Of a stretch of DNA of 64,000 nucleotides, positions 1-64,000 are shown one piece after another. The DNA lies in assembly GCA_965198065.1 (NCBI GenBank), contig CBDAON010000004.1:576001-640000 (forward strand), read 5' to 3'. This DNA comes from Longimicrobiales bacterium (GTDB lineage Bacteria; Gemmatimonadota; Gemmatimonadetes; Longimicrobiales; Gaopeijiaceae). The position numbers and the translations under genes were made by a program. Each line of letters opens with the position of its first letter. Positions within the stretch are counted from its first letter, which is position 1. Below the pieces are notes generated by a model. It was not told where the DNA came from and made no database searches. It was given only the letters and a program-made list of their open reading frames with translations.

Positions 1-42
1 AGATATTGTTCATGTTCGTCACGTCGTCTGGAGTCATCAGGT

Positions 43-1197
43 TCAGAATCCCAGGGCCCACTCGACGAAGAGGCCGTCCGGCCGATCCGCTTCCCAGTGG
101 TACGCGACCTTCACCGGCACCGAGGGAGTCATCCAGTAGTTCAGGCCGAGGGCCAGCTGCTTCCGTCGGGGAATGAGCTCGCCCTGGCCGGCGACCGCGC
201 GGGGGAGGTGGGACCATCGGACGACGGGCTCCCAGGGGCTCGACATCCGCCGGCTCAACTGAACGTAATAGCCGCCGTAGTCCACCTTCTCCACGGCTCC
301 GTCCAGGAGATACTCTTGGACGAGGACCATGCCCTCTCCCTTCAGCTGGAAGAGCGGCTCCGGGCCCGACCCGGGCGCCCACACGATTCCCAGGTTGAGC
401 GCGGAAACCGTCAGATCGCCGTCCGGGTCGTAGGCTGCCCGAAAGCCCGTGCCCTGTACGGTCAAGCCCGTTGCGGACACCGCCCGCAGCGCGAGCCCCA
501 GCATCTTGTCCGTGTTGTTGTCCTCGTAATTCGAGCCGTAGACGAGAAGGGGGGCGTCGGCTTCGGACTCGGGGTCCCCCTCGTCCTCGGCACCGTCGTG
601 CGCATGCCCCCCCCCGGAAGAGCCTACCGGACCCTGACTGACCCAGAGGGATGCGGAGGTGCGCCAACCCTCCAGGAGGGGGATCGTCCACGTGGCCATG
701 GCGCCCAGATCGAAGATGATCGGGATGAGCGCGTTGGCAGCCGCTTCCCCATGGGTATCCTCGTAGAGCAGCGGCGGGGTCGGCATCTTGTTCGTCCAGT
801 TCGTGTGCATCCACAGGCCCACAGGGAGATGGAACTTCCCCGTGACGAACTGGAGCCGCTCGAAGCCATGGTAGCGGGCTTCCACGTGCTCCAGCCCGAT
901 TAGCGTTTCGTTTCCGTGGAGCCCGGCCTCGACCTCGGCTTCCATGAACACGTCTTCCGTGATCCAGGCGAGCGGCACGAGTGACAGGAGCCCCGTGAAA
1001 TCGCTCCGGCGCTCGTCCGCCCCGATGGTCGTGGAGTAGCCCACGGCCGCATACCCGGTCAGGATCGTCCGAACGGTCGGAGCCTCCTGGGCGAATGCGA
1101 GGAGGGGAGTGAGGACCGCCGAGGTGAAGCAAACGACAAGGGGTCGAAGCGCCCTCGATCTCGCGCTCCTCGGCCGCGGGCGACGTTTGAAGATCAT
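43..1197 (-). CDS. Outer-membrane beta-barrel (porin-like) protein with His-rich loop
   Basis: Within ORF 43..1716. ATG at 1197 has a GGAG SD. Signal peptide ends in AFA, amphipathic beta-strands, terminal Phe (VEWALGF), GGGHAHDG loop. Confidence 0.7.
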   Translation of the reverse strand: MIFKRRPRPRSARSRALRPLVVCFTSAVLTPLLAFAQEAPTVRTILTGYAAVGYSTTIGADERRSDFTGLLSLVPLAWITEDVFMEAEVEAGLHGNETLIGLEHVEARYHGFERLQFVTGKFHLPVGLWMHTNWTNKMPTPPLLYEDTHGEAAANALIPIIFDLGAMATWTIPLLEGWRTSASLWVSQGPVGSSGGGHAHDGAEDEGDPESEADAPLLVYGSNYEDNNTDKMLGLALRAVSATGLTVQGTGFRAAYDPDGDLTVSALNLGIVWAPGSGPEPLFQLKGEGMVLVQEYLLDGAVEKVDYGGYYVQLSRRMSSPWEPVVRWSHLPRAVAGQGELIPRRKQLALGLNYWMTPSVPVKVAYHWEADRPDGLFVEWALGF

Positions 1198-1327
1198 GTT
1201 TCGCTCCAGTCTGGATTGAGACGTTCGCTCAGTGCTCATGGGACACGGAGGTCGTGAACCTTGCCGCTTGGGGCTGTAAGCCGTCCTACGGAGTCCTACG
1301 TCGACCGGAGGCCGGCCTCGATGAGCT

Positions 1328-1762
1328 TCAGGCGGAGCGGGGAGGGGCGTTCGGAAGGTGGAGCTCGAAGGGGGCGTGACGGGGACCGATGAAGGCAGTG
1401 CTAGTGTCGATCGGTCCGGCTGTGAAGGAGAACAGAGAGGGCTCCGACTGAGCGGAGTGTCCCGAAAGGGCCCCCAGGTGATTGCCGGTGGCGACAGGGC
1501 AGTCGCCCATGCAGCCGCCGGGGGCTCCCGAGTGATCGTGCTCGTGGGTCGACGGGCCCGCGAGCGGCCCGTGGCTGGAAGCGTGATCGGAGGAGTGATC
1601 GTGAGATCCGGACGACAACGGCGCGGGCGGGGCCGGCCCCGGAACGCCGTCGTGGACCAGGCAATGCCCCACCCCGAAGGCCTGCCCCTGGGCCATCGTG
1701 AGGAACACGGCGGCAAAGAAAACAGCGGACGTGCGCCGTACGAAAGTGACTTCGCTAATCAT
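1328..1762 (-). CDS. His/Cys-rich exported small protein, DUF2946-like putative leader/arrest peptide
   Basis: Hydrophobic N-terminus, HCLVH, His-rich tract, CMGDC, C-terminal LPNAPP. Start could alternatively be GTG 1789. Confidence 0.6.
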   Translation of the reverse strand: MISEVTFVRRTSAVFFAAVFLTMAQGQAFGVGHCLVHDGVPGPAPPAPLSSGSHDHSSDHASSHGPLAGPSTHEHDHSGAPGGCMGDCPVATGNHLGALSGHSAQSEPSLFSFTAGPIDTSTAFIGPRHAPFELHLPNAPPRSA

Positions 1763-1807
1763 CCCAGATCCCAAAGTCGTTCTTGCCACTCCATCGGAGG
1801 ATGGTTG

Positions 1808-1836
1808 ATCATACTAGCGAGGTTGCGCCCGATCAA
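1808..1836 (-). promoter_or_regulatory. Sigma70-type promoter for leader protein/porin operon
   Basis: TTGATC-N17-TATGAT on minus strand. Confidence 0.5.
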
Positions 1837-1908
1837 CCCGAAGGGGAACCGACCGCCGACCGGTCTGGTGGTGCCAACAGACATCATCTGATATTGAACC
1901 CTCTACAA

Positions 1909-1948
1909 CGAGGTCAGGTCAATAAAGTGTGTAAACGGCATTAGGCGG
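1909..1948 (+). repeat. Left copy of ~40-bp direct repeat (putative recombination site)
   Basis: CGAGGTCAGGTCAA-TAAAGTG-TGTAAACGGCATTAGGCGG; 31/40 identical to 3755..3794. Confidence 0.75.
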
Positions 1949-1986
1949 CGATCCTCTCGGAGACTCCGGAGTTGCACCACGGACTG

Positions 1987-2475
1987 CTATGGGCTCACGC
2001 GGCCATCCGAGGCGACGGTGAAGCCCAACCCAGAGGCCGGGGGGTCCGTGCCCGACACCGATTGCACATCAGTGAGAGGGACGTCGTTGGCGAAGACGTT
2101 CTGGGTCACTGAAGCGGTCTGATCTCGATCGCACAGATTCGGATCAGTGATGAGAACCAGGTGGCGCACGTCCGGTGGCACATCGAACGTCGCCTCCCAT
2201 CGATCGCTACCGACCGGGACCATGTTGAACGGCTGGTAGTTGAGCCAGCTTACGTGCATATGCGTGGGCGACTCGTCTCGCACGCAGGCGAGCTCCGACA
2301 ACGAAAAATCCGTACGCAGGACCGTCGACGCCAGGTACACGATCCTCACCGCGACTGCGCCTGATCCGCCTCCGCCTGGCGGAGTCGCAGCAGAGGGTTC
2401 CGACCCACCACAGCACGCCACCATCGCGGTCGCGATCGGTCCTACCAACCAAGTACGCAGCCTCACGCTTGACAA
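1987..2475 (-). CDS. Hypothetical lipoprotein
   Basis: Within ORF 1987..2661. TTG start downstream of GGAGG (start uncertain), lipobox-like MVA-C, Gly/Pro linker, beta-rich domain. Confidence 0.55.
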   Translation of the reverse strand: MSSVRLRTWLVGPIATAMVACCGGSEPSAATPPGGGGSGAVAVRIVYLASTVLRTDFSLSELACVRDESPTHMHVSWLNYQPFNMVPVGSDRWEATFDVPPDVRHLVLITDPNLCDRDQTASVTQNVFANDVPLTDVQSVSGTDPPASGLGFTVASDGRVSP

Positions 2476-2497
2476 ATTAGCAAACACCTCCCCGAAT

Positions 2498-2542
2498 ACG
2501 GTAGAACATTGAGTACGGTAGAAGATTACACGGTAGAACATT
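2498..2542 (+). repeat. Three direct repeats ACGGTAGAA(C/G)ATT
   Basis: Copies start at 2498, 2515 and 2530, between divergent genes. Confidence 0.85.
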
Positions 2543-2553
2543 ACTTGGTCCGG

Positions 2554-3780
2554 ATGTCGATGAAGTTTTCTGCTGTCTGCACGCTCGGGCTGCTGGTGCC
2601 GCTTCCGTGCGCGATGCTCTTCGCGGCGGATCGGGCGGCGGCACAGGAACAGCCGCAACAAGAGCAGCTACCGCCGACCGATGGATGGCAGTGGTCGGTC
2701 GACGCAAATGTCTTCTTCGGCCTCAACTATCAGCACCGCCGGTTCATCAACATCCGCGAGGTAAAGCGCGAGGTCGAATCGCAGAACTGGTTGATGACGA
2801 TGGCATCCCGCACGGCCGGTCGAGGCACCCTGACCTTCCGTTCGACGTTCTCGTTCGAGCCGTTCACCATGCGTGCTATGGGCTCACCTCAGCTCCTCCA
2901 GACCGGCGAGACATTCAAGAACCGGCGATTGATCGACTACCAACACCCTCACGATTTGTTCATGGCCCTCGGGTCTGAATACCGCCGGCCAGTGGACGAC
3001 TGGATGGTGCGGGTCGGTGTTGACCTCGTCGGCGCCCCGTCCATTGGCCCGACTGTGTTCATGCACCGGCCCTCGGCCGCGGAAAATCCGCAGGCCACGC
3101 TCGGCCACCACAATATGGATGCGACCCACATCACGCACGGCGTCGTCAAAGCCGGGGTGGAGCGGGGGATCGTGGGGTTCGAGGTGTCCTGGTTTCAGGG
3201 GCGCGAGCCCGACGAGGATCGGATCGGGTTGGATCTAGACGCGCCGGACTCGTGGGCCGCTCGGCTGTCGTGGACGATCGGCCCGTGGTCTGCGCAGGTG
3301 TCCAGCGCGTGGCTTAACGAGCCCGAGCCACTCGAGCCGGGCGACGTGACCCGACTCACGGCGTCGGTCGGCTACACGCGCACCTCGGGGGACCGCTCGA
3401 CCGCCATCTTGGTGGCGTGGGGTCAGAACCGTGAGCTGTTCGGCGTCTTCGATGCCTACGTCGCGGAGGCAACGATTCGGCCCAACGCGAAAAACGCGTT
3501 CTACGGCCGGGCCGAGGTGGTTGACAAGAGCATCCTTGGAGGCGGGGTCCACATCCCCGGGGTCGTCCACCGGCATCCGGAGTCCCGAGTCGGTGCGTTT
3601 ACCGTCGGGTACGTGCGCGACCTCGTGGTTGGCCGGTACGGCCGGTTGGGACTCGGAGCCGATGTCACGCGCTATCGGATAGCCGAGGACCTGAAGTTCC
3701 TCTACGGGTCACCCCGCTCCTACCACGTGTTTCTTCGGTATCGGCCAGAGCGCTCGATGTCAGGTCAAATGGATATGTAA
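2554..3780 (+). CDS. Outer-membrane beta-barrel protein with His motifs (putative metal-related)
   Basis: Signal peptide ending AAA-Q; QHPHDLFM, GHHNMD and HITHG motifs; amphipathic strands. Confidence 0.7.
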   Translation: MSMKFSAVCTLGLLVPLPCAMLFAADRAAAQEQPQQEQLPPTDGWQWSVDANVFFGLNYQHRRFINIREVKREVESQNWLMTMASRTAGRGTLTFRSTFSFEPFTMRAMGSPQLLQTGETFKNRRLIDYQHPHDLFMALGSEYRRPVDDWMVRVGVDLVGAPSIGPTVFMHRPSAAENPQATLGHHNMDATHITHGVVKAGVERGIVGFEVSWFQGREPDEDRIGLDLDAPDSWAARLSWTIGPWSAQVSSAWLNEPEPLEPGDVTRLTASVGYTRTSGDRSTAILVAWGQNRELFGVFDAYVAEATIRPNAKNAFYGRAEVVDKSILGGGVHIPGVVHRHPESRVGAFTVGYVRDLVVGRYGRLGLGADVTRYRIAEDLKFLYGSPRSYHVFLRYRPERSMSGQMDM

Positions 3781-3794
3781 ACGGCATCGGGCGG
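3755..3794 (+). repeat. Right copy of ~40-bp direct repeat (putative recombination site)
   Basis: CGATGTCAGGTCAA-ATGGATA-TGTAAACGGCATCGGGCGG; contains the TAA stop of the upstream CDS. Confidence 0.75.
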
Positions 3795-3966
3795 GGGGAC
3801 CCCTTGGCTTCTTTCAGCACGGCGGTGGCTCCTCTCGTTGCGGGCACGAGGCCCGTGGTTGATTGGTCAACCGAAAGGCGTCACCGCCTTCCGCCTGTTT
3901 ACACACCCTCTGAAGCTACCTGAACTGCCCATGAAGTATTTGTTGACAAAACCAGAACATTTTGGC

Positions 3967-4001
3967 AAGAAAATCGGCCTCCCGAGCGAACCAGAGAGGC
4001 C
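3967..4001 (-). terminator. Intrinsic terminator after tRNA
   Basis: Minus strand GGCCTCTC...GGGAGGCC stem followed by GATTTTCTT. Confidence 0.55.
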
Positions 4002-4023
4002 TACAACCCTTGTCCCTACTGGA

Positions 4024-4097
4024 TGCCGGAGGAGGGACTCGAACCCCCGACACGCGGATTATGATTCCGCTGCTCTAACCAGCTGAGCTACTCCGGC
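4024..4097 (-). tRNA. tRNA-Met (CAT), elongator type
   Basis: GCCGGAGTAGCTCAGCTGGTTAGAGCA-GCGGA-ATCATAA-TCCGC...GGTTCGAGTCC...CCGGCA cloverleaf; G1-C72 paired so not initiator; CCA not encoded; Ile2 not strictly excluded. Confidence 0.93.
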
Positions 4098-4108
4098 GAG
4101 GGAAGAAA

Positions 4109-4133
4109 ACGCTACCCGCCGGCGGGGAGGGTG

Positions 4134-4137
<4 letters not shown>
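4109..4137 (-). promoter_or_regulatory. Sigma70 promoter of tRNA
   Basis: TTGACA-N17-TAGCGT immediately upstream of the tRNA. Confidence 0.65.
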
Positions 4138-6578
<2,441 letters not shown>

Positions 6579-6582
<4 letters not shown>

Positions 6583-7598
6583 GGCATCCCTTTCGCGTTC
6601 AGCCCGCCTTCCACGTCGAAGTGGTCGAAGCCGGCCCGGAGCTGACGTTCTCCTTCCCCGGGCGAGGACGCGGCGAGAACGACGCCCGACCCCTCCCTCA
6701 CCCGACCCACCCGGGATAGCGGAAGATCGAATCGCGCGCGGAATTCCTCCACCCCCGAATCCAGAACGCCCTCGGGCACGGCGACGAGAAGCTCGTAGTC
6801 CTCCCCCCCGTGGAGGGCCAACTCCATCGCATCCGTGCCCGGGGGAAGGTCCGCGTGAGTCAACCCCGGATGCAGGGGGGTGGCCGCCTCGTCCAGCACG
6901 ATCGCGACCCCAGACGCCGCGGCCAGGTGGCCGGCATCTCCCGCAATCCCGTCGGACACGTCGATCCCGGCTCTCGCTCCGGCCGAGCGCAGCCAGAAGG
7001 CCTCGAAGATCCGCGGGACCGGCTCGGCGTACGCCCTCCTCGCCTCGGCCGGAACGAGGCGGCCCGCCTTCCACAGCGCCACGGCGGCGGCCGCGCCCCC
7101 GAGCGTCCCTGTCACCCAAACCTCGTCTCCCACCCGGGCGCCCGACCTCAGGAGGGGGTCCATGCTTCGACCCACCGCGACCACGTCCACGACCAGGGGG
7201 CCCGGCGAGCGCGTGAGGTCGCCCCCCAGCAGGGGGATCCCGTACCGGTTCGCGAGACGCTTGACCCCGTTCATCACCGCCTCGGCGTCCGCTCCGTCCC
7301 CGGGCACCGAAACGGAGGCGAGGAGCCCGTCGGGAGGGGCAGCCATGGCCGCAAGATCGCTCAACGCCGCGGCGGCCGCCCGGTAGCCCGCCTCCTCCGC
7401 GGAGATCCAGTCCCGGCGGAAGTGGACTCCCTCGACGGACATGTCGGTCGTGACCACGACGCCGCCGACGAGCACGGCGGCGTCGTCGCCCGGGCCGACA
7501 AGAACGCCGGGCACGTCCGGAAGATGCGACAGGATAGCCCGGATCCGGTCGAACTCGGGGCCGGGACCCAGGGGGGTCGGTCGGCCGGCGGAGCTCAC
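6579..7598 (-). CDS. thiL: Thiamine-monophosphate kinase
   Basis: GPGDDAA, EGVHF, LSDLAAM, GGD, DVSDG, GGEDYEL. Confidence 0.95.
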
Positions 7599-9199
7599 CG
7601 GGGTGGGTCCACGTCCAGGGTCACGAACGGGTAGCCGAGGTCGCTCGGGGCCGGCTCCTCCAGGAGCGCCGTGCCCAGCGCGTCGGCCAGGTCGGTCGGG
7701 AGGAGCGTCTCCTTCCTACCGGTGACGGACGCCGACCGGCCCGTGTAGTGGAGCGCGACCCCGGCGGCCACCGAGGCCTCGAGTCCCCGCGCCATGAACG
7801 CCCCGGCGACCCCGGTGAGCACGTCCCCAACGCCGGCCCGGGCGAGATCCGAGGAGCCGGTCGCCGACACCCCGACGGGCCCCTCCCCGCTCCCCGCCAC
7901 CACGGATGGGGCGCCCTTGAGGAGAACCGTGGCCCCCCAACGGTCGGCCCCCGAACGGCACGTCTCCAGAGGGGAGGAACGAACGGCCTCGGCGCTCTCG
8001 CCCAGGCGGGCCATCTCTCCCGGGTGCGGGGTGAGCAGGCGCCGCTCCCTCGGGACGGACCCCGGGAAGCTCGAGAGCTTCCCTTGCCCAAGGAGCGTGA
8101 GAGCGTCCGCATCCAGGACCACTCCACCCAGCTCGGGAAGCGAAAGAAGTCGATCCAGCCGCTCCGCCTCCCCTCCCCCGGTTCCCATCCCGGGGCCCGC
8201 GGCGAGCGTGTCGCAGCTTCGGGCCGCCTCGAAGAGGCGCTCCTCGTCCGTTACATCCACGAAAATGGCCTCGGGCGCCGCCGCCTGGATCACCTCCCGG
8301 TTCTCGGGGAACGAGGCAACCTGGACGTAGCCGGCCCCGGCTCTCAGCGCCCCCCGGGCCGCCAGCACGGCAGCCCCCGCCATCCCCGGAGAGCCTGCAA
8401 GCAGGAGGACCCACCCCTCGGCCTTCTTGTGGGTCGGGTTTCGTCGGCGGGGCCGCCGGGCCCACGCCCACGCCGGCGTGAAGAGCCAGGCCGACGCCCA
8501 CCCCACGGGAGGCGGAGGGAAGCCGATCTCGACCGCGACCAGGCGGCCGACCAGCTCGCGCGCCGGAAAGAAGAGACACCCTAGCTTTGGGGATCCGAAC
8601 GCCACGGTCACGCGCGCCCGTACCGCATCGCCCGGCGTAGCCCCCGTCGTCGCATCGGCCCCCGACGGCACGTCCAGGGCAAGGACGGGCCGACCCGACG
8701 AGCTCATGGCCCGGATCACACGCGCGTGCTCGGCGCGCGGCGGTCCGCGGGCTCCGGTCCCGAGGAGCGCGTCCACGACCACGCCCGCGCCGCCCAGGAG
8801 CGAGTCCAGCGCCTCGTCGCCTTCCGGAGCCGGCTCGACCGGGACCGGCCATCCGTGGAGGAGCGGATCGGGTACGGGCCGCTCTCCGACCACTACGACC
8901 CTCACGTCCCGCCCGTGGGCGTGAAGGGTTCGGGCCAGGACGAGCCCATCTCCGCCGTTGTTCCCCGGCCCGGCCGCGACCGTGACCCGCCCCTCGGGAA
9001 AGGCGCGCTGGAGCACGAGGGCCGCACTCCGCCCGGCGTTCTCCATGAGAAGCGCCGAGGGAACGCCACGCTCGTCCATAGACCAGCGATCCAGCTCGGC
9101 GGATTCGGGGCCGGTCGGGAGAAAGACCTCTTCCCGTCCGAAGCAGCGGGGCAGCTCCGAGCTCGCGAGGAGCCCGGACGTGTCCCGGCCTTTCGTCAT
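7595..9199 (-). CDS. nnr: Bifunctional NAD(P)H-hydrate epimerase/dehydratase
   Basis: LMENAG, GNNGGDG, DALLGTG, DVPSG, LTPHPGE, G-GDVLTG. Confidence 0.93.
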   Translation of the reverse strand: MTKGRDTSGLLASSELPRCFGREEVFLPTGPESAELDRWSMDERGVPSALLMENAGRSAALVLQRAFPEGRVTVAAGPGNNGGDGLVLARTLHAHGRDVRVVVVGERPVPDPLLHGWPVPVEPAPEGDEALDSLLGGAGVVVDALLGTGARGPPRAEHARVIRAMSSSGRPVLALDVPSGADATTGATPGDAVRARVTVAFGSPKLGCLFFPARELVGRLVAVEIGFPPPPVGWASAWLFTPAWAWARRPRRRNPTHKKAEGWVLLLAGSPGMAGAAVLAARGALRAGAGYVQVASFPENREVIQAAAPEAIFVDVTDEERLFEAARSCDTLAAGPGMGTGGGEAERLDRLLSLPELGGVVLDADALTLLGQGKLSSFPGSVPRERRLLTPHPGEMARLGESAEAVRSSPLETCRSGADRWGATVLLKGAPSVVAGSGEGPVGVSATGSSDLARAGVGDVLTGVAGAFMARGLEASVAAGVALHYTGRSASVTGRKETLLPTDLADALGTALLEEPAPSDLGYPFVTLDVDPPR

Positions 9200-9232
9200 C
9201 GGGCTATGGTGGGTAGCGGCAGCAGTCCCGAT

Positions 9233-9430
9233 CTACTTGAAGCTCTGGCCGATCGTCCGACCGAAGGTGATCTCACCATTGTCGATTCGGATGTTGAACC
9301 CGCACTCCGGGTTCGAGCAGACCCACGCCTTGTAGCGGATGGTAGCGCCGTCCCGCCCGTAGTCGGAGAGGGGCAGGAGGTATCCCGTGTCACACTTCTG
9401 GCATTGGAGAAAGCGGACGTCCTGTTCCAT
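9233..9430 (-). CDS. Small zinc-ribbon protein
   Basis: 65 aa, CQKC...CSNPEC, fits operon spacing. Confidence 0.7.
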   Translation of the reverse strand: MEQDVRFLQCQKCDTGYLLPLSDYGRDGATIRYKAWVCSNPECGFNIRIDNGEITFGRTIGQSFK

Positions 9431-9436
9431 CGGGGG

Positions 9437-9817
9437 TCAGCCCCCGGCTGTCCAGGGGTAGTCTCGCTCGAAGGCGTCCTCGAAGGCGAAGAGGTCACGG
9501 AAGTCCTCGGGACGATCACCCTCCTCGGCGACGAGGATCCCGGCGTCCACGAGCGCGAACACGATCTCTCCAAGATCGTCGGTGGTGTGGATGCCCCAGT
9601 GCTCCAGCACCGTGCCGGCGAGGGGCCCGAACCGCTCGAGCGCGAGGGAGCGGGCCCCTTCGGCCAGCTCCGGCCCCGAGATATGACGCGGGCGGGGGAG
9701 TCCCTGGATCACGTGATGCAGGGAGGAAAGAAGGAAGAGGTACGCCTTTCCGTGGAACCGAGGATTGCGCTCCTTCAGGCGCTCGAGCACCTCGTCGGCG
9801 AACTGAACTTCAGTCAT
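9437..9817 (-). CDS. Minf_1886-family protein
   Basis: AYLF...RHISGPEL...FGPLA..VLEHWGI..T.D.GEIVF.LV motif. Confidence 0.8.
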   Translation of the reverse strand: MTEVQFADEVLERLKERNPRFHGKAYLFLLSSLHHVIQGLPRPRHISGPELAEGARSLALERFGPLAGTVLEHWGIHTTDDLGEIVFALVDAGILVAEEGDRPEDFRDLFAFEDAFERDYPWTAGG

Positions 9818-9877
9818 GGCGCTGAAGTTGGGCCCCGGGCGGCACCCACGCCAGGGGCAGGCCAGGCGAGGATCGGC

Positions 9878-11149
9878 TCACGCCCCCACGCTCGCGAGAT
9901 CCGGGTAGAGGGGGAAGGTGCGCGTCAGATCCGAGACCTCGGCACGGATCCGGGATCGCAGATCGGTGTCCCCGGGGCGCTCGAGGATGTCCGAGATCCA
10001 GTCGGCGATCCTCAGCATCTCCGGCTCTCTCATGCCCTGGGTGGTAAGGGCGGGTGTGCCGATGCGGAGACCCGACGTCACGAACGGCGAGCGGGTCTCG
10101 CCGGGGACGGTGTTCTTGTTCACAGTGATGCCCGCCTCCTCAAGGGCGCGCTCGGCGTCCTTGCCCGTGAGCTCGCCCCGATCGCGGAGGTCCAGGAGGA
10201 TCATGTGGTTGTCGGTGCCCCCCGAGACGAGGCGGAACCCACGCTGCATGACGCGGTCACCCAGGGCCTTCGCGTTCCTGACGATTTGCGTCTGGTACTC
10301 CTTAAACTCCGGCTGGAGCGCCTCGTGGAGCGCGACGGCCTTGGCGGCGATGATGTGCATGAGGGGCCCTCCCTGGGTCCCCGGGAAGACGGCCTTGTCT
10401 ACGATTTTCGCGTGTGACTCCTTCGCGAAGATCATGCCGCCCCGCGGCCCCCGGAGCGTCTTGTGCGTGGTCGTCGTCACCACGTCCGCGTGCGGGATGG
10501 GGCTCGGGTGGAGCCCCGTGGCGATGAGCCCCGCGATGTGGGCCATGTCCACCATGAGGACGGCCTCCGCCTCCCGGGCGATCGCCCCGAACGCCTCGAA
10601 GTCGAGAATGCGTGGATACGCGCTCGCCCCGGCGACGATCAGCTTCGGACGCTCGCGGAGAGCCTGCTCCCGGAGCACGTCGTAATCCACGCGCCCATCC
10701 TCCTCGCGGACGCCGTACGCACTCACCCGGTAGAGGATCCCCGACGCATTGACTGGGGACCCGTGCGTGAGATGCCCTCCGTGGGAGAGGTTCATTCCCA
10801 GCATGCGGTCGCCCGGCTCCAGGAAGGCGAGGTAGACCGCCATGTTAGCCTGGGCGCCCGAGTGCGGCTGGACGTTCACATGGTCGGCGGCAAAGAGCTC
10901 CTTCGCCCTCTGGCGGGCGAGCTCCTCCACCACGTCCACGAACTCGCACCCGCCGTAGTAGCGCTTTCCCGGAAGCCCCTCCGCGTACTTGTTCGTGAGG
11001 ACGGAGCCGGCGGCCTCGAGCACCGCCCGTGACACGAAATTCTCCGACGCGATCAGCTCGAGCTGGCCTGCCTGCCGGAGGACTTCCCCCTGAATCGCCA
11101 CGTAGACTTCAGGATCGACGCTCGAAAGTTGGAGCTGGGGCCGATACAT
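9878..11149 (-). CDS. glyA: Serine hydroxymethyltransferase
   Basis: [34 protein letters not shown]; start may be GTG 11185. Confidence 0.97.
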
Positions 11150-11194
11150 GGAGTCGATCGCGCTCCCGCTGGTATGGAGGGGCACTGAGCTGCC

Positions 11195-11241
11195 AAAAAT
11201 AACGACCTGACGGCCGACCGCGGACTTCGCGGTCGACCGTC
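11195..11241 (-). terminator. GC-rich hairpin with downstream T-tract
   Basis: 14-bp stem 11209-11222/11228-11241; TTATTTTT follows on minus strand after a short gap. Confidence 0.45.
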
Positions 11242-11322
11242 CAGAACATGGTCAGGCAGGGCTCGCGACGGAACCCGGAGTCGTCGGACGTTCGGCGGGG
11301 ACCGTGGGAGCGTGCGCCCGGA

Positions 11323-11946
11323 TCAGCGGGCCATCGCGGCTCGGAGCCCGTCCCGGACCGCTTCGTTGGAGGGCCGGATCGTGTAGTCCGTCTGGACGTC
11401 CATCCAGCGCACGACCCCCCCCAAGTCGATGACGTAGGCCGCCGGGTGGGGAATGGCGCCGCGCCGGCCGCCGTCCGGGTTGAGGATCCCGTATCGCCCG
11501 ATCACCGTGCTCTCAGGATCGGAAAGGAACGTGTAGTCCGGCTCCACTCCGTCGTCGCGCGCGATCCGCTGAAACGCGCGTCCGTTCTCTTCGTCCCCGT
11601 CTATCGATACGACAACGAGCTCGACCTCGGTCTTCAGGTCGTCGTCGAGCAGGTTACGCAACTCCGTGAGCTGAGTCATGCAGTACGGGCACCACCACCC
11701 GCGGTAGAAGACGAGGACGACGTACCTGGACCCCCGGAGGTCGGAAAGGGTGAACGTGTCTCCCCGGTACTGCGCGAGCGTGAAGTCGGGCGCCACCGTT
11801 CCGACGCGCACCCGTGAGATGTCCTCAGGCGAAAGATCGAATCCGTCGACGGGCCCGAGCGCCGGCTCCTGCGCCGACGCCGCAAGCGGGAAGGCGGCCG
11901 TGGTCACCGCCGCGAGCGCGCGGGACCTAATGGTCGGTAGTCGCAT
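11323..11946 (-). CDS. Exported peroxiredoxin-like (AhpC/TSA) redoxin
   Basis: Signal peptide ASA-Q; APDFTL, FYRGWWCPYC, FLSD, HPAAYVID. Confidence 0.85.
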   Translation of the reverse strand: MRLPTIRSRALAAVTTAAFPLAASAQEPALGPVDGFDLSPEDISRVRVGTVAPDFTLAQYRGDTFTLSDLRGSRYVVLVFYRGWWCPYCMTQLTELRNLLDDDLKTEVELVVVSIDGDEENGRAFQRIARDDGVEPDYTFLSDPESTVIGRYGILNPDGGRRGAIPHPAAYVIDLGGVVRWMDVQTDYTIRPSNEAVRDGLRAAMAR

Positions 11947-12117
11947 TATCGTTACCGCTCTGCTAAGGGTGGACCTGGTGTGATCGAAGGAGACGCAACG
12001 GGTCGACGCGGCCCCCGAGACTGGCGCGATGGAACCAAATCTCACCTATTCCTGTTGTCAATGGGCCCCTGACTGACGGGGCCGCGATCCGACGCGACTG
12101 TTTCACGCAATCGAGAG

Positions 12118-12141
12118 CCTGAACCTGTACCTGAACCTGTA
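12118..12141 (+). repeat. Tandem repeat (CCTGAACCTGTA)x2
   Basis: Exact 12-bp duplication ending 1 nt before the dsbD ATG. Confidence 0.8.
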
Positions 12142-12142
12142 T

Positions 12143-14410
12143 ATGATGCGGACCGGAGCCCGAAGAAGCCAGTTCGCGGTCGCCCTCGCCATCCTCCTGG
12201 CCTCGGTTCCCTTCCGAGCGGCGGGCCAGGCGCCCGTGCCGCAGCTCCCGAGCGGTGACGACCCGACCCCGAACAGCGAGATCGCGCTCCTCTCGTCGGT
12301 CGAGTCGGTCCAACCGGGGACGCCGTTCACCCTCGCGGTGCATATCGCCATTGACCCGGGATGGCACACCTATTGGATCAACGGCGGCGACGCCGGAAAC
12401 GAGCTGTTCGTCGAGTGGTCCCTTCCCGCCGGGTACACGGCCGGGCCTCTCCAGTGGCCGGTTCCGCAGCTGATCCCCGCCCCGCCCTTGATGAGCTACG
12501 GCTACCTGGGACAGGTCTTCGTTCTCGTCGAGATCACGCTGCCGGACGACGCGCCGGTTGGGGCAGACGCCGTCCTCCGCGGGAGCGCGGATTACGAGGT
12601 CTGCGCGGACATCTGTCTGATCGCGCTCCAGGACATCGAGGTGGTGCTGCCGGTTCGGTCGGGGCCGCCTGCTCCGGACGAGAACTGGGCTGCCACAGTC
12701 GCGGATACGCGGTCCCGCCTCCCCGTGCTAGCCGAGGGGTGGTCCCTTCGAGCGCGAACGAACGGCAGAGACGGGGAGGAAGCCGCTTACATTCTCGAGA
12801 TCGAGCCCACCGGAGCAGGCTCCATCCCAACACCGGGGTCCCTCCCGGAGCCACATTTCCTGGCAGACGGCGAGTTCGTCATCGAGCACGCTGCGGCGCA
12901 GGCGGTGGCAAGGGTTGGCGACAGGATCCGGCTCGTCGTTCCCCGCAACTACTTCGCCACCGACTACGAGAGTCGGATCGGCGGCCTCCTGGTCAGCGAT
13001 GTCCGATCGGCGATGCCGGTGGCGTGGTGGATCGAAGGCCCGGTGGAGCCGGGTCCGCCGACGAGCCAGGCCGGGGATGCCTTCGACGTCGCCGAGACGA
13101 TTATGACGGGGGGCGTGCCAGGCCTAGGGGAGGCGGCGGACGCGCCCGCCCAGGAGAGCGGGCCGACCATGCCCGGCGGCATGACCGGCCTGGCGGCCGC
13201 TCTCCTGTTTGCCTTCGTGGGCGGGCTCATTCTGAACCTCATGCCGTGTGTGTTCCCGGTGCTGTCGATGAAGGTGCTGGCATTCGTCGACCGAGGCGGT
13301 GAGGATCCGTCCCGCACACGGAGGCACGGGCTCGCGTTCGCAGCCGGCGTTCTCGCGTGTTTCTGGGCGCTCGCGGGAACTCTGCTACTGCTCCGCGCGG
13401 GTGGCCAAAGTCTGGGGTGGGGGTTCCAGCTCCAGTCCCCGGTGATCGTCGGGCTCCTGGCTCTCCTCCTCTTTGGGCTGGGCCTAAGCCTGAGCGGGCT
13501 CTTCGAGCTGGGGGGAGGCCTGACGCGCCTTGGTTCGGTGGGAGGGGGGCGGAGCCTCGGCGACTCGTTCCTCACCGGCGCCCTCACGGTGGTCGTCGCC
13601 ACGCCCTGTACGGCGCCGTTCATGGGCGCGGCCCTCGGCTTCGCCGTGTTGCAGCCGGCCTTCGTGGGGATGTCCGTGTTTACGGCGCTCGCGCTCGGGC
13701 TGGCGGCGCCATACGTGGTGCTCACCTCTGCTCCCCGATTGCTCGATCGTCTGCCCCGTGGGGGAGCCTGGACCGATACGGTCAAGCAGGCGCTCGCCTT
13801 TCCCATGTACGCGACGGTCGTGTGGCTGATCTGGGTGTTCGGCAATCAGGCCGGAATGGACGCCACCGGCCTCCTCCTCGTCGGCCTCATGCTCCTCGCT
13901 CTGTCCGGGTGGATCTATGGGGGAGCCACAGGCAGGTCGCCCTCGACGGTGAGGCGCGCGGCAGCCCTCTTGATCGTCTTCGCAAGTGCCGCCTTGGCGG
14001 TTCAGGGGGGTCGGACCGGCGATCCGTTGGCCGCGTCCGCTCCTCCACCCGGGGGCGTCGAATGGGAGGCATTCTCCCCGGAGCGCGTCGTAGCCCTGAG
14101 GGCAGAGGGCCAGGCCATCTTCATCGACTTCACGGCCGATTGGTGCCTGTCCTGCAAGGTGAACGAGCGCATCGCCCTGCACACGGATGCCGTCCGCTCG
14201 GCGTTCCGAGCTTCGGGACTGGCCCTCTTGGTCGCGGATTGGACCAACAGGGACCCTCAGATCGCGGACGCAATCGAAGGCTATGGACGGATCGGGTTGC
14301 CCCTCTACGTCCTCTATCCCGCCGACCCGGAGGGCACGCCGGAAATCCTTCCCGCGGTGCTCACCCCAGGCCTTCTCATCGAGGCGGTGGAGCGCGCGGC
14401 GGGCACCTGA
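12143..14410 (+). CDS. dsbD: Thiol:disulfide interchange protein DsbD/ScsB-type
   Basis: WHTYW..CADIC N-domain; LMPCVFP and ATPCTAP TM domain; FTADWCLSC thioredoxin domain. Confidence 0.92.
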   Translation: MMRTGARRSQFAVALAILLASVPFRAAGQAPVPQLPSGDDPTPNSEIALLSSVESVQPGTPFTLAVHIAIDPGWHTYWINGGDAGNELFVEWSLPAGYTAGPLQWPVPQLIPAPPLMSYGYLGQVFVLVEITLPDDAPVGADAVLRGSADYEVCADICLIALQDIEVVLPVRSGPPAPDENWAATVADTRSRLPVLAEGWSLRARTNGRDGEEAAYILEIEPTGAGSIPTPGSLPEPHFLADGEFVIEHAAAQAVARVGDRIRLVVPRNYFATDYESRIGGLLVSDVRSAMPVAWWIEGPVEPGPPTSQAGDAFDVAETIMTGGVPGLGEAADAPAQESGPTMPGGMTGLAAALLFAFVGGLILNLMPCVFPVLSMKVLAFVDRGGEDPSRTRRHGLAFAAGVLACFWALAGTLLLLRAGGQSLGWGFQLQSPVIVGLLALLLFGLGLSLSGLFELGGGLTRLGSVGGGRSLGDSFLTGALTVVVATPCTAPFMGAALGFAVLQPAFVGMSVFTALALGLAAPYVVLTSAPRLLDRLPRGGAWTDTVKQALAFPMYATVVWLIWVFGNQAGMDATGLLLVGLMLLALSGWIYGGATGRSPSTVRRAAALLIVFASAALAVQGGRTGDPLAASAPPPGGVEWEAFSPERVVALRAEGQAIFIDFTADWCLSCKVNERIALHTDAVRSAFRASGLALLVADWTNRDPQIADAIEGYGRIGLPLYVLYPADPEGTPEILPAVLTPGLLIEAVERAAGT

Positions 14411-14425
14411 GCCGGCGCTCAGCCC

Positions 14426-15481
14426 TCAATCTCCCTTGCGCCGGCTTCGGCGCGCCTCCCTGAGACGGCTCTCGGCGACCGCCGCCGCCGCCGCCGCTGG
14501 CGTCACCCCCGTCTCTCGCGCCCGCCGGAAGATCTTGGTAAGGGTGTCGTGGATGGCGATCGTCTTCTCACGGCTCCGCTCGGGGCCCCACTCCTCGATG
14601 TCCCGGTACACGTTAATGATTCCGCCCGCGTTGATCACGTAGTCGGGAGCGTAGAGGATCCCCCGCCGGGCCAGGGCGTCTGCGTGACGCTCCTCGGCCA
14701 GTTGGTTGTTCGCCGCGCCGGCTACGATCCGCACCCGGAGGACGGGGATCGTGTCGTCGTTCAGCACCGCGCCGAGCGCGCAGGGCGCGAAGACGTCGGC
14801 CTCCACCGTGTAGATCTCGCCCGGCGGCACGGCCCGGGCCCCGTGCTCCTCGACCATGCCCCGGACCCGTTCCTCGTCCACGTCCGTCACGGTGATCCGT
14901 GCCCCCGCTCGGCTGAGGTGCCCGCACAGGTACCTACCCACGTGGCCCAGGCCCTGCACGGCCACGTGCTTCCCCTCGAGCGACGGATCCCCAAACACCG
15001 CCCTCGCCGACGCCCGGATCCCCTCGAAAGTGCCGAGCGCCGTGAAGGGCGAGGGATCTCCCGCACCGTCGTGGAGCCCCGTCACGTACGGCGTCTCCAT
15101 CCGGACGAAGGCCATGTCCTCCTCGGAGGTCCCCACGTCCTCGGCCGCGTAGTAGCGTCCGCCGAGCGCGTTGATCGCCCGGCCATGGGCCCGGAACACG
15201 GCCTCCCGGTCCTTGGTCCGACTGTCCCCGATGATGACCCCCTTTCCGCCCCCCACATCGAGCCCCGCCACGGCCGCCTTCAAGGTCATCGCCCGAGAGA
15301 GCCGCAGCACGTCGGTGAGGGCCTCCTCCTCCGAGCCGTAGCTCCAGAAGCGGGTCCCGCCGAGCGCCGGTCCCAGGGACGTGTCGTGCACCGCGATGAT
15401 CCCTTGGTACCCGCTGGCCGGCTCGGACCAGTACGTCACCTGCTCGTGGCCCATCGAAGCCATGCTCTCGAAGAGCCTCAC
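14426..15481 (-). CDS. ldh: Leucine dehydrogenase (Glu/Leu/Phe/Val family)
   Basis: LGPALGGTR, GGGK, AEDVG, GDPS, GLGHVG, GAANNQL; GTG start with GGAGG. Confidence 0.92.
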   Translation of the reverse strand: MRLFESMASMGHEQVTYWSEPASGYQGIIAVHDTSLGPALGGTRFWSYGSEEEALTDVLRLSRAMTLKAAVAGLDVGGGKGVIIGDSRTKDREAVFRAHGRAINALGGRYYAAEDVGTSEEDMAFVRMETPYVTGLHDGAGDPSPFTALGTFEGIRASARAVFGDPSLEGKHVAVQGLGHVGRYLCGHLSRAGARITVTDVDEERVRGMVEEHGARAVPPGEIYTVEADVFAPCALGAVLNDDTIPVLRVRIVAGAANNQLAEERHADALARRGILYAPDYVINAGGIINVYRDIEEWGPERSREKTIAIHDTLTKIFRRARETGVTPAAAAAAVAESRLREARRSRRKGD

Positions 15482-16365
15482 CCGTCCTCCTCGACCCGGA
15501 GCGACTTCCAGTCCGGGTCCAGCCGCCCCCACGGCACCTCGGCGTCGTGCTCGAAGACGAGGAGCCAGCTCCCCTCGACGGCCCGGCGCCAATACTCGCG
15601 CTTCGTCTGTAGCGTGACGAGCGGCTCCAGGTCGTACGCCATGATCCACGGGAGCGGAATGTGGGCCGTCGTGGGACACAGGTCGGCGAGGAAGCAAGCG
15701 GTCTCGCCACCCGACTCGACGAACGCGCATTGATGGCTCGGAGTATGACCCGGCGTGACCTCGACCCGGACGCCGGGGGTGATCTCGACGTTCCCTTCCA
15801 CGAGATCCCAGAGACCGGCCTCGGTGATGGGCTCGATGTTTCTCTGGAGATAGCTCGCGCGGATCCGTTCGTTCGGCTTCTTCGAGAGCTCGAGCTCTCC
15901 CCTCTGCACGACATATCGGGCGGCCGGAAAGGCGGAGCCGACGGTGCCGTCGTCCCGCTTTAACGCCGCCCCTCCGACGTGATCGAAGTGGAGGTGAGTC
16001 TGGAGGACGATGTCCACATCGTCCGGCTGGAAGCCGGCAGCTCGGATCGCGTCCTCGAGACGCGTGGGGTCGCCCTCGTTCTCGACCCCGAAGACGTCCA
16101 TAAACTTCGCGTCTTCCTTGTTTCCGACTCCGGTGTCCACGAGGACGAGCGCGTCGGGCGCCTCGATGAGGAGGCAGCGGAGCGCCAGCGGGATCCGGTG
16201 TCGATCGTCTGGGGCGATCTTCTTCTCCCAGAGGACCCGGGGCACTACGCCGAACATGGCCCCTCCCTCCAGATGGACCCGGCCTGCGTCCAGCGCGTGG
16301 ATCCGGATGTCGCCGACCTTCCGGGTCCGCACTAACGGCGCCGAGCGTGCTTCAGGTTCCGCCAT
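15478..16365 (-). CDS. MBL-fold metallo-hydrolase (YtnP-like)
   Basis: GGAMFGVVP, THLHFDH, GHT, EHD. Confidence 0.9.
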   Translation of the reverse strand: MAEPEARSAPLVRTRKVGDIRIHALDAGRVHLEGGAMFGVVPRVLWEKKIAPDDRHRIPLALRCLLIEAPDALVLVDTGVGNKEDAKFMDVFGVENEGDPTRLEDAIRAAGFQPDDVDIVLQTHLHFDHVGGAALKRDDGTVGSAFPAARYVVQRGELELSKKPNERIRASYLQRNIEPITEAGLWDLVEGNVEITPGVRVEVTPGHTPSHQCAFVESGGETACFLADLCPTTAHIPLPWIMAYDLEPLVTLQTKREYWRRAVEGSWLLVFEHDAEVPWGRLDPDWKSLRVEEDG

Positions 16366-16386
16366 CGACCATCGCCTCCCCTGTCC

Positions 16387-17199
16387 TCAATTCTGTCCTC
16401 CATACGGAAGGTTCCGCCTCCGCCTCACGAGCGCCTCCCTCAGTGACGGGAAGTCGCGAATGCCCCGGTCCTCCGCAACCCCGAGAAGGTGCACCAGCAG
16501 CCGGGCCGTGGCGATGGCGTCGCCGAGCGCCCGATGCCGGTTCCAGATCGGAATGCCGAAGTGCCGGGCGAGCGAGTCGAGTCCGTGCCGCCGGAGGCCG
16601 GGAACGAGGAGCCGACCCAGACGGGCGGTGCAGATCCGCTCGAGCTCGGGCACGTCGCCGGCTGCGTGGAAGAGCTCGTCGCTCACGAACGCCCAGTCGA
16701 AGCGGACGTTGTGGGCCACGAACACCCGCCCCGTCAGGCGGTCCTGGACGGCTCCGGCCACCCACTCGAACAGGGGAGCGACCGCAACCATCGCGTCCGT
16801 GATCCCGGTGAACCGCTGGATCCGCTCCGGGATCGGGCGCCCCGGGTTCACGAGGGTCTCGTACGCCGTGCCCACCGCTCCCCCGTCCACGTGAACGACC
16901 CCCACCTCGATGATCCGGTCTCCCCGCGACGCCGCGCCGCCCGTGGTCTCGACGTCCACGACAGCCCACGCCACCTCGGAGAGCGCCATCCCGGGCGCGG
17001 GAGCCTCCGGAGAGACGCTCCACACCCCCGCCGGGTCCACGCGAAAGCCGTCGTCGCCTCCTAGGAGCGTGAACACGGCCTTCGAGGCCGCGCCCGCATG
17101 CCCGGTGAGGCCGAGCACCCTTCTGGCCAGGTCGAGCGTGTGCGCGGGCCCATCCTGGAGGACCCGCCTCGCCTCCTCTCTCAGCAAGTAGGCGGTCAC
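16387..17199 (-). CDS. DEDDh 3'-5' exonuclease (DNA pol III epsilon-like)
   Basis: VDVETTG, AHNVRFD, HRALGDA. Confidence 0.9.
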   Translation of the reverse strand: MTAYLLREEARRVLQDGPAHTLDLARRVLGLTGHAGAASKAVFTLLGGDDGFRVDPAGVWSVSPEAPAPGMALSEVAWAVVDVETTGGAASRGDRIIEVGVVHVDGGAVGTAYETLVNPGRPIPERIQRFTGITDAMVAVAPLFEWVAGAVQDRLTGRVFVAHNVRFDWAFVSDELFHAAGDVPELERICTARLGRLLVPGLRRHGLDSLARHFGIPIWNRHRALGDAIATARLLVHLLGVAEDRGIRDFPSLREALVRRRRNLPYGGQN

Positions 17200-17206
17200 G
17201 ACTTCC

Positions 17207-17845
17207 CTAGCGAGGGGTTAGCGCGAAGGAGAGGGACTCTAGCTCCACGGCCATGTCCACGTCGCTCACGACCACGCCCTTCGGCACGCGCAACCGGACC
17301 GGGGCGAAGTTCAGGATCCCACGCACGCCCACCCGCACGAGGGCGTCCGCTGCCTCCTGCGCGGCCACCGCCGGCACGGCCAGGATCGCGATCTCGGCCG
17401 GGCTCTCCCGAAAGACCTCGGCCATGCGGTCCGCCGACTGCACGAGCACGTCGTTCCACCGCGTGCCGATCTTTTTGGGATCGTTGTCCAGGATAGAGAC
17501 GATCTGAAAGCCCCGACCCCGGAAGTTCGGGTATTCCACGAGGGCGGCGCCGATCCGTCCCGCTCCGATCAGGGCGACCCGCCACCGGTGCGAGAGCCCG
17601 AGGATGTCCCTCAGCCGGTCCCTAAGCGGCCGGATCGCATACCCGTGCCCGCGTTTTCCGAAGGAGCCGAACAGGGAGAGGTCCTTTCGAACCTGCGGTC
17701 CCGTGGTCCCCGCGCGTTCAGCCAGGAGGCGGCTCGAGACCGTGCCCTCTCCCCCCTCCCCTCCGATCTCCTCCAGCGCCCGAACGTACAGGGACAGGCG
17801 GCGGACGGTGGACTCGGAGACCCGGCGCGGGGCGGCGGAAGGCAA
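17207..17845 (-). CDS. rex: Redox-sensing transcriptional repressor Rex
   Basis: STVRRLSLY, QVRKDLSLFG, GKRGHGY, GAGRIG, ILNFAP. Start placed at TTG 17845 because the ORF-track start (17929) lies inside the operator. Confidence 0.93.
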   Translation of the reverse strand: MPSAAPRRVSESTVRRLSLYVRALEEIGGEGGEGTVSSRLLAERAGTTGPQVRKDLSLFGSFGKRGHGYAIRPLRDRLRDILGLSHRWRVALIGAGRIGAALVEYPNFRGRGFQIVSILDNDPKKIGTRWNDVLVQSADRMAEVFRESPAEIAILAVPAVAAQEAADALVRVGVRGILNFAPVRLRVPKGVVVSDVDMAVELESLSFALTPR

Positions 17846-17913
17846 TGGGAAAGGTGGCGCGGAGCGAGCGGTCTCCGGTACTCCGGCGACTCGAGGGGCC
17901 GGCTCCGAAGTCC

Positions 17914-17931
17914 TTGTGAAATCCTTCACAA
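17914..17931. promoter_or_regulatory. Rex operator (ROP)
   Basis: TTGTGAA-ATCC-TTCACAA, perfect match to TTGTGAA-N4-TTCACAA; overlaps a TATCTT -10-like hexamer (17930-17935, minus). Confidence 0.9.
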
Positions 17932-17944
17932 GATAGCGGGAACG

Positions 17945-18766
17945 TCAGCGGGCCGGCAGGCTCCGGGTCAGGGCCACGAGCTCGGGGGGACCCACCTCCT
18001 CCGGACGGTCCGTGGCCGCCGCGCCGGCCGCCGCGAGCGCCCGCTCCACGTCCGCCGGAACGAGCCGGAGGTCCGGGTGCTCGCGCAGGATCTTTCCGAG
18101 CTGCTTCCGCCTCCACTGGAAGAGCGCTCGGGTCAGATCCCGAAGGCGCCCTTCCTCGTCCGGGGTCATCGGGGCCGGACGCATAGGCCGGATCCGGATC
18201 ACCGCCGAGTCGACCTTGGGGCGCGGCCGAAACGCGCCGGCCGGCACCATCAGCACCCGCTCCACCTCGGCCGCCGAGCGAACGCCCACCGTGAGCGCAC
18301 CGTACTCTCGCGTTCCGGGCTCGGCGAGGATCCGGTCAGCGACCTCTACCTGCACCGTGAGGAGGAGCTCGCGGGGGCGGGGCGGCCGAAGCACGTGGAA
18401 GAGGATCGGGGACGTGAGGTTGTAGGGAATGTTCCCCACCACCGAGAGCAGCTTGGCGTCCGCGGCGAGGCTCTGGAGGGAGTGGTCGAGGATATCTCCG
18501 CGGACCACCGTTATGTCGGGGCGGCCCCGATACCGATCAGTGAGGGCCCCGGCGAGCTCGTCGTCGAGCTCAACGAGAACGAGCCGACCGCCCCGGGCCC
18601 CAACGGCTTGAACAAGCCCGTCGGTGAGTGCCCCCCGGCCCGGCCCGATCTCCACGACCGTCTCGCCGGGCCGGATGTCCACGGCCTCGACGATGCGGGC
18701 GCGGAACCCCCGATCGACGAGGAAGTTCTGGCCCAACAAACGCCGGGGCCAGTGGGTCATGCGCAT
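17945..18766 (-). CDS. rsmA: 16S rRNA dimethyladenosine transferase
   Basis: GQNFL, EIGPG.G.LT, GNIPYN, F.P.PKVDS. Confidence 0.95.
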   Translation of the reverse strand: MRMTHWPRRLLGQNFLVDRGFRARIVEAVDIRPGETVVEIGPGRGALTDGLVQAVGARGGRLVLVELDDELAGALTDRYRGRPDITVVRGDILDHSLQSLAADAKLLSVVGNIPYNLTSPILFHVLRPPRPRELLLTVQVEVADRILAEPGTREYGALTVGVRSAAEVERVLMVPAGAFRPRPKVDSAVIRIRPMRPAPMTPDEEGRLRDLTRALFQWRRKQLGKILREHPDLRLVPADVERALAAAGAAATDRPEEVGPPELVALTRSLPAR

Positions 18767-18782
18767 CCCGATTGGCAGGCCG

Positions 18783-20369
18783 CTAAACTCTCAGCACGAC
18801 GGCCGTCCGGTCGTCCCTCCCCTCGAACCCGCTGCCCCCCGCCTGCAGGTCAAAGAGCGCCCGAACGACGTCCCGGACGGGGCTCTCGCGGAGCCGAGCC
18901 GCTTCCTTCACCACGCGCTCCTCGCCGGCCTTCCTAGAACCTTCGACGAGACCATCCGAAAGCCCGTCCGTGAAGAGGAGGAGAAGATCCCTATCCGGTT
19001 CCCACGGGACAGCACGCTGCCCGTACTCGACGGTGCCGCCGATGCCCATGGGGGGGTCCATGGCCTCCAGGCGCTGGACGTTCCCATCCCCCCTGATCGC
19101 AAACGCGTGGGGGTGACCCGCGTTCGCGTAAACCAGCTCCTTACGCTCCGGATCCACGACCCCGTAGAAGAGGGTGAGGTACATCTCCGTCGTCTCGAGT
19201 TCGTCCATCACGGCCTGGCTCATCCCCTCGAGCACCCTCGCGGGGGAGCGGAGCTCGGATGCGTAGATCGTAGCGGCGCTCATGGACAGGGCCATGATCA
19301 GGGCCGCGGGGAAGCCGTGGCTCGACACGTCCCCGATCATCACCCCCACCCGGTCCCCGGGGATTCTGAAGAAGTGGAAGAAATCGCCGCCCACCGATTG
19401 GGCAGGCTCGACCCTGGCAGCCACGCGGTCGGGATCGAACCCCTCCGCGGTGGGAAGGAGCTTCATCTGCAGGTCGTGGGCGAGCTCCATTTCCCTGGAG
19501 ACGCGCTCGCGCTCGAGGCTCTCCCGGATCAAGCGATTGTTCTCGAGGGCTGCTCCCACCTGGCTCGCGATAGCCGCGAGGAGCTTCTGGTCCGAGGCCG
19601 TGAAGTGACCGCCGCGGCGGCGCCCAATCAGGTTGATCACGCCCACTGTCCGTGTCTCCGCGCCGGGCGGCGTGTACCGAATCGGCACGGACAGGATGGA
19701 GTCCTCCTGCGTGGCCGGTCCCACCCCCTCCCCCTCCCCGGTTCCGAAATGCTCGCCCGTGAGGATGATCGCGCGGCCCTCGCGAAACACGCGTGCCGTC
19801 ACAGTATTCGGGTCCGTCGCCTCTAGCGGCCCCTCGAGTCCGTCTCCCCCCGCGGAGGCTACCAGGTGGAGGCGCTCCTCCCCGGGATCGAACACCCAGA
19901 GCGACCCGCGGAGCGCGCCCATGACGTCGCATAGCTCGGCGAGGATCGAGCGGGAGGCGTCCTTCAGAGGGAGGAGGGAGCCCAGGGTCTCGGAGATCGA
20001 GTAGAGGAGGTTGATCTCCTCGTACCGCTCGGACACCTCGAACGTGAAGAACCGCACTTCCTCGGAGTAGTCGAACAGATGCTCGAGCGCGGTCCTGAGC
20101 GCCACCGCCGCGGCACGAGCGGCGTCGGCCTCGCAGTTCCGGACCTCAAGAGTGATCTGGCTCCCCGCCCGCGTCGGTACGTCGAGGAGGAGCGAACCCG
20201 GAAGCGGAGCGGGGCCTTCGCCGTCCCCAGTGGAATAGACGTGCGACGCGCTCTCTCCGGAGCGGCCTCGCCAGAGGTGGAGATCGAGGGAGAAGGAGCG
20301 CCGGAACTCGTCCAGAACCTCCACCACCGCCTCGGGGAGCGACTCCCGGGCGGCCGGCTCCGGGGTCAT
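18783..20369 (-). CDS. GAF-domain PP2C/SpoIIE phosphatase (RsbU-like)
   Basis: GAF (FTASDQKLL), VGGDFF, GDVSSHG, NAGH, FTDG, DDRT. Confidence 0.9.
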   Translation of the reverse strand: MTPEPAARESLPEAVVEVLDEFRRSFSLDLHLWRGRSGESASHVYSTGDGEGPAPLPGSLLLDVPTRAGSQITLEVRNCEADAARAAAVALRTALEHLFDYSEEVRFFTFEVSERYEEINLLYSISETLGSLLPLKDASRSILAELCDVMGALRGSLWVFDPGEERLHLVASAGGDGLEGPLEATDPNTVTARVFREGRAIILTGEHFGTGEGEGVGPATQEDSILSVPIRYTPPGAETRTVGVINLIGRRRGGHFTASDQKLLAAIASQVGAALENNRLIRESLERERVSREMELAHDLQMKLLPTAEGFDPDRVAARVEPAQSVGGDFFHFFRIPGDRVGVMIGDVSSHGFPAALIMALSMSAATIYASELRSPARVLEGMSQAVMDELETTEMYLTLFYGVVDPERKELVYANAGHPHAFAIRGDGNVQRLEAMDPPMGIGGTVEYGQRAVPWEPDRDLLLLFTDGLSDGLVEGSRKAGEERVVKEAARLRESPVRDVVRALFDLQAGGSGFEGRDDRTAVVLRV

Positions 20370-20806
20370 GCCGATGCCTCTCGGGAGATCCTCTCTGGGT
20401 CGGGTAGGTGGAGAACTAACGTGACCGAGTTCCCCCGATCGTTGTAGCGGACCTCGTCCATCAGCTTCTTCATCAGGAAGAGGCCCCGGCCTTCGTCCTT
20501 CGAAACGTTGCGGGGCGTCGTAGGATCGGGCACTCGGTCGGGGTCGAACCCCGTGCCTTCGTCCGTGACCTGCGCGGTGAGCGAGCTTTCGTGGAGAAAG
20601 ACCTCGACCCGGACCCTCTTCGACGGGTCGCGGCCATTCCCGTAGATCATCGCATTTGAGAGCGCTTCGATCAGGCTGACGCGGAAGTTCAGCCGCAGCT
20701 TTCGGCCCACTTCTTCGCACGTGGAACATCGGGAGACCACGAACTCCACGGTCTCCTCGATGCACTGGAGATCATTCGGAAGCTCGAAGAGGAGTTGGCG
20801 CTCCAT
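20366..20806 (-). CDS. Anti-sigma factor Ser kinase (RsbW-like)
   Basis: EALSNA, D.G.GFD, GRGLFLM. Confidence 0.9.
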   Translation of the reverse strand: MERQLLFELPNDLQCIEETVEFVVSRCSTCEEVGRKLRLNFRVSLIEALSNAMIYGNGRDPSKRVRVEVFLHESSLTAQVTDEGTGFDPDRVPDPTTPRNVSKDEGRGLFLMKKLMDEVRYNDRGNSVTLVLHLPDPERISREASA

Positions 20807-20827
20807 GGAGGCTCGGTGATCGGGGCG

Positions 20828-21160
20828 TCAGAAGTCCTGGAGCCCCTCGGCCCTAGATCCCCCGATCCGGAAGAGCGTGTCGAGCTTCGTGAGCTCGAAG
20901 AGCGTGCGGAGGTCCTCGTTCAGACTCGAGAGGCGGAGATCCCCGCCCTGCTCGCGGATCTTCTTGGAGAGGCTCACGAGGACCCCGAGGCCCGAGGAGT
21001 CGATGTACCCGGTCTTCGTGAAGTCCACGAGGAACTTGCGTTCACCCCTATCCAACTCGTCCAGAACTTTTTGCTTGAGCTCCTGCCGGTTCCCGACGAT
21101 CAGCTGGCCGTCGACGTCGACGACGGTCACGCTGCCCTCGCGAGTCAGGTTAAACGCCAT
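20828..21160 (-). CDS. Anti-anti-sigma STAS protein (RsbV-like)
   Basis: YIDSSGLG motif. Confidence 0.92.
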   Translation of the reverse strand: MAFNLTREGSVTVVDVDGQLIVGNRQELKQKVLDELDRGERKFLVDFTKTGYIDSSGLGVLVSLSKKIREQGGDLRLSSLNEDLRTLFELTKLDTLFRIGGSRAEGLQDF

Positions 21161-21185
21161 GAGTTCTCCAGTTGAAAGCCAAGAA

Positions 21186-21215
21186 AAGCTACCCAGACCT
21201 GCTCGCGTCGGGCAA
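21186..21215 (-). promoter_or_regulatory. Putative sigma70 promoter of STAS/kinase/phosphatase genes
   Basis: TTGCCC-N18-TAGCTT. Confidence 0.4.
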
Positions 21216-21242
21216 GGTGAAGGAGTTCAGCCGTCGAGGGGT

Positions 21243-21740
21243 TCAACCGAACCGCTCCTTCAGGAGCCGGAGGACCGGGGCGGACACAAAGGAGGAAACG
21301 TCGCCTCCGAGCCGGGCCACTTCCTTTACGATGGACGCCGAGAGGAACGAGAGGTGCGCGTCCGGCGTGAAGAACACGAACTCGAGCTCCGGCGACAGCT
21401 CCCGGTTCATCTGGGCCATCTGGAACTCGTACTCGAAGTCGGACACCGCCCGGAGCCCGCGAATGACGAGCTCTGCTCCCCGCCGGCGGGCATAGTCCAC
21501 GAGGAGGCCCGGGAAGGCCTCGCACTCGATTCGCGGCTCGTCGGAGAAGACCTCATTCAATAGCTCGATCCGCTCGGCCACCGTGAAGGCCGGTGTCTTC
21601 GACTGCGTCGAGGTCTCCGCCACGCCGACGACGAGCCGATCCACGACCCTGAGCGTCCGGCGCGCGATGTCCTCGTGTCCGAGGGTAACGGGATCAAACG
21701 ACCCGGGATAGAGAGCGATCAACGGGCTTTGCTGGGTCAT
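21243..21740 (-). CDS. coaD: Phosphopantetheine adenylyltransferase
   Basis: YPGSFDP.T.GH, RGLR..SDFEYE. Confidence 0.96.
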   Translation of the reverse strand: MTQQSPLIALYPGSFDPVTLGHEDIARRTLRVVDRLVVGVAETSTQSKTPAFTVAERIELLNEVFSDEPRIECEAFPGLLVDYARRRGAELVIRGLRAVSDFEYEFQMAQMNRELSPELEFVFFTPDAHLSFLSASIVKEVARLGGDVSSFVSAPVLRLLKERFG

Positions 21741-22264
21741 TCTGGGGGCTCCCAGATTGAGATCGTGGTGTCGCCGTAACGTCGCTGGCGAAGGCCGGGA
21801 AGGGCCCGAAGCGACTCTTTAGAGCGATGCTCGACCCAAAGCTCGCGCGCAAAAGGCTTCTCGGCCATTCGCTCGAGGAGGGCGGCGGCGAAGCCGCGGT
21901 CGTACGGCGGATCGGCCAGGGCGAAGTCGAAGAGGTCCCCCGTCCATGCGGTGACGAACCCGATGGCACTGGCCTGGACCACCCGCGCCCGGTTCCCGGC
22001 GCCGAGCGACTCGATGTTCTTCTCGAGCACCTGGAGCGCGCCCCGGCTCTTCTCCACGAAGGTGATCCGCCGCGCGCCCCGGGAAAGGGCCTCGAGACCA
22101 AGCGCACCCGAGCCCGCGAAGAGATCCAGGACGCTCGCGCCCTCGATCCGGGCCCCGAGCGCGGCCATCCACGCCTCACGAATGCGGTCCGCCGTGGGCC
22201 GGACCCCCTTCCCCCGGGGAGCGCGGATTGTCCTCCCCCGCCACTGCCCCGCAATGATCCTCAC
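21737..22264 (-). CDS. rsmD: 16S rRNA m2G966 methyltransferase
   Basis: RIIAG, RPT.DR.RE, LDLFAGSG, DPPY. Confidence 0.93.
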   Translation of the reverse strand: MRIIAGQWRGRTIRAPRGKGVRPTADRIREAWMAALGARIEGASVLDLFAGSGALGLEALSRGARRITFVEKSRGALQVLEKNIESLGAGNRARVVQASAIGFVTAWTGDLFDFALADPPYDRGFAAALLERMAEKPFARELWVEHRSKESLRALPGLRQRRYGDTTISIWEPPE

Positions 22265-22304
22265 CAGGGCACCCCGGGCTCCGCCGGCTCCCGCTCGCGC
22301 GTGG

Positions 22305-24080
22305 TCATGGGCCAACCAACGTCGGGACCGCGCTCCCCGAGGCCCGAACGTCCAGGAGTCGGGCCTGGAGCCTCCGGATTCCCCTGTACTCGTCCTCTCG
22401 GAGCTGAAAGAGGGCATCCACGAGGCCGCCGCCGAGAGAGCTTCCGACGCGATCCGCGAGGCCGAAGCCGATCGCGTCCAGGGAAGCGGATCCGTCCTTC
22501 AGGCGGAGCTTCAGGTGCCCGTCCCCCACCACCCGGGGTGCGGTCGCGAGATCGAGCCCGGTGGCCCAGAACACGGGGCGGGGGTTCCCGATCCCGAAAG
22601 GGCCCGCGTGGCGGATGAGCCCGTAGAGCTCGGCGCCGGCGTCCGCGAGGGGGATCGCCAGATCTGCGGTGAGCATCGGTCGGGGAGCTTCTCCCCCGAG
22701 CTGCTCCCAGACCGCCTCGTTGAAGGCGTCTCGGAAGGGATCGAGCGCCTCTTTCCTGAGATCCATCCCGGCCGCCTGCGCGTGCCCGCCGAAGCGGAGC
22801 AGGTACCGGCGGCACCCCTCGAGGGCTCGGAACAGGTGCACACCCGAGATCGATCGGGCGCTTCCCCGGCCCCGGTCGCCGCTCAGGGCCACCATCACGA
22901 CCGGCCGATGGATCCGCTCCACCACGCGGGACGCGACGATCCCGATCACTCCGGGGTGCCATCCCTCCCCGGCGAGGACGACGCCGAAGTGGCGCTCCGG
23001 GTCGAAGTCCCCGGCCAGGAGATCGAGGGCCTGGGCCAGCGTCGCTTTCTCCTCCTCCCGTCGGGCCCGGTTGGCCTCGTCCAGCTCTCGCGCCAGGGCT
23101 TCGGCCTCACCTGGATCTTCCGTGAGGAGGAGGCGCAGCGCGCGGGTGGCGTCCCCCATCCGCCCGGCCGCGTTCATCCGCGGGGCCAGGATGAAGCCGA
23201 CTTGTCCGGCCTCGATCGTGGACTGGCCCGTCACTCCCGACACCTGGAGGAGGGCCTCGAGCCCGACCTTCCTGGTGCACGCGAGGAAGCGGAGCCCGAA
23301 GCGAACGAGGATGCGGTTCTCCCCGGTCAAGGGGACCAGGTCGGCGACCGTCGCGAGGGCGACGATGTCGAGGTGCGGCCAGAGCTCCTCCTTCCCGATT
23401 CCCGCCCTCGCCGCGAGCGCCTGACAGAGCTTGAACGCCACGCCGGCGCCCGAGAGCGTCCCCTCCGGGTACGTCGAGTCCGGCTGGTTCGGATTCACAA
23501 CGGCGACTGCGGGGGGGAGCTCGGGACCGGGCGTGTGATGGTCCGTCACGATCACGTCGATTCCCGCGGCCTGAGCGCTCGAGACCGCGTCGTGCGCGAG
23601 GATCCCCGTGTCGCAGGTAACGAGAAGCGTGGCCCCGCTGTCCCTGGCGCGGGCGAGCCCGGCCGGGCCGAGGTCGTAGCCGTCTCGGAGCCGATGCGGC
23701 ACGAAGGGGGTCACGCGCCCGCCCATCCGGCGCAGCCATCGGGTGAAGAGCGCCGCCCCGCACACTCCATCCACGTCGAAGTCGCCGTGCACGAGGATGT
23801 GCTCCCCGCTCCGCACCGCGGCGAGGATGCGGGTCACGGCCTCCTCCATACCGGGCATCGCCTCCGGAGGGTGGAGGTCGTCCAGGCTGGGGCGAAGGAA
23901 GTGCTTCGCGGCGTCGGGCTCCACGACCTCGCGGGCTACAAGAAGGGCGCAAATCGAAGGAGGAAGGGAGAGCTCGCGGGACAGCCGCTGAACGGCGGAC
24001 GACTCGGGAGCGGGGCGCAGCCGCCACTCAGGCGGTGGAGGCGGGGGAAGGACCACCTCGGGGGTGGACCTCCGACTCAC
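22305..24080 (-). CDS. recJ: ssDNA exonuclease RecJ
   Basis: GDFDVDG, TDHH, PR.NAAGR, GSARS, GGH..AAG. Confidence 0.96.
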   Translation of the reverse strand: MSRRSTPEVVLPPPPPPEWRLRPAPESSAVQRLSRELSLPPSICALLVAREVVEPDAAKHFLRPSLDDLHPPEAMPGMEEAVTRILAAVRSGEHILVHGDFDVDGVCGAALFTRWLRRMGGRVTPFVPHRLRDGYDLGPAGLARARDSGATLLVTCDTGILAHDAVSSAQAAGIDVIVTDHHTPGPELPPAVAVVNPNQPDSTYPEGTLSGAGVAFKLCQALAARAGIGKEELWPHLDIVALATVADLVPLTGENRILVRFGLRFLACTRKVGLEALLQVSGVTGQSTIEAGQVGFILAPRMNAAGRMGDATRALRLLLTEDPGEAEALARELDEANRARREEEKATLAQALDLLAGDFDPERHFGVVLAGEGWHPGVIGIVASRVVERIHRPVVMVALSGDRGRGSARSISGVHLFRALEGCRRYLLRFGGHAQAAGMDLRKEALDPFRDAFNEAVWEQLGGEAPRPMLTADLAIPLADAGAELYGLIRHAGPFGIGNPRPVFWATGLDLATAPRVVGDGHLKLRLKDGSASLDAIGFGLADRVGSSLGGGLVDALFQLREDEYRGIRRLQARLLDVRASGSAVPTLVGP

Positions 24081-24913
24081 TCTTGGGCGTCTCCCTCCCC
24101 GCCCGCCTCGTCCTCCTCAGTGCCAGCCTCGCCGACGGATGTGAGCGGCTCCTCCGCGAGCAAGCTGGGGAGGGGCTCCGTAAGGGACGGGTTCAACTCG
24201 GGCTCAGGTTCGATCGTGAGGATCACGCCGCACGCCTCGCAGCGGATGAGGGACTCTCCCTGACGGACCTCGTTCTGGATCTGGAGCGGGACCACGCCGA
24301 AGCAGTGTCCGCAGGCCCCGTCCTCGAGAAGCGTCGCCACCACGACGGTCCGACCGGACTGGTGAAACGCCTCGTAAACCCTCCGTTGTTGGGGATCGAC
24401 TCCGTCGAGGACCTCCTGTCTTCGGGCCTTCAGGTCATCGAGTCGCCCCAGGAAGGCCCCTCGGCTGTCCAGGAGGGCCTTCTGCTGGGGCCCTACCGCG
24501 CTGCGCGCCTCGGCCGTCCGATCGGCCAGCTCCTCCTCGGCCAGCTCGCTTCGACCGATCTGATCGATCAGGTGCAGAGCCTCCTGTTCGTCCGCCGTGA
24601 TCGCCTTCACGATGAGATCCAGCTCCGTCTTCACCGCGGCCTCTTCCCGAAGATTCGAGACTCGGGTGAGACGGGCCTCCATCTTGTCCACACGAGCCCG
24701 CTTATCGTCCGCGGCGCGCTCGAGCCTCCGGGCGTCCAACCTCATCTGGGCCAGCCGCTCACGAAGCTGCGAGAGCTCGGCCTCGAGCTCGAGGGTGGGT
24801 TCCTCCACCGCGGCCAGGCGTTCGTCGAACGCACCGATCTCTTTTTGGATCTCCTTGATCCGATCGTCGAGCTTCTGGAGCTCGCGAAGGGATCCCATCG
24901 TGGTGTTCGTCAT
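24077..24913 (-). CDS. Coiled-coil C4 zinc-ribbon protein (CT398/HP0958-like)
   Basis: LQKLD, long coiled coil, CGHC...CEAC. Confidence 0.85.
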   Translation of the reverse strand: MTNTTMGSLRELQKLDDRIKEIQKEIGAFDERLAAVEEPTLELEAELSQLRERLAQMRLDARRLERAADDKRARVDKMEARLTRVSNLREEAAVKTELDLIVKAITADEQEALHLIDQIGRSELAEEELADRTAEARSAVGPQQKALLDSRGAFLGRLDDLKARRQEVLDGVDPQQRRVYEAFHQSGRTVVVATLLEDGACGHCFGVVPLQIQNEVRQGESLIRCEACGVILTIEPEPELNPSLTEPLPSLLAEEPLTSVGEAGTEEDEAGGEGDAQE

Positions 24914-24967
24914 CCGTTCACCCGTGCGCGTTGGTCTCCACGACAATATCCGGACGGGACTTTCCCG

Positions 24968-26806
24968 TCAGGTCTCACCTATCCCGACTCCTCCCCCGGA
25001 TTCCTCTGTGACGGCGGCTCCGCCCCCCGCAGGCTCTCGGGGCCACCGGGCCGCCTTCCACTCCCCGCGGCGCTCCCGCCGGAGGCGCGCTAGCTCTCCG
25101 AGGAGCCGCCGCTCGGTCTCGACCGAATCCGCCGTCCTGAGCGCCTCCTCGAGCTCGTCTCGGCGAGCCTGGAGCCCCCGCTCCTCCAGCCCCGAGAGCG
25201 CGTCCTCGAAGACCCGCTCCGTGTGCTCCAGGTCCTCGGGATCGCCCAGCAGCTCCTCGAGCCTTTGCTGGCTCTCGGGAGACAGGCCCGTTGGCAGCTC
25301 TTCGGTCCCGGCCCGCTCCGCGAGCGCCTCGAAGATCGCGCGGTACGTCGGGTCACGGAACGCCTCGCCTCCGATCCGCTCCACGGCCTTCTCCACCCAC
25401 GCGCGCATCCGGAGGAGGACGAGGAGGAGCTTCCGCTCCGCGCCGAGCCCGGTGAGCCGGGGCGGAGGCGCAAACCTCTCCGCCCGGCGGCCGGACGACC
25501 GGGTGCGGGGCACCGCGCCGGCGCTCACCTCCGCCTCGAGCGTCTCGCGCCGAACCCCGGTGCGCTCGGCGACCCGCGCCACGTAGATGTCCTGGAGCGC
25601 GGGATCCTTCACGGCGCGCACGGTCGGCAGGAGCTTGTCCACCGCCATCCGGATCCCGTCGCTCGATCCCAGGTAGCCCCTCTCGTCCAGGAGCTGGAGC
25701 TTTTGATCCAGAACGTCCACGGCCGCGTCCAGGTGCGGCCGGACGCCCGCAGCCCCGCAAGCCCGAACGAGAGAGTCCGGATCCTCCCCTGCCGGGAGCG
25801 TCACGACGGACGGGTGAACGCCCTCAGCGAGGAGCACGTCGCCGGCCCGGAAGGCCGCTCTGGTTCCCGCCTCGTCCGAGTCGAAGAAGAGGAGGGCACG
25901 CTTCGCGTACCGGGAAAGGAGGCGGGCATGCTCCTCCGTGAGCGCGGTCCCGAGGGCCGCCACCGCGTTTTCGATTTCGGCCGCGGCGAGGGAGACGACG
26001 TCCATGTAGCCTTCCATCACGAGCGCGACGCCTTCCCTCCGGATCGCGTTCCGGTTACGGCCGAGGGCGTACAGGATCTCGCCCTTGTGGTAGACACCCG
26101 ACTCGGGCGAGTTCATGTACTTGGGAATCCCCTTCTCCTCGCCCCCGAGGACCCGGCCGCCGAAGGCCACGACGTGGCCCGCCACCGACTCGATGGGGAA
26201 GATGATCCGGTTCCGGAATCGATCGTACGGCTCGGGGGAGCGCTCGGACGTCGTGAGGATCCCCAGCTCGAGAAGGAGCGCGTCAGAGATCTCATGCTTC
26301 GCGGCGGCCTCCCGCAGGTTCCGCCATCCGTCCGGCGCGAACCCGAGCCCGAATTTCTCGACCGTCTCGGCGCCGATCCCACGGCTTTCCAGGTATTTTC
26401 GCCCCCGCTCCCCGCGTTTCGGATCCCGGAGCTGCTCCTGGAACCATGCCCTCGCGAACGCGTTCGCCTCGTGGTGGGCCCGAAGCGGGTCCTCCCCGGG
26501 CTCGCCCCGGCCGCTCACCTCGCGCACCTCGATGCCGTATCGGGCCCCGAGCATCCGCACGGCGTCCAGGAACTCCATGCCGGCCTTCTTGCGCAGGAAG
26601 GTGAAGACGTCGCCGGACTCCCCGCAGCCGAAGCACTTGTAGAAGCCCTTGTCCGGGACGACGTAGAACGACGGGGTCTTGTCCTCGTGGAACGGGCACC
26701 GCCCCTTCCAATCCTTGCCGGACCGCTTGAGCGGAACCGACTCTCCGATGACCTCCACGAGATCGACCCGCGCGCGCACCTCATCGACCACCTCGTCGGG
26801 GATCAT
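24968..26806 (-). CDS. dnaG: DNA primase
   Basis: CPFH..CFGC, KY.NSPE, EGYMD, DPD. Confidence 0.97.
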   Translation of the reverse strand: MIPDEVVDEVRARVDLVEVIGESVPLKRSGKDWKGRCPFHEDKTPSFYVVPDKGFYKCFGCGESGDVFTFLRKKAGMEFLDAVRMLGARYGIEVREVSGRGEPGEDPLRAHHEANAFARAWFQEQLRDPKRGERGRKYLESRGIGAETVEKFGLGFAPDGWRNLREAAAKHEISDALLLELGILTTSERSPEPYDRFRNRIIFPIESVAGHVVAFGGRVLGGEEKGIPKYMNSPESGVYHKGEILYALGRNRNAIRREGVALVMEGYMDVVSLAAAEIENAVAALGTALTEEHARLLSRYAKRALLFFDSDEAGTRAAFRAGDVLLAEGVHPSVVTLPAGEDPDSLVRACGAAGVRPHLDAAVDVLDQKLQLLDERGYLGSSDGIRMAVDKLLPTVRAVKDPALQDIYVARVAERTGVRRETLEAEVSAGAVPRTRSSGRRAERFAPPPRLTGLGAERKLLLVLLRMRAWVEKAVERIGGEAFRDPTYRAIFEALAERAGTEELPTGLSPESQQRLEELLGDPEDLEHTERVFEDALSGLEERGLQARRDELEEALRTADSVETERRLLGELARLRRERRGEWKAARWPREPAGGGAAVTEESGGGVGIGET

Positions 26807-29280
26807 CGGTCCAGCACCGCAATGGTGACGCCCGCACCCCCCTCGGCAGGCGAGCCCTGCCGGAATTCCCGCACGCGCGAATCAGAGCGGAGGAGCTCCT
26901 GCACGCGCGCGCGCACGGCCCCCGTCCCCTTCCCGTGGATGATGCGGAGCTCGGGGAGGCTCGCCACGACCGCGTCGTCCAGCGCCCGGCCCATGGCAAG
27001 GTCTACCTCGTCCACCCGGAGGCCGCGGAGATCCGTCTCGGTCCTCGCGTCGACCCCGAGGGGGCCGCCCCCGGACCCGAGGGTACGGCCGCCCCCGGAC
27101 ACGGCGGCGGCCGAGCGACGGGCGGTCCGAGCCGAGCGGTCCGCGCCCCCGCGGGACTCGCCAATCTGTCCAGCGGGCTCGATGTCCGTCCGGGAGAGCT
27201 GGAGGCGGACGCTCCCCACCTCGACGGTCACACGATCGTCCCTGAACTCGCGGACCACGCCGCGAGCCCCGCTCCCCACCACGGTCACGGGGTCCCCTTC
27301 CGCGACCGGCGCCACGCTCCGGCCCCGCCCCCGCCGCTCTGAGCGGGGACCGCGCTCGCGCTGCGTCCGCGCGGCCTCCTCGACCTTGCGGCGAGCGATC
27401 GTCTCCGCGCCCTCCCGGGCCTCGCGCACCTCTCGGATCGCGGCCTCCACTTCCTCTCGCGCCTCCAGGAGGAGCCGGCGTGCCTGCTCCCGGGCTCTCG
27501 ACTCCGCGGTCCGCTCGCGCTCCTCGACCCGGGCCTCCCTGGCCTCCGTCTTCGCCCGAAGGCTCTCGGCCCTGCGCGACCGTGCTTCGGCCTCCACCAA
27601 ATGGCTCTGGAGCTCGCGCTCCTTCTGCTCCATGCTCGCGAGCACGGCTTCCAACCGGAGCTCGCCCGGATCCACATACGACTCGGCCAGGTCCACAACC
27701 TCCGCCGAGAGCCCGAGGCGCCGCGCGATGGCCAGGCCGTAGCTCCGACCCGGCCGCCCCTTCCGAAGCTCGTACGTCGGCTCGATCCGCACGGAGTCGA
27801 AGAGAAGAGAAGCGTTCACGATCCCGCTCCCATCCGTGTCCAGCCGCTTCAGGGCGCCCAGGTGCGAGCTCACGACGGCGCGGGTGCCCCGGGCCGCCAG
27901 GACCTCCAGGATCGCGCGCGCCAGCGCCGCGCCCTCGAACGGATCCGTGCCCGTCCCCAGCTCGTCCATGAGGACAAGCGTCCCCGGCCCCGCGCGCTCG
28001 AGGATCTCCCTCACGTTCGCGAGGTGCGCCGAGAACGTGGAGAGGGACTCCGTGATGGACTGCTCGTCCCCGATGTCCGCGAACACCTCGTCTACGACCG
28101 CGAGACGCGTTCCCTTCCCAACGGGAGGGACGACCCCGCTCTGGGTGAGGAGGTGGACGAGCCCCATCGCCTTCAGGAACACCGTCTTCCCGCCCGTGTT
28201 CGGGCCGGAAACGACGACGACCCTCTCCTGCGGTCCGAGCTCGATGGAAAACGGAACCACCGGAGCGCCCCGCTCGAGAAGGAGGGGGTGCCGCCCATTA
28301 ACCACGACGAGGTCCCCGTCGCTCGAGTCCAGGATCTCGGGCGGATGCCCTCCCCACGCTCCGGCGGAGCGCGCCCTCGCCTGGAGCGTGTCGAAGGCCA
28401 CGAGGGCGCCCAGCGCGTCGGTCAGCGCCTCCCTCATCGGACGCAGGCGGCCCGCGGCAGAGCGGAGGATCGCCTGCACCTCCCGCTCCTCCTCGCGATC
28501 GAGCTCGTGGACCTGGTTCATGAGCTCAATCGCGATCGGTGGCTCGACGAACAGGGTGGCGCCCGTCGCCGACTCCCCATGGATGACCCCACCCACCTCG
28601 GACCTGCCTTCCCTCCGAATGGGGACGACGAATCGGCCGTCCCGGACCGAGACCGAGGCACCCTCCACGCGGATCCTCTCGGGAAGGGACTCGAGGAACC
28701 GCTCGACCTTCCCGAGAACCTCGCCCCTCGCGCTTCGAAGCCGGCGTCGGATCCGACGGAGCTCCGGGCTCGCGCCGTCCCGGATCCCACCCTCGTCGTC
28801 CACGATCCCACCCAGCCAGGCCTCGTCCTCGGGGCGCTCGACCAGCCTCTTCCGGAGCGATGCGAGATGCGGACGGCGAGCGGAGGAGCCGGCCCGGGCA
28901 GCTGTATCCTCGGAATCCCCCTCGTCCCCGAAATCGGGGAGCAGATCCCGGGGCTCCCGGAGCTGGCCGGCGAGCTCCCGCGAGGCGACGAGGAGTCGGA
29001 GGGTAACGAGGAGCTCCTCTCCCGTGAGCACGCCCCCCTCGACCTCGAGGGCCCGGAGAGCGCCCCGGGCATCGGGAACGGCCGGCGGGGCCGACGCCGG
29101 CCGCTCCTCGAGGAACGCCATCGTCTCCGCCACCCGATCAAGCTCCGCACGGACGCGCCCCGCGTCCAATACGGGGCGGAGCGCCAGAACGGCTTCCCGA
29201 CCGATCGGGCTCGCCGCCCTTCGCGCCACCCGCTCGAGCGCGCCTTCGAACTCCAGCACGGCCAGGGCGTGATCGTTCAC
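26803..29280 (-). CDS. mutS2: Endonuclease MutS2
   Basis: GPNTGGKT, DIGDEQSI, DELG.GTDP, Smr IIHGKGTG. Confidence 0.96.
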   Translation of the reverse strand: MNDHALAVLEFEGALERVARRAASPIGREAVLALRPVLDAGRVRAELDRVAETMAFLEERPASAPPAVPDARGALRALEVEGGVLTGEELLVTLRLLVASRELAGQLREPRDLLPDFGDEGDSEDTAARAGSSARRPHLASLRKRLVERPEDEAWLGGIVDDEGGIRDGASPELRRIRRRLRSARGEVLGKVERFLESLPERIRVEGASVSVRDGRFVVPIRREGRSEVGGVIHGESATGATLFVEPPIAIELMNQVHELDREEEREVQAILRSAAGRLRPMREALTDALGALVAFDTLQARARSAGAWGGHPPEILDSSDGDLVVVNGRHPLLLERGAPVVPFSIELGPQERVVVVSGPNTGGKTVFLKAMGLVHLLTQSGVVPPVGKGTRLAVVDEVFADIGDEQSITESLSTFSAHLANVREILERAGPGTLVLMDELGTGTDPFEGAALARAILEVLAARGTRAVVSSHLGALKRLDTDGSGIVNASLLFDSVRIEPTYELRKGRPGRSYGLAIARRLGLSAEVVDLAESYVDPGELRLEAVLASMEQKERELQSHLVEAEARSRRAESLRAKTEAREARVEERERTAESRAREQARRLLLEAREEVEAAIREVREAREGAETIARRKVEEAARTQRERGPRSERRGRGRSVAPVAEGDPVTVVGSGARGVVREFRDDRVTVEVGSVRLQLSRTDIEPAGQIGESRGGADRSARTARRSAAAVSGGGRTLGSGGGPLGVDARTETDLRGLRVDEVDLAMGRALDDAVVASLPELRIIHGKGTGAVRARVQELLRSDSRVREFRQGSPAEGGAGVTIAVLDR

Positions 29281-29371
29281 GGTTGTCCGCGGAGGACGGC
29301 AACCGGAAGACGGGCGCCGACCGCGAGGCCAACGCCCGTCTCACTCACACCCCGGCGCGGGACTCCCAGGC

Positions 29372-29813
29372 TCACCGGGCCAGCTCCTCCCGCACGAGTC
29401 GGTTCGCTTCCCGCCCGTCGTACCGGCCGCGGATCCGGGGCATCAATCGCCCCATCACAGCCCCCATCTCCGCCGGACCCTCGGCCAGTATCTCCCGGAT
29501 CATGACCCGCACCTCCCCTTCGTCCAGCGCCGGGGGGAGAAACTCCGCGAGGATCGAGGATTCGCGCTCCTCCTTCGCCGCGAGATCCTCACGTCTCCCG
29601 ACCCGCATTTGCTCGGCCGCGTCACGACGTTGCTTGATGCCCCGCGCGATCACGTCGCGAACCGTGTCGTCGTCGGCCGCACGCCCCAGCTCGATCTCTC
29701 GGTTTCGGACGTCGGAGAGGAGAGTGGAGAGGACCACCGTCCTGACCTTGTCGCGTTCCTTCCGGGCCTGATTTGAGAGCGTCCCGAATCGCACTGTGAG
29801 CGGTCGTTCCCAC
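29372..29813 (-). CDS. GatB/YqeY domain protein (apparent +1 frameshift near 29773)
   Basis: ARKERD..IKQRRDA..FLP..MGAVM. N-terminus MGTTAHSAIRDAL is in another frame and joins NQARK if one T of 29772-29774 is removed. Confidence 0.85.
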
Positions 29814-29860
29814 GCGGCTTCGACGAGGGGCGAAGAGTCTCCTGACTTCGCGGCACCGAA

Positions 29861-29889
29861 AAGCTACCCGGCACGGACGGAAGGGTCAA
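29861..29889 (-). promoter_or_regulatory. Sigma70 promoter upstream of yqeY-mutS2-dnaG
   Basis: TTGACC-N17-TAGCTT. Confidence 0.55.
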
Positions 29890-29914
29890 CGCGCCCCGCG
29901 CTCACGGCGGACGC

Positions 29915-30277
29915 TCACCCCGGAGGCCAGGTAAAGGCCCTCCCCCCGAGGAGATGAAGGTGGAGATGAGGGACGGTCTGTCCCCCATCGTCTCCCGTGT
30001 TGGTCACCAATCTGTAGCCACTCTCCTCCACGCCGAGCTTCCTCGCGACGGTGCCGGCGGCGACCAGGAGGCGCCCCGCGAGCGCTTCGTCGGCGGACCC
30101 CAGCTCGGCCACGGAGGCAAGGTGCCTGCGCGGGATGAGGAGGACGTGGATGGGAGCCTGCTGGTTCAGGTCATGGAAGGCGACGAGCTCCGCCTCCTCA
30201 TGGACGACCCGGGCCGGGATCCGACCGGCCGCAATCTCACAGAAGATACAGCTCGTCGCCGTCGCTCCACTGGTCAT
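29915..30277 (-). CDS. HIT-family nucleotide-binding protein
   Basis: CIFC, GQTVPHLHLHLLGGR..WPPG. Confidence 0.95.
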   Translation of the reverse strand: MTSGATATSCIFCEIAAGRIPARVVHEEAELVAFHDLNQQAPIHVLLIPRRHLASVAELGSADEALAGRLLVAAGTVARKLGVEESGYRLVTNTGDDGGQTVPHLHLHLLGGRAFTWPPG

Positions 30278-30467
30278 GTCGGGTCACTCCGGAGGATGCG
30301 GTGGCTGAAGCAGGAGCCCCGGGATAGTGAGGAGGTCGAGTCGCCCGCGAAAGAACTCCAGCCCACGTCGGCCCACGTGCCCATGGGTCGACCCCACCCC
30401 GAGGCGTAGGCTCGACGGTGCCATGCGATCTTCGAGACCACGTGGAGCCTACCTGCGGAGCGCACCC

Positions 30468-31037
30468 ATGGATCCACTTCCCCGAGCGGCCGTCGCGCTC
30501 CTCTCACGCCACCCGTCCCCCGCCCTGTCCATGGAGGACCTCCAGGAACTCCTGAAGTGGGAGGACCCTTTCGCGTCCCCGGGAGACGACGAGGTGCTGA
30601 GGCGGCTCGACCTGCATGGCCGGGGGCTCCGGGTTCTCGTGCGACCCAAACGACGCTGGATGGGTCCCGTCGGCCCGGCCGCGTGGATCCTGGCAGAGAC
30701 CAGCGACCGGGAGGCTCGGATCCGGGCCCGACCAGCGCTCGGGCTGCTCCGCAGCTCCGTCCTCTCTCTAGGAGCCTTGGTCGAGCCCGGCTCGGGCCGG
30801 CGGTGGGCCCGCTGGACCCGCCTGCTCCGCGAAGAGGCACGGCTTCGCACCTCCCTCGAGCGCCCCCTTCGGTCCCGCGACGGGGCTCCAGCCAACGGGC
30901 CCGAAAGGCGCCCGTCCACCACTCCTCCTCCCGATCCTCCTCGTCCAGGGAGAGCCCGTGCGCATCGGCCGACGCCACGAGCCCACCCGCCTCGGGGAGG
31001 AGGACACCCCCGAGGAGGACCCAACCGCCGGGCCTGA
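30468..31037 (+). CDS. Hypothetical protein (3' end uncertain, overlaps prmA remnant)
   Basis: GGAG SD before ATG 30468; helical protein-like N-terminal ~130 aa; fills gap between HIT and prmA. Confidence 0.45.
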   Translation: MDPLPRAAVALLSRHPSPALSMEDLQELLKWEDPFASPGDDEVLRRLDLHGRGLRVLVRPKRRWMGPVGPAAWILAETSDREARIRARPALGLLRSSVLSLGALVEPGSGRRWARWTRLLREEARLRTSLERPLRSRDGAPANGPERRPSTTPPPDPPRPGRARAHRPTPRAHPPRGGGHPRGGPNRRA

Positions 31038-31760
31038 GGCTCCGGCGGATTCCCGGCATGAGCCGGTGAAGGGTCCGGGTCTCCAGGTGGCCGCGATCAG
31101 ATCGAAGTCGGGACGATCCGACAGGAGCTCCGGCCCGACCTCGGCCTCCACTACACGAACCCGGTCGGACAGACCATTCCGCTCCACGTCATGCCGCTTC
31201 CGGTCCCAACGTCGGCCATCCGGTCGCTCGCGCGCAGGCGGGGGTCGAGCAGACGGAGGGCCCCGCGCGTCGTGGGGTGCTCCGCCGTCCCGAAGGCCAT
31301 GCCAGGGTCGAGCGAGACCAGGTGCTCAGGGGGAGCCGGGGTCGGGCCTCCCAGGTGGGGCTCAGCACGATCCGCGGGGTCACGCGACGCGGAGCGAGCC
31401 CACGCTGCCAGATCTCCACCCAGGCCTCCTGCTCCTGCCAGCGATGAGAGATGACCTCGGGCTTGGCGCCGAGTGCGCGCTTCGCTAGGCTCGAACCCGG
31501 CAGACGAGATCGGCTGCCGAAGAGGAGCCGGGCGTCGATGTGCGGTCGTCGGTCGAGTGGTGGTCGGGAGCGCGGTCGTCAGGCGGGGACCAATCGTCGG
31601 CGCCCTCCGGAAAGTACGCCACGACAACCCGGGCGCCGGCCTCAAGGGATTCGAACTCCTCCACGCGCCCCGCCCCGAGAGCGCAACGAGCGCCTCGATC
31701 AGGAGCCCCGCCTCCTCGTCGTCCGCGGGGAGCCGCGATCTCCAGAACCAGCCACCCCAT
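30890..31760 (-). pseudogene. prmA: Ribosomal protein L11 methyltransferase, multiply frameshifted with internal deletion
   Basis: Fragments in different frames: MGWLVLEI, W..IW....P.RV...IVLSPTW, DPGMAFGTAEHPTT..DVGTGSG, ERNG..RV..FDLIAA, L.PGG...LGG..EEEW; follows dnaJ; 3' end approximate. Confidence 0.85.
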
Positions 31761-31762
31761 GG

Positions 31763-32926
31763 TCAGCCGGTGAACGCCCCTCGCACCTTGGACCAGAACC
31801 CCTGGGACGCGCCCTCCGCCGGCTCCACCTTCTCCGGGGGTCGATCCTCCACCGCCCTCATCCGCTCGAGCGCCTCCTTCTGCTCCCGGGAGAGCTGCGT
31901 CGGCGTCCAGACCCTCAACCGCACGACCAGATCGCCCCGCGTGGATCCGTGAAGCTCGGGCACCCCTTCCCCCTTCACCCGGATGAACTGGCCGCTCTGA
32001 ACCCCAGGCGGAACGCCGATCGTGCCCGAGCCCTCCACCGTGGGAACTTCGATCTCGCCGCCGAGCGCAGCCTCGGCGAACGTCACCACCCGCTCCGTAA
32101 CCAGGTCGGTCCCGTCGCGAACGAAGCGGTCGTCTTCCTCGACCTCGAGGAGCGCGATCACGTCCCCGCGCGGGCCGCCCCTCGGGCCCACGTTCCCGCG
32201 GCCCCGGAGCGTGATGAAGTTCTCCGAGCTGACCCCGGCCGGGACCTGGATTTCGACCTCCCCCTCCGCCCGAACCCTCCCCTCTCCGTAGCAGACGGCA
32301 CACGGTGCGCGGATGACCCGCCCCTCTCCGCGGCAGGTACGGCAGGTGGTCACGGACACGAACTGTCCAAAGACGGAGCGCTGAGCGATCCGCTCCTCAC
32401 CCGAACCTCCGCAGGTCGGGCACGTCGCGGCCCCCTGCGGGTCGGCGGAGCCGCTGCCGCCGCAGGTCCCACACGGCTCGAGGAGCGCGAGGCGGAGGCG
32501 CTTCGTCGAGCCGTGCACGACCTCCTTCAGTGTGACGGGAAGCCGAACGCGTACGGTCTCGCCCGCCATGCGCGTGCGCGGCGCACTTCTACGACGGCGC
32601 CCGCCGAAAATCTCCTCGAAGCCCGCGCCCCCGAAATCCCGCATGAAGATCTCGATCGCGTCGTGCAGATCGAACCCGCCCTGGAACGGGCCGCCGGCCC
32701 CGGCACCGCGCAGTCCATCCTTGCCGTACCGATCGTAGGCAGCACGGCGCTCCCGATCCCTCAGAACCTCGTAGGCCTCGGAGAGCTGCTTGAAGCGCTC
32801 CTCGGCCTCCGGGGATCCCCGATTCCGGTCAGGATGATAATCCATCGCGAGCCGGCGGTAAGCCTTCTTGATCTGGTCTGCATCGGCGCTGCGGGGGACG
32901 CCGAGGGTCTCGTAGTAGTCAGCCAT
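31763..32926 (-). CDS. dnaJ: Chaperone DnaJ
   Basis: [11 protein letters not shown], four CxxCxGxG repeats. Confidence 0.97.
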
Positions 32927-32960
32927 CAGGACGGACTTGTGACGAGCACTCGGATCCGGA

Positions 32961-34040
32961 TCACTCGAGGATCCGGCCGACAAGCGAGGAGGTGTGGTCC
33001 ACGATCGCGCAGACTTTCTCGTAGGGCATACGGGTCGGCCCGATCACGCCGATCACCCCCTTGAGCCCGCCCACCCGGTACTCGGCGGTGACCAGGGTGA
33101 AGTCGTTGAGCGCCCGGGCGCTATTCTCTCCCCCGATCGTGACATGGATCCCACCAACGTGAGAGCGGCTCCTGAGGACATCGGCTAGCATGTCCTTCCG
33201 CTCGGTCAGCTCGAGGAGCCCCTTCAGCCGCTTGCCACTCGTGAACTCGGGCTGCGACGCGAGGACGCTGGCCTGCCCGATGTGGATTTCGGCGCTCTCG
33301 GCCTCCGGCCAGTCGAACAGCTCGCCGCCCGACTGCATGAAGATGTTCAGCACCTCTTCGGTAGCCGGGTCGTCGCCCGCCACGACGTCGCGGATCCGGA
33401 CAGAGACGGTCTCGCGGATCTCGCTCAGGGTGAGTCCGGCCAAGCGCTCGTTCAGGAGGGGCGTGAGGGTAGTGAGCGTGTCGTCGGGAATCTCGCAGGG
33501 AAGGTCGATGAAGACGGTCTTCACGAGCCCGCTCCTCACCTGCGCCACGAGGAGCACTCGGGTGGACGAGACCCGCACGAGATCCAGCCGCTCGAGGACC
33601 GCGTGGTCCAGGCGGGGGGCTGCTGCGACACCCAGCTCCTGGGACAGGAGCCCGAGGGCCCGGGTGGCCCTCTGGATCAGGCGCTCGACGGCAGACGGGC
33701 CACCGAGATCCAGCTCGACCTCGAGGCGCTCCCTCTCCTCCTTCGTGAGCGGCATCGGCTGCATGACCTGCTCCACGAAGGCCCGATAGCCGAGGTCGGT
33801 CGGGACCCTCCCAGCCGAGGCATGGGGGTGGAAGAGATACCCCTTCTCCTCTAGGTCGCTCATCGTGTTTCGGACCGTGGCCGGGGAGACCCCGAGCTCG
33901 AAGCGGCGCGCCACGTTGCGGCTCCCGGCTGGCTCGGCCGTGTCTACGTACGTGCGCACCACGGCCTCGAGGACCGTTCGTTCCCTCTCCGTGAGGTCGG
34001 CGTGTCCCGACGTGCGCGTTATCGAGGATCGATCCGTCAT
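32961..34040 (-). CDS. hrcA: Heat-inducible transcription repressor HrcA
   Basis: [37 protein letters not shown]. Confidence 0.95.
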
Positions 34041-34546
34041 CCCGTTGCCACCTCCCGCGCCGAGAGCGCGATAACGGAAACTATCCCCGCCAATCTCGCA
34101 GGTTCCGAACCCAAGGGCCAAGGGACGGTTCGCGCCGAGTGGGAGCCAGCGGTCGACGCGTTCCTTCCCCGGCTGGCCACCCGGCCGCAACATGACCGCA
34201 TCCACGCAGGGCCGGGCTCCGAGAGCTCCTCCTTGCAGTACCGGAGAGTGCGGGGCGGATATTGGGAGCGTTGGGCCCGGTGTGCGCGCCGGCTGGTGAG
34301 AAGCGCTTCGACGAGGCTCGCTCCGGTGTCTGGTTGTACGTGTGTGGTGGGGGCGAGTAGGGTCTAGCATCCGTGAACGGGCTGGCCCGCCAGCAGAGTC
34401 GCAGCTCCGCTAACAAGACTCCTGTGCGAGAGTCGTACAGCGGGGGCTGTGACAGCATCTGACTTCCCACGGCCTTCTACAACCTCGTCGGCAGCGGGAC
34501 AGTGCCCGTCTCAGAAACGAGTGCCGAGAGCGTGATCCGGCTCTCT

Positions 34547-35728
34547 TCATGAGCGAAGTGGAGCAATACCGTCGCGCCGAGTGGGCTCCGCGATCCACCC
34601 GTCGAGCCCCCTCCTGGCCACGCCTTCCACCTCGAGGGCGGTGAGAAGGGACAGGATCCGGGAAGGCGGGAGGCGCGACGCTTCGACCAGCTCGTCCAGC
34701 GTGCGGGGTACCCTTCCCAGGCAGTCGGCAAGCACCCGCCGGTCCGGAAGAGCGGAGGAGTCCGGCCGGCCGGCCGCCGCGCCGTCCTCACCGGCCCGAC
34801 TACTCCCGTCGGTCGGGGCTCGGCGAGGCTCCCACCCCAGGGTCTCGAGGACGTCCGTCGCGCTCGTAACGACATGGGCACCGTCCCGGAGCAAGGCGTT
34901 CGTTCCCTCCGCCTGGGGGATCTCGATCGAGCCCGGGACCGCGAACACCTCGAGCCCTAGATCTAGGGCGTGATCCACGGTGATCAGGGCCCCGCTCCGG
35001 GCCGCCGCCTCCACCACCACCACCCCGCTGCAAAGTGCCGCGAGGACGCGGTTCCGGCGAGGAAAGTGGTAAGCGCGGGCCGCCACCCCCGGAGGGAACT
35101 CGCTCACGACCAGGCCCTCGCGAACCACCCGATCGAAGAGCGCGCCATTCGCCGCCGGATAGGCGCGGTCTGGCCCACACCCCAGGACGGCGATGGTTCC
35201 TCCGGCCCCGCCGAGCGCCCCGCGGTGCGCGGCCCCGTCGATGCCGCGCGCGAGTCCGCTCACCACCGTGACGCCCGCGGCGGACAGATCCCGACCGATC
35301 CGCTCGGCCGCCCGCCGGCCCACCGAAGTGGCCCGCCTCGACCCCACGACCGCCACGCTCGGCCGATAGAGAAGCTCGCTCCGGCCCCGGAGAAAGAGCA
35401 CCGGGGGCGGATCGGAGAGCGGCCGGAGGCTCGCAGGGTACCGCGGGTCCAGAACGCTCAGGACGCGGATCGCGCGCTCGTGGCAGCGGTCCAGGATCCG
35501 CTCCACGCGCTCCAGTAGCTCCGGGTTGCGTCGCCGATCGGGAGATCGTGCCCCCGTCGTCACCCGGAACCTCTCCCCCGGTATCTCGAGCGCCCGGAGC
35601 GCCCCGCCCGAGGCCTCGAGGAGGCTGACGAGCGCTCGGTCTCCGAGGCCCGGCAGGAGGCGAAGGAGGAGGAGGGCCGACAGGTCGTCCGTGGCCGTCA
35701 GATCTCCTGGTCCAGGGCACTCCACCAC
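34547..35728 (-). CDS. dprA: DNA-processing protein DprA
   Basis: [25 protein letters not shown]. Confidence 0.95.
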
Positions 35729-36822
35729 TCCGCCTCGTCCACACCCGAGGTCGATGTTCGATCGGCCTCGACGTCCCCGTCCACCACCGGCTCCGAGGCG
35801 TCGGCCCTCACCCTAGACCAGAGCGCTTCCAGGAGAGCCGCGACCCCGCGCCGGGTGACGGACGACAGGACGAACCGGCCCCACGCATCCGGCGCGTGCA
35901 CCTCGGGTGCACGCGCCTCCGATGCGGGCTCCACGGCCGAGCCTCCACCCGTTCGAGCCCCCTCCCCGGCGAGCAGATCGGCCTTGGTGAGAACGAGGCA
36001 ATGCGGTCGCCGCGCGAGCGCCTCGGAATAGCGGGCCAGCTCGACGCGGAGGCGATCGTAAGTGCCCTGCGGATCGGGATCGTCGACCGGGACGAGGAGC
36101 GCGAGGGCCCGTGTGCGCTCGATGTGCTGGAGGAAGCGGTGGCCGAGCCCCCGGCCTTCGTGTGCCCCCTCGATGATGCCGGGAAGGTCGGCCATCACGA
36201 ACGACCGGAACTGGGGGAGCGCAACCACTCCGAGGTGGGGAGCGAGCGTCGTGAACGGGTAGTCGGCGACCTTGGGGCGAGCCGCCGTCACGGAGGCGAG
36301 GAGCGTGGATTTGCCCGCGTTCGGCTCCCCCACGAGCCCCACGTCCGCGATCAGCTTGAGGGTGAGCTCAATCGTCCGGCTCATCCCCTCCTCCCCCGTC
36401 TCCCATCGGCGGGGCGCCTGGTCCGTGGCCGTGGCAAAACGGGCGTTACCGCGGCCTCCCCGCCCGCCACGGGCCACGACGAGCCGCTCGCTCTCCGTCA
36501 ACAGCTCTCCGAGGAGCTCTCCGGCGTCCCGGTCGTGGGCCATCGTCCCCGGGGAAACCCTCAGCTCGAGGTCGCCTCCGCTCCGCCCCGTTCGATTGCT
36601 CCCCTCTCCGTGTTCGCCCCTCGGAGCCCGGTACTCCGCCTGGTACCGGAAATCGAGGAGCGTGGTGAGCTGCGGATCGCACACGAGCACGACGCTCCCG
36701 CCGTGCCCCCCGTCGCCCCCGGAAGGGCCGCCCCGGGGAACGCCCTTCTCGCGCCGGAACGCTTCCGCGCCCGAGCCCCCGGTCCCTCCCACGACCGTGA
36801 TGGTCACGCGATCGACGAACAT
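35698..36822 (-). CDS. obgE: GTPase Obg
   Basis: MFVD, Gly-rich Obg fold, G.PNAGKST, YPFTT, DLPG. Confidence 0.96.
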
Positions 36823-36838
36823 GGTTCGACTCTGCTCC

Positions 36839-37675
36839 TCACTCCGCCGGCTCGAGCTCGAGCTCCGCCTTGAGCGCGAACCCCATCGTCCCTCCTCGCT
36901 CCGCTCCGCAGAAGATCCCCTCGGCTCCGTCCTTCAGGATGACCGATCCTCCGCACGCCAGCATGACGCTGGAGACGAGCCGGTCGGTTCCGCCCATCAT
37001 CCAGGGGTGCCCGACCATGGCCTCGACGATCCCGCGAGCTCCGAGGACTCCCTGCGCCGACGCGCGGGCGAGCGCGGCGTACGCCCGGGCCATGAAGCGC
37101 AGGGGCATGGCGAAGCAGACCACGCCGCACCCGTCCACCCCGGTGCCGATCTCGCCCTTGGCGAGCCCAGACCACCGGGCGACCTCTGTGAGCATTCGTC
37201 GCTGAACCGGGTGCCGGGGCGAGAGATATCCGTCGAGTGGCCATTGGTGGTGCCTCGCGAGCGCGAGCATTCCCGCGTGCTTTCCAGAGCAGTTGTTGTG
37301 GATGGGCTGGGGCAACTCCCCCGAGTGAGCCAGCGCCGACGCCGCCCACTCCGACAGCGGCGCGTGCGGCCCGCAGGCAAGAGCCGCTTCCGGGATGCCG
37401 CTTCGCTCGAGCAGGTGACGAACGCCCTCCACGTGGCCCGGTTCCCCGCCGTGCGACGCGCACGCGAGCGCCAGCTCTTCCTGGGGGATTCCCATCCCTT
37501 CCACCGCTCCGTCGGCTACGAGCGGCAGCGCCTGAAACGGCTTCGCCGCGGAGCGCAGGAACGTGACGAGATCGGGATCTCCCGCACGCCACAGGAGCCG
37601 CCCGTCCGCGTCCGTCACGGCGACGTGCATCCGGTGCCGCGACTCGATCACGGCCGCGCGACGGAGGACGATCAC
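36839..37675 (-). CDS. L-asparaginase II family protein (C-terminus possibly shortened)
   Basis: [33 protein letters not shown]. Confidence 0.88.
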
Positions 37676-37924
37676 CGCAGTCAGGGGAGCCTCCCTCGGG
37701 TGGCCGCCTCAATCATCCGCGCTCTCGGACTCATTGATGCCATCTCTCGCGGGGATCCGGAATGGGAATCCGGGACGGCCCGAAGGGACGATCCACCGCC
37801 TCACCCGATCAGGGCGTGCCGGCAGCTCGCCGAACGTCCACAGGTCGCCGCAGAGGTGGGGGAGCGGGCGGTACGGGTGCCGCGCGGCGGCCGACGTGCC
37901 GCCGTAGGAAGCCGAGCGTCCGGG

Positions 37925-39658
37925 TCAGGATCCCGCGGCTGGCGTCGCGGAAACCGAGCCCGCCTGCGAAGCGTACGAGGCGGCCCGCTCAAAGAGATCC
38001 TCCGGCGACCGCGCCACGGTGAGCAACTCGACCGCGCGCTGGAGGGCCGTGTCGTACGGCATGCCGCGCCGAAACGCCTCCAGCTCCCCCCACCCCTGCT
38101 TCGCGATCTCGGACTCGAGCTCGAGACTCACGAACCGCGCGGCCCGATCGAAGACCTCCGGGTCGATCTCGAGCCCGCGCTCGTCGGTGAGAAAGGCGTG
38201 GAAACGGTCCAGGTCCGCGCCCGTGACGTCGAACCCGGAACTCCGGTTCCTGGCCCCGTTCAGAAAGCGGACCGAGAAGTCGAAGAGGCCGTTGAAGAAC
38301 CGCCCCCCCACGGCGAAGAGCTCACGGACGGCCTCCTGCTCGGCGGTCGTCAGCGTGTCCTCGGACACGATCAGGTCAGGCACGATCCCGCCACCGCCGA
38401 AGAGGGTCCGCCCGCCGACGGACGACAGGGTCGGCCGCCCGGCCGTATCGGGTGGAGCCGCGATCAGTCCGCGAATCGTTAAAGATCCCACGACGTCCCC
38501 CTCCCCCCCCGCACCCGGCCCCGACGCCCCCTCGTTCGTCCTGATGCGCTCGATCGACCGCCCCTGGGGAGTGTACCAGCGCGCGGTGGTCAGCTTCAGC
38601 ACGTTTCCGGCCGAGAGCGAGAAGAGGCTCTGGACGGATCCCTTCCCAAAAGTGCTGCTCCCGATGAGGAGCGCGCGGTCGTGGTCCTGCAGAGCACCCG
38701 CCACGATCTCGGAAGCGGACGCGCTCCCGCGATCTACCAGCACGACGACGGGGAAGCCGGGGTATCGGTCGGGAGCGGAGGCTCGAAGCGTGCCCGTCGG
38801 CCGTCCGTCCCGCCCCCTCGTCTGGACCACGTCCGACCCTCGGTCCAGGAACAGGTCCGCCACCCCGACCCCCTGGTCGAGGATTCCGCCCGGATCGCCA
38901 CGCAGGTCCAGAACGAACGACGTCGCGCCGGCCTGCCGGAGGGAGTCGGCCGCGGTGCGAACCTCTTCCGTGGCGCTCTCACTGAAGGTCGAAAGGGGGA
39001 TGTAGCCGATTCCGGGATCGATAAGCGTGGCGTACGAGACCGGGTGAATCTGGATCTGCTCGCGAACGAGCTCGAACTCGATCGGCTCGTCCACGCCGTT
39101 CCTCTCGATCTGCACGCGCACGGCTGTGTCCGGACGTCCTCGCAGGACCTGGACGGCCTGCTGCGCGGCCCACCCGCAGGTCGACTGGCCCTCCACCGTG
39201 ATGATCAGGTCCCCGGCGCGGATCCCCGCACGGTGGCCCGGGCCGCCTGGGATCGGTCCCACCACGGTAATGAAGTCGCCACGCTCGGCGATCTCGAGCC
39301 CAACCCCTCCGTAATCCCCTTCGGTCTGGATGCGGAAGTTCTCGTACGCCTCGCGCGACAGGAGCACGGTGTTCGGATCCCCCAGACCGTCCAGGACGCC
39401 CTCGATCGCGTCGTCGTAGAGACCGTCGCGATCCACCGGGTCCACGAAGCGCTCAGTGATGTGCTCCACGACCTCGTCGAAGAGGGTGGACTCGGCCACC
39501 CTGTCCTGACCCTCGACGACGCCCTCGCGGAGAAACCAGGCCCCGGCCACGATGGCGACGCCGAACACGATCCCAGGGCCGATGGGGAAGAGCCGAGGCG
39601 TCATGGGTCGGTGGTGGTTGGGGGAAGGGGCCTTCGCGACGGAACGGCCCTCGTTCAA
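37925..39658 (-). CDS. S41 C-terminal processing peptidase (CtpA-like)
   Basis: PDZ, DLRGDPGG, SASASEIVAGALQD, TFGKGSVQ; start may be ATG 39604. Confidence 0.93.
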   Translation of the reverse strand: MNEGRSVAKAPSPNHHRPMTPRLFPIGPGIVFGVAIVAGAWFLREGVVEGQDRVAESTLFDEVVEHITERFVDPVDRDGLYDDAIEGVLDGLGDPNTVLLSREAYENFRIQTEGDYGGVGLEIAERGDFITVVGPIPGGPGHRAGIRAGDLIITVEGQSTCGWAAQQAVQVLRGRPDTAVRVQIERNGVDEPIEFELVREQIQIHPVSYATLIDPGIGYIPLSTFSESATEEVRTAADSLRQAGATSFVLDLRGDPGGILDQGVGVADLFLDRGSDVVQTRGRDGRPTGTLRASAPDRYPGFPVVVLVDRGSASASEIVAGALQDHDRALLIGSSTFGKGSVQSLFSLSAGNVLKLTTARWYTPQGRSIERIRTNEGASGPGAGGEGDVVGSLTIRGLIAAPPDTAGRPTLSSVGGRTLFGGGGIVPDLIVSEDTLTTAEQEAVRELFAVGGRFFNGLFDFSVRFLNGARNRSSGFDVTGADLDRFHAFLTDERGLEIDPEVFDRAARFVSLELESEIAKQGWGELEAFRRGMPYDTALQRAVELLTVARSPEDLFERAASYASQAGSVSATPAAGS

Positions 39659-40359
39659 CCCCGGCGCGCGGGGAAGTGTTCCGGAAACCGGGTTGTGAGC
39701 GCCTCGCGCACTTCGCGATGAACCTCGTCTACCGGTGCAGTGGCCTTCACGAGAACGGCCCCGGGATAGTCCCGCGCGAGGGATCGGTAGGCTCCCGCTA
39801 CGGTCTCGTGGAAGCTCATCTCCTCCGCCTCGATCCGGTCGGCCGCTTTCCCTACCTGCCGCGCGTGCCCCTCGTCCGCCGGAAGGTCGAGGATGAACGT
39901 CACGTCCGCGCGGAGCCCCGCCGTCGCGAAGGCGTTCAGGAGCTCGACCGCCTCCACCCCAAGCCCTCTCCCCACCCCCTGGTAGGCCAGGGTCGAGAGC
40001 TCGTAGCGGTCCGCGATCATGACGGCTCCGCCCTCCAGCGTGGGTCGGACCACGTCCCGGACGAAGGCCGCCCGAGCCGCGAGGAGGAGGAGCAGCTCTG
40101 TCTCGGCCGACATCCCGGAACCGCCCGCGCTAAGGAGCACGGCCCGAATCGCCTCCCCGACCCCCGTTCCGCCTGGCTCGCGGGAGAGCCGGTGCCGAGT
40201 CCCGCGCTCGGCAAGCCACCGGGCCAAGAGGCCGGCCTGGGTGCTCTTCCCCGCCCCCTCGACTCCCTCGAAGACGAGGAAGAGGCCGCGCCGGGTCGCG
40301 CCGCTCGCTTCGCGGGGGCGAGGCCCCTCCTCACTCCTGCTCGTAGTACTCGAGCCCAA
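39655..40359 (-). CDS. tmk: Thymidylate kinase
   Basis: FEG.EGAGKSTQ, REPGG, DRY..ST.AYQG; start uncertain. Confidence 0.93.
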   Translation of the reverse strand: MGSSTTSRSEEGPRPREASGATRRGLFLVFEGVEGAGKSTQAGLLARWLAERGTRHRLSREPGGTGVGEAIRAVLLSAGGSGMSAETELLLLLAARAAFVRDVVRPTLEGGAVMIADRYELSTLAYQGVGRGLGVEAVELLNAFATAGLRADVTFILDLPADEGHARQVGKAADRIEAEEMSFHETVAGAYRSLARDYPGAVLVKATAPVDEVHREVREALTTRFPEHFPARRG

Positions 40360-41650
40360 GGTGGGTGAGCAGCTGTTCGTCGCCGAGCCAGCGAAGGGTG
40401 TTCTTGAGCTTCGTGTGCTGGATGAAGAGGTCGTGCTCTGGGTACAGCCCGGGCGCGGTCTGCGGGCTCTTGAAGTAGAAGGAGAGCCACTCCTGGATCC
40501 CCTTCATCCCCGCGCGCTTCGCGAGATCCAGGAAGAGGGCAAGATCCAGCACGATGGGAGCAGCCAGGATGGAATCCCGACAGAGGAAGTCCACCTTGAT
40601 CTGCATCGGGTACCCCATCCACCCCGTGATATCGATGTTGTCCCACCCTTCCTTGTTGTCGCCGCGCGGAGGATAGTAGTTGATCCGGACCTTGTGGTAG
40701 AGGCTCCCGTACAGGTCGGGGTACATCCGCGGCTGAAGGATGTGCTCGAGCACGCCCAGCTTCGATTCCTCCTTCGTCTTGAACGAGTCCGGATCGTCGA
40801 GCACGGCTCCGTCCCGATTCCCGAGGATGTTCGTGGAGAACCAGCCCTCGATCCCCAGCATCCGGGCCTTTAGCCCCGGCGCGAGGATCGTCTTCATGAG
40901 TGTCTGGCCGGTTTTGAAGTCCTTGCCCGCGATCGGCACCCCGGACTCCCTCGCAAGGGACTCGAGCGCGGGCACGTCCGCCGAGAGGTTCGGGGCCCCG
41001 TTGGCATACGGTACGCCTTCCTTGATGGCGGCGTACGCATAGATCATGCTCGGCGCGATGGCGGGATCGTTCGCCCGCATCGCGGCCTCGAAGACCTCGA
41101 CCGTCTCGTGCGCAGGACCCGGACGGAGGAATATCTCGGTCGATCCGCACCAGATCATCACCAGGCGGTCGCACCCGCTCTCCTCCGCAAAGCGCCGGAT
41201 GTCGTCCCGCACCTGCTCCGCCAGCTCTAGCTTGTCCTTCCCGGTCTTCACGTTGGGCCCGTCCAGGCGACGAACATAGGTCCGGTCGAAGAGGGCCGGC
41301 ATCGGGCGGATCGAGCGAAGGAATGCCTCGATGGGCGCCAGGTGGTGCGTCCCCAGCACGCCCGCCTTCACGGCGCTCTCGAAGCCGTCGTCCGGGATCG
41401 GATCCCACGCGCCGAAGACCAACTGGTCGAGCGCGGCGAGGGGGACGAAGTCTTTGATCAAGGGAGAACGCCCCTCCGTTCGCTTCCCCAGGCGGATCGT
41501 ATTCATCTGTGTGAGCGAACCCACGGGCTTCGCCAGACCGCGTCGCACGCTCTCCACCCCCGCCACCATGGTCGTCGCCACCGCTCCGAACCCCGGCAGG
41601 AGTACGCCGAGCCGTCCCTCACCGGACTGAATCACAGATCGATCCGTCAC
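40331..41650 (-). CDS. ino1: myo-inositol-1-phosphate synthase
   Basis: G.GAVATT, NGAPN, GKDFKTGQT, NILGNRDG, CRDSILAAP, SFYFKSP. Confidence 0.95.
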   Translation of the reverse strand: MTDRSVIQSGEGRLGVLLPGFGAVATTMVAGVESVRRGLAKPVGSLTQMNTIRLGKRTEGRSPLIKDFVPLAALDQLVFGAWDPIPDDGFESAVKAGVLGTHHLAPIEAFLRSIRPMPALFDRTYVRRLDGPNVKTGKDKLELAEQVRDDIRRFAEESGCDRLVMIWCGSTEIFLRPGPAHETVEVFEAAMRANDPAIAPSMIYAYAAIKEGVPYANGAPNLSADVPALESLARESGVPIAGKDFKTGQTLMKTILAPGLKARMLGIEGWFSTNILGNRDGAVLDDPDSFKTKEESKLGVLEHILQPRMYPDLYGSLYHKVRINYYPPRGDNKEGWDNIDITGWMGYPMQIKVDFLCRDSILAAPIVLDLALFLDLAKRAGMKGIQEWLSFYFKSPQTAPGLYPEHDLFIQHTKLKNTLRWLGDEQLLTHLGLEYYEQE

Positions 41651-42330
41651 CGAGTCTTCTCCGTGTAGTCGTGGGCGGGTCCGCCTCCTGGTCGAGCCCG
41701 CGGCTCATCGAGGGGAACGCCAGCCGCCTCGCGGTAGACCCACACAATCCTCTGGAATGCGGTGAGGGCGGTCGTCACCGCGAGGACGATCAGCACGACC
41801 CGGAGCACGAGCCCGTTCCACGAAAGGCCGAAGAAGAGCGATCCGCCACCGAGCAGGAGCACCCGCTCAGCGCGTTGCATGAGGCCCACCGAGCAGTCGA
41901 GGCCGAGCGCCTCGGCGCGCGCGCGTGTGTAGCTCACCATGAGGGACCCGCCCATGGCCAGCGCGATCACGTAGACCATCCAGACGTCGGCCAGCTGCCG
42001 ACCGTACTGAATGTAGAGGGAGAGGAGGCCGAGGAAGACGACGATCTCACTGATGCGGTCGAGCGTCGAGTCGAAGAAGGAGCCGAACTTGGACGCCAGG
42101 CCACTCAGGCGGGCCACCTGCCCATCGAAGATGTCGAGCACGCCGCCGCCGAGGATGCAGAAGCCCGCCCAGCGGACGTGGTCGAAGTGATAGAGCACGC
42201 CGGCAGCGACGGTGACCGCGAAGCCCACGATGCTGACGGCGTTCGGATGGACGCCCCAGCGGATCAGCGCGCTCGTCGCCGGCGAGATGATCCGGTAGAC
42301 CACGTCCTTGAAGATCTTAAGAGAGGGCAT
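41647..42330 (-). CDS. CDP-alcohol phosphatidyltransferase (probable phosphatidylinositol-phosphate synthase)
   Basis: PN, DIFDGQVAR..G.FFDSTLDR, SY.RARAE, R.ER. Confidence 0.9.
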   Translation of the reverse strand: MPSLKIFKDVVYRIISPATSALIRWGVHPNAVSIVGFAVTVAAGVLYHFDHVRWAGFCILGGGVLDIFDGQVARLSGLASKFGSFFDSTLDRISEIVVFLGLLSLYIQYGRQLADVWMVYVIALAMGGSLMVSYTRARAEALGLDCSVGLMQRAERVLLLGGGSLFFGLSWNGLVLRVVLIVLAVTTALTAFQRIVWVYREAAGVPLDEPRARPGGGPAHDYTEKTR

Positions 42331-42348
42331 GGCCCGGGTCGGTCGCCG

Positions 42349-42705
42349 TCATGGAAGGATGATCCGGCTTTTCGATCCTTCGTCGACGGCCACGGAGATC
42401 GTGTCGTTCACCTTCTTCAGAAGCTTGTCGAAGTTCGCCTGGGCCGCGATGAGACGCTGATACGCCGGGCGCACCTGGAGGTCCTGAACCAACCGGTCGT
42501 ATCGCTCGCGCACATCGTCCCCGGGCTCCTTACCGGCCTGGAGCGCCACGAGGATCTCGGATTCGAGCTTGTCCAGATCGTTGCGGAGCTCCACGAGCTC
42601 GCGGTCCTCGTCCAGGCTCGCGGTGGCTCGCTTGAGCGCCTGGTACTCGTCCGTCCTGCCGAGCGCCTCTCCCAACTCCTTGGCCATCTCCTGTACGTTC
42701 GCCAT
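42349..42705 (-). CDS. YlbF/YmcA-family regulator
   Basis: A.ELG..L..T.EY, all-helical, AQ..FD.L...VN..I. Confidence 0.75.
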   Translation of the reverse strand: MANVQEMAKELGEALGRTDEYQALKRATASLDEDRELVELRNDLDKLESEILVALQAGKEPGDDVRERYDRLVQDLQVRPAYQRLIAAQANFDKLLKKVNDTISVAVDEGSKSRIILP

Positions 42706-42722
42706 TCGTTCGGATCTCGTCC

Positions 42723-43691
42723 TCAAGCTGTCTCGGATTCTCGCAAGGCGAGCACCAATCGCTCCCGCCCGCTCAGGTCCCGAAGGGTCCGGACCGCCCC
42801 GAGGCCGGAGGTGGAGACGATCCGTTCTGCCACGCGACGGGCCTGCCCGAGGCCCACTTCGAGCGCAAGAAGCCCACCCGGAGTCAGGATGGCCGCGGCT
42901 CCGTCCACGAGAGCGTCCAGGACCCGGAGCCCTCCGTCCTCCGCGACCAGCGCGTCTCTGGGCTCCCATCCCCGCACCTCGGGTGCGAGGCCGTCGTACT
43001 CCTCTTCGGAAACATACGGAGGATTCGAGATGACGACATCGAAGCACTCGCCGACGAGGACGGGATCGTAAATGGAGCCGACCCTGAGCTCGACGCGCCC
43101 GTCCGCTCCCGCCCGCTGGGCGTTCGCCCGTGCCACCTCGAGGGCGGCCGACGATGAATCCGTCGCCACGACGCCGTCGAACGGCCCCTCGACGGCGAGG
43201 GAGATCGCGACGGCCCCGCTCCCGGTGCCCACATCCAGAGCCCTAAGAGAGCCAGCACCCCCGGCGGCCCCGGCTGCGCCCCCCCCGCCGACGCCCGGCC
43301 GCCCACGGACCCAGTCCAGCGCCGCGCCCACGAGCTCCTCCGTCTCGGGGCGGGGGATCAGCACTCTCGGATCCGTTAGCAGCTCCAACTCGCGGAACGT
43401 GGTTCGGCCCAGAATGTACTGGAGCGGCTTCCGCCCCCCCCGGTCCACAAGGGGACCCTTGAACGCGGCCAGGTCGCCAGGGGCCACCGGCTGATCGAAG
43501 TGAAGGTAGAGGTCCAGGCGGGACATGTGGAGGACGCCGGCCAGCAGGTATTCGGCATCGAGGCGGGGGGACTCCACACCCCGTTCCTCGAGATAGCCCG
43601 CCGCCCAGCGAATCAGGTGCATCACCGTCCACGGGGCTCCGTCGGGAGACGGTCCGACCCGGGGAGCCCACGCGCGGGACGCCGACGTCAC
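42723..43691 (-). CDS. prmC: Release factor glutamine methyltransferase
   Basis: [30 protein letters not shown]. Confidence 0.96.
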
Positions 43692-44809
43692 TCCTCCCCT
43701 CCCGATCGTGCGGCTCGTCCGTCGTCCGCGAGCCGCTCCTCCTCGTCCTGGAGGCGGAGCGCCTGGAGAAGCTCCTCCAGGTCCCCGTCCAGCACGTCCT
43801 CGAGCTTGTGCAGCGTGAGTCCCGTCCGGTGATCGGTCACCCGGTTCTGCGGGAAGTTGTACGTCCGGATCTTCGCCGAACGGTCACCGGTGCCGACCTG
43901 CGCCTTCCGCTCCCGCGCGCGCTCCGCCTCCTGCTCGGCGACTTTCCGGGCCAGAAGACGGCTCCGAAGCACCTTCAGCGCCTTCGCCTTGTTCTTGTGC
44001 TGGGATTTTTCGTCCTGGCAGCTCACCACGAGGCCGCTCGGAAGGTGCGTGATGCGGATCGCGGAGTCCGTGGTGTTGACGGACTGGCCCCCAGGGCCAG
44101 AGGACCGGAAAACGTCGATCCGGAGATCTCCGGGGTCGATGTCGATGTCTACCTCCTCCGCCTCGGGAAGGACGGCTACCGTCGCCGCCGAGGTGTGGAT
44201 CCTCCCCTGACTCTCCGTTTCCGGGACCCGCTGCACGCGATGGACGCCCGACTCGAACCGGAGCGTGCCGTACGCCTGGGGGCCGCGCACGATCGTGATG
44301 GCCTCCTTCACGGACCCCCTGCTACCCTCGGAGAGATCCACGAGCTCGACGTCGAGGCCCCGGCGCTCCGCAAACCTCCGGTACATCCGGAGGAGGTCGG
44401 CCGCGAAGAGGCCGGCCTCGTCCCCGCCCGTTCCCGCGCGGATCTCGACGACCGCGTCCCGGTCGGCAAAGGGGCTCCTGGGAACGAGAAGGTGCCGGGC
44501 CCGGTCAGAGAGCTCCCCGAGCCGGCGCTCCAGCGCCTCGACCTCGGCGGCCGCGAGGGTTCGCAGCTCTCCGTCCTCCGCGTGCTCCGCGAGCTCTGCC
44601 GCCCCAACCAGCTCGCGGGAGACCGTCTCCAGATTGTTCGCCAGCTCGACGATCGGCTCCAGCGCGGAGCGCTCACGTCCGAGCTTTCGAAGGAGATCCG
44701 GATCGTTGGCGGCGGAGGGATCTGAGAGCCGGGTCGTCACGGCCTCGTGGCGCTTCACTGCCTCCCCGAGCCGCCGACCCAACCGATCATCCAGACGGGA
44801 GACCTTCAC
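43688..44809 (-). CDS. prfA: Peptide chain release factor 1
   Basis: GTGGDEA, VPET, GGQ, RTYNFPQ. Confidence 0.97.
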
Positions 44810-44850
44810 CGCGGCCCCACGAGGTCACTGAGGAGATGGGAACGGACGGG

Positions 44851-45060
44851 CTAAGAATCTTCGTCTTGCTTGTACTTTCGGTTGAACCGTTCTACCCGGC
44901 CGGCGGTGTCGACCAGCTTCTGCTTCCCGGTGTAGAACGGGTGGCAGACCCCGCAGATCTCCACGTGAAGCTCCCCGAGGGTCGAGCGGGTTTGGATGAT
45001 GTTCCCGCACGAGCACACGATTTGAGCCCCTCTGTAATCCGGGTGAATTCCCTGCTTCAT
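44851..45060 (-). CDS. rpmE: 50S ribosomal protein L31 (Zn-binding type)
   Basis: [21 protein letters not shown]. Confidence 0.96.
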
Positions 45061-45133
45061 GATCCCTCTCCAGGCCGCGAAGGAACCGCGGCTCCTCCGA
45101 CCGTCTCTCGGTAGCATCGCGAACAGACTTGAG

Positions 45134-45162
45134 AATATAGAAACGGGCGGAAGAGGTCTCAA
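45134..45162 (-). promoter_or_regulatory. Sigma70 promoter of rpmE-prfA operon
   Basis: TTGAGA-N17-TATATT. Confidence 0.65.
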
Positions 45163-45374
45163 GGTGACCAGCGGACATGGACAGGCACGCCGCGTGCCCC
45201 CCGGCGGACCTACCCCCCCCGCCGAGGACGACCGCGGGCAGGCCGTACCTCTCGTGGCGCACAGAGAGGCGTGGCTCGAGACCGCCTCCGGGGTGATGGG
45301 GCCGCCCGGCTTCCGATCTGGCCCAGCTACCTGGCCGGAGGGCTCGGGGCTCCCTCCCACCTACCACCCGCACC

Positions 45375-46040
45375 CTACCGCTCCTCTCCCTCGCCGAGCG
45401 CTCCGAAGGTCCATTGACCTCCCGCGCGGAGCTGGAGGTACGCCAGATCTTCGAGGAGCTCGTAGCGCGCCTCACCGACGAGGCGGAAGCGGCTGTGAAG
45501 CGGGATCTCCAGCCCCGCGTGCGCGTTGAGCCCGGCGCGCACGGAGTCCAACAGGTCCTCGACGAACGTGTCGGCGATCGCCTCGCCGCCTCCGCGGAGC
45601 ACGTGGGCGCCTCCCCCCATCCCCAGGTAGGTCAGGAGCCCGTACGGAACGCGCCAGAAGAAGTGGACGTCGCCGTGAATCTCCGTGTCCGCCCAGGTGA
45701 TCTCCCCAAGCGTCACGTCGGTAGCGGGCGGCCCCGTCCGCTCGATCAGCTCCTCCACCCGGTTCTCCAGCTTCTCCACCTCCCCGCGGCTCAAGGTCGA
45801 TGACCAGTGGCTGAAGCCGACCACGGCGCGCACGCCCGGTCCGAGGAAGCCCAGATCGAAGCGCCCTCCGATCGACCAGGTGGGATCCACCTTCGAGGGG
45901 AAGATCCATCCTCCGTCGATCATGACGCCTCGAAACGACAAGTACTCGTAGTCCAGGCTCGCGAGCCCCTGAGCGGCCGCGGCCGGCGGGAAGGCGAAGG
46001 CCAGGGCCAGCGCGACGACCCCGGGGACGGACCGTTTCAT
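45375..46040 (-). CDS. Small outer-membrane beta-barrel protein
   Basis: Signal peptide AAA-Q, YLGMGGG, GEARY strands; ATG overlaps hemL stop. Confidence 0.7.
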   Translation of the reverse strand: MKRSVPGVVALALAFAFPPAAAAQGLASLDYEYLSFRGVMIDGGWIFPSKVDPTWSIGGRFDLGFLGPGVRAVVGFSHWSSTLSRGEVEKLENRVEELIERTGPPATDVTLGEITWADTEIHGDVHFFWRVPYGLLTYLGMGGGAHVLRGGGEAIADTFVEDLLDSVRAGLNAHAGLEIPLHSRFRLVGEARYELLEDLAYLQLRAGGQWTFGALGEGEER

Positions 46041-47314
46041 GAGACAGCCTCCGCCGCCCCGCGGGCGGCCTCGATGGTCAACTGGAGCTCGGCCTCCCCG
46101 TGCCGGACCGAGACGAATCCCGCCTCGAAAGCCGACGGCGCGAGGAACACGCCCCGCTCGAGCATCTCCTTGTGAAAGCGCTTGAAGCGCTCGACGTCGG
46201 ACTTTTGCGCTTCCTCGAACGACCCGACCGGACCCGGGTGGAAGAAGATGCCCCACATGGAGCCGACCGCCACGCCGGAAGCCGGGATACCGGCCCCGCT
46301 CAGGGCTTCCAGTAGGCCTTCCACCAGTCGGCGGGCGTAGCGCTCGAGCTCCGGGAAGGGATCATGCTCCTCCAGCCACGCGATCTGGGCGTTTCCCGCC
46401 GCCGTCGCCAGCGGGTTTCCGGAGAGCGTGCCCGCCTGGTACACGGGGCCGAGGGGAGCCACGCGCTCCATGATCTCCTTTCGGCCGCCGAAGGCGCCGA
46501 CCGGGAGGCCGCCCCCGATCACTTTTCCGAGCGTCGTCAGATCTGGGACTACTCCGAATTGCCCCTGGGCGCCCCGGAGCCCCACCCGGAACCCGGTCAT
46601 GACCTCGTCGAAGACGAGGAGCGCGTGATGCTTGGCGGTGACCTCGCGCAGGAGCTCCAGGAACCCGGGTTCGGGCGGGATCAGCCCCGCGTTCCCCATG
46701 ACCGGTTCGACGAAGATGGCCGCCAGCTCGTGTCCGTGTCGCCGGAAGAGCTCCTCCACCCCCTCTGCGTCGTTGAAAGCGAGGAGAAGCGTGTCCTTCA
46801 CCGCGTCGTTGGGAACCCCGGGGGAGTTCGGGAGGCCCAGCGTCGCGACGCCGCTCCCGGCCGCAGCAAGGAAGGGATCCGCGTGCCCGTGGTAGCCGCC
46901 GGTGAACTTGAGGAACCGGGGACGCTCCGTGTGCGCGCGCGCGAGCCGGAGCGCGCTCATGGTGGCTTCGGTCCCCGAGCTCACAAGGCGAACCATCTCG
47001 AGGCCCGGGAGGATCCGGACGAGCCGCTCGGCGAGCTCGACCTCGGCCACCGTGGGGGTCCCGTAGCTCGTACCCCTTGCGAGCTGCTCCTCCACGGCCG
47101 ACCGGACGGCCGGGTGAGCGTGGCCGAGGATCAGGGGGCCCCACGAGAGCACGTAGTCCAGGTAGCGGCGCCCCTCGGTGTCCTCGATGTAGGCACCCTC
47201 TCCCCGGCTCGCGAAGAAGGGCTCGCCCCCGACCGACCTGAACGAGCGTACGGGAGAGCTCACTCCGCCGGGAAGGACCTTCTGCGCCCGAGCCCAGATC
47301 CGGGACGGGCTCAA
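46037..47314 (-). CDS. hemL: Glutamate-1-semialdehyde 2,1-aminomutase
   Basis: PGGVSSPVR, SGTEATM, FDEVMTGFR, GKVIGGG, QAGTLSGNP. Confidence 0.96.
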   Translation of the reverse strand: MSPSRIWARAQKVLPGGVSSPVRSFRSVGGEPFFASRGEGAYIEDTEGRRYLDYVLSWGPLILGHAHPAVRSAVEEQLARGTSYGTPTVAEVELAERLVRILPGLEMVRLVSSGTEATMSALRLARAHTERPRFLKFTGGYHGHADPFLAAAGSGVATLGLPNSPGVPNDAVKDTLLLAFNDAEGVEELFRRHGHELAAIFVEPVMGNAGLIPPEPGFLELLREVTAKHHALLVFDEVMTGFRVGLRGAQGQFGVVPDLTTLGKVIGGGLPVGAFGGRKEIMERVAPLGPVYQAGTLSGNPLATAAGNAQIAWLEEHDPFPELERYARRLVEGLLEALSGAGIPASGVAVGSMWGIFFHPGPVGSFEEAQKSDVERFKRFHKEMLERGVFLAPSAFEAGFVSVRHGEAELQLTIEAARGAAEAVS

Positions 47315-48850
47315 CCCACGACCCTCGCCCTGAGGTCGTACTCGGCGGCATCCTCGATACGCACGTGAACGAACGAGCCCTCAAGGGGCCCGGGAGCCCC
47401 ATGGTTTCCCGGCCCGGCCGGCCGGACGAGCCGGGTCACGCCGTCCACCTCGACGGCCTGCCCCCGGGTGCGGCCTTCCGCCACGAACTCGGGGTCGCCC
47501 TCGAGCGCGCGATCGACGAGGAGCACGTCCCCCTGCCCCACGAGAGCCTCGTTCTTCTCCCGGGAGATCTCGCGCTGCGCTTCCATCAGCGTCTCGAGCC
47601 GATCTCGCTTCTCCGCGTCGGAGACCTGTGGGGTCATCCCGGCGGCGGGCGTCCCCTCTTCGACAGAGTACGGGAAGGCACCGACGCGCTCGAAGCGAAT
47701 CTCCTCCAGGAGATCGAGCATCTCCTGGAACTCCGCCTCCGTCTCGCCCGGGAAGCCCACGATCACTGTGGTACGGAGCACGAGGCCCGGGATCGCTTCT
47801 CGGAGCCGCGCCACCCGTGCGCGAATGCTGGCCTGTCGCTCTGGACGCCGCATCCTCTCGAGAACGGCGTCGCTTCCGTGCTGGATCGGCATGTCCAGGT
47901 AAGGAAGGATCCTGGGTTCGGTGGCAAGGACCTCGATCATCTCCGGGGTGATCCCCGAAGGGTACATGTAGAACAGACGGTACCAGGGGACGGATGTGCC
48001 GTCCAGCAGGGCCCTGAGGAGGTCGGGAAGGAGCGGGGAGCCCGCCCCGTGCCTGCGCTTCAGGTCACGCCCGTACCAGGTCGTGTCCTGCGACACGACG
48101 TTCAGCTCCCTTACGCCGCGCGCCTCGAGCTCACGCGCCTCCCGCACCAGCTCCTCCACCGGGGCCGAGCGGTGGAGCCCCCGCATGTGTGGGATCGCGC
48201 AGAACGCGCACGTGTGGTCGCATCCCTCCGAGATCTTGAGGTGGGCCGTGTGCGGTGTGTCGGTGGAGAGGATACGGAGCGGGACCTCCATGTTCGGGGC
48301 GCCGACGAGGTCCGCATCGAGGAGCCCTCTCGCCCGGAGCTCCCCGACCAGCCGGCCCATCTCGGTGAGGCCGAGGAAGAGATCCACCTCCGGGATCTCC
48401 GCCTGGAGCTCCTCCTTGTAGCGCTGGACGAGGCACCCCACCGCCACGACCACGCGCACGTCGCCGTCCGACTTGAGCGCGCACGCCTCGAGGATCGTGT
48501 CGATGGATTCTTCCTTCGCCGCCTCGATGAAGCCGCAGGTGTTGATCACGATGATCTCGGCCCCCCGCCGCCTCGATGAAGCCGCAGGTGTTGATCACGA
48601 TGATCTCGGCCCCCTCGACGCCGGGAGAGACCCGAGCCCCGTGTCCGACGAGGGCGGCCATCAGCCGCTCGGAGTCCACGGTGTTCTTGTCGCAGCCCAG
48701 GGTCACGAGGCCGATCCGGAGGCCGTCCGGGGAACCCGTCGGAGCGAGCCGGCGCTCGTCGGTCCCGACATCTCTGGGAACGTCCGGGCGCACCGGGTCC
48801 CGGGTAACCGGGAAGACGGGAAGGTCTCTGGTGCGGAGCCGCCCCGTCAT
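47311..48850 (-). pseudogene. rimO: Ribosomal protein S12 methylthiotransferase, frameshifted by 49-bp duplication
   Basis: LGCDKNTVDSE and NTCGFI in one frame; GC, KISEGCDHTCAFC and TRAM domain in another. Confidence 0.9.
48517..48614. repeat. Exact 49-bp tandem duplication
   Basis: 48517-48565 is identical to 48566-48614. Confidence 0.95.
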
Positions 48851-49527
48851 CTCGCGATCACCTGGACTCCGGGAGGGGGGTCGAAGCGGAAGCGCGCCGC
48901 GTCGAGCGAGGGGTTCAGTCGAATGTTCGAGAGATCGAGGGTGCGGACCGACTCCGACTCCTCCACGATCACGAGCCTCCGGATGAGGAAGTCCGAGGCG
49001 TCGATCCACACCCGCGCGCGTCGGTAAGGGGATGCGACCTGCGGGGTCAGGGAGAGGATGTGGCACTCCCGGCCGTCCACGGTCTCCCGCCCCTCGAGCG
49101 TCGCGGCGTACCGCCGCCCCGGCTCCGAGAGAAACTCCCGGTGGAGATCCATCCGGTTATTCCCCGACGCGAGCGACAAGCGCACCACCTGGCCGTCGTC
49201 CACGCTCGGAAAGTAGACCCACAGGTAGACCCCATCGGCCACGACCCGGTCGCCCACCGGATCCGTGAAACGCATCTCGAATCGATCCGGTAGGGCCTGG
49301 CAGAGCTCCCCGGCGCTCCGGGTCGTCTCGCGGAGCAAGGTCACGTCGATCTGCTGCCGGAAGTCGGCGCAAAACGCGGCGAGCGCCTCGTAGCGCTCTG
49401 CCGCGCGCTCCAGGATGACCTGGGCGCTTTGCGCGGGGAGAGCCGCCGGGACGAGGGCAGCCAGGGCGGTCGAGCCTGCGAGCGCTCGGAGGGCGCGCCC
49501 CGCGTGGCCGTTCACGGAAGGAGTCAT
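48847..49527 (-). CDS. lolA: Outer-membrane lipoprotein carrier LolA family
   Basis: Signal peptide, ADFRQ, P..F..RF..P, VADG..LW.Y, F.F.PP.GV. Confidence 0.85.
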   Translation of the reverse strand: MTPSVNGHAGRALRALAGSTALAALVPAALPAQSAQVILERAAERYEALAAFCADFRQQIDVTLLRETTRSAGELCQALPDRFEMRFTDPVGDRVVADGVYLWVYFPSVDDGQVVRLSLASGNNRMDLHREFLSEPGRRYAATLEGRETVDGRECHILSLTPQVASPYRRARVWIDASDFLIRRLVIVEESESVRTLDLSNIRLNPSLDAARFRFDPPPGVQVIAR

Positions 49528-49623
49528 GTGGTGCCGGGGATCCGGGACGCGTGAAACGCTTTCGCTGTCCCCGTGTACACGCGCGGCGGCGGGATCGTTC
49601 ACCCACTCCCATCGGGAGCCCCC

Positions 49624-50106
49624 ATGGTCACTCGCGCCCTCTCGGTCCTCGTCGTCGCGTCGCTCGCCTTCCTGGCCGGCGGGTGCGGCGGGGACGACGG
49701 AACGGGCCCCGGCACCGGGGACCCGCGGTTGATCGAGTACGCCCCGGAGCTCGGGATCGATCTGGACCTCTTCGAGGAGCTTCCCTCTCGGCTCTTCTAT
49801 CGGGACGACCCCGTAGGCGACGGCGCCGAGGCCGTCTCCGGTCGAGTCGTGACCGTCCATTACGTCGGGCACCTCACTGATGGTTCGATCTTCGACTCGA
49901 GCGTCGCGCGAAACCAGCCCTTCAGCTTCCGGTTGGGTGTCGATCCAGTGATCGACGGATGGGACCAGGGAATCCCCGGAATGCGGATCGGCGGCCACCG
50001 CACCCTCGTGATCCCCCCTCACCTGGGGTATGGCGCCACGGGCTTCGGCGCGATCCCGCCGAACGCGGTCCTCATCTTCACGGTGGAGCTCCTCCAGGTA
50101 AGCTGA
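49624..50106 (+). CDS. FKBP-type peptidyl-prolyl isomerase, lipoprotein
   Basis: Lipobox-like LAGG-C; VHY.G.L.DG..FDSS, VI.GWD.G, LGYG, IPPNA.L.F.VEL. Confidence 0.93.
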   Translation: MVTRALSVLVVASLAFLAGGCGGDDGTGPGTGDPRLIEYAPELGIDLDLFEELPSRLFYRDDPVGDGAEAVSGRVVTVHYVGHLTDGSIFDSSVARNQPFSFRLGVDPVIDGWDQGIPGMRIGGHRTLVIPPHLGYGATGFGAIPPNAVLIFTVELLQVS

Positions 50107-50144
50107 GTGGACGTGCCCGGGCTCTCCAAGACAAGGGAGACACA

Positions 50145-50660
50145 ATGAAGACCACGGAACCTCTGGGTCGTCGCCCATTCGTGAAGCGCGTTCTAGCCGC
50201 TGGAGCGGCCCTCTCCGGTTGGAAGGCGCTCAGTCCCCCAACCAAAGCGCGCGCGTCGCAGGAGCCGGGGGTCGGCGCCCTGGATCACGTGGCGATCCCG
50301 ATCCAGAACGTGGACGCGATGGCCGCCTTCTACCGGGGGCTCGGCTTCCGGATCATGGAAACCGGAAGCCGGATCTCCATCCACTTCGGCGACCAGAAGA
50401 TGCACTTTCACCGGCCGTCGACCTGGCAGAACCCCTCCTTCACCCTGCGTGCCAGGGCCGCTCAACCACCGTGCGGCGACTTCTGCTGGGTCTGGGAAGG
50501 AACGGACGACGCCCTTCGAGGGCTGATCGAACGGGTGGGGGCGGAGATCGAGGCTGAAGGGGAGCGGGTCGGCGGCCGGGACGGAGGGACCGCCACGGGT
50601 TACAGCGTCTACATCCGCGATCCCGACGGGAACCTGCTGGAGTTCATCCGCTACGCCTAG
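50145..50660 (+). CDS. VOC/glyoxalase-family protein with Tat signal
   Basis: GRRPFVK + ARA cleavage; LDHVAI, FY..LG, SVY.RDPDGNLLEF. Confidence 0.85.
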   Translation: MKTTEPLGRRPFVKRVLAAGAALSGWKALSPPTKARASQEPGVGALDHVAIPIQNVDAMAAFYRGLGFRIMETGSRISIHFGDQKMHFHRPSTWQNPSFTLRARAAQPPCGDFCWVWEGTDDALRGLIERVGAEIEAEGERVGGRDGGTATGYSVYIRDPDGNLLEFIRYA

Positions 50661-50696
50661 CGGGCCCGGCTGGCGGAGCCGGCCGTGGCCGTCCGG

Positions 50697-53027
50697 TCAG
50701 GCGCCCCTGCCGGAGAGCATCCGCTCGAGTTGATCGAGCGTCATCAGGATCTCGCGCGGCTTCGAGCCGTCGGGGGGGCCGAGCACGCCCGCATCGTGGA
50801 GCTGGTCCATGATCCTCGCGGCCCGGCCGTATCCGATCCGGAGCCTCCGCTGGAGCAGGGAGGTCGAGCCCTGCTCCGCGCGGATGCAGATCTCCGCGGC
50901 CTCGCGGAACAGGTCGTCCCACTCCCCGCCGAGCGCTTCCGCGGCCCCCTCTCCTTCCTCGGCCTCGCGGGCACGCACGACCTCGAGGATGTCGTCCTCG
51001 ACCGGCGTGCCATACGGCTCGAGCCCCTCCGTCAGCTTCCGGTCCCTCAGCTCGCGGTACCAGTCGATCAGGCGCTCGGTGTCTTCGGTCGAGATGAACG
51101 CCCCCTGGATCCGGACCGGCTCGCTCTGGCCTGGGGGAAGGAACAGCATGTCCCCGTTGCCCAGGAGCGCGTCGGCGCCGTTCTGGTCCAGGATCGTCCG
51201 CGAGTCAGTCTTGGAGGCGACCCGGAACGCCATCCGGCACGGAAAGTTCGCCTTGATCAGGCCCGTGATCACGTTCACGGACGGACGTTGCGTGGCCACG
51301 ATCAGGTGCATGCCTATGGCCCGCGCCTTCTGAGCCAGGAGGGTGAGCGGCCGCTCGACCTCGCTCTGGACCGTCATCATGAGGTCCGCGAGCTCGTCCA
51401 CCACGAGCAGGACGAAGGGGAGGAGGCCGCCCCGATACACCCAACGGTCCGGATCCTCCTCGTCGCCCTGCGGCGTCGGGCTCCTCAGCGGAACGCCCTT
51501 CCTCACCCGGCGATTGAACTCTCCGAGGGATCTGACCCCGTTCTCGGAGAGGAGCGAGTAGCGCCGCTCCATCTCAAGCAGCGTCCACTTGAGAACGCCC
51601 GCCGCATCCCTTGGATCGGTCACCACGGGGTGACGGAGGTGGGGCAAGTCCGCGTAGGTGGAGAGCTCGACCATCTTCGGGTCCACGAGGAGGAGGCGGA
51701 GCGTCTCGGGCGTGTGTCGGTACACCAGCGAGGTGATGATCGTGTTCAGGCAGACCGACTTGCCCGATCCCGTCGCGCCCGCGATGAGGGCGTGGGGCAT
51801 GCGCGTGAGATCGGCGATGTACGGGTCGCCCTGAAGGTCTTTCCCAAGGGCCATCGGAAGCTCCGCCCGCGACTTCGTGAACGCGGGGCTCTCCAGGATC
51901 TCCCGAACCTGCACGGTCATAGGCACCGGGTTCGGGATCTCGACGCCGACCGCGCCCTTCCCCGGGATCGGCGCCACGATCCGGACGGTCTTCGCCCGCA
52001 TGGCCAGTGCAAGGTCCCGATCCAGGTTCGCGATCCGGTTCACCTTGACCCCCGGAGCGGGAATCACCTCGAATTGCGTCACCACCGGTCCCGTGGTCCT
52101 CCCTCCGAGCTCGCTCTCCACGCTGAAGGTCCGGAGCTTCTCAACCAGCACGCTCCCGAGCTGGTCGAGCTCCTGCTCCATCTCCCCCCCGCTCCCGTGG
52201 GTGGCCTCCGAGAGAAGCTCGAGCGGGGGTAGCTCGTCGCCCGCCAGCTCCCTGGGGTCGCGCGGATCCGGGAGGTCGCCTCCCCCCCACGGTCTCCGGC
52301 TCGCAGAGGCGCTCACGGGCCTGTCGCCCAGCCCGTCCTCTTCGGGCGCGTCGGCCCCGTCCGGGCCCTCGTTCCCCTCGTCCGACGCGAGCGCCCGCAC
52401 GCCGGCCGAGCCGTCGGCTCCCGCGGTCGGCTCGACCCGGGCCTCTGTGATGCCCTCCGGCACCGAGTCGGCGCTTTCGCGAGCCTCCGCACGTGCCTCG
52501 CGCATCCGCCGCCAGGCGCCCGCGCTCCGATTGGCCATCCACGAGAGCAGCTCCCCGAGCGGGTTCCAGCCGACCGTCCCCAGCGTGAGGAGGAGGAGGG
52601 CGACCCCGAACGTGAACCCGGCGCCGAACGTGCCGAGGGCGAGCACCGCCGGCCGCCCGAGGAAGCGGCCGATCACCCCGGCCTGGGGCTCTGACATCCC
52701 GAGCACATGGGCGATACCGGGAACGAGCACGAGGAGCCCGGCGGCGAGCACGCCGAGTCTGAGCGCACGCGAGCCCGAGGCCCACCCGCCAAACCAGAGC
52801 CCCACGATCCCCACTAGGAAGGGAAAGACCCAGGCGGCGACCCCGAAGAGATAGGTTTCCCCACTCTCCAGGACGGCGCCCACGGCGCCCATTACGTTGC
52901 CCGACGGGAACCATCGCTCCCCGAGCTCGCCCAGGAGCGTCGGGGGCACCAGTGTGAGCAGGAGGAAGAGAGCCAGGGCGAAGAACGCGACCCCGAGAAG
53001 CTCCCGTTCTCGCTCCGGTTTCGTCAT
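50697..53027 (-). CDS. ftsK: DNA translocase FtsK
   Basis: 4TM N-terminus, GATGSGKS, DELADLM, ATQRPS, LQRRLRIGYGRAAR. Confidence 0.97.
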   Translation of the reverse strand: MTKPERERELLGVAFFALALFLLLTLVPPTLLGELGERWFPSGNVMGAVGAVLESGETYLFGVAAWVFPFLVGIVGLWFGGWASGSRALRLGVLAAGLLVLVPGIAHVLGMSEPQAGVIGRFLGRPAVLALGTFGAGFTFGVALLLLTLGTVGWNPLGELLSWMANRSAGAWRRMREARAEARESADSVPEGITEARVEPTAGADGSAGVRALASDEGNEGPDGADAPEEDGLGDRPVSASASRRPWGGGDLPDPRDPRELAGDELPPLELLSEATHGSGGEMEQELDQLGSVLVEKLRTFSVESELGGRTTGPVVTQFEVIPAPGVKVNRIANLDRDLALAMRAKTVRIVAPIPGKGAVGVEIPNPVPMTVQVREILESPAFTKSRAELPMALGKDLQGDPYIADLTRMPHALIAGATGSGKSVCLNTIITSLVYRHTPETLRLLLVDPKMVELSTYADLPHLRHPVVTDPRDAAGVLKWTLLEMERRYSLLSENGVRSLGEFNRRVRKGVPLRSPTPQGDEEDPDRWVYRGGLLPFVLLVVDELADLMMTVQSEVERPLTLLAQKARAIGMHLIVATQRPSVNVITGLIKANFPCRMAFRVASKTDSRTILDQNGADALLGNGDMLFLPPGQSEPVRIQGAFISTEDTERLIDWYRELRDRKLTEGLEPYGTPVEDDILEVVRAREAEEGEGAAEALGGEWDDLFREAAEICIRAEQGSTSLLQRRLRIGYGRAARIMDQLHDAGVLGPPDGSKPREILMTLDQLERMLSGRGA

Positions 53028-53067
53028 GAGGAATTCGCCGACGCGCGGGCGAAGAAGAGGAGGACGG

Positions 53068-53823
53068 TCACTCCCCCTCGGGAACGCGGATCACCCGGTC
53101 CCACATCTCGGGCACGAGCTGATGCCGGTCCTGCGAAGCACAGTACAAAACATCGTCCTGGAGCCCAACCTCCACCAGGGCAACCCCGGCGCCGGTCTGG
53201 AGCAGGAGGTCGGTCGTGGGTTCATGCGCGCGTGCGAGCGCCAGCACCGCTCGAGACGTGTCGTCGCGATCGAGGTCGGAAGACCGGGCCCTCTTGCCCT
53301 TCCTGGCCGGGCCGTCCCCCTCGAGCGCGCGAAGGATCATTCCGGTGCAAAGCGCATCTTCGAGCGAGAACCGGTTCTCCCGTCCCGAGCACACCAGGAC
53401 GAGGCGCTCGGCCCCGGAGACCGCCCGCGCGGCCGCCGAGAGGTTCAGGAGCGACGCAGCGATCACCCGGTCCGCATCCTCGACGGCCAGGAAGGCCCGC
53501 GTCCCGTTGGTGGTGCTCATGACCAGACGTTTCCCCTCGACCCGCTCCGCCGTGAACTCGGCCGGCGAGTTCCCGAGATCGAACCCCTCGACCTTGAGAC
53601 CCTTTCGCTCCCCGCAAAGGAGCGTGTCGTCCCGGCCGAGGGAGTTAGCGAGACGGATCGCTTCCTCGGACGAAATGGTCGGATACACGGCCCGCGCACC
53701 GGCCGCGAGCGCTTCGACGATCGTCGAGGTGGCGCGCAGCACGTCGATCACGACCGCGGTGGAGCCCTCCACCTCACCGGGATCAACCTCCTGCGGGGTG
53801 AGGAACGTGCGGACCCGGGTCAT
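53068..53823 (-). CDS. comB: 2-phosphosulfolactate phosphatase family
   Basis: [24 protein letters not shown]. Confidence 0.9.
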
Positions 53824-55193
53824 GCGTGCTCCCCGTCCCGAGAAGGCCCGCGGTCCGCAAGGAATCGCTCGAGGAAGTGGGTGTCCACGTCCCCCTTCTG
53901 GAACGACTCGTTTCCGACGATCTCCTGAAGGAGCGGGATCGTCGTGGATACCCCTTCAATCACGAAAGACCCGAGCGCGTAACGGGATCGAACGAGGGCC
54001 TCCTCGCGGGTCTTCCCGCTCACGATGAGCTTGGCGAGGAGCGAGTCGTAGTACGGCGGCACCCGATACCCGGCGTACACGTGCGTGTCGAGCCTCACAC
54101 CCGGTCCTCCCGGAAGGTGGAAGGTCGTGATGACTCCGGGAGAGGGCTGGAAGTTCCGGTCCGGGTTTTCGGCGTTGATCCGGAACTCCATCGTGTGCCC
54201 CCTCATGGTCAGGGGGCCCTCCGGGAACGACAGATGTTCTCCGGCAGCGACCAGGATCTGCTCCTTCACTAGGTCGAAGCCAGTCGTGACCTCTGTGACG
54301 GGGTGCTCCACCTGGATCCGCGTGTTCATCTCGATGAAGTGGAAGGACCCGTCCGCCTCAAGCAGGAATTCCACGGTCCCCGCGCCCACGTACCCGACGG
54401 CTTCCGCGGCCCTCACCCCGGCATCCCCCATGGTCTCCCTGAGGGCCGGAGTGAGCGCCGGGGATGGCGCCTCTTCGAGGAGCTTCTGGTGGCGGCGCTG
54501 GACGGAGCAGTCGCGCTCGCCCAGGTGCACCACCCTCCCGTGCTGGTCCCCGAACACCTGGATCTCGACGTGCCGGGGGCGGAGGAGGTAGCGCTCGATA
54601 TACACCGCGGAGTCACCGAACACGGCCTGCGCTTCGTTCTGCGCCGCTTGGAAGAGGCGCTCGAAGCTCCTGGGCTCGTGCACCACCCGCATCCCCTTCC
54701 CACCACCCCCGGCCGATGGCTTGATCATCACAGGAAAGCCGATGCGCTCCGCCTCGGCCTCGGCCTCCCGAAGATCGCCAACGAGCCCCCCCGATCCGGG
54801 CACGGTGGGGACCCCCGCGTCCCGCATCGTCTTCCGCGCGGTCGCCTTGTCGCCCATCGCACGGATGTGGTGCGCCGCCGGCCCGATGAACGTGATGTGC
54901 GACCTCGCGCAGATCTCCGCGAACTCCGCGTTCTCGGCCAGAAAGCCGTACCCGGGGTGGATGGCCTCGGCCCCGGTGACCTCCGCCGCCGCGATGATCC
55001 GCGGAATGTTCAGGTACGACTGCGAGGGAGGGGGCGGTCCGATGCACACGTCCTCGTCCGAGAAGCGGACGTGGAGGGACTCGCGGTCGGCCTCGGAGTA
55101 CACCGCGACGGTCGAGACTCCGAGCTCCTGACAGGCACGGATGACCCGGAGGGCGATCTCTCCGCGGTTCGCGACGAGGACTTTCCTGAACAC
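53820..55193 (-). CDS. accC: Acetyl-CoA carboxylase biotin carboxylase
   Basis: [34 protein letters not shown]. Confidence 0.97.
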
Positions 55194-55210
55194 CGGAGGG
55201 GGGCCGCCCG

Positions 55211-55705
55211 CTACGCGGGCTCCACTCGGAAGAGGACCTGACCGTATTCCACGGGCTCGCCATTCTCGACGCACACCTCCCGGATGGTGCCGTCGATCTC
55301 GGACTCGAGCTCGTTCATGAGCTTCATCGCCTCGATGATGCAAAGAGGGTCGCCCTTGGAGACCCGCATCCCAACGTCCGTGAACGGCTCGGACTCCGGG
55401 GTCGGGGACCGAAAGAACGTTCCAACCATGGGCGACTTGATCTCGGCGAGGTTCCCCGCGGGCGACGGGGCGGGCTCCGCGAAAGGGGTCGGGCCCCCGG
55501 ACGACGACGCCCCGGCGGGGGCGGGATGGGCGTGGATGCCCGGGCCCTGAGACGAGGACGCGGGCACCGCCGGCGCCACGATCGGAGAGGGCGAGGGGCT
55601 CCTCGATACTCGGATTCTCGTCCCGCCCCGCTCGATCTCGATGTGGTCCAAGCCGCTCTTGTCGAGCGCCCGCATGAGCTTCTGGAGAAATTCGAGGTCG
55701 ATCAT
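55211..55705 (-). CDS. accB: Biotin carboxyl carrier protein
   Basis: [15 protein letters not shown]. Confidence 0.96.
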
Positions 55706-55735
55706 GGAACGACCACTCCCTTGCCGAGGGAGGGA

Positions 55736-56296
55736 TCAGACCCGCTCAAGGTATTTGTCCTCTCGCCGGTCCACCCGGACCACGTCGCCCTCCTCGACGA
55801 AGAGCGGAACCTGGATCACCGCTCCGGTCTCGAGGGTCGCCGGCTTCGTTCCGCCCTGCGCCGTATCGCCTCGAATCCCCGGATCCGTGCGCGTGACGGT
55901 CAGCTCCACGAAGTCCGGAAGCTCGACCGCGATGACGCGATCGTCGTGCACGAGCCCCTCACACTCCATGTTCTCCTTCAGGTACCGGAGCTGATCCTCG
56001 CCGATCAGGTCCCCCGAGATGGGGATCATCTCGAAGGTCTGCTGATCCATGAAGTGGTACAGCTGCCCGTCCGTGTAGCTGTACGTCACGGACCTCCGGA
56101 GAAGCCGCACGGTGGTCACCTTCTCCCCGGCTCGATAGGTCTTCTCTACCACGCGCCCGTTCAGTACGCTCTTCAGCTTCGTCCGGACGAACGCACCCCC
56201 CTTCCCCGGCTTCACGTGCTGAAAGTAAACCATGGTCCAGAGGGTCCCGTCGATATCGAGCACGAGCCCGTTTCGGAAATCTGCCGTTGAGGCCAT
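55736..56296 (-). CDS. efp: Elongation factor P
   Basis: [23 protein letters not shown]. Confidence 0.97.
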
Positions 56297-56331
56297 GGGG
56301 CGACCGAGCTCGACTCGCTGGAAGATTCCTA

Positions 56332-56769
56332 TCACTGGGCAGCCAGGCGGTGGACCAGCCCGCGGAGCGCTAGAAGATAGCCGTGGACCCCGAATCCAAA
56401 CACCACCCCGGACGCCACGTCGGAAAGGTAGGAATGACGCCGGAAGCGTTCTCTCGCGGCGGGATTGGAGATATGGACCTCGACGAACGGGCAACCGGCC
56501 CCGACCAGCGCGTCGCGGAGCACGACCGACGTGTGCGTGAGCCCGCCGGGGTTCACGAGGAAGCCGTCGACCCGTTCACGGGCCTCGGCTAAGAAGTCCA
56601 CGATCGCGCCCTCGTGGTTGGACTGGAAAGTCTCGATCTCGACCTCAAGTTCGGCGGCCAGCCGGGCGAGCGCGCGGTTGACGTCGTCCAGGGTCTCCCG
56701 CCCGTAGACCTCGGGCTCGCGGCTTCCCAGGAGCTGGAGGTTCGGGCCGTGCACCATCGCGATCCTCAT
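56332..56769 (-). CDS. aroQ: Type II 3-dehydroquinate dehydratase
   Basis: GPNL..LG.REP..YG, QSNHEG, EVHISN. Confidence 0.96.
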   Translation of the reverse strand: MRIAMVHGPNLQLLGSREPEVYGRETLDDVNRALARLAAELEVEIETFQSNHEGAIVDFLAEARERVDGFLVNPGGLTHTSVVLRDALVGAGCPFVEVHISNPAARERFRRHSYLSDVASGVVFGFGVHGYLLALRGLVHRLAAQ

Positions 56770-56814
56770 GGGGTGACCCTCATGGGCGAAGGAACGATCA
56801 CGGCGGGCTCCCGT

Positions 56815-57906
56815 TCACGGCTCGAGGCTGGACAACCAGGACTGGAAGTCGTCCAGATCGTTTTCGTCCGCGGGGCCCTCGCTCGAGCGGTCGGCGGCGG
56901 ACGCGGCTTCGTGCTCCGAAGCCGGCCTCTCGTCCTCCGGGTCCGCGACCGCCGCGGCCGCCGGCACCTCGGGACTCGGGGCCAGCGACTCGATGGGAAC
57001 CGCCCCCTCGATCTTCTCGCCCCGAGCAGGGGCGAGGGATTCGATCGGGACGGCTCCCGGAACCCAGGCAAGGAGGTCTCCCAGGTAAGCCGAGATCGAG
57101 CGAGCCGCGGGAGCCAGCGGCCCCTTCGCGGACGCTGGGACCTCCCGTTGGACCTCGGCCGCGACCTCCTTCGAGCCCCGCAGCTCTTCCAGACGAGCCG
57201 ACAGAGCCCCGTCCTCCGGGTTCGTGGCCGCCAGTTGCTCATACACCTCGATGGCCCGGTCCACGAGCCCCTGCCTCGCGTAGAGGTCACCCATCGTCCG
57301 GGTCTGGAGGACGCGATCGTCGGCGACCGGGGCGGGGGCCGGATCCCACTCCTCCTCCTGCTCGGCGTCGGGCTCTGGCACGACCGCGATCTCCTCCACC
57401 CCAAGCTCGTCCGTCGCGACCGCAGCTGCGGGCTCGGCCTCGTGGTCGAGCTCGAGGTCCACCCCTTCCCCTCGAGCCGGCTCTGCCTCCATTTGTTCCA
57501 GCGCCTGGGAGAGGAGGTGCTCGGCCTCCCCATGCTTAGGCTCGAGGCGGAGCACCTCACGAAGATCGGTGAGCCCCGCCTCCCTGGCCCCGGAGGAAAG
57601 TGCGAGCTGCGAGCGCTCGAGCAGGGCCGTTACGTTCTCGGGGTCCAGCTCGATCACGCGATCCAGGTGCGCCCCGGCCGCTCTCCGATCGCCGCGATCC
57701 CGAGCCACCAGAGCCGCGACCAGATGTCCGGACGTGAAGTCGGGATGCCGCTCCACTCCGTCTTCCACAATCGACTGGGCTTCCTCAAGATCGCCCCGCC
57801 GACGGTACGCATCCGCAAGCGGCGCGAACGCGCGACCACTCGGGTCCCGCGCCGACCAGTCCTGGTTCCGGAGGAGCCGGATCTGCCGGTCGAGCGAATC
57901 TGACAC
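56815..57906 (-). CDS. TPR-repeat protein with acidic linker
   Basis: FAPLADAYRR TPRs; TRTMGDLYARQG; C-terminal DDFQSWL. Confidence 0.8.
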   Translation of the reverse strand: MSDSLDRQIRLLRNQDWSARDPSGRAFAPLADAYRRRGDLEEAQSIVEDGVERHPDFTSGHLVAALVARDRGDRRAAGAHLDRVIELDPENVTALLERSQLALSSGAREAGLTDLREVLRLEPKHGEAEHLLSQALEQMEAEPARGEGVDLELDHEAEPAAAVATDELGVEEIAVVPEPDAEQEEEWDPAPAPVADDRVLQTRTMGDLYARQGLVDRAIEVYEQLAATNPEDGALSARLEELRGSKEVAAEVQREVPASAKGPLAPAARSISAYLGDLLAWVPGAVPIESLAPARGEKIEGAVPIESLAPSPEVPAAAAVADPEDERPASEHEAASAADRSSEGPADENDLDDFQSWLSSLEP

Positions 57907-58004
57907 GCTGGATCCCTCCGGGACGGGAGCGGTATCAACCGAGGAGAGGCCCCCGGGGAGCGGCTGCGAGAATGCGATCCGGGCAACCCGAGACGGCGTG
58001 GTCG

Positions 58005-58034
58005 AAGATATGGACGGGCTGGAAAGGGTGTCAA
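58005..58034 (-). promoter_or_regulatory. Putative sigma70 promoter of TPR-aroQ-efp-accBC operon
   Basis: TTGACA-N18-TATCTT. Confidence 0.5.
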
Positions 58035-58188
58035 CGGAACCCCGCCCGAGCGCCGCACCGCTGGTTGAGGAGCCTCAGACTTCCCATTAGCTTTCGCCCG
58101 TTTCACCGAATCCGAAGCCGAACCGACGGGGATCCGTAACCCCCGGGAAGAACCGCGAGCCGGCCCCCCGCCTCAAGGAGCATGCCGT

Positions 58189-60039
58189 ATGCTGATGAAA
58201 CGGATGCGGCAGAACACGAAGATCATCATGCTGGCGACCGCGATCACGTTCGCCGCCCTCATGGTGTTCGAGTGGGGCATGAACGCCAGCGGGCGGAGCG
58301 CGGGGGGTGACCTCGGTCGGGTCGGGCGGTCCGTCGTACGGATCGAGGAATACCAAGTCGTCTACCGGAACCTGTACGACCAGATCCAGCAGTCGCAGGA
58401 GATGCCGATCTCGTCACAGCAGAACCGGGACATCGAGGACATGGCGTGGACTGAGGTCGTGAACCAGGTCCTGATCCTAAACGAGCTCGGGCGCCGAGGG
58501 ATCCGGGTCAGCGACGACGAGATCCGGGAGGCCGCGCTTTACGCCCCCCCCCCGCAGTTCTACACCGAGCCCGCCTTCCTCGATGAGAACGGGCAGTTCG
58601 ACATCCAGCGCTACCAGGCATACCTGAGCCAGGCCGGCCAGGACCCCCTCTTCCTCCAGCAGCTAGAGATGTACTACCGGGAGTCGATTCCCCGAGAGAA
58701 GCTGATGCGACAGGTAACCTCGGGGATCTACGTCTCGGACTGGGAGCTGTGGGAGCGGTGGAAGGCCACGGAGGAGGACTTGGAGGTAACGTATCTATCC
58801 GTGGATCCGGCCAGCCGGATACCGGACTCGGACGTGCCGGTGACGGAGAGTGAGATCGAGCAATACTACCGGGACCACCCTGAGGAGTTCGAGGTGCCTG
58901 CCAGGGCGTCGGTTCGCTTTGCGTTTCTCGACAAGACGCCCACGGCGGCCGATTCCGCCGCCACGCTGGAGCGATCGATCGCGATTCGCGACGAGATCGT
59001 GAACGGCGGTGACTTCGCCGAGATCGCGGCGCGGGAGAGCGCTGACGCCGTCAGCGCCGCGGCGGGGGGATCCCTGGGGACGGTCGAGCAGGGCTTCCTC
59101 CTGCCCCAACTCGACTCCCTCGCCTTCTCTCTTCCAATCGGCGAGGTGAGCGAGCCGACGCTCACGTTGGCCGGACATCACCTCCTCGAGGTCGTTTCCA
59201 GAGAGGACGGCCAGGCCGAGCCGAGGCACATCCTGATCCCGATCCGGCGTACCCCCAACTCGGATCTCGCCCTCCTAGTGCTCGCCGACTCACTTGAGTC
59301 CCTGGGGCTGGGGCGCACGGTACAGGCGGCCGCCGCCCAGCTCGGGCTCCAGGTACAGGAGGCCGTGATCACGGACGAGTTTGCCGTGCTCCCTAGCGTA
59401 GGGAATGCCGGCGAGGCCCAGGACTGGACGTTCGTAGACCAGGAGGGGGTGGGCGCGGTGAGCCCCGTCTTCGAGAACGAGACGGCGTTTTACATGGTCG
59501 AGATCCTCACCGTCGACCCGGCGGGCTCCCGCACGCTGGAGGAGGCTTCAGCCACGATCGAGCAGAGGCTCCGGCAGGAGCAGAAAGTGCGGCGGATCCT
59601 CCAGGAAGCAGGGCCCTGGGCCGGTGAGCTCCGCGGTGGAAGCACGACGATAGAGGAGCTCGCCGAGCGGCTAGGACTCGACGCCGTGCTGGTGGGCCCG
59701 TTCAGTCGGGAGGACTTCGTACCGGGTCTCGGCCAGGCGACGGCCGCGGTCGGGGCGTCCTTCGGCGTGGACGTCGGCGAGCACGCCGGTCCGGTCGTGG
59801 CTAACGACCGGGTGATCCTCCTTCGCGTGGACCTGAAGATGCCGGCAGATTCGGCGGCGTGGGAAGTGCAGAAGGTGACCCAGCGGACCCAGCTCACCCA
59901 GGAAATCCGCCAGAACCGCCTCGTCGAGTGGCTCGCCGGGCTCAGGGAGACCACTGGGATCATCGACAACCGGGAAGCCTACTTCCAGCTCGCCGAGGAG
60001 CAGGCACAGAACCCGATGCAGCTCCCGCCGGTCTTCTGA
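58189..60039 (+). CDS. PpiD/SurA-type periplasmic folding chaperone (parvulin)
   Basis: N-terminal TM, SurA_N region, DFAEIA..ES.D..SA..GG.LG. Confidence 0.87.
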   Translation: MLMKRMRQNTKIIMLATAITFAALMVFEWGMNASGRSAGGDLGRVGRSVVRIEEYQVVYRNLYDQIQQSQEMPISSQQNRDIEDMAWTEVVNQVLILNELGRRGIRVSDDEIREAALYAPPPQFYTEPAFLDENGQFDIQRYQAYLSQAGQDPLFLQQLEMYYRESIPREKLMRQVTSGIYVSDWELWERWKATEEDLEVTYLSVDPASRIPDSDVPVTESEIEQYYRDHPEEFEVPARASVRFAFLDKTPTAADSAATLERSIAIRDEIVNGGDFAEIAARESADAVSAAAGGSLGTVEQGFLLPQLDSLAFSLPIGEVSEPTLTLAGHHLLEVVSREDGQAEPRHILIPIRRTPNSDLALLVLADSLESLGLGRTVQAAAAQLGLQVQEAVITDEFAVLPSVGNAGEAQDWTFVDQEGVGAVSPVFENETAFYMVEILTVDPAGSRTLEEASATIEQRLRQEQKVRRILQEAGPWAGELRGGSTTIEELAERLGLDAVLVGPFSREDFVPGLGQATAAVGASFGVDVGEHAGPVVANDRVILLRVDLKMPADSAAWEVQKVTQRTQLTQEIRQNRLVEWLAGLRETTGIIDNREAYFQLAEEQAQNPMQLPPVF

Positions 60040-60144
60040 GCGCGGCGGGAGCCGGTTGCGGCGCGGACCGTAAACTCCTGATTGGTCGAGGCCGCCCGGC
60101 CTCCTCGACGAACGCACCGCCCGGTGCGTCCGCGCTCAAACTCT

Positions 60145-60435
60145 CTACTGGCTGGTCGTAAGGCGACGGGGCTCCCCGTCTCCTTCCTCATCCTTCTCGT
60201 CTTCCTTGTCGTCCTCCGCCTTCGGCGCCTCGACCTCCTCCTGCGGGTGAGGCTTCGGTTTGGGCTGCTCCGGTGGAAGCTTCAGCTCGCCCTCGATGTC
60301 GCGGAGCGAGCCCTTGAACTCGCGGATGCCCCGTCCGAGGGACGACCCGATCTCCGGAATGCGCTTGGCGCCGAAGAGCAGCAGGATGACCGTGAAGATG
60401 AGGATGAGCTCCCACATGCTGAGTCCACCAAACAT
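60145..60435 (-). CDS. tatA: Twin-arginine translocase TatA/E
   Basis: ELILI..LLFGAK.IPE.G.SLG.GIREFK. Confidence 0.93.
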   Translation of the reverse strand: MFGGLSMWELILIFTVILLLFGAKRIPEIGSSLGRGIREFKGSLRDIEGELKLPPEQPKPKPHPQEEVEAPKAEDDKEDEKDEEGDGEPRRLTTSQ

Positions 60436-60457
60436 GGTTCAGCCTCCCATCGCCGAG

Positions 60458-60742
60458 TCAGATCCAAGATCTCGCCACAAGGGCGACGATCCCGACCCCC
60501 ACGAGCGTGAGCACGTTGATCGTGAGCACGAGAGGACCCAGCGTGATCCCCACCGCCACCAGATCGAGCTCGAACGGGCCCACGGACGCAGATACCGAGT
60601 AGGTAAGGAAGCTCCGTGGGGCTCCTTCGGGCAGGAACCTCTCGGACAGCTCCGTGAAGAGGCCACCTAGGAACAGCCCCAACACCAGCGTCCAGATCGC
60701 GCGCGAGCGATCACGGTGCCGTTGGTCTAGGAGCGTGCTCAC
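60458..60742 (-). CDS. Small membrane protein (DUF4321-like)
   Basis: Two hydrophobic segments around DL..V.ITLG...IN. Confidence 0.7.
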   Translation of the reverse strand: MSTLLDQRHRDRSRAIWTLVLGLFLGGLFTELSERFLPEGAPRSFLTYSVSASVGPFELDLVAVGITLGPLVLTINVLTLVGVGIVALVARSWI

Positions 60743-60815
60743 CCGGGGACCGCTTCCAAATGTAACGGCCCGTAGGACGTACGATGAACCCCCCGGTCAG
60801 GGCCCACGCCGCCGT

Positions 60816-61823
60816 TCATCGGGAGCGCTCCACCGCGTAGGTCATCGCGTCCCCGAGGGCCGCCACGGCCTCCCCTCCCTCCGGAATCTCCTCCAGAGCC
60901 GCGCCCGCCAGGCTCGCGTAGCTCCTCGCGCGGCCCCGGGCATAGTCGAGGCCGCCGGCATCTCGCACCAGATCCACGATCTCCGCGATCTCGTCGTCGG
61001 AGGGATCCAGGCGAGTGAAGAACTCGCGAACGAGACTGCGCTCCGACGGGCCGACCCGCCGCAGCGCCTCTACGAGCGGGAGGGTCACCTTTCGCTCGCG
61101 CAGGTCGTGGCCCACCGGCTTTCCCGTTGCCGCCTCGCTCCCCTCGTAGTCGAGGATGTCGTCCGCGATCTGAAAGGCCATCCCGATGGCGTGGCCGAAG
61201 CGGCGAAAGGCCGCGCGGTGCCGGGGCAGGCCCACCAGAGCGCCCATGTCGCACGCGGCCGCCATGAGGGACGCCGTCTTGCAGGCGATGAGCCGGTAGT
61301 AATCCTCCTCCGAGGAGTCCAGGGCGTCGAAGGACACGAGCTGGCGGAGCTCCCCGACGCTCATCTCGTTCGACGCGACCGCGAGCGCTCGAATGGCCTC
61401 GAGGCGTCCGATCCGCGCCAGCTCCGTCACCGACCGCGAGTACAGGAAGTCCCCCGCGATGATCGCGACCTGGTGGTTCCAAAGGTGGTTGACCGTGGGA
61501 AGGCCGCGCCGTAGCACCGAATGGTCTACGGCGTCGTCGTGGACGAGCGTGGCCAGGTGCACCAGCTCTACGACCGCCGCGAGCGGCAGGGCGTCTTCGT
61601 GGGCGGATTCTCCGACCTCGCTCGCGAGCAGGAGCAGGGTGGGGCGGAAGAGCTTCCCCCGAAGCCTCAGGAGGTACTCGTTCAGGGCCTCCTGGTGCTC
61701 GAAATCGGAAAGGATGATCCGGCGGATCTCGTCTCCGACCCGATCCACCCGGTCCTTCACAGGGGCCTGGATCCGTGCCAGCCGGGAGATGGGCCTGGCC
61801 TCCGCGGGGCGCGTCTGGGTCAT
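60816..61823 (-). CDS. Polyprenyl-diphosphate synthase
   Basis: GK.FRP, ATLVHDD..D...RRG, KTA, FQIADD.LD. Confidence 0.94.
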   Translation of the reverse strand: MTQTRPAEARPISRLARIQAPVKDRVDRVGDEIRRIILSDFEHQEALNEYLLRLRGKLFRPTLLLLASEVGESAHEDALPLAAVVELVHLATLVHDDAVDHSVLRRGLPTVNHLWNHQVAIIAGDFLYSRSVTELARIGRLEAIRALAVASNEMSVGELRQLVSFDALDSSEEDYYRLIACKTASLMAAACDMGALVGLPRHRAAFRRFGHAIGMAFQIADDILDYEGSEAATGKPVGHDLRERKVTLPLVEALRRVGPSERSLVREFFTRLDPSDDEIAEIVDLVRDAGGLDYARGRARSYASLAGAALEEIPEGGEAVAALGDAMTYAVERSR

Positions 61824-61833
61824 GAAGGGACGC

Positions 61834-64000
61834 TCACCGGAGGGTCCGGAGTCTCTCGGTCACATCTTTGAAGTTGATGTCGAGCGAGAAGATCTTCTCG
61901 TAGAAATCCCTGGCCGCCGTCGAGTCGCCGATGGATTCGTTTGCCTTTCCGAGGAAGTAGTACACGCCCAGAAGGTCGTCCTCGACCTGGATGGGAAGCT
62001 TCACTCCTCGCTCGAGCGTGCGGATCGCGGCCTGGGCCTCGCCCTTGTCCAGGAAGCACTGCCCAAGCATCTCGAAGGCCGCGAGGCTCTTGGGATCGGC
62101 CCGAAGAGATCGCTGGAACTCCTCGATCGCCTCGTCCAGAAGGCCCATCTCCTTGTACGCCGTTCCCAGATCGTAATGGGACCTCGCGTCGTCCGCGGAG
62201 AGGTTCTCGGAGACCTTGTCCTTGAACTGGGAGAGCATTTTGGCGAAGTCCGCAGCCTCGTCCCCGCTTGGCTCGCCGGCCGCGACGACCCAGCGGGTCG
62301 TCTTCTCCTCGTCCTCGTCCTCGTCCAGGACGAGCGATCCGAGGTCCACGTAGTCCTCTCCCTGCGGGGCGGCCGGCGCTGGCGTCGGCTCGGGGGCAGT
62401 CGGGGGCGCCTCCGGGTGAGGCTCGACCACCTTACCCAGGGCCTGGAGGGCAGTCGGATTGTCCGGGTCGAGCGAGAGGACCTGGCGGAAGACCGCTTCG
62501 GCCTTGAGACGCTTCCCGCTCTTAGAAAGCGCCTCCCCGAGCTCGAGGAAGGACTGGACCAGAAAGGCCTCGTCGCTCGACTGATATGCGTATTCCACGA
62601 GGCGCTGCCGGAGCTCGATCCGGTCCGGGTCCATCTCGAGGAGCTCGCGTACCACGCCGACCGCCTCCCGCACTTCCCCGTTCCGTGCGAAGGCCTGGTG
62701 CCCGTGCTCGAGCGCCTCAGAGGCCCCCGCCTCGTCCCCGGCCGCCAGGAGTGCCCGGCCGAGGAGGCGCCAGCCCTCGGCATCCCCCGGATCCTTCTCC
62801 ACCCGCGCTCGAAGTGTCGCGGCAGGATCGTCAGCAACGGCCGGCTCGGGCGCTTCCTCCACGGCTTCCTCGACGGCCGGCCCGCCCACCTCTTCCTTCT
62901 CTTCCTCCAGCGGCCCACCCGCCTCCTCGATGGCGGCTTCGAGGCGGTCCGACACCCCGGCGGGCTCCATCGCCTCTTCCTCCGGCTCTTCCTCCGCCTC
63001 CTCCTCTCCGAAGGACATGAGCGGAAGGTCGAACCCCGCGTCCACCGCACCCTCCCCCTCCTCGCCCGTCCCGCCGCCCTCCTCGTCGATAACGCCCGCG
63101 AAGGACGGGTCCAGCTCTCCGAGGGTTTCACCGCCGTCGTCCTCGGGTGTTTCGGTCGGGCCGCTCAAAGTGAGCTCCGGGTCGTCGAAGCCCGGGAGCG
63201 GCGAGTCGTCTTCGGGGATCGCGGCGACCAGCTCGGCTTCTTCCTCCTCCGGCGCTTCCGGCTCCGGCTCCACGGGCTCCAACCCGTCTGGATCCGGCGC
63301 GAGGGGCTCCGGCGCTTCCGACTCAGCTCCGCCGGGATCGACCTCCCCGACCGAGATGTCGGCAAACGAGATGTCCTCCGGGGGACTCGCCTCGGGCGGA
63401 GCCTCGGACCCGGCGGCGGCGGGCTCCGGGACTTCGAGGGTCGTGGTCTCGAACCCGGCGAGACCCCCGGCCTCGACCATCCCGACCTCCTCCTCCTCCT
63501 CCTCGGGCTCGATGCTCGGGACCGGCTGCCCGGGGGCGATTTCCCAGACCCGCTCCTGGAGCTCTCGGGCGCGTTCTATCTCTCCTGCCTTGACCAGCAC
63601 CCGGCACGCCTCGGCGAGGTAGCGGACGGCATCCTCCGGCCCATCTCGAAGCACGAGCTGCTCGGCCAGGAAGACACGGACGTCCACGTCCTGCGGCATC
63701 AGCTCGGCGAACTCCCCGAGAGCCGAGAGCGCCTCGTCCACCTTCCCCCTGGCCTGCATCATCTCGGCGTACGTCAGATAGTTCTGACGCGCGTCCACGA
63801 CGAAGCCCTGTTTCGCCCGGATCTGTCCCATACGTAGGAAGGGCTGAGGTCGCGTCGGGTCGTTACGGATGATCTTGCGGCAGACGGCGATGGCGTTGTT
63901 CGGAAGCTCGATCTCGATATAGAGCTCGATCGCGCGCTCGTAGTTCGCCACAGCGCCATCGGCGTCTCCGAGGCGGATCTGGAGATCCCCAACCCTATTG
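61834..64000 (-). CDS. Large TPR protein with acidic linker (5' end beyond window)
   Basis: TPR blocks, HYDLG.AYKEMGL.DEAI; frame stays open to the window edge. Confidence 0.85.
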   Translation of the reverse strand, partial: NRVGDLQIRLGDADGAVANYERAIELYIEIELPNNAIAVCRKIIRNDPTRPQPFLRMGQIRAKQGFVVDARQNYLTYAEMMQARGKVDEALSALGEFAELMPQDVDVRVFLAEQLVLRDGPEDAVRYLAEACRVLVKAGEIERARELQERVWEIAPGQPVPSIEPEEEEEEVGMVEAGGLAGFETTTLEVPEPAAAGSEAPPEASPPEDISFADISVGEVDPGGAESEAPEPLAPDPDGLEPVEPEPEAPEEEEAELVAAIPEDDSPLPGFDDPELTLSGPTETPEDDGGETLGELDPSFAGVIDEEGGGTGEEGEGAVDAGFDLPLMSFGEEEAEEEPEEEAMEPAGVSDRLEAAIEEAGGPLEEEKEEVGGPAVEEAVEEAPEPAVADDPAATLRARVEKDPGDAEGWRLLGRALLAAGDEAGASEALEHGHQAFARNGEVREAVGVVRELLEMDPDRIELRQRLVEYAYQSSDEAFLVQSFLELGEALSKSGKRLKAEAVFRQVLSLDPDNPTALQALGKVVEPHPEAPPTAPEPTPAPAAPQGEDYVDLGSLVLDEDEDEEKTTRWVVAAGEPSGDEAADFAKMLSQFKDKVSENLSADDARSHYDLGTAYKEMGLLDEAIEEFQRSLRADPKSLAAFEMLGQCFLDKGEAQAAIRTLERGVKLPIQVEDDLLGVYYFLGKANESIGDSTAARDFYEKIFSLDINFKDVTERLRTLR

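Follow-up and report, generated by a model that had tools for sequence, protein, structure and literature searches.

Among the closest described systems is CruR (Bp2923) from Bordetella pertussis, a DUF2946 (PF11162) protein encoded as the leader of cruR-bfrG-bp2921 (PMC9426467). Its 145 aa include a CXXC motif that is followed, 45 residues later, by RAPP and three terminal residues, and the gene is succeeded by a 162-nt spacer (PMC9426467). The arrest of CruR was demonstrated in vitro (PMC12992588), and in the PURE system with EF-P it is lost in the R139A variant, in which the motif reads AAPP. Likewise, any substitution of the RAP Arg abolished arrest in ApcA, ApdA, and ApdP, as reported in the same work, whose proteome-wide survey, as described there, extracted RAPP and RGPP motifs only (PMC12992588). 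CutF from Rhodobacter capsulatus, in turn, combines a CxxxC motif with a Pro-rich end 45 residues further on and a stem-loop that covers the next gene's Shine-Dalgarno (SD) sequence (PMC9973294). The tripeptide APP itself is an EF-P-dependent staller (PMC4176338).

The locus studied here is part of the window, i. e. the analyzed stretch of 64,000 nucleotides from a Longimicrobiales bacterium, and all of its features lie on the minus strand. The sequence-only reading had described a promoter, an ORF of about 145 aa with an export-type N-terminus, an HCLVH motif, a His tract, CxxxC, a terminal LPNAPPRSA, a gap of 130 bp, and a barrel gene, and each of these was recovered exactly where it had been placed. 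A promoter scan returned the sigma-70-type promoter-like site TTGATC-17-TATGAT (1808..1836), which is one of three such sites in 2.6 kb, while shuffles predict 0.5. In the metagenome relative L057, whose leader is 78% identical, this site is kept as TTGATC-17-TATAAT, and the sequences diverge upstream of it (30 of 64 positions identical). The leader gene P0001 (1328..1762), defined by its ORF and its family matches, extends from an ATG at 1762 over 144 codons to a TGA at 1330-1328. It is followed by a spacer of 130 nt (1198..1327) with two blocks that are conserved in L057 and flank an indel of about 97 nt. The hexamer GGAGCG (1202..1207; GGAGCA in L057) contains the SD sequence GGAG 6 nt 5' of the ATG at 1197, with which the porin-like barrel gene P0002 begins (43..1197; TGA 45-43; 384 aa), as assigned from its ORF and an AlphaFold2 model.

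In the AlphaFold2 model of the leader (pLDDT 67.5), a hydrophobic helix of residues 7-28 (1679..1744) with R9R10 is the sole secondary structure and is a predicted export signal or membrane anchor. All other residues are modeled as coil, and the mature part is predicted to be disordered. It harbors H33-C-L-V-H37 (1652..1666), where the family (consensus HxCPHHD) is invariant at C34 and H37, a tract of seven His residues (H54, 56, 60, 64, 73, 75, and 77; 1532..1603), and C84-M-G-D-C88 (1499..1513; family consensus C-T-C-x-G-x-C), which is located 49 residues from N138. The C-terminal block P127-RHAPFELHLPNAPP141 (1340..1384) ends with NAPP at 1351-1340 (AAC GCC CCT CCC), the first Pro codon of which is the rare CCT. 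In an alignment of five sequences with 31-90% overall identity, PRHxPFELHLPNAPP is invariant, as are C84, C88, and H77. Finally, the three-codon tail CGC TCC GCC (R-S-A) and the TGA (1328..1339) form the predicted 5' arm that pairs with the porin ribosome-binding site in the minimum free energy (MFE) fold.

A search with the single leader sequence returned three proteins, and a genome search gave matches in 4 of 41 genomes, two of them weak. With a profile of the five sequences, by contrast, 127 relatives were collected at E<=1e-3 from 1.84 billion representatives, mostly aligned end-to-end, and family matches were found in 161 of 401 sampled Gemmatimonadota genomes. Conservation of the C-terminal xAPP, which had been put forward as a check, was borne out, as 123 of 129 family sequences have [AG]PP close to the C-terminus, a statistic that is partly circular because the collecting profile itself included the motif. 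The residue in front of it is mostly Asn (81 of 123), followed by Thr (16), Gln (12), Leu (6), His (5), Ile (2), and Ser (1), and neither Arg nor Lys was found at this position in any of the 123 sequences or in 29 related loci. In general terms, the C-terminal motif reads LP[FYW]x[NTQHLIV][AG]PP, so that a hydrophobic LP[FYW] precedes APP. A Cys motif is also placed at a distance from xAPP like that in CruR and CutF. A CxxxC motif is present in 108 of the 129 sequences (among the 123 that bear the C-terminal motif, five carry CxxC and ten neither), it is separated from the motif by 45-48 residues in 97 of these 108 and by 49 residues in six, and the tail after PP comprises exactly three residues in 88 of 123. 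Across 35 motif instances, all four codons each of Ala, Gly, and Pro are used, showing that conservation of the leader acts at the peptide level while synonymous codons vary. The first Pro codon of the motif is nevertheless biased towards CCT (18 of 35) and CCA (5 of 35), compared with 38 and 31 of 471 Pro codons in 21 neighboring genes (Fisher 5e-10, computed from related and hence not independent loci). Scanning genome contigs with the back-translated motif yielded five stretches, four of which were rejected as chance matches or wrong frames, leaving a Longimicrobiales MAG (L006) as the sole true member; a scan of metagenomes reduced 61 pattern matches to one locus.

Judged from these sequence comparisons, the leader belongs to a large unnamed family of Cys/His-rich, predicted exported peptides of Gemmatimonadota. 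A cluster look-up gave no names other than 'hypothetical protein', and a literature search did not turn up any publication that deals with an Arg-less or NAPP leader of Gemmatimonadota. Likewise, the terms 'Gemmatimon' and 'NAPP' are absent from the examined supplementary lists of PMC9973294 and PMC9426467. An HMM search against DUF2946, which had been put forward as a check, did not demonstrate membership of the leader: the Pfam model (PF11162) does not match P0001 at E<=1, and profile comparisons were not significant. Searching the genome of the window with PF11162 gave nothing at E<=0.01, the alignment of the leader family with six local DUF2946 members by hhalign reached a probability of 11.8% in the signal peptide region only, and the HMM of the leader family scored these six members with at most 11.4 bits, which is not significant. 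Weak matches to Pfam DUF2946 were obtained for 14 of 116 relatives (best 7e-5), and the nearest named language-model clusters contain DUF2946 or CzcI in 12-100% of their members, which can serve as a lead only.

The leader nevertheless resembles CruR in several respects. It is an exported-type protein of about 145 aa that heads an outer-membrane uptake operon with a long spacer, its Cys motif lies about 45 residues before xAPP (49 in P0001), and xAPP is three residues away from the stop codon. Furthermore, its relatives are mostly located 5' of TonB-dependent receptors. On the other hand, C84xxxC88 and NAPP take the place of CXXC and the C-terminal RAPP, i. e. Asn (or Thr, Gln, Leu, or His in relatives) stands where CruR has its essential Arg. 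An additional invariant HxCPHH cluster, rare instead of frequent Pro codons, the missing Pfam DUF2946 match of P0001, and the plug-less porin downstream set it further apart from CruR. The proposal that NAPP is a variant of RAPP is at odds with published mutagenesis, in which substitutions of the Arg abolished arrest (PMC12992588), as did R139A in CruR. The same applies to the RAPP/RGPP arrest peptides ApdA, ApdP, and SecM-like proteins, which are also small exported proteins with a C-terminal x-A/G-P-P and a regulated gene downstream; their irreplaceable Arg occurs in none of 123 sequences of this family and is Asn138 in P0001.

A second comparison can be drawn with CutF, encoded in cutFOG (PMC9973294; 10.1101/2025.02.05.636593), in which 45 residues likewise separate CxxxC from a C-terminal Pro motif. 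The Sec-type N-terminus has its predicted equivalent in R9R10 and the hydrophobic helix 7-28, the Arg-independent, EF-P-sensitive type of Pro stall can be transferred by analogy, and the RNA helix over the SD sequence of the next gene, which a stalled ribosome would melt, may have a counterpart here. P0001 also passes the operational filters for the CutF-like class that PMC9973294 defines and sorts into 29 clusters, with 144 aa (<150), PP at residues 140-141 (within the last 15), and a same-strand gene at 130 nt (<1000). Differences are found in the end of CutF, PEPEGPPPRL with its PPP run, as compared with x-A/G-P-P and a fixed three-residue tail, and in the controlled gene, which encodes a detoxifying periplasmic multicopper oxidase in the case of CutF and outer-membrane barrels here; sequence similarity between CutF and the leader family is not demonstrated. 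From the sequences, the retention of a CruR/CutF-like build without the Arg appears to be what distinguishes the family from known leaders.

The AlphaFold2 model of P0002 is a 16-strand barrel (pLDDT 89.9, pTM 0.83). Its best Foldseek matches are OmpU, OmpF, PorB, and Omp32 with E-values down to 1.3e-11, and TM scores of 0.5-0.6 were obtained against OmpU, OmpF, and PorB. Pfam gave no match on P0002 itself; among 114 homologues, 11 carry a precomputed PF07396 (Porin_O_P) annotation. Conserved His residues comprise H131 and H149 in a long loop as well as H200 in an HxH loop, and a GGGHAHDG loop is present. In 29 related loci, for which eight of the downstream ORF frames were assigned by GC3 and then scanned, the leader is followed by a TonB receptor (20 loci), a barrel of about 355 aa (7), a BBP2/Porin_O_P porin (1), or an AhpC/TSA protein (1). 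Relatives thus head outer-membrane barrel genes in 28 of 29 loci (20 TonB receptors and eight plug-less barrels), which supports the expected downstream synteny. That the target is a plug-less barrel rather than a TonB receptor holds for the window locus only, given the 20 of 29 related loci with TonB receptors. In genome G104, a distant leader (...LFPFPNAPPPQA) is located 5' of a barrel with 56% identity, and among 151 searched genomes six are barrel-positive, two of which contain a leader. The surroundings are metal-related, with a CusA/CzcA-type pump gene (TIGR00914, 826 bits) that adjoins the locus 1.3 kb beyond the barrel. Elsewhere, barrel homologues adjoin ORFs that, by eye, resemble CopD, cupredoxin, and cytochrome c.

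The codons after PP had been noted to be complementary to the SD region of the barrel gene. In the window, this is the case for CGC UCC (1339-1334) and GGAGCG (1207-1202, minus strand), but the exact 6-bp match is not conserved in L057 with its AAC CUG and GGAGCA. Folding of the RNA, which had been put forward as a check for 1190-1360, gave an MFE structure with the tail-RBS pairing. However, the window spacer is no more stable than shuffles (z +0.58; L057, with z -1.76, is not unusually stable either), and the pairing probability of tail and SD is 0.99 in the minimal context, 0.66 with 90 nt added upstream, and 0.00 with 150 nt. In 21 of 26 family loci, the duplex between leader end and RBS outdoes 75% or more of the windows of equal length taken from the leader's own coding sequence, and in 14 of 26 its energy is reached by no more than 10% of 200 shuffled versions of the leader end. 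For pairing of SD bases and leader end, a probability above 0.5 was obtained for 18 of 26 loci in the minimal context, and longer flanks leave 12 of 26; the mean is 0.64 vs 0.27 with shuffled ends over the 26 loci. These tests used downstream start codons and SD sites chosen by a simple rule, and a control target within the downstream gene was beaten in only 17 of 26 loci. The paired bases differ from locus to locus. The comparison suggests that, across the family, the last codons of the leaders tend to pair with the next gene's ribosome-binding site. Rfam detected no family besides a tRNA within 1-4200 and none in the spacer, and no intrinsic terminator was found in the spacer; two terminator-like sites within the leader coding sequence correspond to chance level (2 vs 1.4 expected). 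Spacers of family members are between 13 and 286 nt long.

None of 23 listed sequencing runs is given as RNA. Contigs from four runs were aligned to 1100-1900, and a sister strain shows 20-27 substitutions, all within 1404-1815 except for one at 1176 in one run, and zero substitutions in 1177-1403. This gap is not counted as a sign of constraint, since past 1845 the contigs are no longer alike and a boundary of recombination would give the same picture. An indel at 1336 and another at 1353, each confined to a single contig and covered at a depth below 6, may be errors.

Taken together, it is fairly likely, by analogy to CruR and CutF, that the leader acts in cis through a pause in its own translation, which would occur at the Ala-Pro-Pro located three codons 5' of the stop codon. 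The earlier interpretation of the locus as a metal-sensing arrest leader is partly supported. As P0001 gives no DUF2946 match and the Arg is irreplaceable in published systems, P0001 is probably an Arg-less, EF-P-sensitive APP pausing leader, for which an APP/GPP pause comparable to that at the PPP of CutF would be likelier than a shutdown of the peptidyl transferase of the RAPP type. Such a motif may pause weakly, since replacement of the Arg abolished arrest in ApcA, ApdA, ApdP, and CruR. Both efp and rho are present in the genome of the window. When the two Pro codons occupy the P and A sites, the ribosome would extend over the three-codon tail and the stop codon, and with CxxxC 52-56 residues away from the peptidyl-transferase center, the Cys cluster would just have emerged from the exit tunnel. 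Metal binding to the Cys/His clusters would then alter how strongly the nascent chain is pulled, making the pause longer or shorter. As long as the ribosome pauses, the tail codons could not pair with the porin SD region, so that the porin would be translatable, while normal termination would permit formation of the helix that masks the SD, an output of the CutF type. Given that the barrels are importer-like, metal would be expected to relieve the pause and thus to lower barrel expression, as in CruR, although this polarity is a guess. The metal that would be sensed is most likely copper, a guess that relies on CxxxC and the copper-related neighbors of barrel homologues.

Several of these features would also be compatible with a secreted or anchored periplasmic metal-binding protein, for instance a metallochaperone or a partner of the barrel, which acts post-translationally and in which LPxxNAPPxxx serves as a docking, sorting, or processing signal. 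The export-type N-terminus, the invariant Cys and His residues, the consistent proximity to genes for outer-membrane proteins (28 of 29 loci), the lack of the Arg required for RAPP arrest, and the hydrophobic LP[FYW] in front of the motif all point in this direction. Yet, the mature part is modeled as coil at low confidence, and the CxxxC-motif distance stays within four residues, with the motif three residues from the stop codon as in CruR, two fixed distances for which a docking tag offers no easy explanation. Together with the preference for rare Pro codons, the complementarity of the last codons to the next RBS, and, as a lead only, the language-model neighbors of the DUF2946/CzcI leader type, this renders the explanation rather unlikely.

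A complete switch of the CruR type, in which a hard, EF-P-refractory xAPP arrest keeps Rho off the spacer RNA until metal relieves it and Rho terminates transcription, would not require any role for SD pairing. It would suit the CruR-like length, spacing, three-residue tail, and long spacer, the latter being devoid of an intrinsic terminator and not unusually stable in its fold, and it would also suit the presence of rho. The Arg needed for hard arrest in every tested case is absent, though, some of the family spacers are too short for loading of Rho, and the family-wide tail-RBS complementarity would be left unexplained, which makes this switch an improbable one. Very improbable is a decaying or neutral leader without regulatory role and with independent porin expression, as could be imagined from the fast-evolving middle part (78% identity to L057; 20-27 sister-strain substitutions) and the presence of a leader in only two of the six barrel-positive genomes, because the frame is intact, none of the family hallmarks is missing, the promoter has been conserved, and the sister strain has no substitutions in the final 25 codons of the leader and the spacer that follows, albeit the latter could also reflect a recombination boundary.

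Beyond the pausing leader proposed for the window locus, a wider and tentative reading is that Gemmatimonadota possess a phylum-wide second class of metal-sensing leaders, in which Arg-less pausing would be achieved via Ala/Gly-Pro-Pro with rare Pro codons and a conserved upstream LPF/ELHLP segment in the tunnel, while the fixed three-codon tail would act as an anti-SD arm. In this reading, the genome of the window employs a RAPP leader with its Czc-type exporter and an NAPP one with its porin, and the two arrest chemistries would oppositely or differently tune metal efflux and influx. Research on arrest leaders has centered on RAPP and RGPP, and a survey limited to these motifs, as described in PMC12992588, would miss a family that is present in about 40% of the sampled Gemmatimonadota genomes. 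If pausing holds true, the family would reveal what the RAPP mechanism can do without and offer a natural test of EF-P-sensitive vs EF-P-refractory sensing. It would also provide a function for many genes that stand first in outer-membrane uptake operons and lack an annotation, and the uncharacterized porin family with its conserved pore-loop His residues represents a candidate for a TonB-independent metal channel.

The minus strand at the left end of the window carries a leader–porin unit, and the description of it in the sequence-only reading proved correct throughout. Downstream of a sigma-70-type promoter-like site (TTGATC-17-TATGAT, 1836..1808; one of 3 sites in 2.6 kb, with 0.5 expected), ATG 1762 opens the leader ORF, which closes with TGA 1330-1328 and encodes a protein of 144 aa (P0001). 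Its product contains, in this order, R9R10, a hydrophobic stretch, H33CLVH37, seven His in residues 54-77 and C84MGDC88, before it ends in P127RHAPFELHLPNAPP141-RSA-stop. A 130-nt spacer (1327-1198), with a terminal GGAG 6 nt ahead of the next ATG, separates it from the ORF of a 384-aa porin-like barrel (P0002; ATG 1197, end 45-43). Another in-frame ATG without Shine–Dalgarno sequence (SD) lies 14 codons 5' of the porin start (1239-1197; MSTERTSQSRLERN-MIFK...), within a 38-nt block nearly identical in L057, a metagenome locus whose leader is 78% identical; homologue lengths favour ATG 1197 as the porin start. Divergently from the leader, a 423-aa ORF with signal-like N-terminus and no family match occupies 2509-3780 on the plus strand, its presumed start overlapped by a lipoprotein-like 224-aa ORF on the opposite strand (1987-2661), and a tRNA gene follows at 4024-4097 on the minus strand (Rfam RF00005, 67 bits).

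Between the window and L057, 377/432 positions of the leader CDS and 62/71 of the first nucleotides past the leader stop region are identical, and the 38 nt preceding the porin ATG differ in one base; the mid-spacer holds an indel of ~97 nt, and upstream of the promoter 30/64 positions agree. In sister-strain contigs, the differences all fall within 1404-1815, with none in 1177-1403. Because these contigs diverge completely beyond 1845, the pattern may reflect a recombination boundary and is given no weight as a sign of constraint.

A word-indexed search with P0001 returned only three relatives (90, 72 and 39% identity), and a partial leader copy, followed by a TonB-dependent receptor, occurs in a family-level relative (G003). 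An alignment of these five sequences, whose overall identity goes down to 31%, shows no variation at H77, C84 and C88 or in the block P-R-H-x-P-F-E-L-H-L-P-N-A-P-P. The profile of this alignment, run against 1.84 billion representatives, retrieved 127 proteins with E<=1e-3, of which 17 reach <=1e-10; most have 120-170 aa and are matched over their full length. The family alignment comprises 116 of 129 sequences, after omission of 13 that are fragments, exceed 180 aa or lack the C-terminal end (P0153, 161, 164, 168, 169, 185, 211, 215, 220, 223, 227, 231, 236). Its consensus begins with a signal-like N-terminus and continues through DAxGxHxCPHHD, a linker rich in His and GPCTCxGxC to ...PRxxPxxLPxxNAPPxxx, with C34, H37, P140 and P141 invariant. 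With this alignment, matches at E<=1e-4 were found in 161/401 sampled Gemmatimonadota genomes, with a single one in the window's genome. Some genomes harbor two leader-family genes, in tandem or <5 kb apart, ahead of one receptor (L042 in G281; G373:C114). The AlphaFold2 model of the leader built on the 116 rows shows a single helix (residues 7-28) and otherwise coil (mean pLDDT 67.5).

The C-terminal xAPP expected of homologues is indeed kept: [AG]PP stands in the last 15 residues of 123/129 sequences, the remaining six being fragments or outliers, a count that is partly circular since the collecting profile included the motif. The circularity does not extend to the absence of Arg, the spacing or the length of the tail. 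The residue preceding [AG]PP (n=123) is N in 81, T in 16, Q in 12, L in 6, H in 5, I in 2 and S in 1; R or K occurs in none of the 123, and Arg is likewise absent there from 29 related genome loci. The tail after PP measures exactly 3 residues in 88/123, and in 97 of the 108 sequences with CxxxC this motif is separated from the C-terminal one by 45-48 residues (49 in P0001). The motif is conserved as a peptide, because all four codons each of Ala, Gly and Pro occur among 35 instances from 33 loci. The first Pro of the pair is encoded by CCT in 18/35 and by CCA in 5/35 instances (CCT CCC in the window), versus 38 CCT (8%) and 31 CCA among 471 Pro codons of 21 neighbouring downstream genes; the Fisher value of 5e-10 is overstated, the loci being kin. 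CruR, the copper-responsive leader peptide of Bordetella pertussis, reportedly uses frequent codons for its RAPP (PMC9426467). With CCT as the first Pro codon, the mRNA reads CCUCC, an anti-Shine-Dalgarno sequence.

This geometry is that of known copper-responsive leaders. CruR is described as a protein of 145 aa with an export signal, CXXC at residues 90-93 and, three residues short of the C-terminus, RAPP at residues 139-142, with a 162-nt spacer and a TonB-dependent transporter downstream; the 45-residue gap between the motifs is reportedly conserved in a family of >2000 members (PMC9426467). CutF of Rhodobacter capsulatus reportedly has a Sec signal and a CxxxC set 45 residues ahead of its Pro-rich end P109EPEGPPPRL118 (PMC9973294). 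The Gemmatimonadota family shares the motif geometry of both, yet unlike in CruR, Arg never precedes its [AG]PP. Searches against Pfam and NCBIfam gave no match at E<=1 for P0001 or P0002, so that the proposed kinship of the leader with DUF2946 (PF11162) found no support from the HMM. Weak DUF2946 matches were obtained for 14/116 relatives; hhalign against six local DUF2946 members gave a probability of 11.8% with the alignment confined to the signal peptide, and the family HMM scored these six at 11.4 bits or less. Language-model neighbours, which serve as a lead only, are unnamed Gemmatimonadota clusters (0.96), then DUF2946, DUF6769 or CzcI clusters (0.94). The locus is retained by the operational filters for ‘CutF-like’ proteins, as its product is shorter than 150 aa with PP among the last 15 residues and the next gene on the same strand begins <1000 nt away. 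Literature searches found nothing in print on this Arg-less Gemmatimonadota leader family, although the published CutF-like lists may already include it. The leader is therefore CruR/CutF-like by architecture and context, but neither a demonstrable DUF2946 member nor an arrest peptide of the RAPP type.

Past the left edge of the window (L058), two more small minus-strand ORFs (window 1-61 and L058:7657-8061, L058:6896-7381) follow the porin and may belong to the same operon; neither has a Pfam match. One product combines a Tat-like RRRF with a lipobox-like LLGGC and a haem-type CxxCH, and the other is lipoprotein-like with C-RAAS-CH. Convergent with them lies an operon for an OEP, a CzcB-type adaptor and a CusA-CzcA-type RND pump (TIGR00914, 826.5 bits, cut-off 701). 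The gene immediately 5' of this operon, at ~7.3 kb from the left window edge (L058:299-691 = G000:C4:568299-568691, plus strand), encodes a His-only leader of 130 aa with HHH...DHHSHG, no Cys and a C-terminal PRAPPHLS-stop; hence, a canonical RAPP+3 exporter leader and the NAPP+3 porin leader coexist in this genome. Relatives of the His-only leader in 3/60 other genomes all end in [A/S]PRAPP plus 3 residues, with an OEP-like gene next. Classical CxxC...RAPP/RGPP+3 DUF2946 members were found in 10/41 related genomes at E<=0.01, 2 above the cut-off.

Outer-membrane barrel genes dominate downstream of the leaders, as surveyed on the same strand within 1.5-kb flanks at the 29 best-scoring loci besides the window's own (reading frames of 8 downstream genes assigned by GC3), but the plug-less porin of the window is not the rule. 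The next gene encodes a TonB-dependent receptor with Plug domain, often with N-terminal CarboxypepD_reg, in 20/29, a ~355-aa barrel-like protein in 7/29, a BBP2/Porin_O_P porin in 1/29 and an AhpC/TSA redoxin in 1/29. The ~355-aa proteins (L033, L036, L043, L046, L051, L053, L054; 40-84% identical to one another) are of outer-membrane type and start ...QYEWTSSRPDGHAPIGVMGEHTHExGEFMxSYRF; with one weak Pfam match only (Phenol_MetA_deg, 23.5 bits), they may represent another unannotated metal-related barrel. P0002 itself has 114 homologues at E<=1e-3, 11 of which carry a precomputed PF07396, and P0002-type barrels occur in 6/151 genomes of the order. In G104, a 56%-identical barrel is preceded by a distant leader (...CTCIGAC...LFPFPNAPPPQA-stop). 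The upstream ORFs of the other four barrel genomes, judged by eye, resemble CopD, cupredoxin and cytochrome-c/thioredoxin. The predicted model of P0002, of high confidence, is a 16-strand barrel (pLDDT 89.9, pTM 0.83) whose best PDB matches are OmpU, OmpF, PorB and Omp32 (E down to 1.3e-11, TM 0.5-0.6). Among its homologues H131 does not vary, and H149 and H200 hardly do; the HAH loop coincides with the low-confidence stretch of the model (~residues 190-215).

How the leader could act on the porin was approached through the RNA. The codons CGC UCC (1339-1334) are, as had been noted, complementary to GGAGCG (1207-1202), and the minimum-energy fold of the window pairs the tail CGCUCCG with UGGAGCG at the SD. 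The stability of this fold does not exceed that of shuffled sequences (z +0.58), and the 6-bp pairing is absent from L057, where the tail reads AAC CUG GCC, the SD region GGAGCA, and the predicted SD partner is the Pro codons rather than the tail. For 26 leader/downstream pairs with SD and start assignable by a simple rule, duplexes were computed for the leader end ([APSG]x[AG]PP, tail, stop) with 25 nt around SD and start. Compared with equally long windows taken from the leader's own CDS, the leader end formed a stronger duplex than at least 75% of them in 21/26 and than at least 90% in 11/26; its energy was reached by <=10% of 200 shuffles in 14/26, and the duplex surpassed that with a control target from within the downstream gene in 17/26. 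When partition-function folding begins at the leader end, SD bases pair with that end at a probability >0.5 in 18/26 loci (mean 0.64 vs 0.27 for shuffled ends; window 0.99 vs 0.49, L057 0.73 vs 0.15), the bases involved varying among loci. With extra flank (90 nt, or 150 nt + 60 nt), pairing >0.5 remains in 12/26, and the window falls to 0.66, then 0.00. These results support tail/RBS pairing as a tendency across the family, in the spirit of the original idea, that is not robust for the window. The geometry is in keeping with the idea: with Pro140 in the P site and Pro141 in the A site, the 9-nt tail and stop would lie inside the mRNA channel of the paused ribosome, and this could account for the constant length of the tail.

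The spacer contains neither an Rfam family nor an intrinsic terminator. With rho present in the genome, a Rho-dependent route may, at low probability, serve the porin as in CruR, where relief of the arrest by copper reportedly leads to termination of transcription by Rho (PMC9426467). Arrest of the RAPP type, as which NAPP had been proposed to be a variant, is disfavoured, because all 19 Arg substitutions are reported to abolish arrest in ApcA, ApdA and ApdP (PMC12992588).

APP is described as an EF-P-dependent stalling tripeptide whose strength is set by upstream context (PMC4176338), and CutF reportedly acts via an EF-P-sensitive Pro stall (PMC9973294), which copper prolongs so that a stem-loop over the cutO SD melts (PMC9973294; 10.1101/2025.02.05.636593). 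The invariant ELHLP or LP[FYW]A segment, the rare Pro codons and the efp gene present in the window's genome would fit a tunable, EF-P-sensitive pause. The proposed metal-sensing arrest leader is supported in part: architecture and context are CruR/CutF-like, without demonstrable DUF2946 membership or the Arg of RAPP. On balance, we lean towards a leader that pauses ribosomes at APP in an EF-P-sensitive manner, senses a metal via its Cys/His clusters and thereby probably gates expression of the porin.
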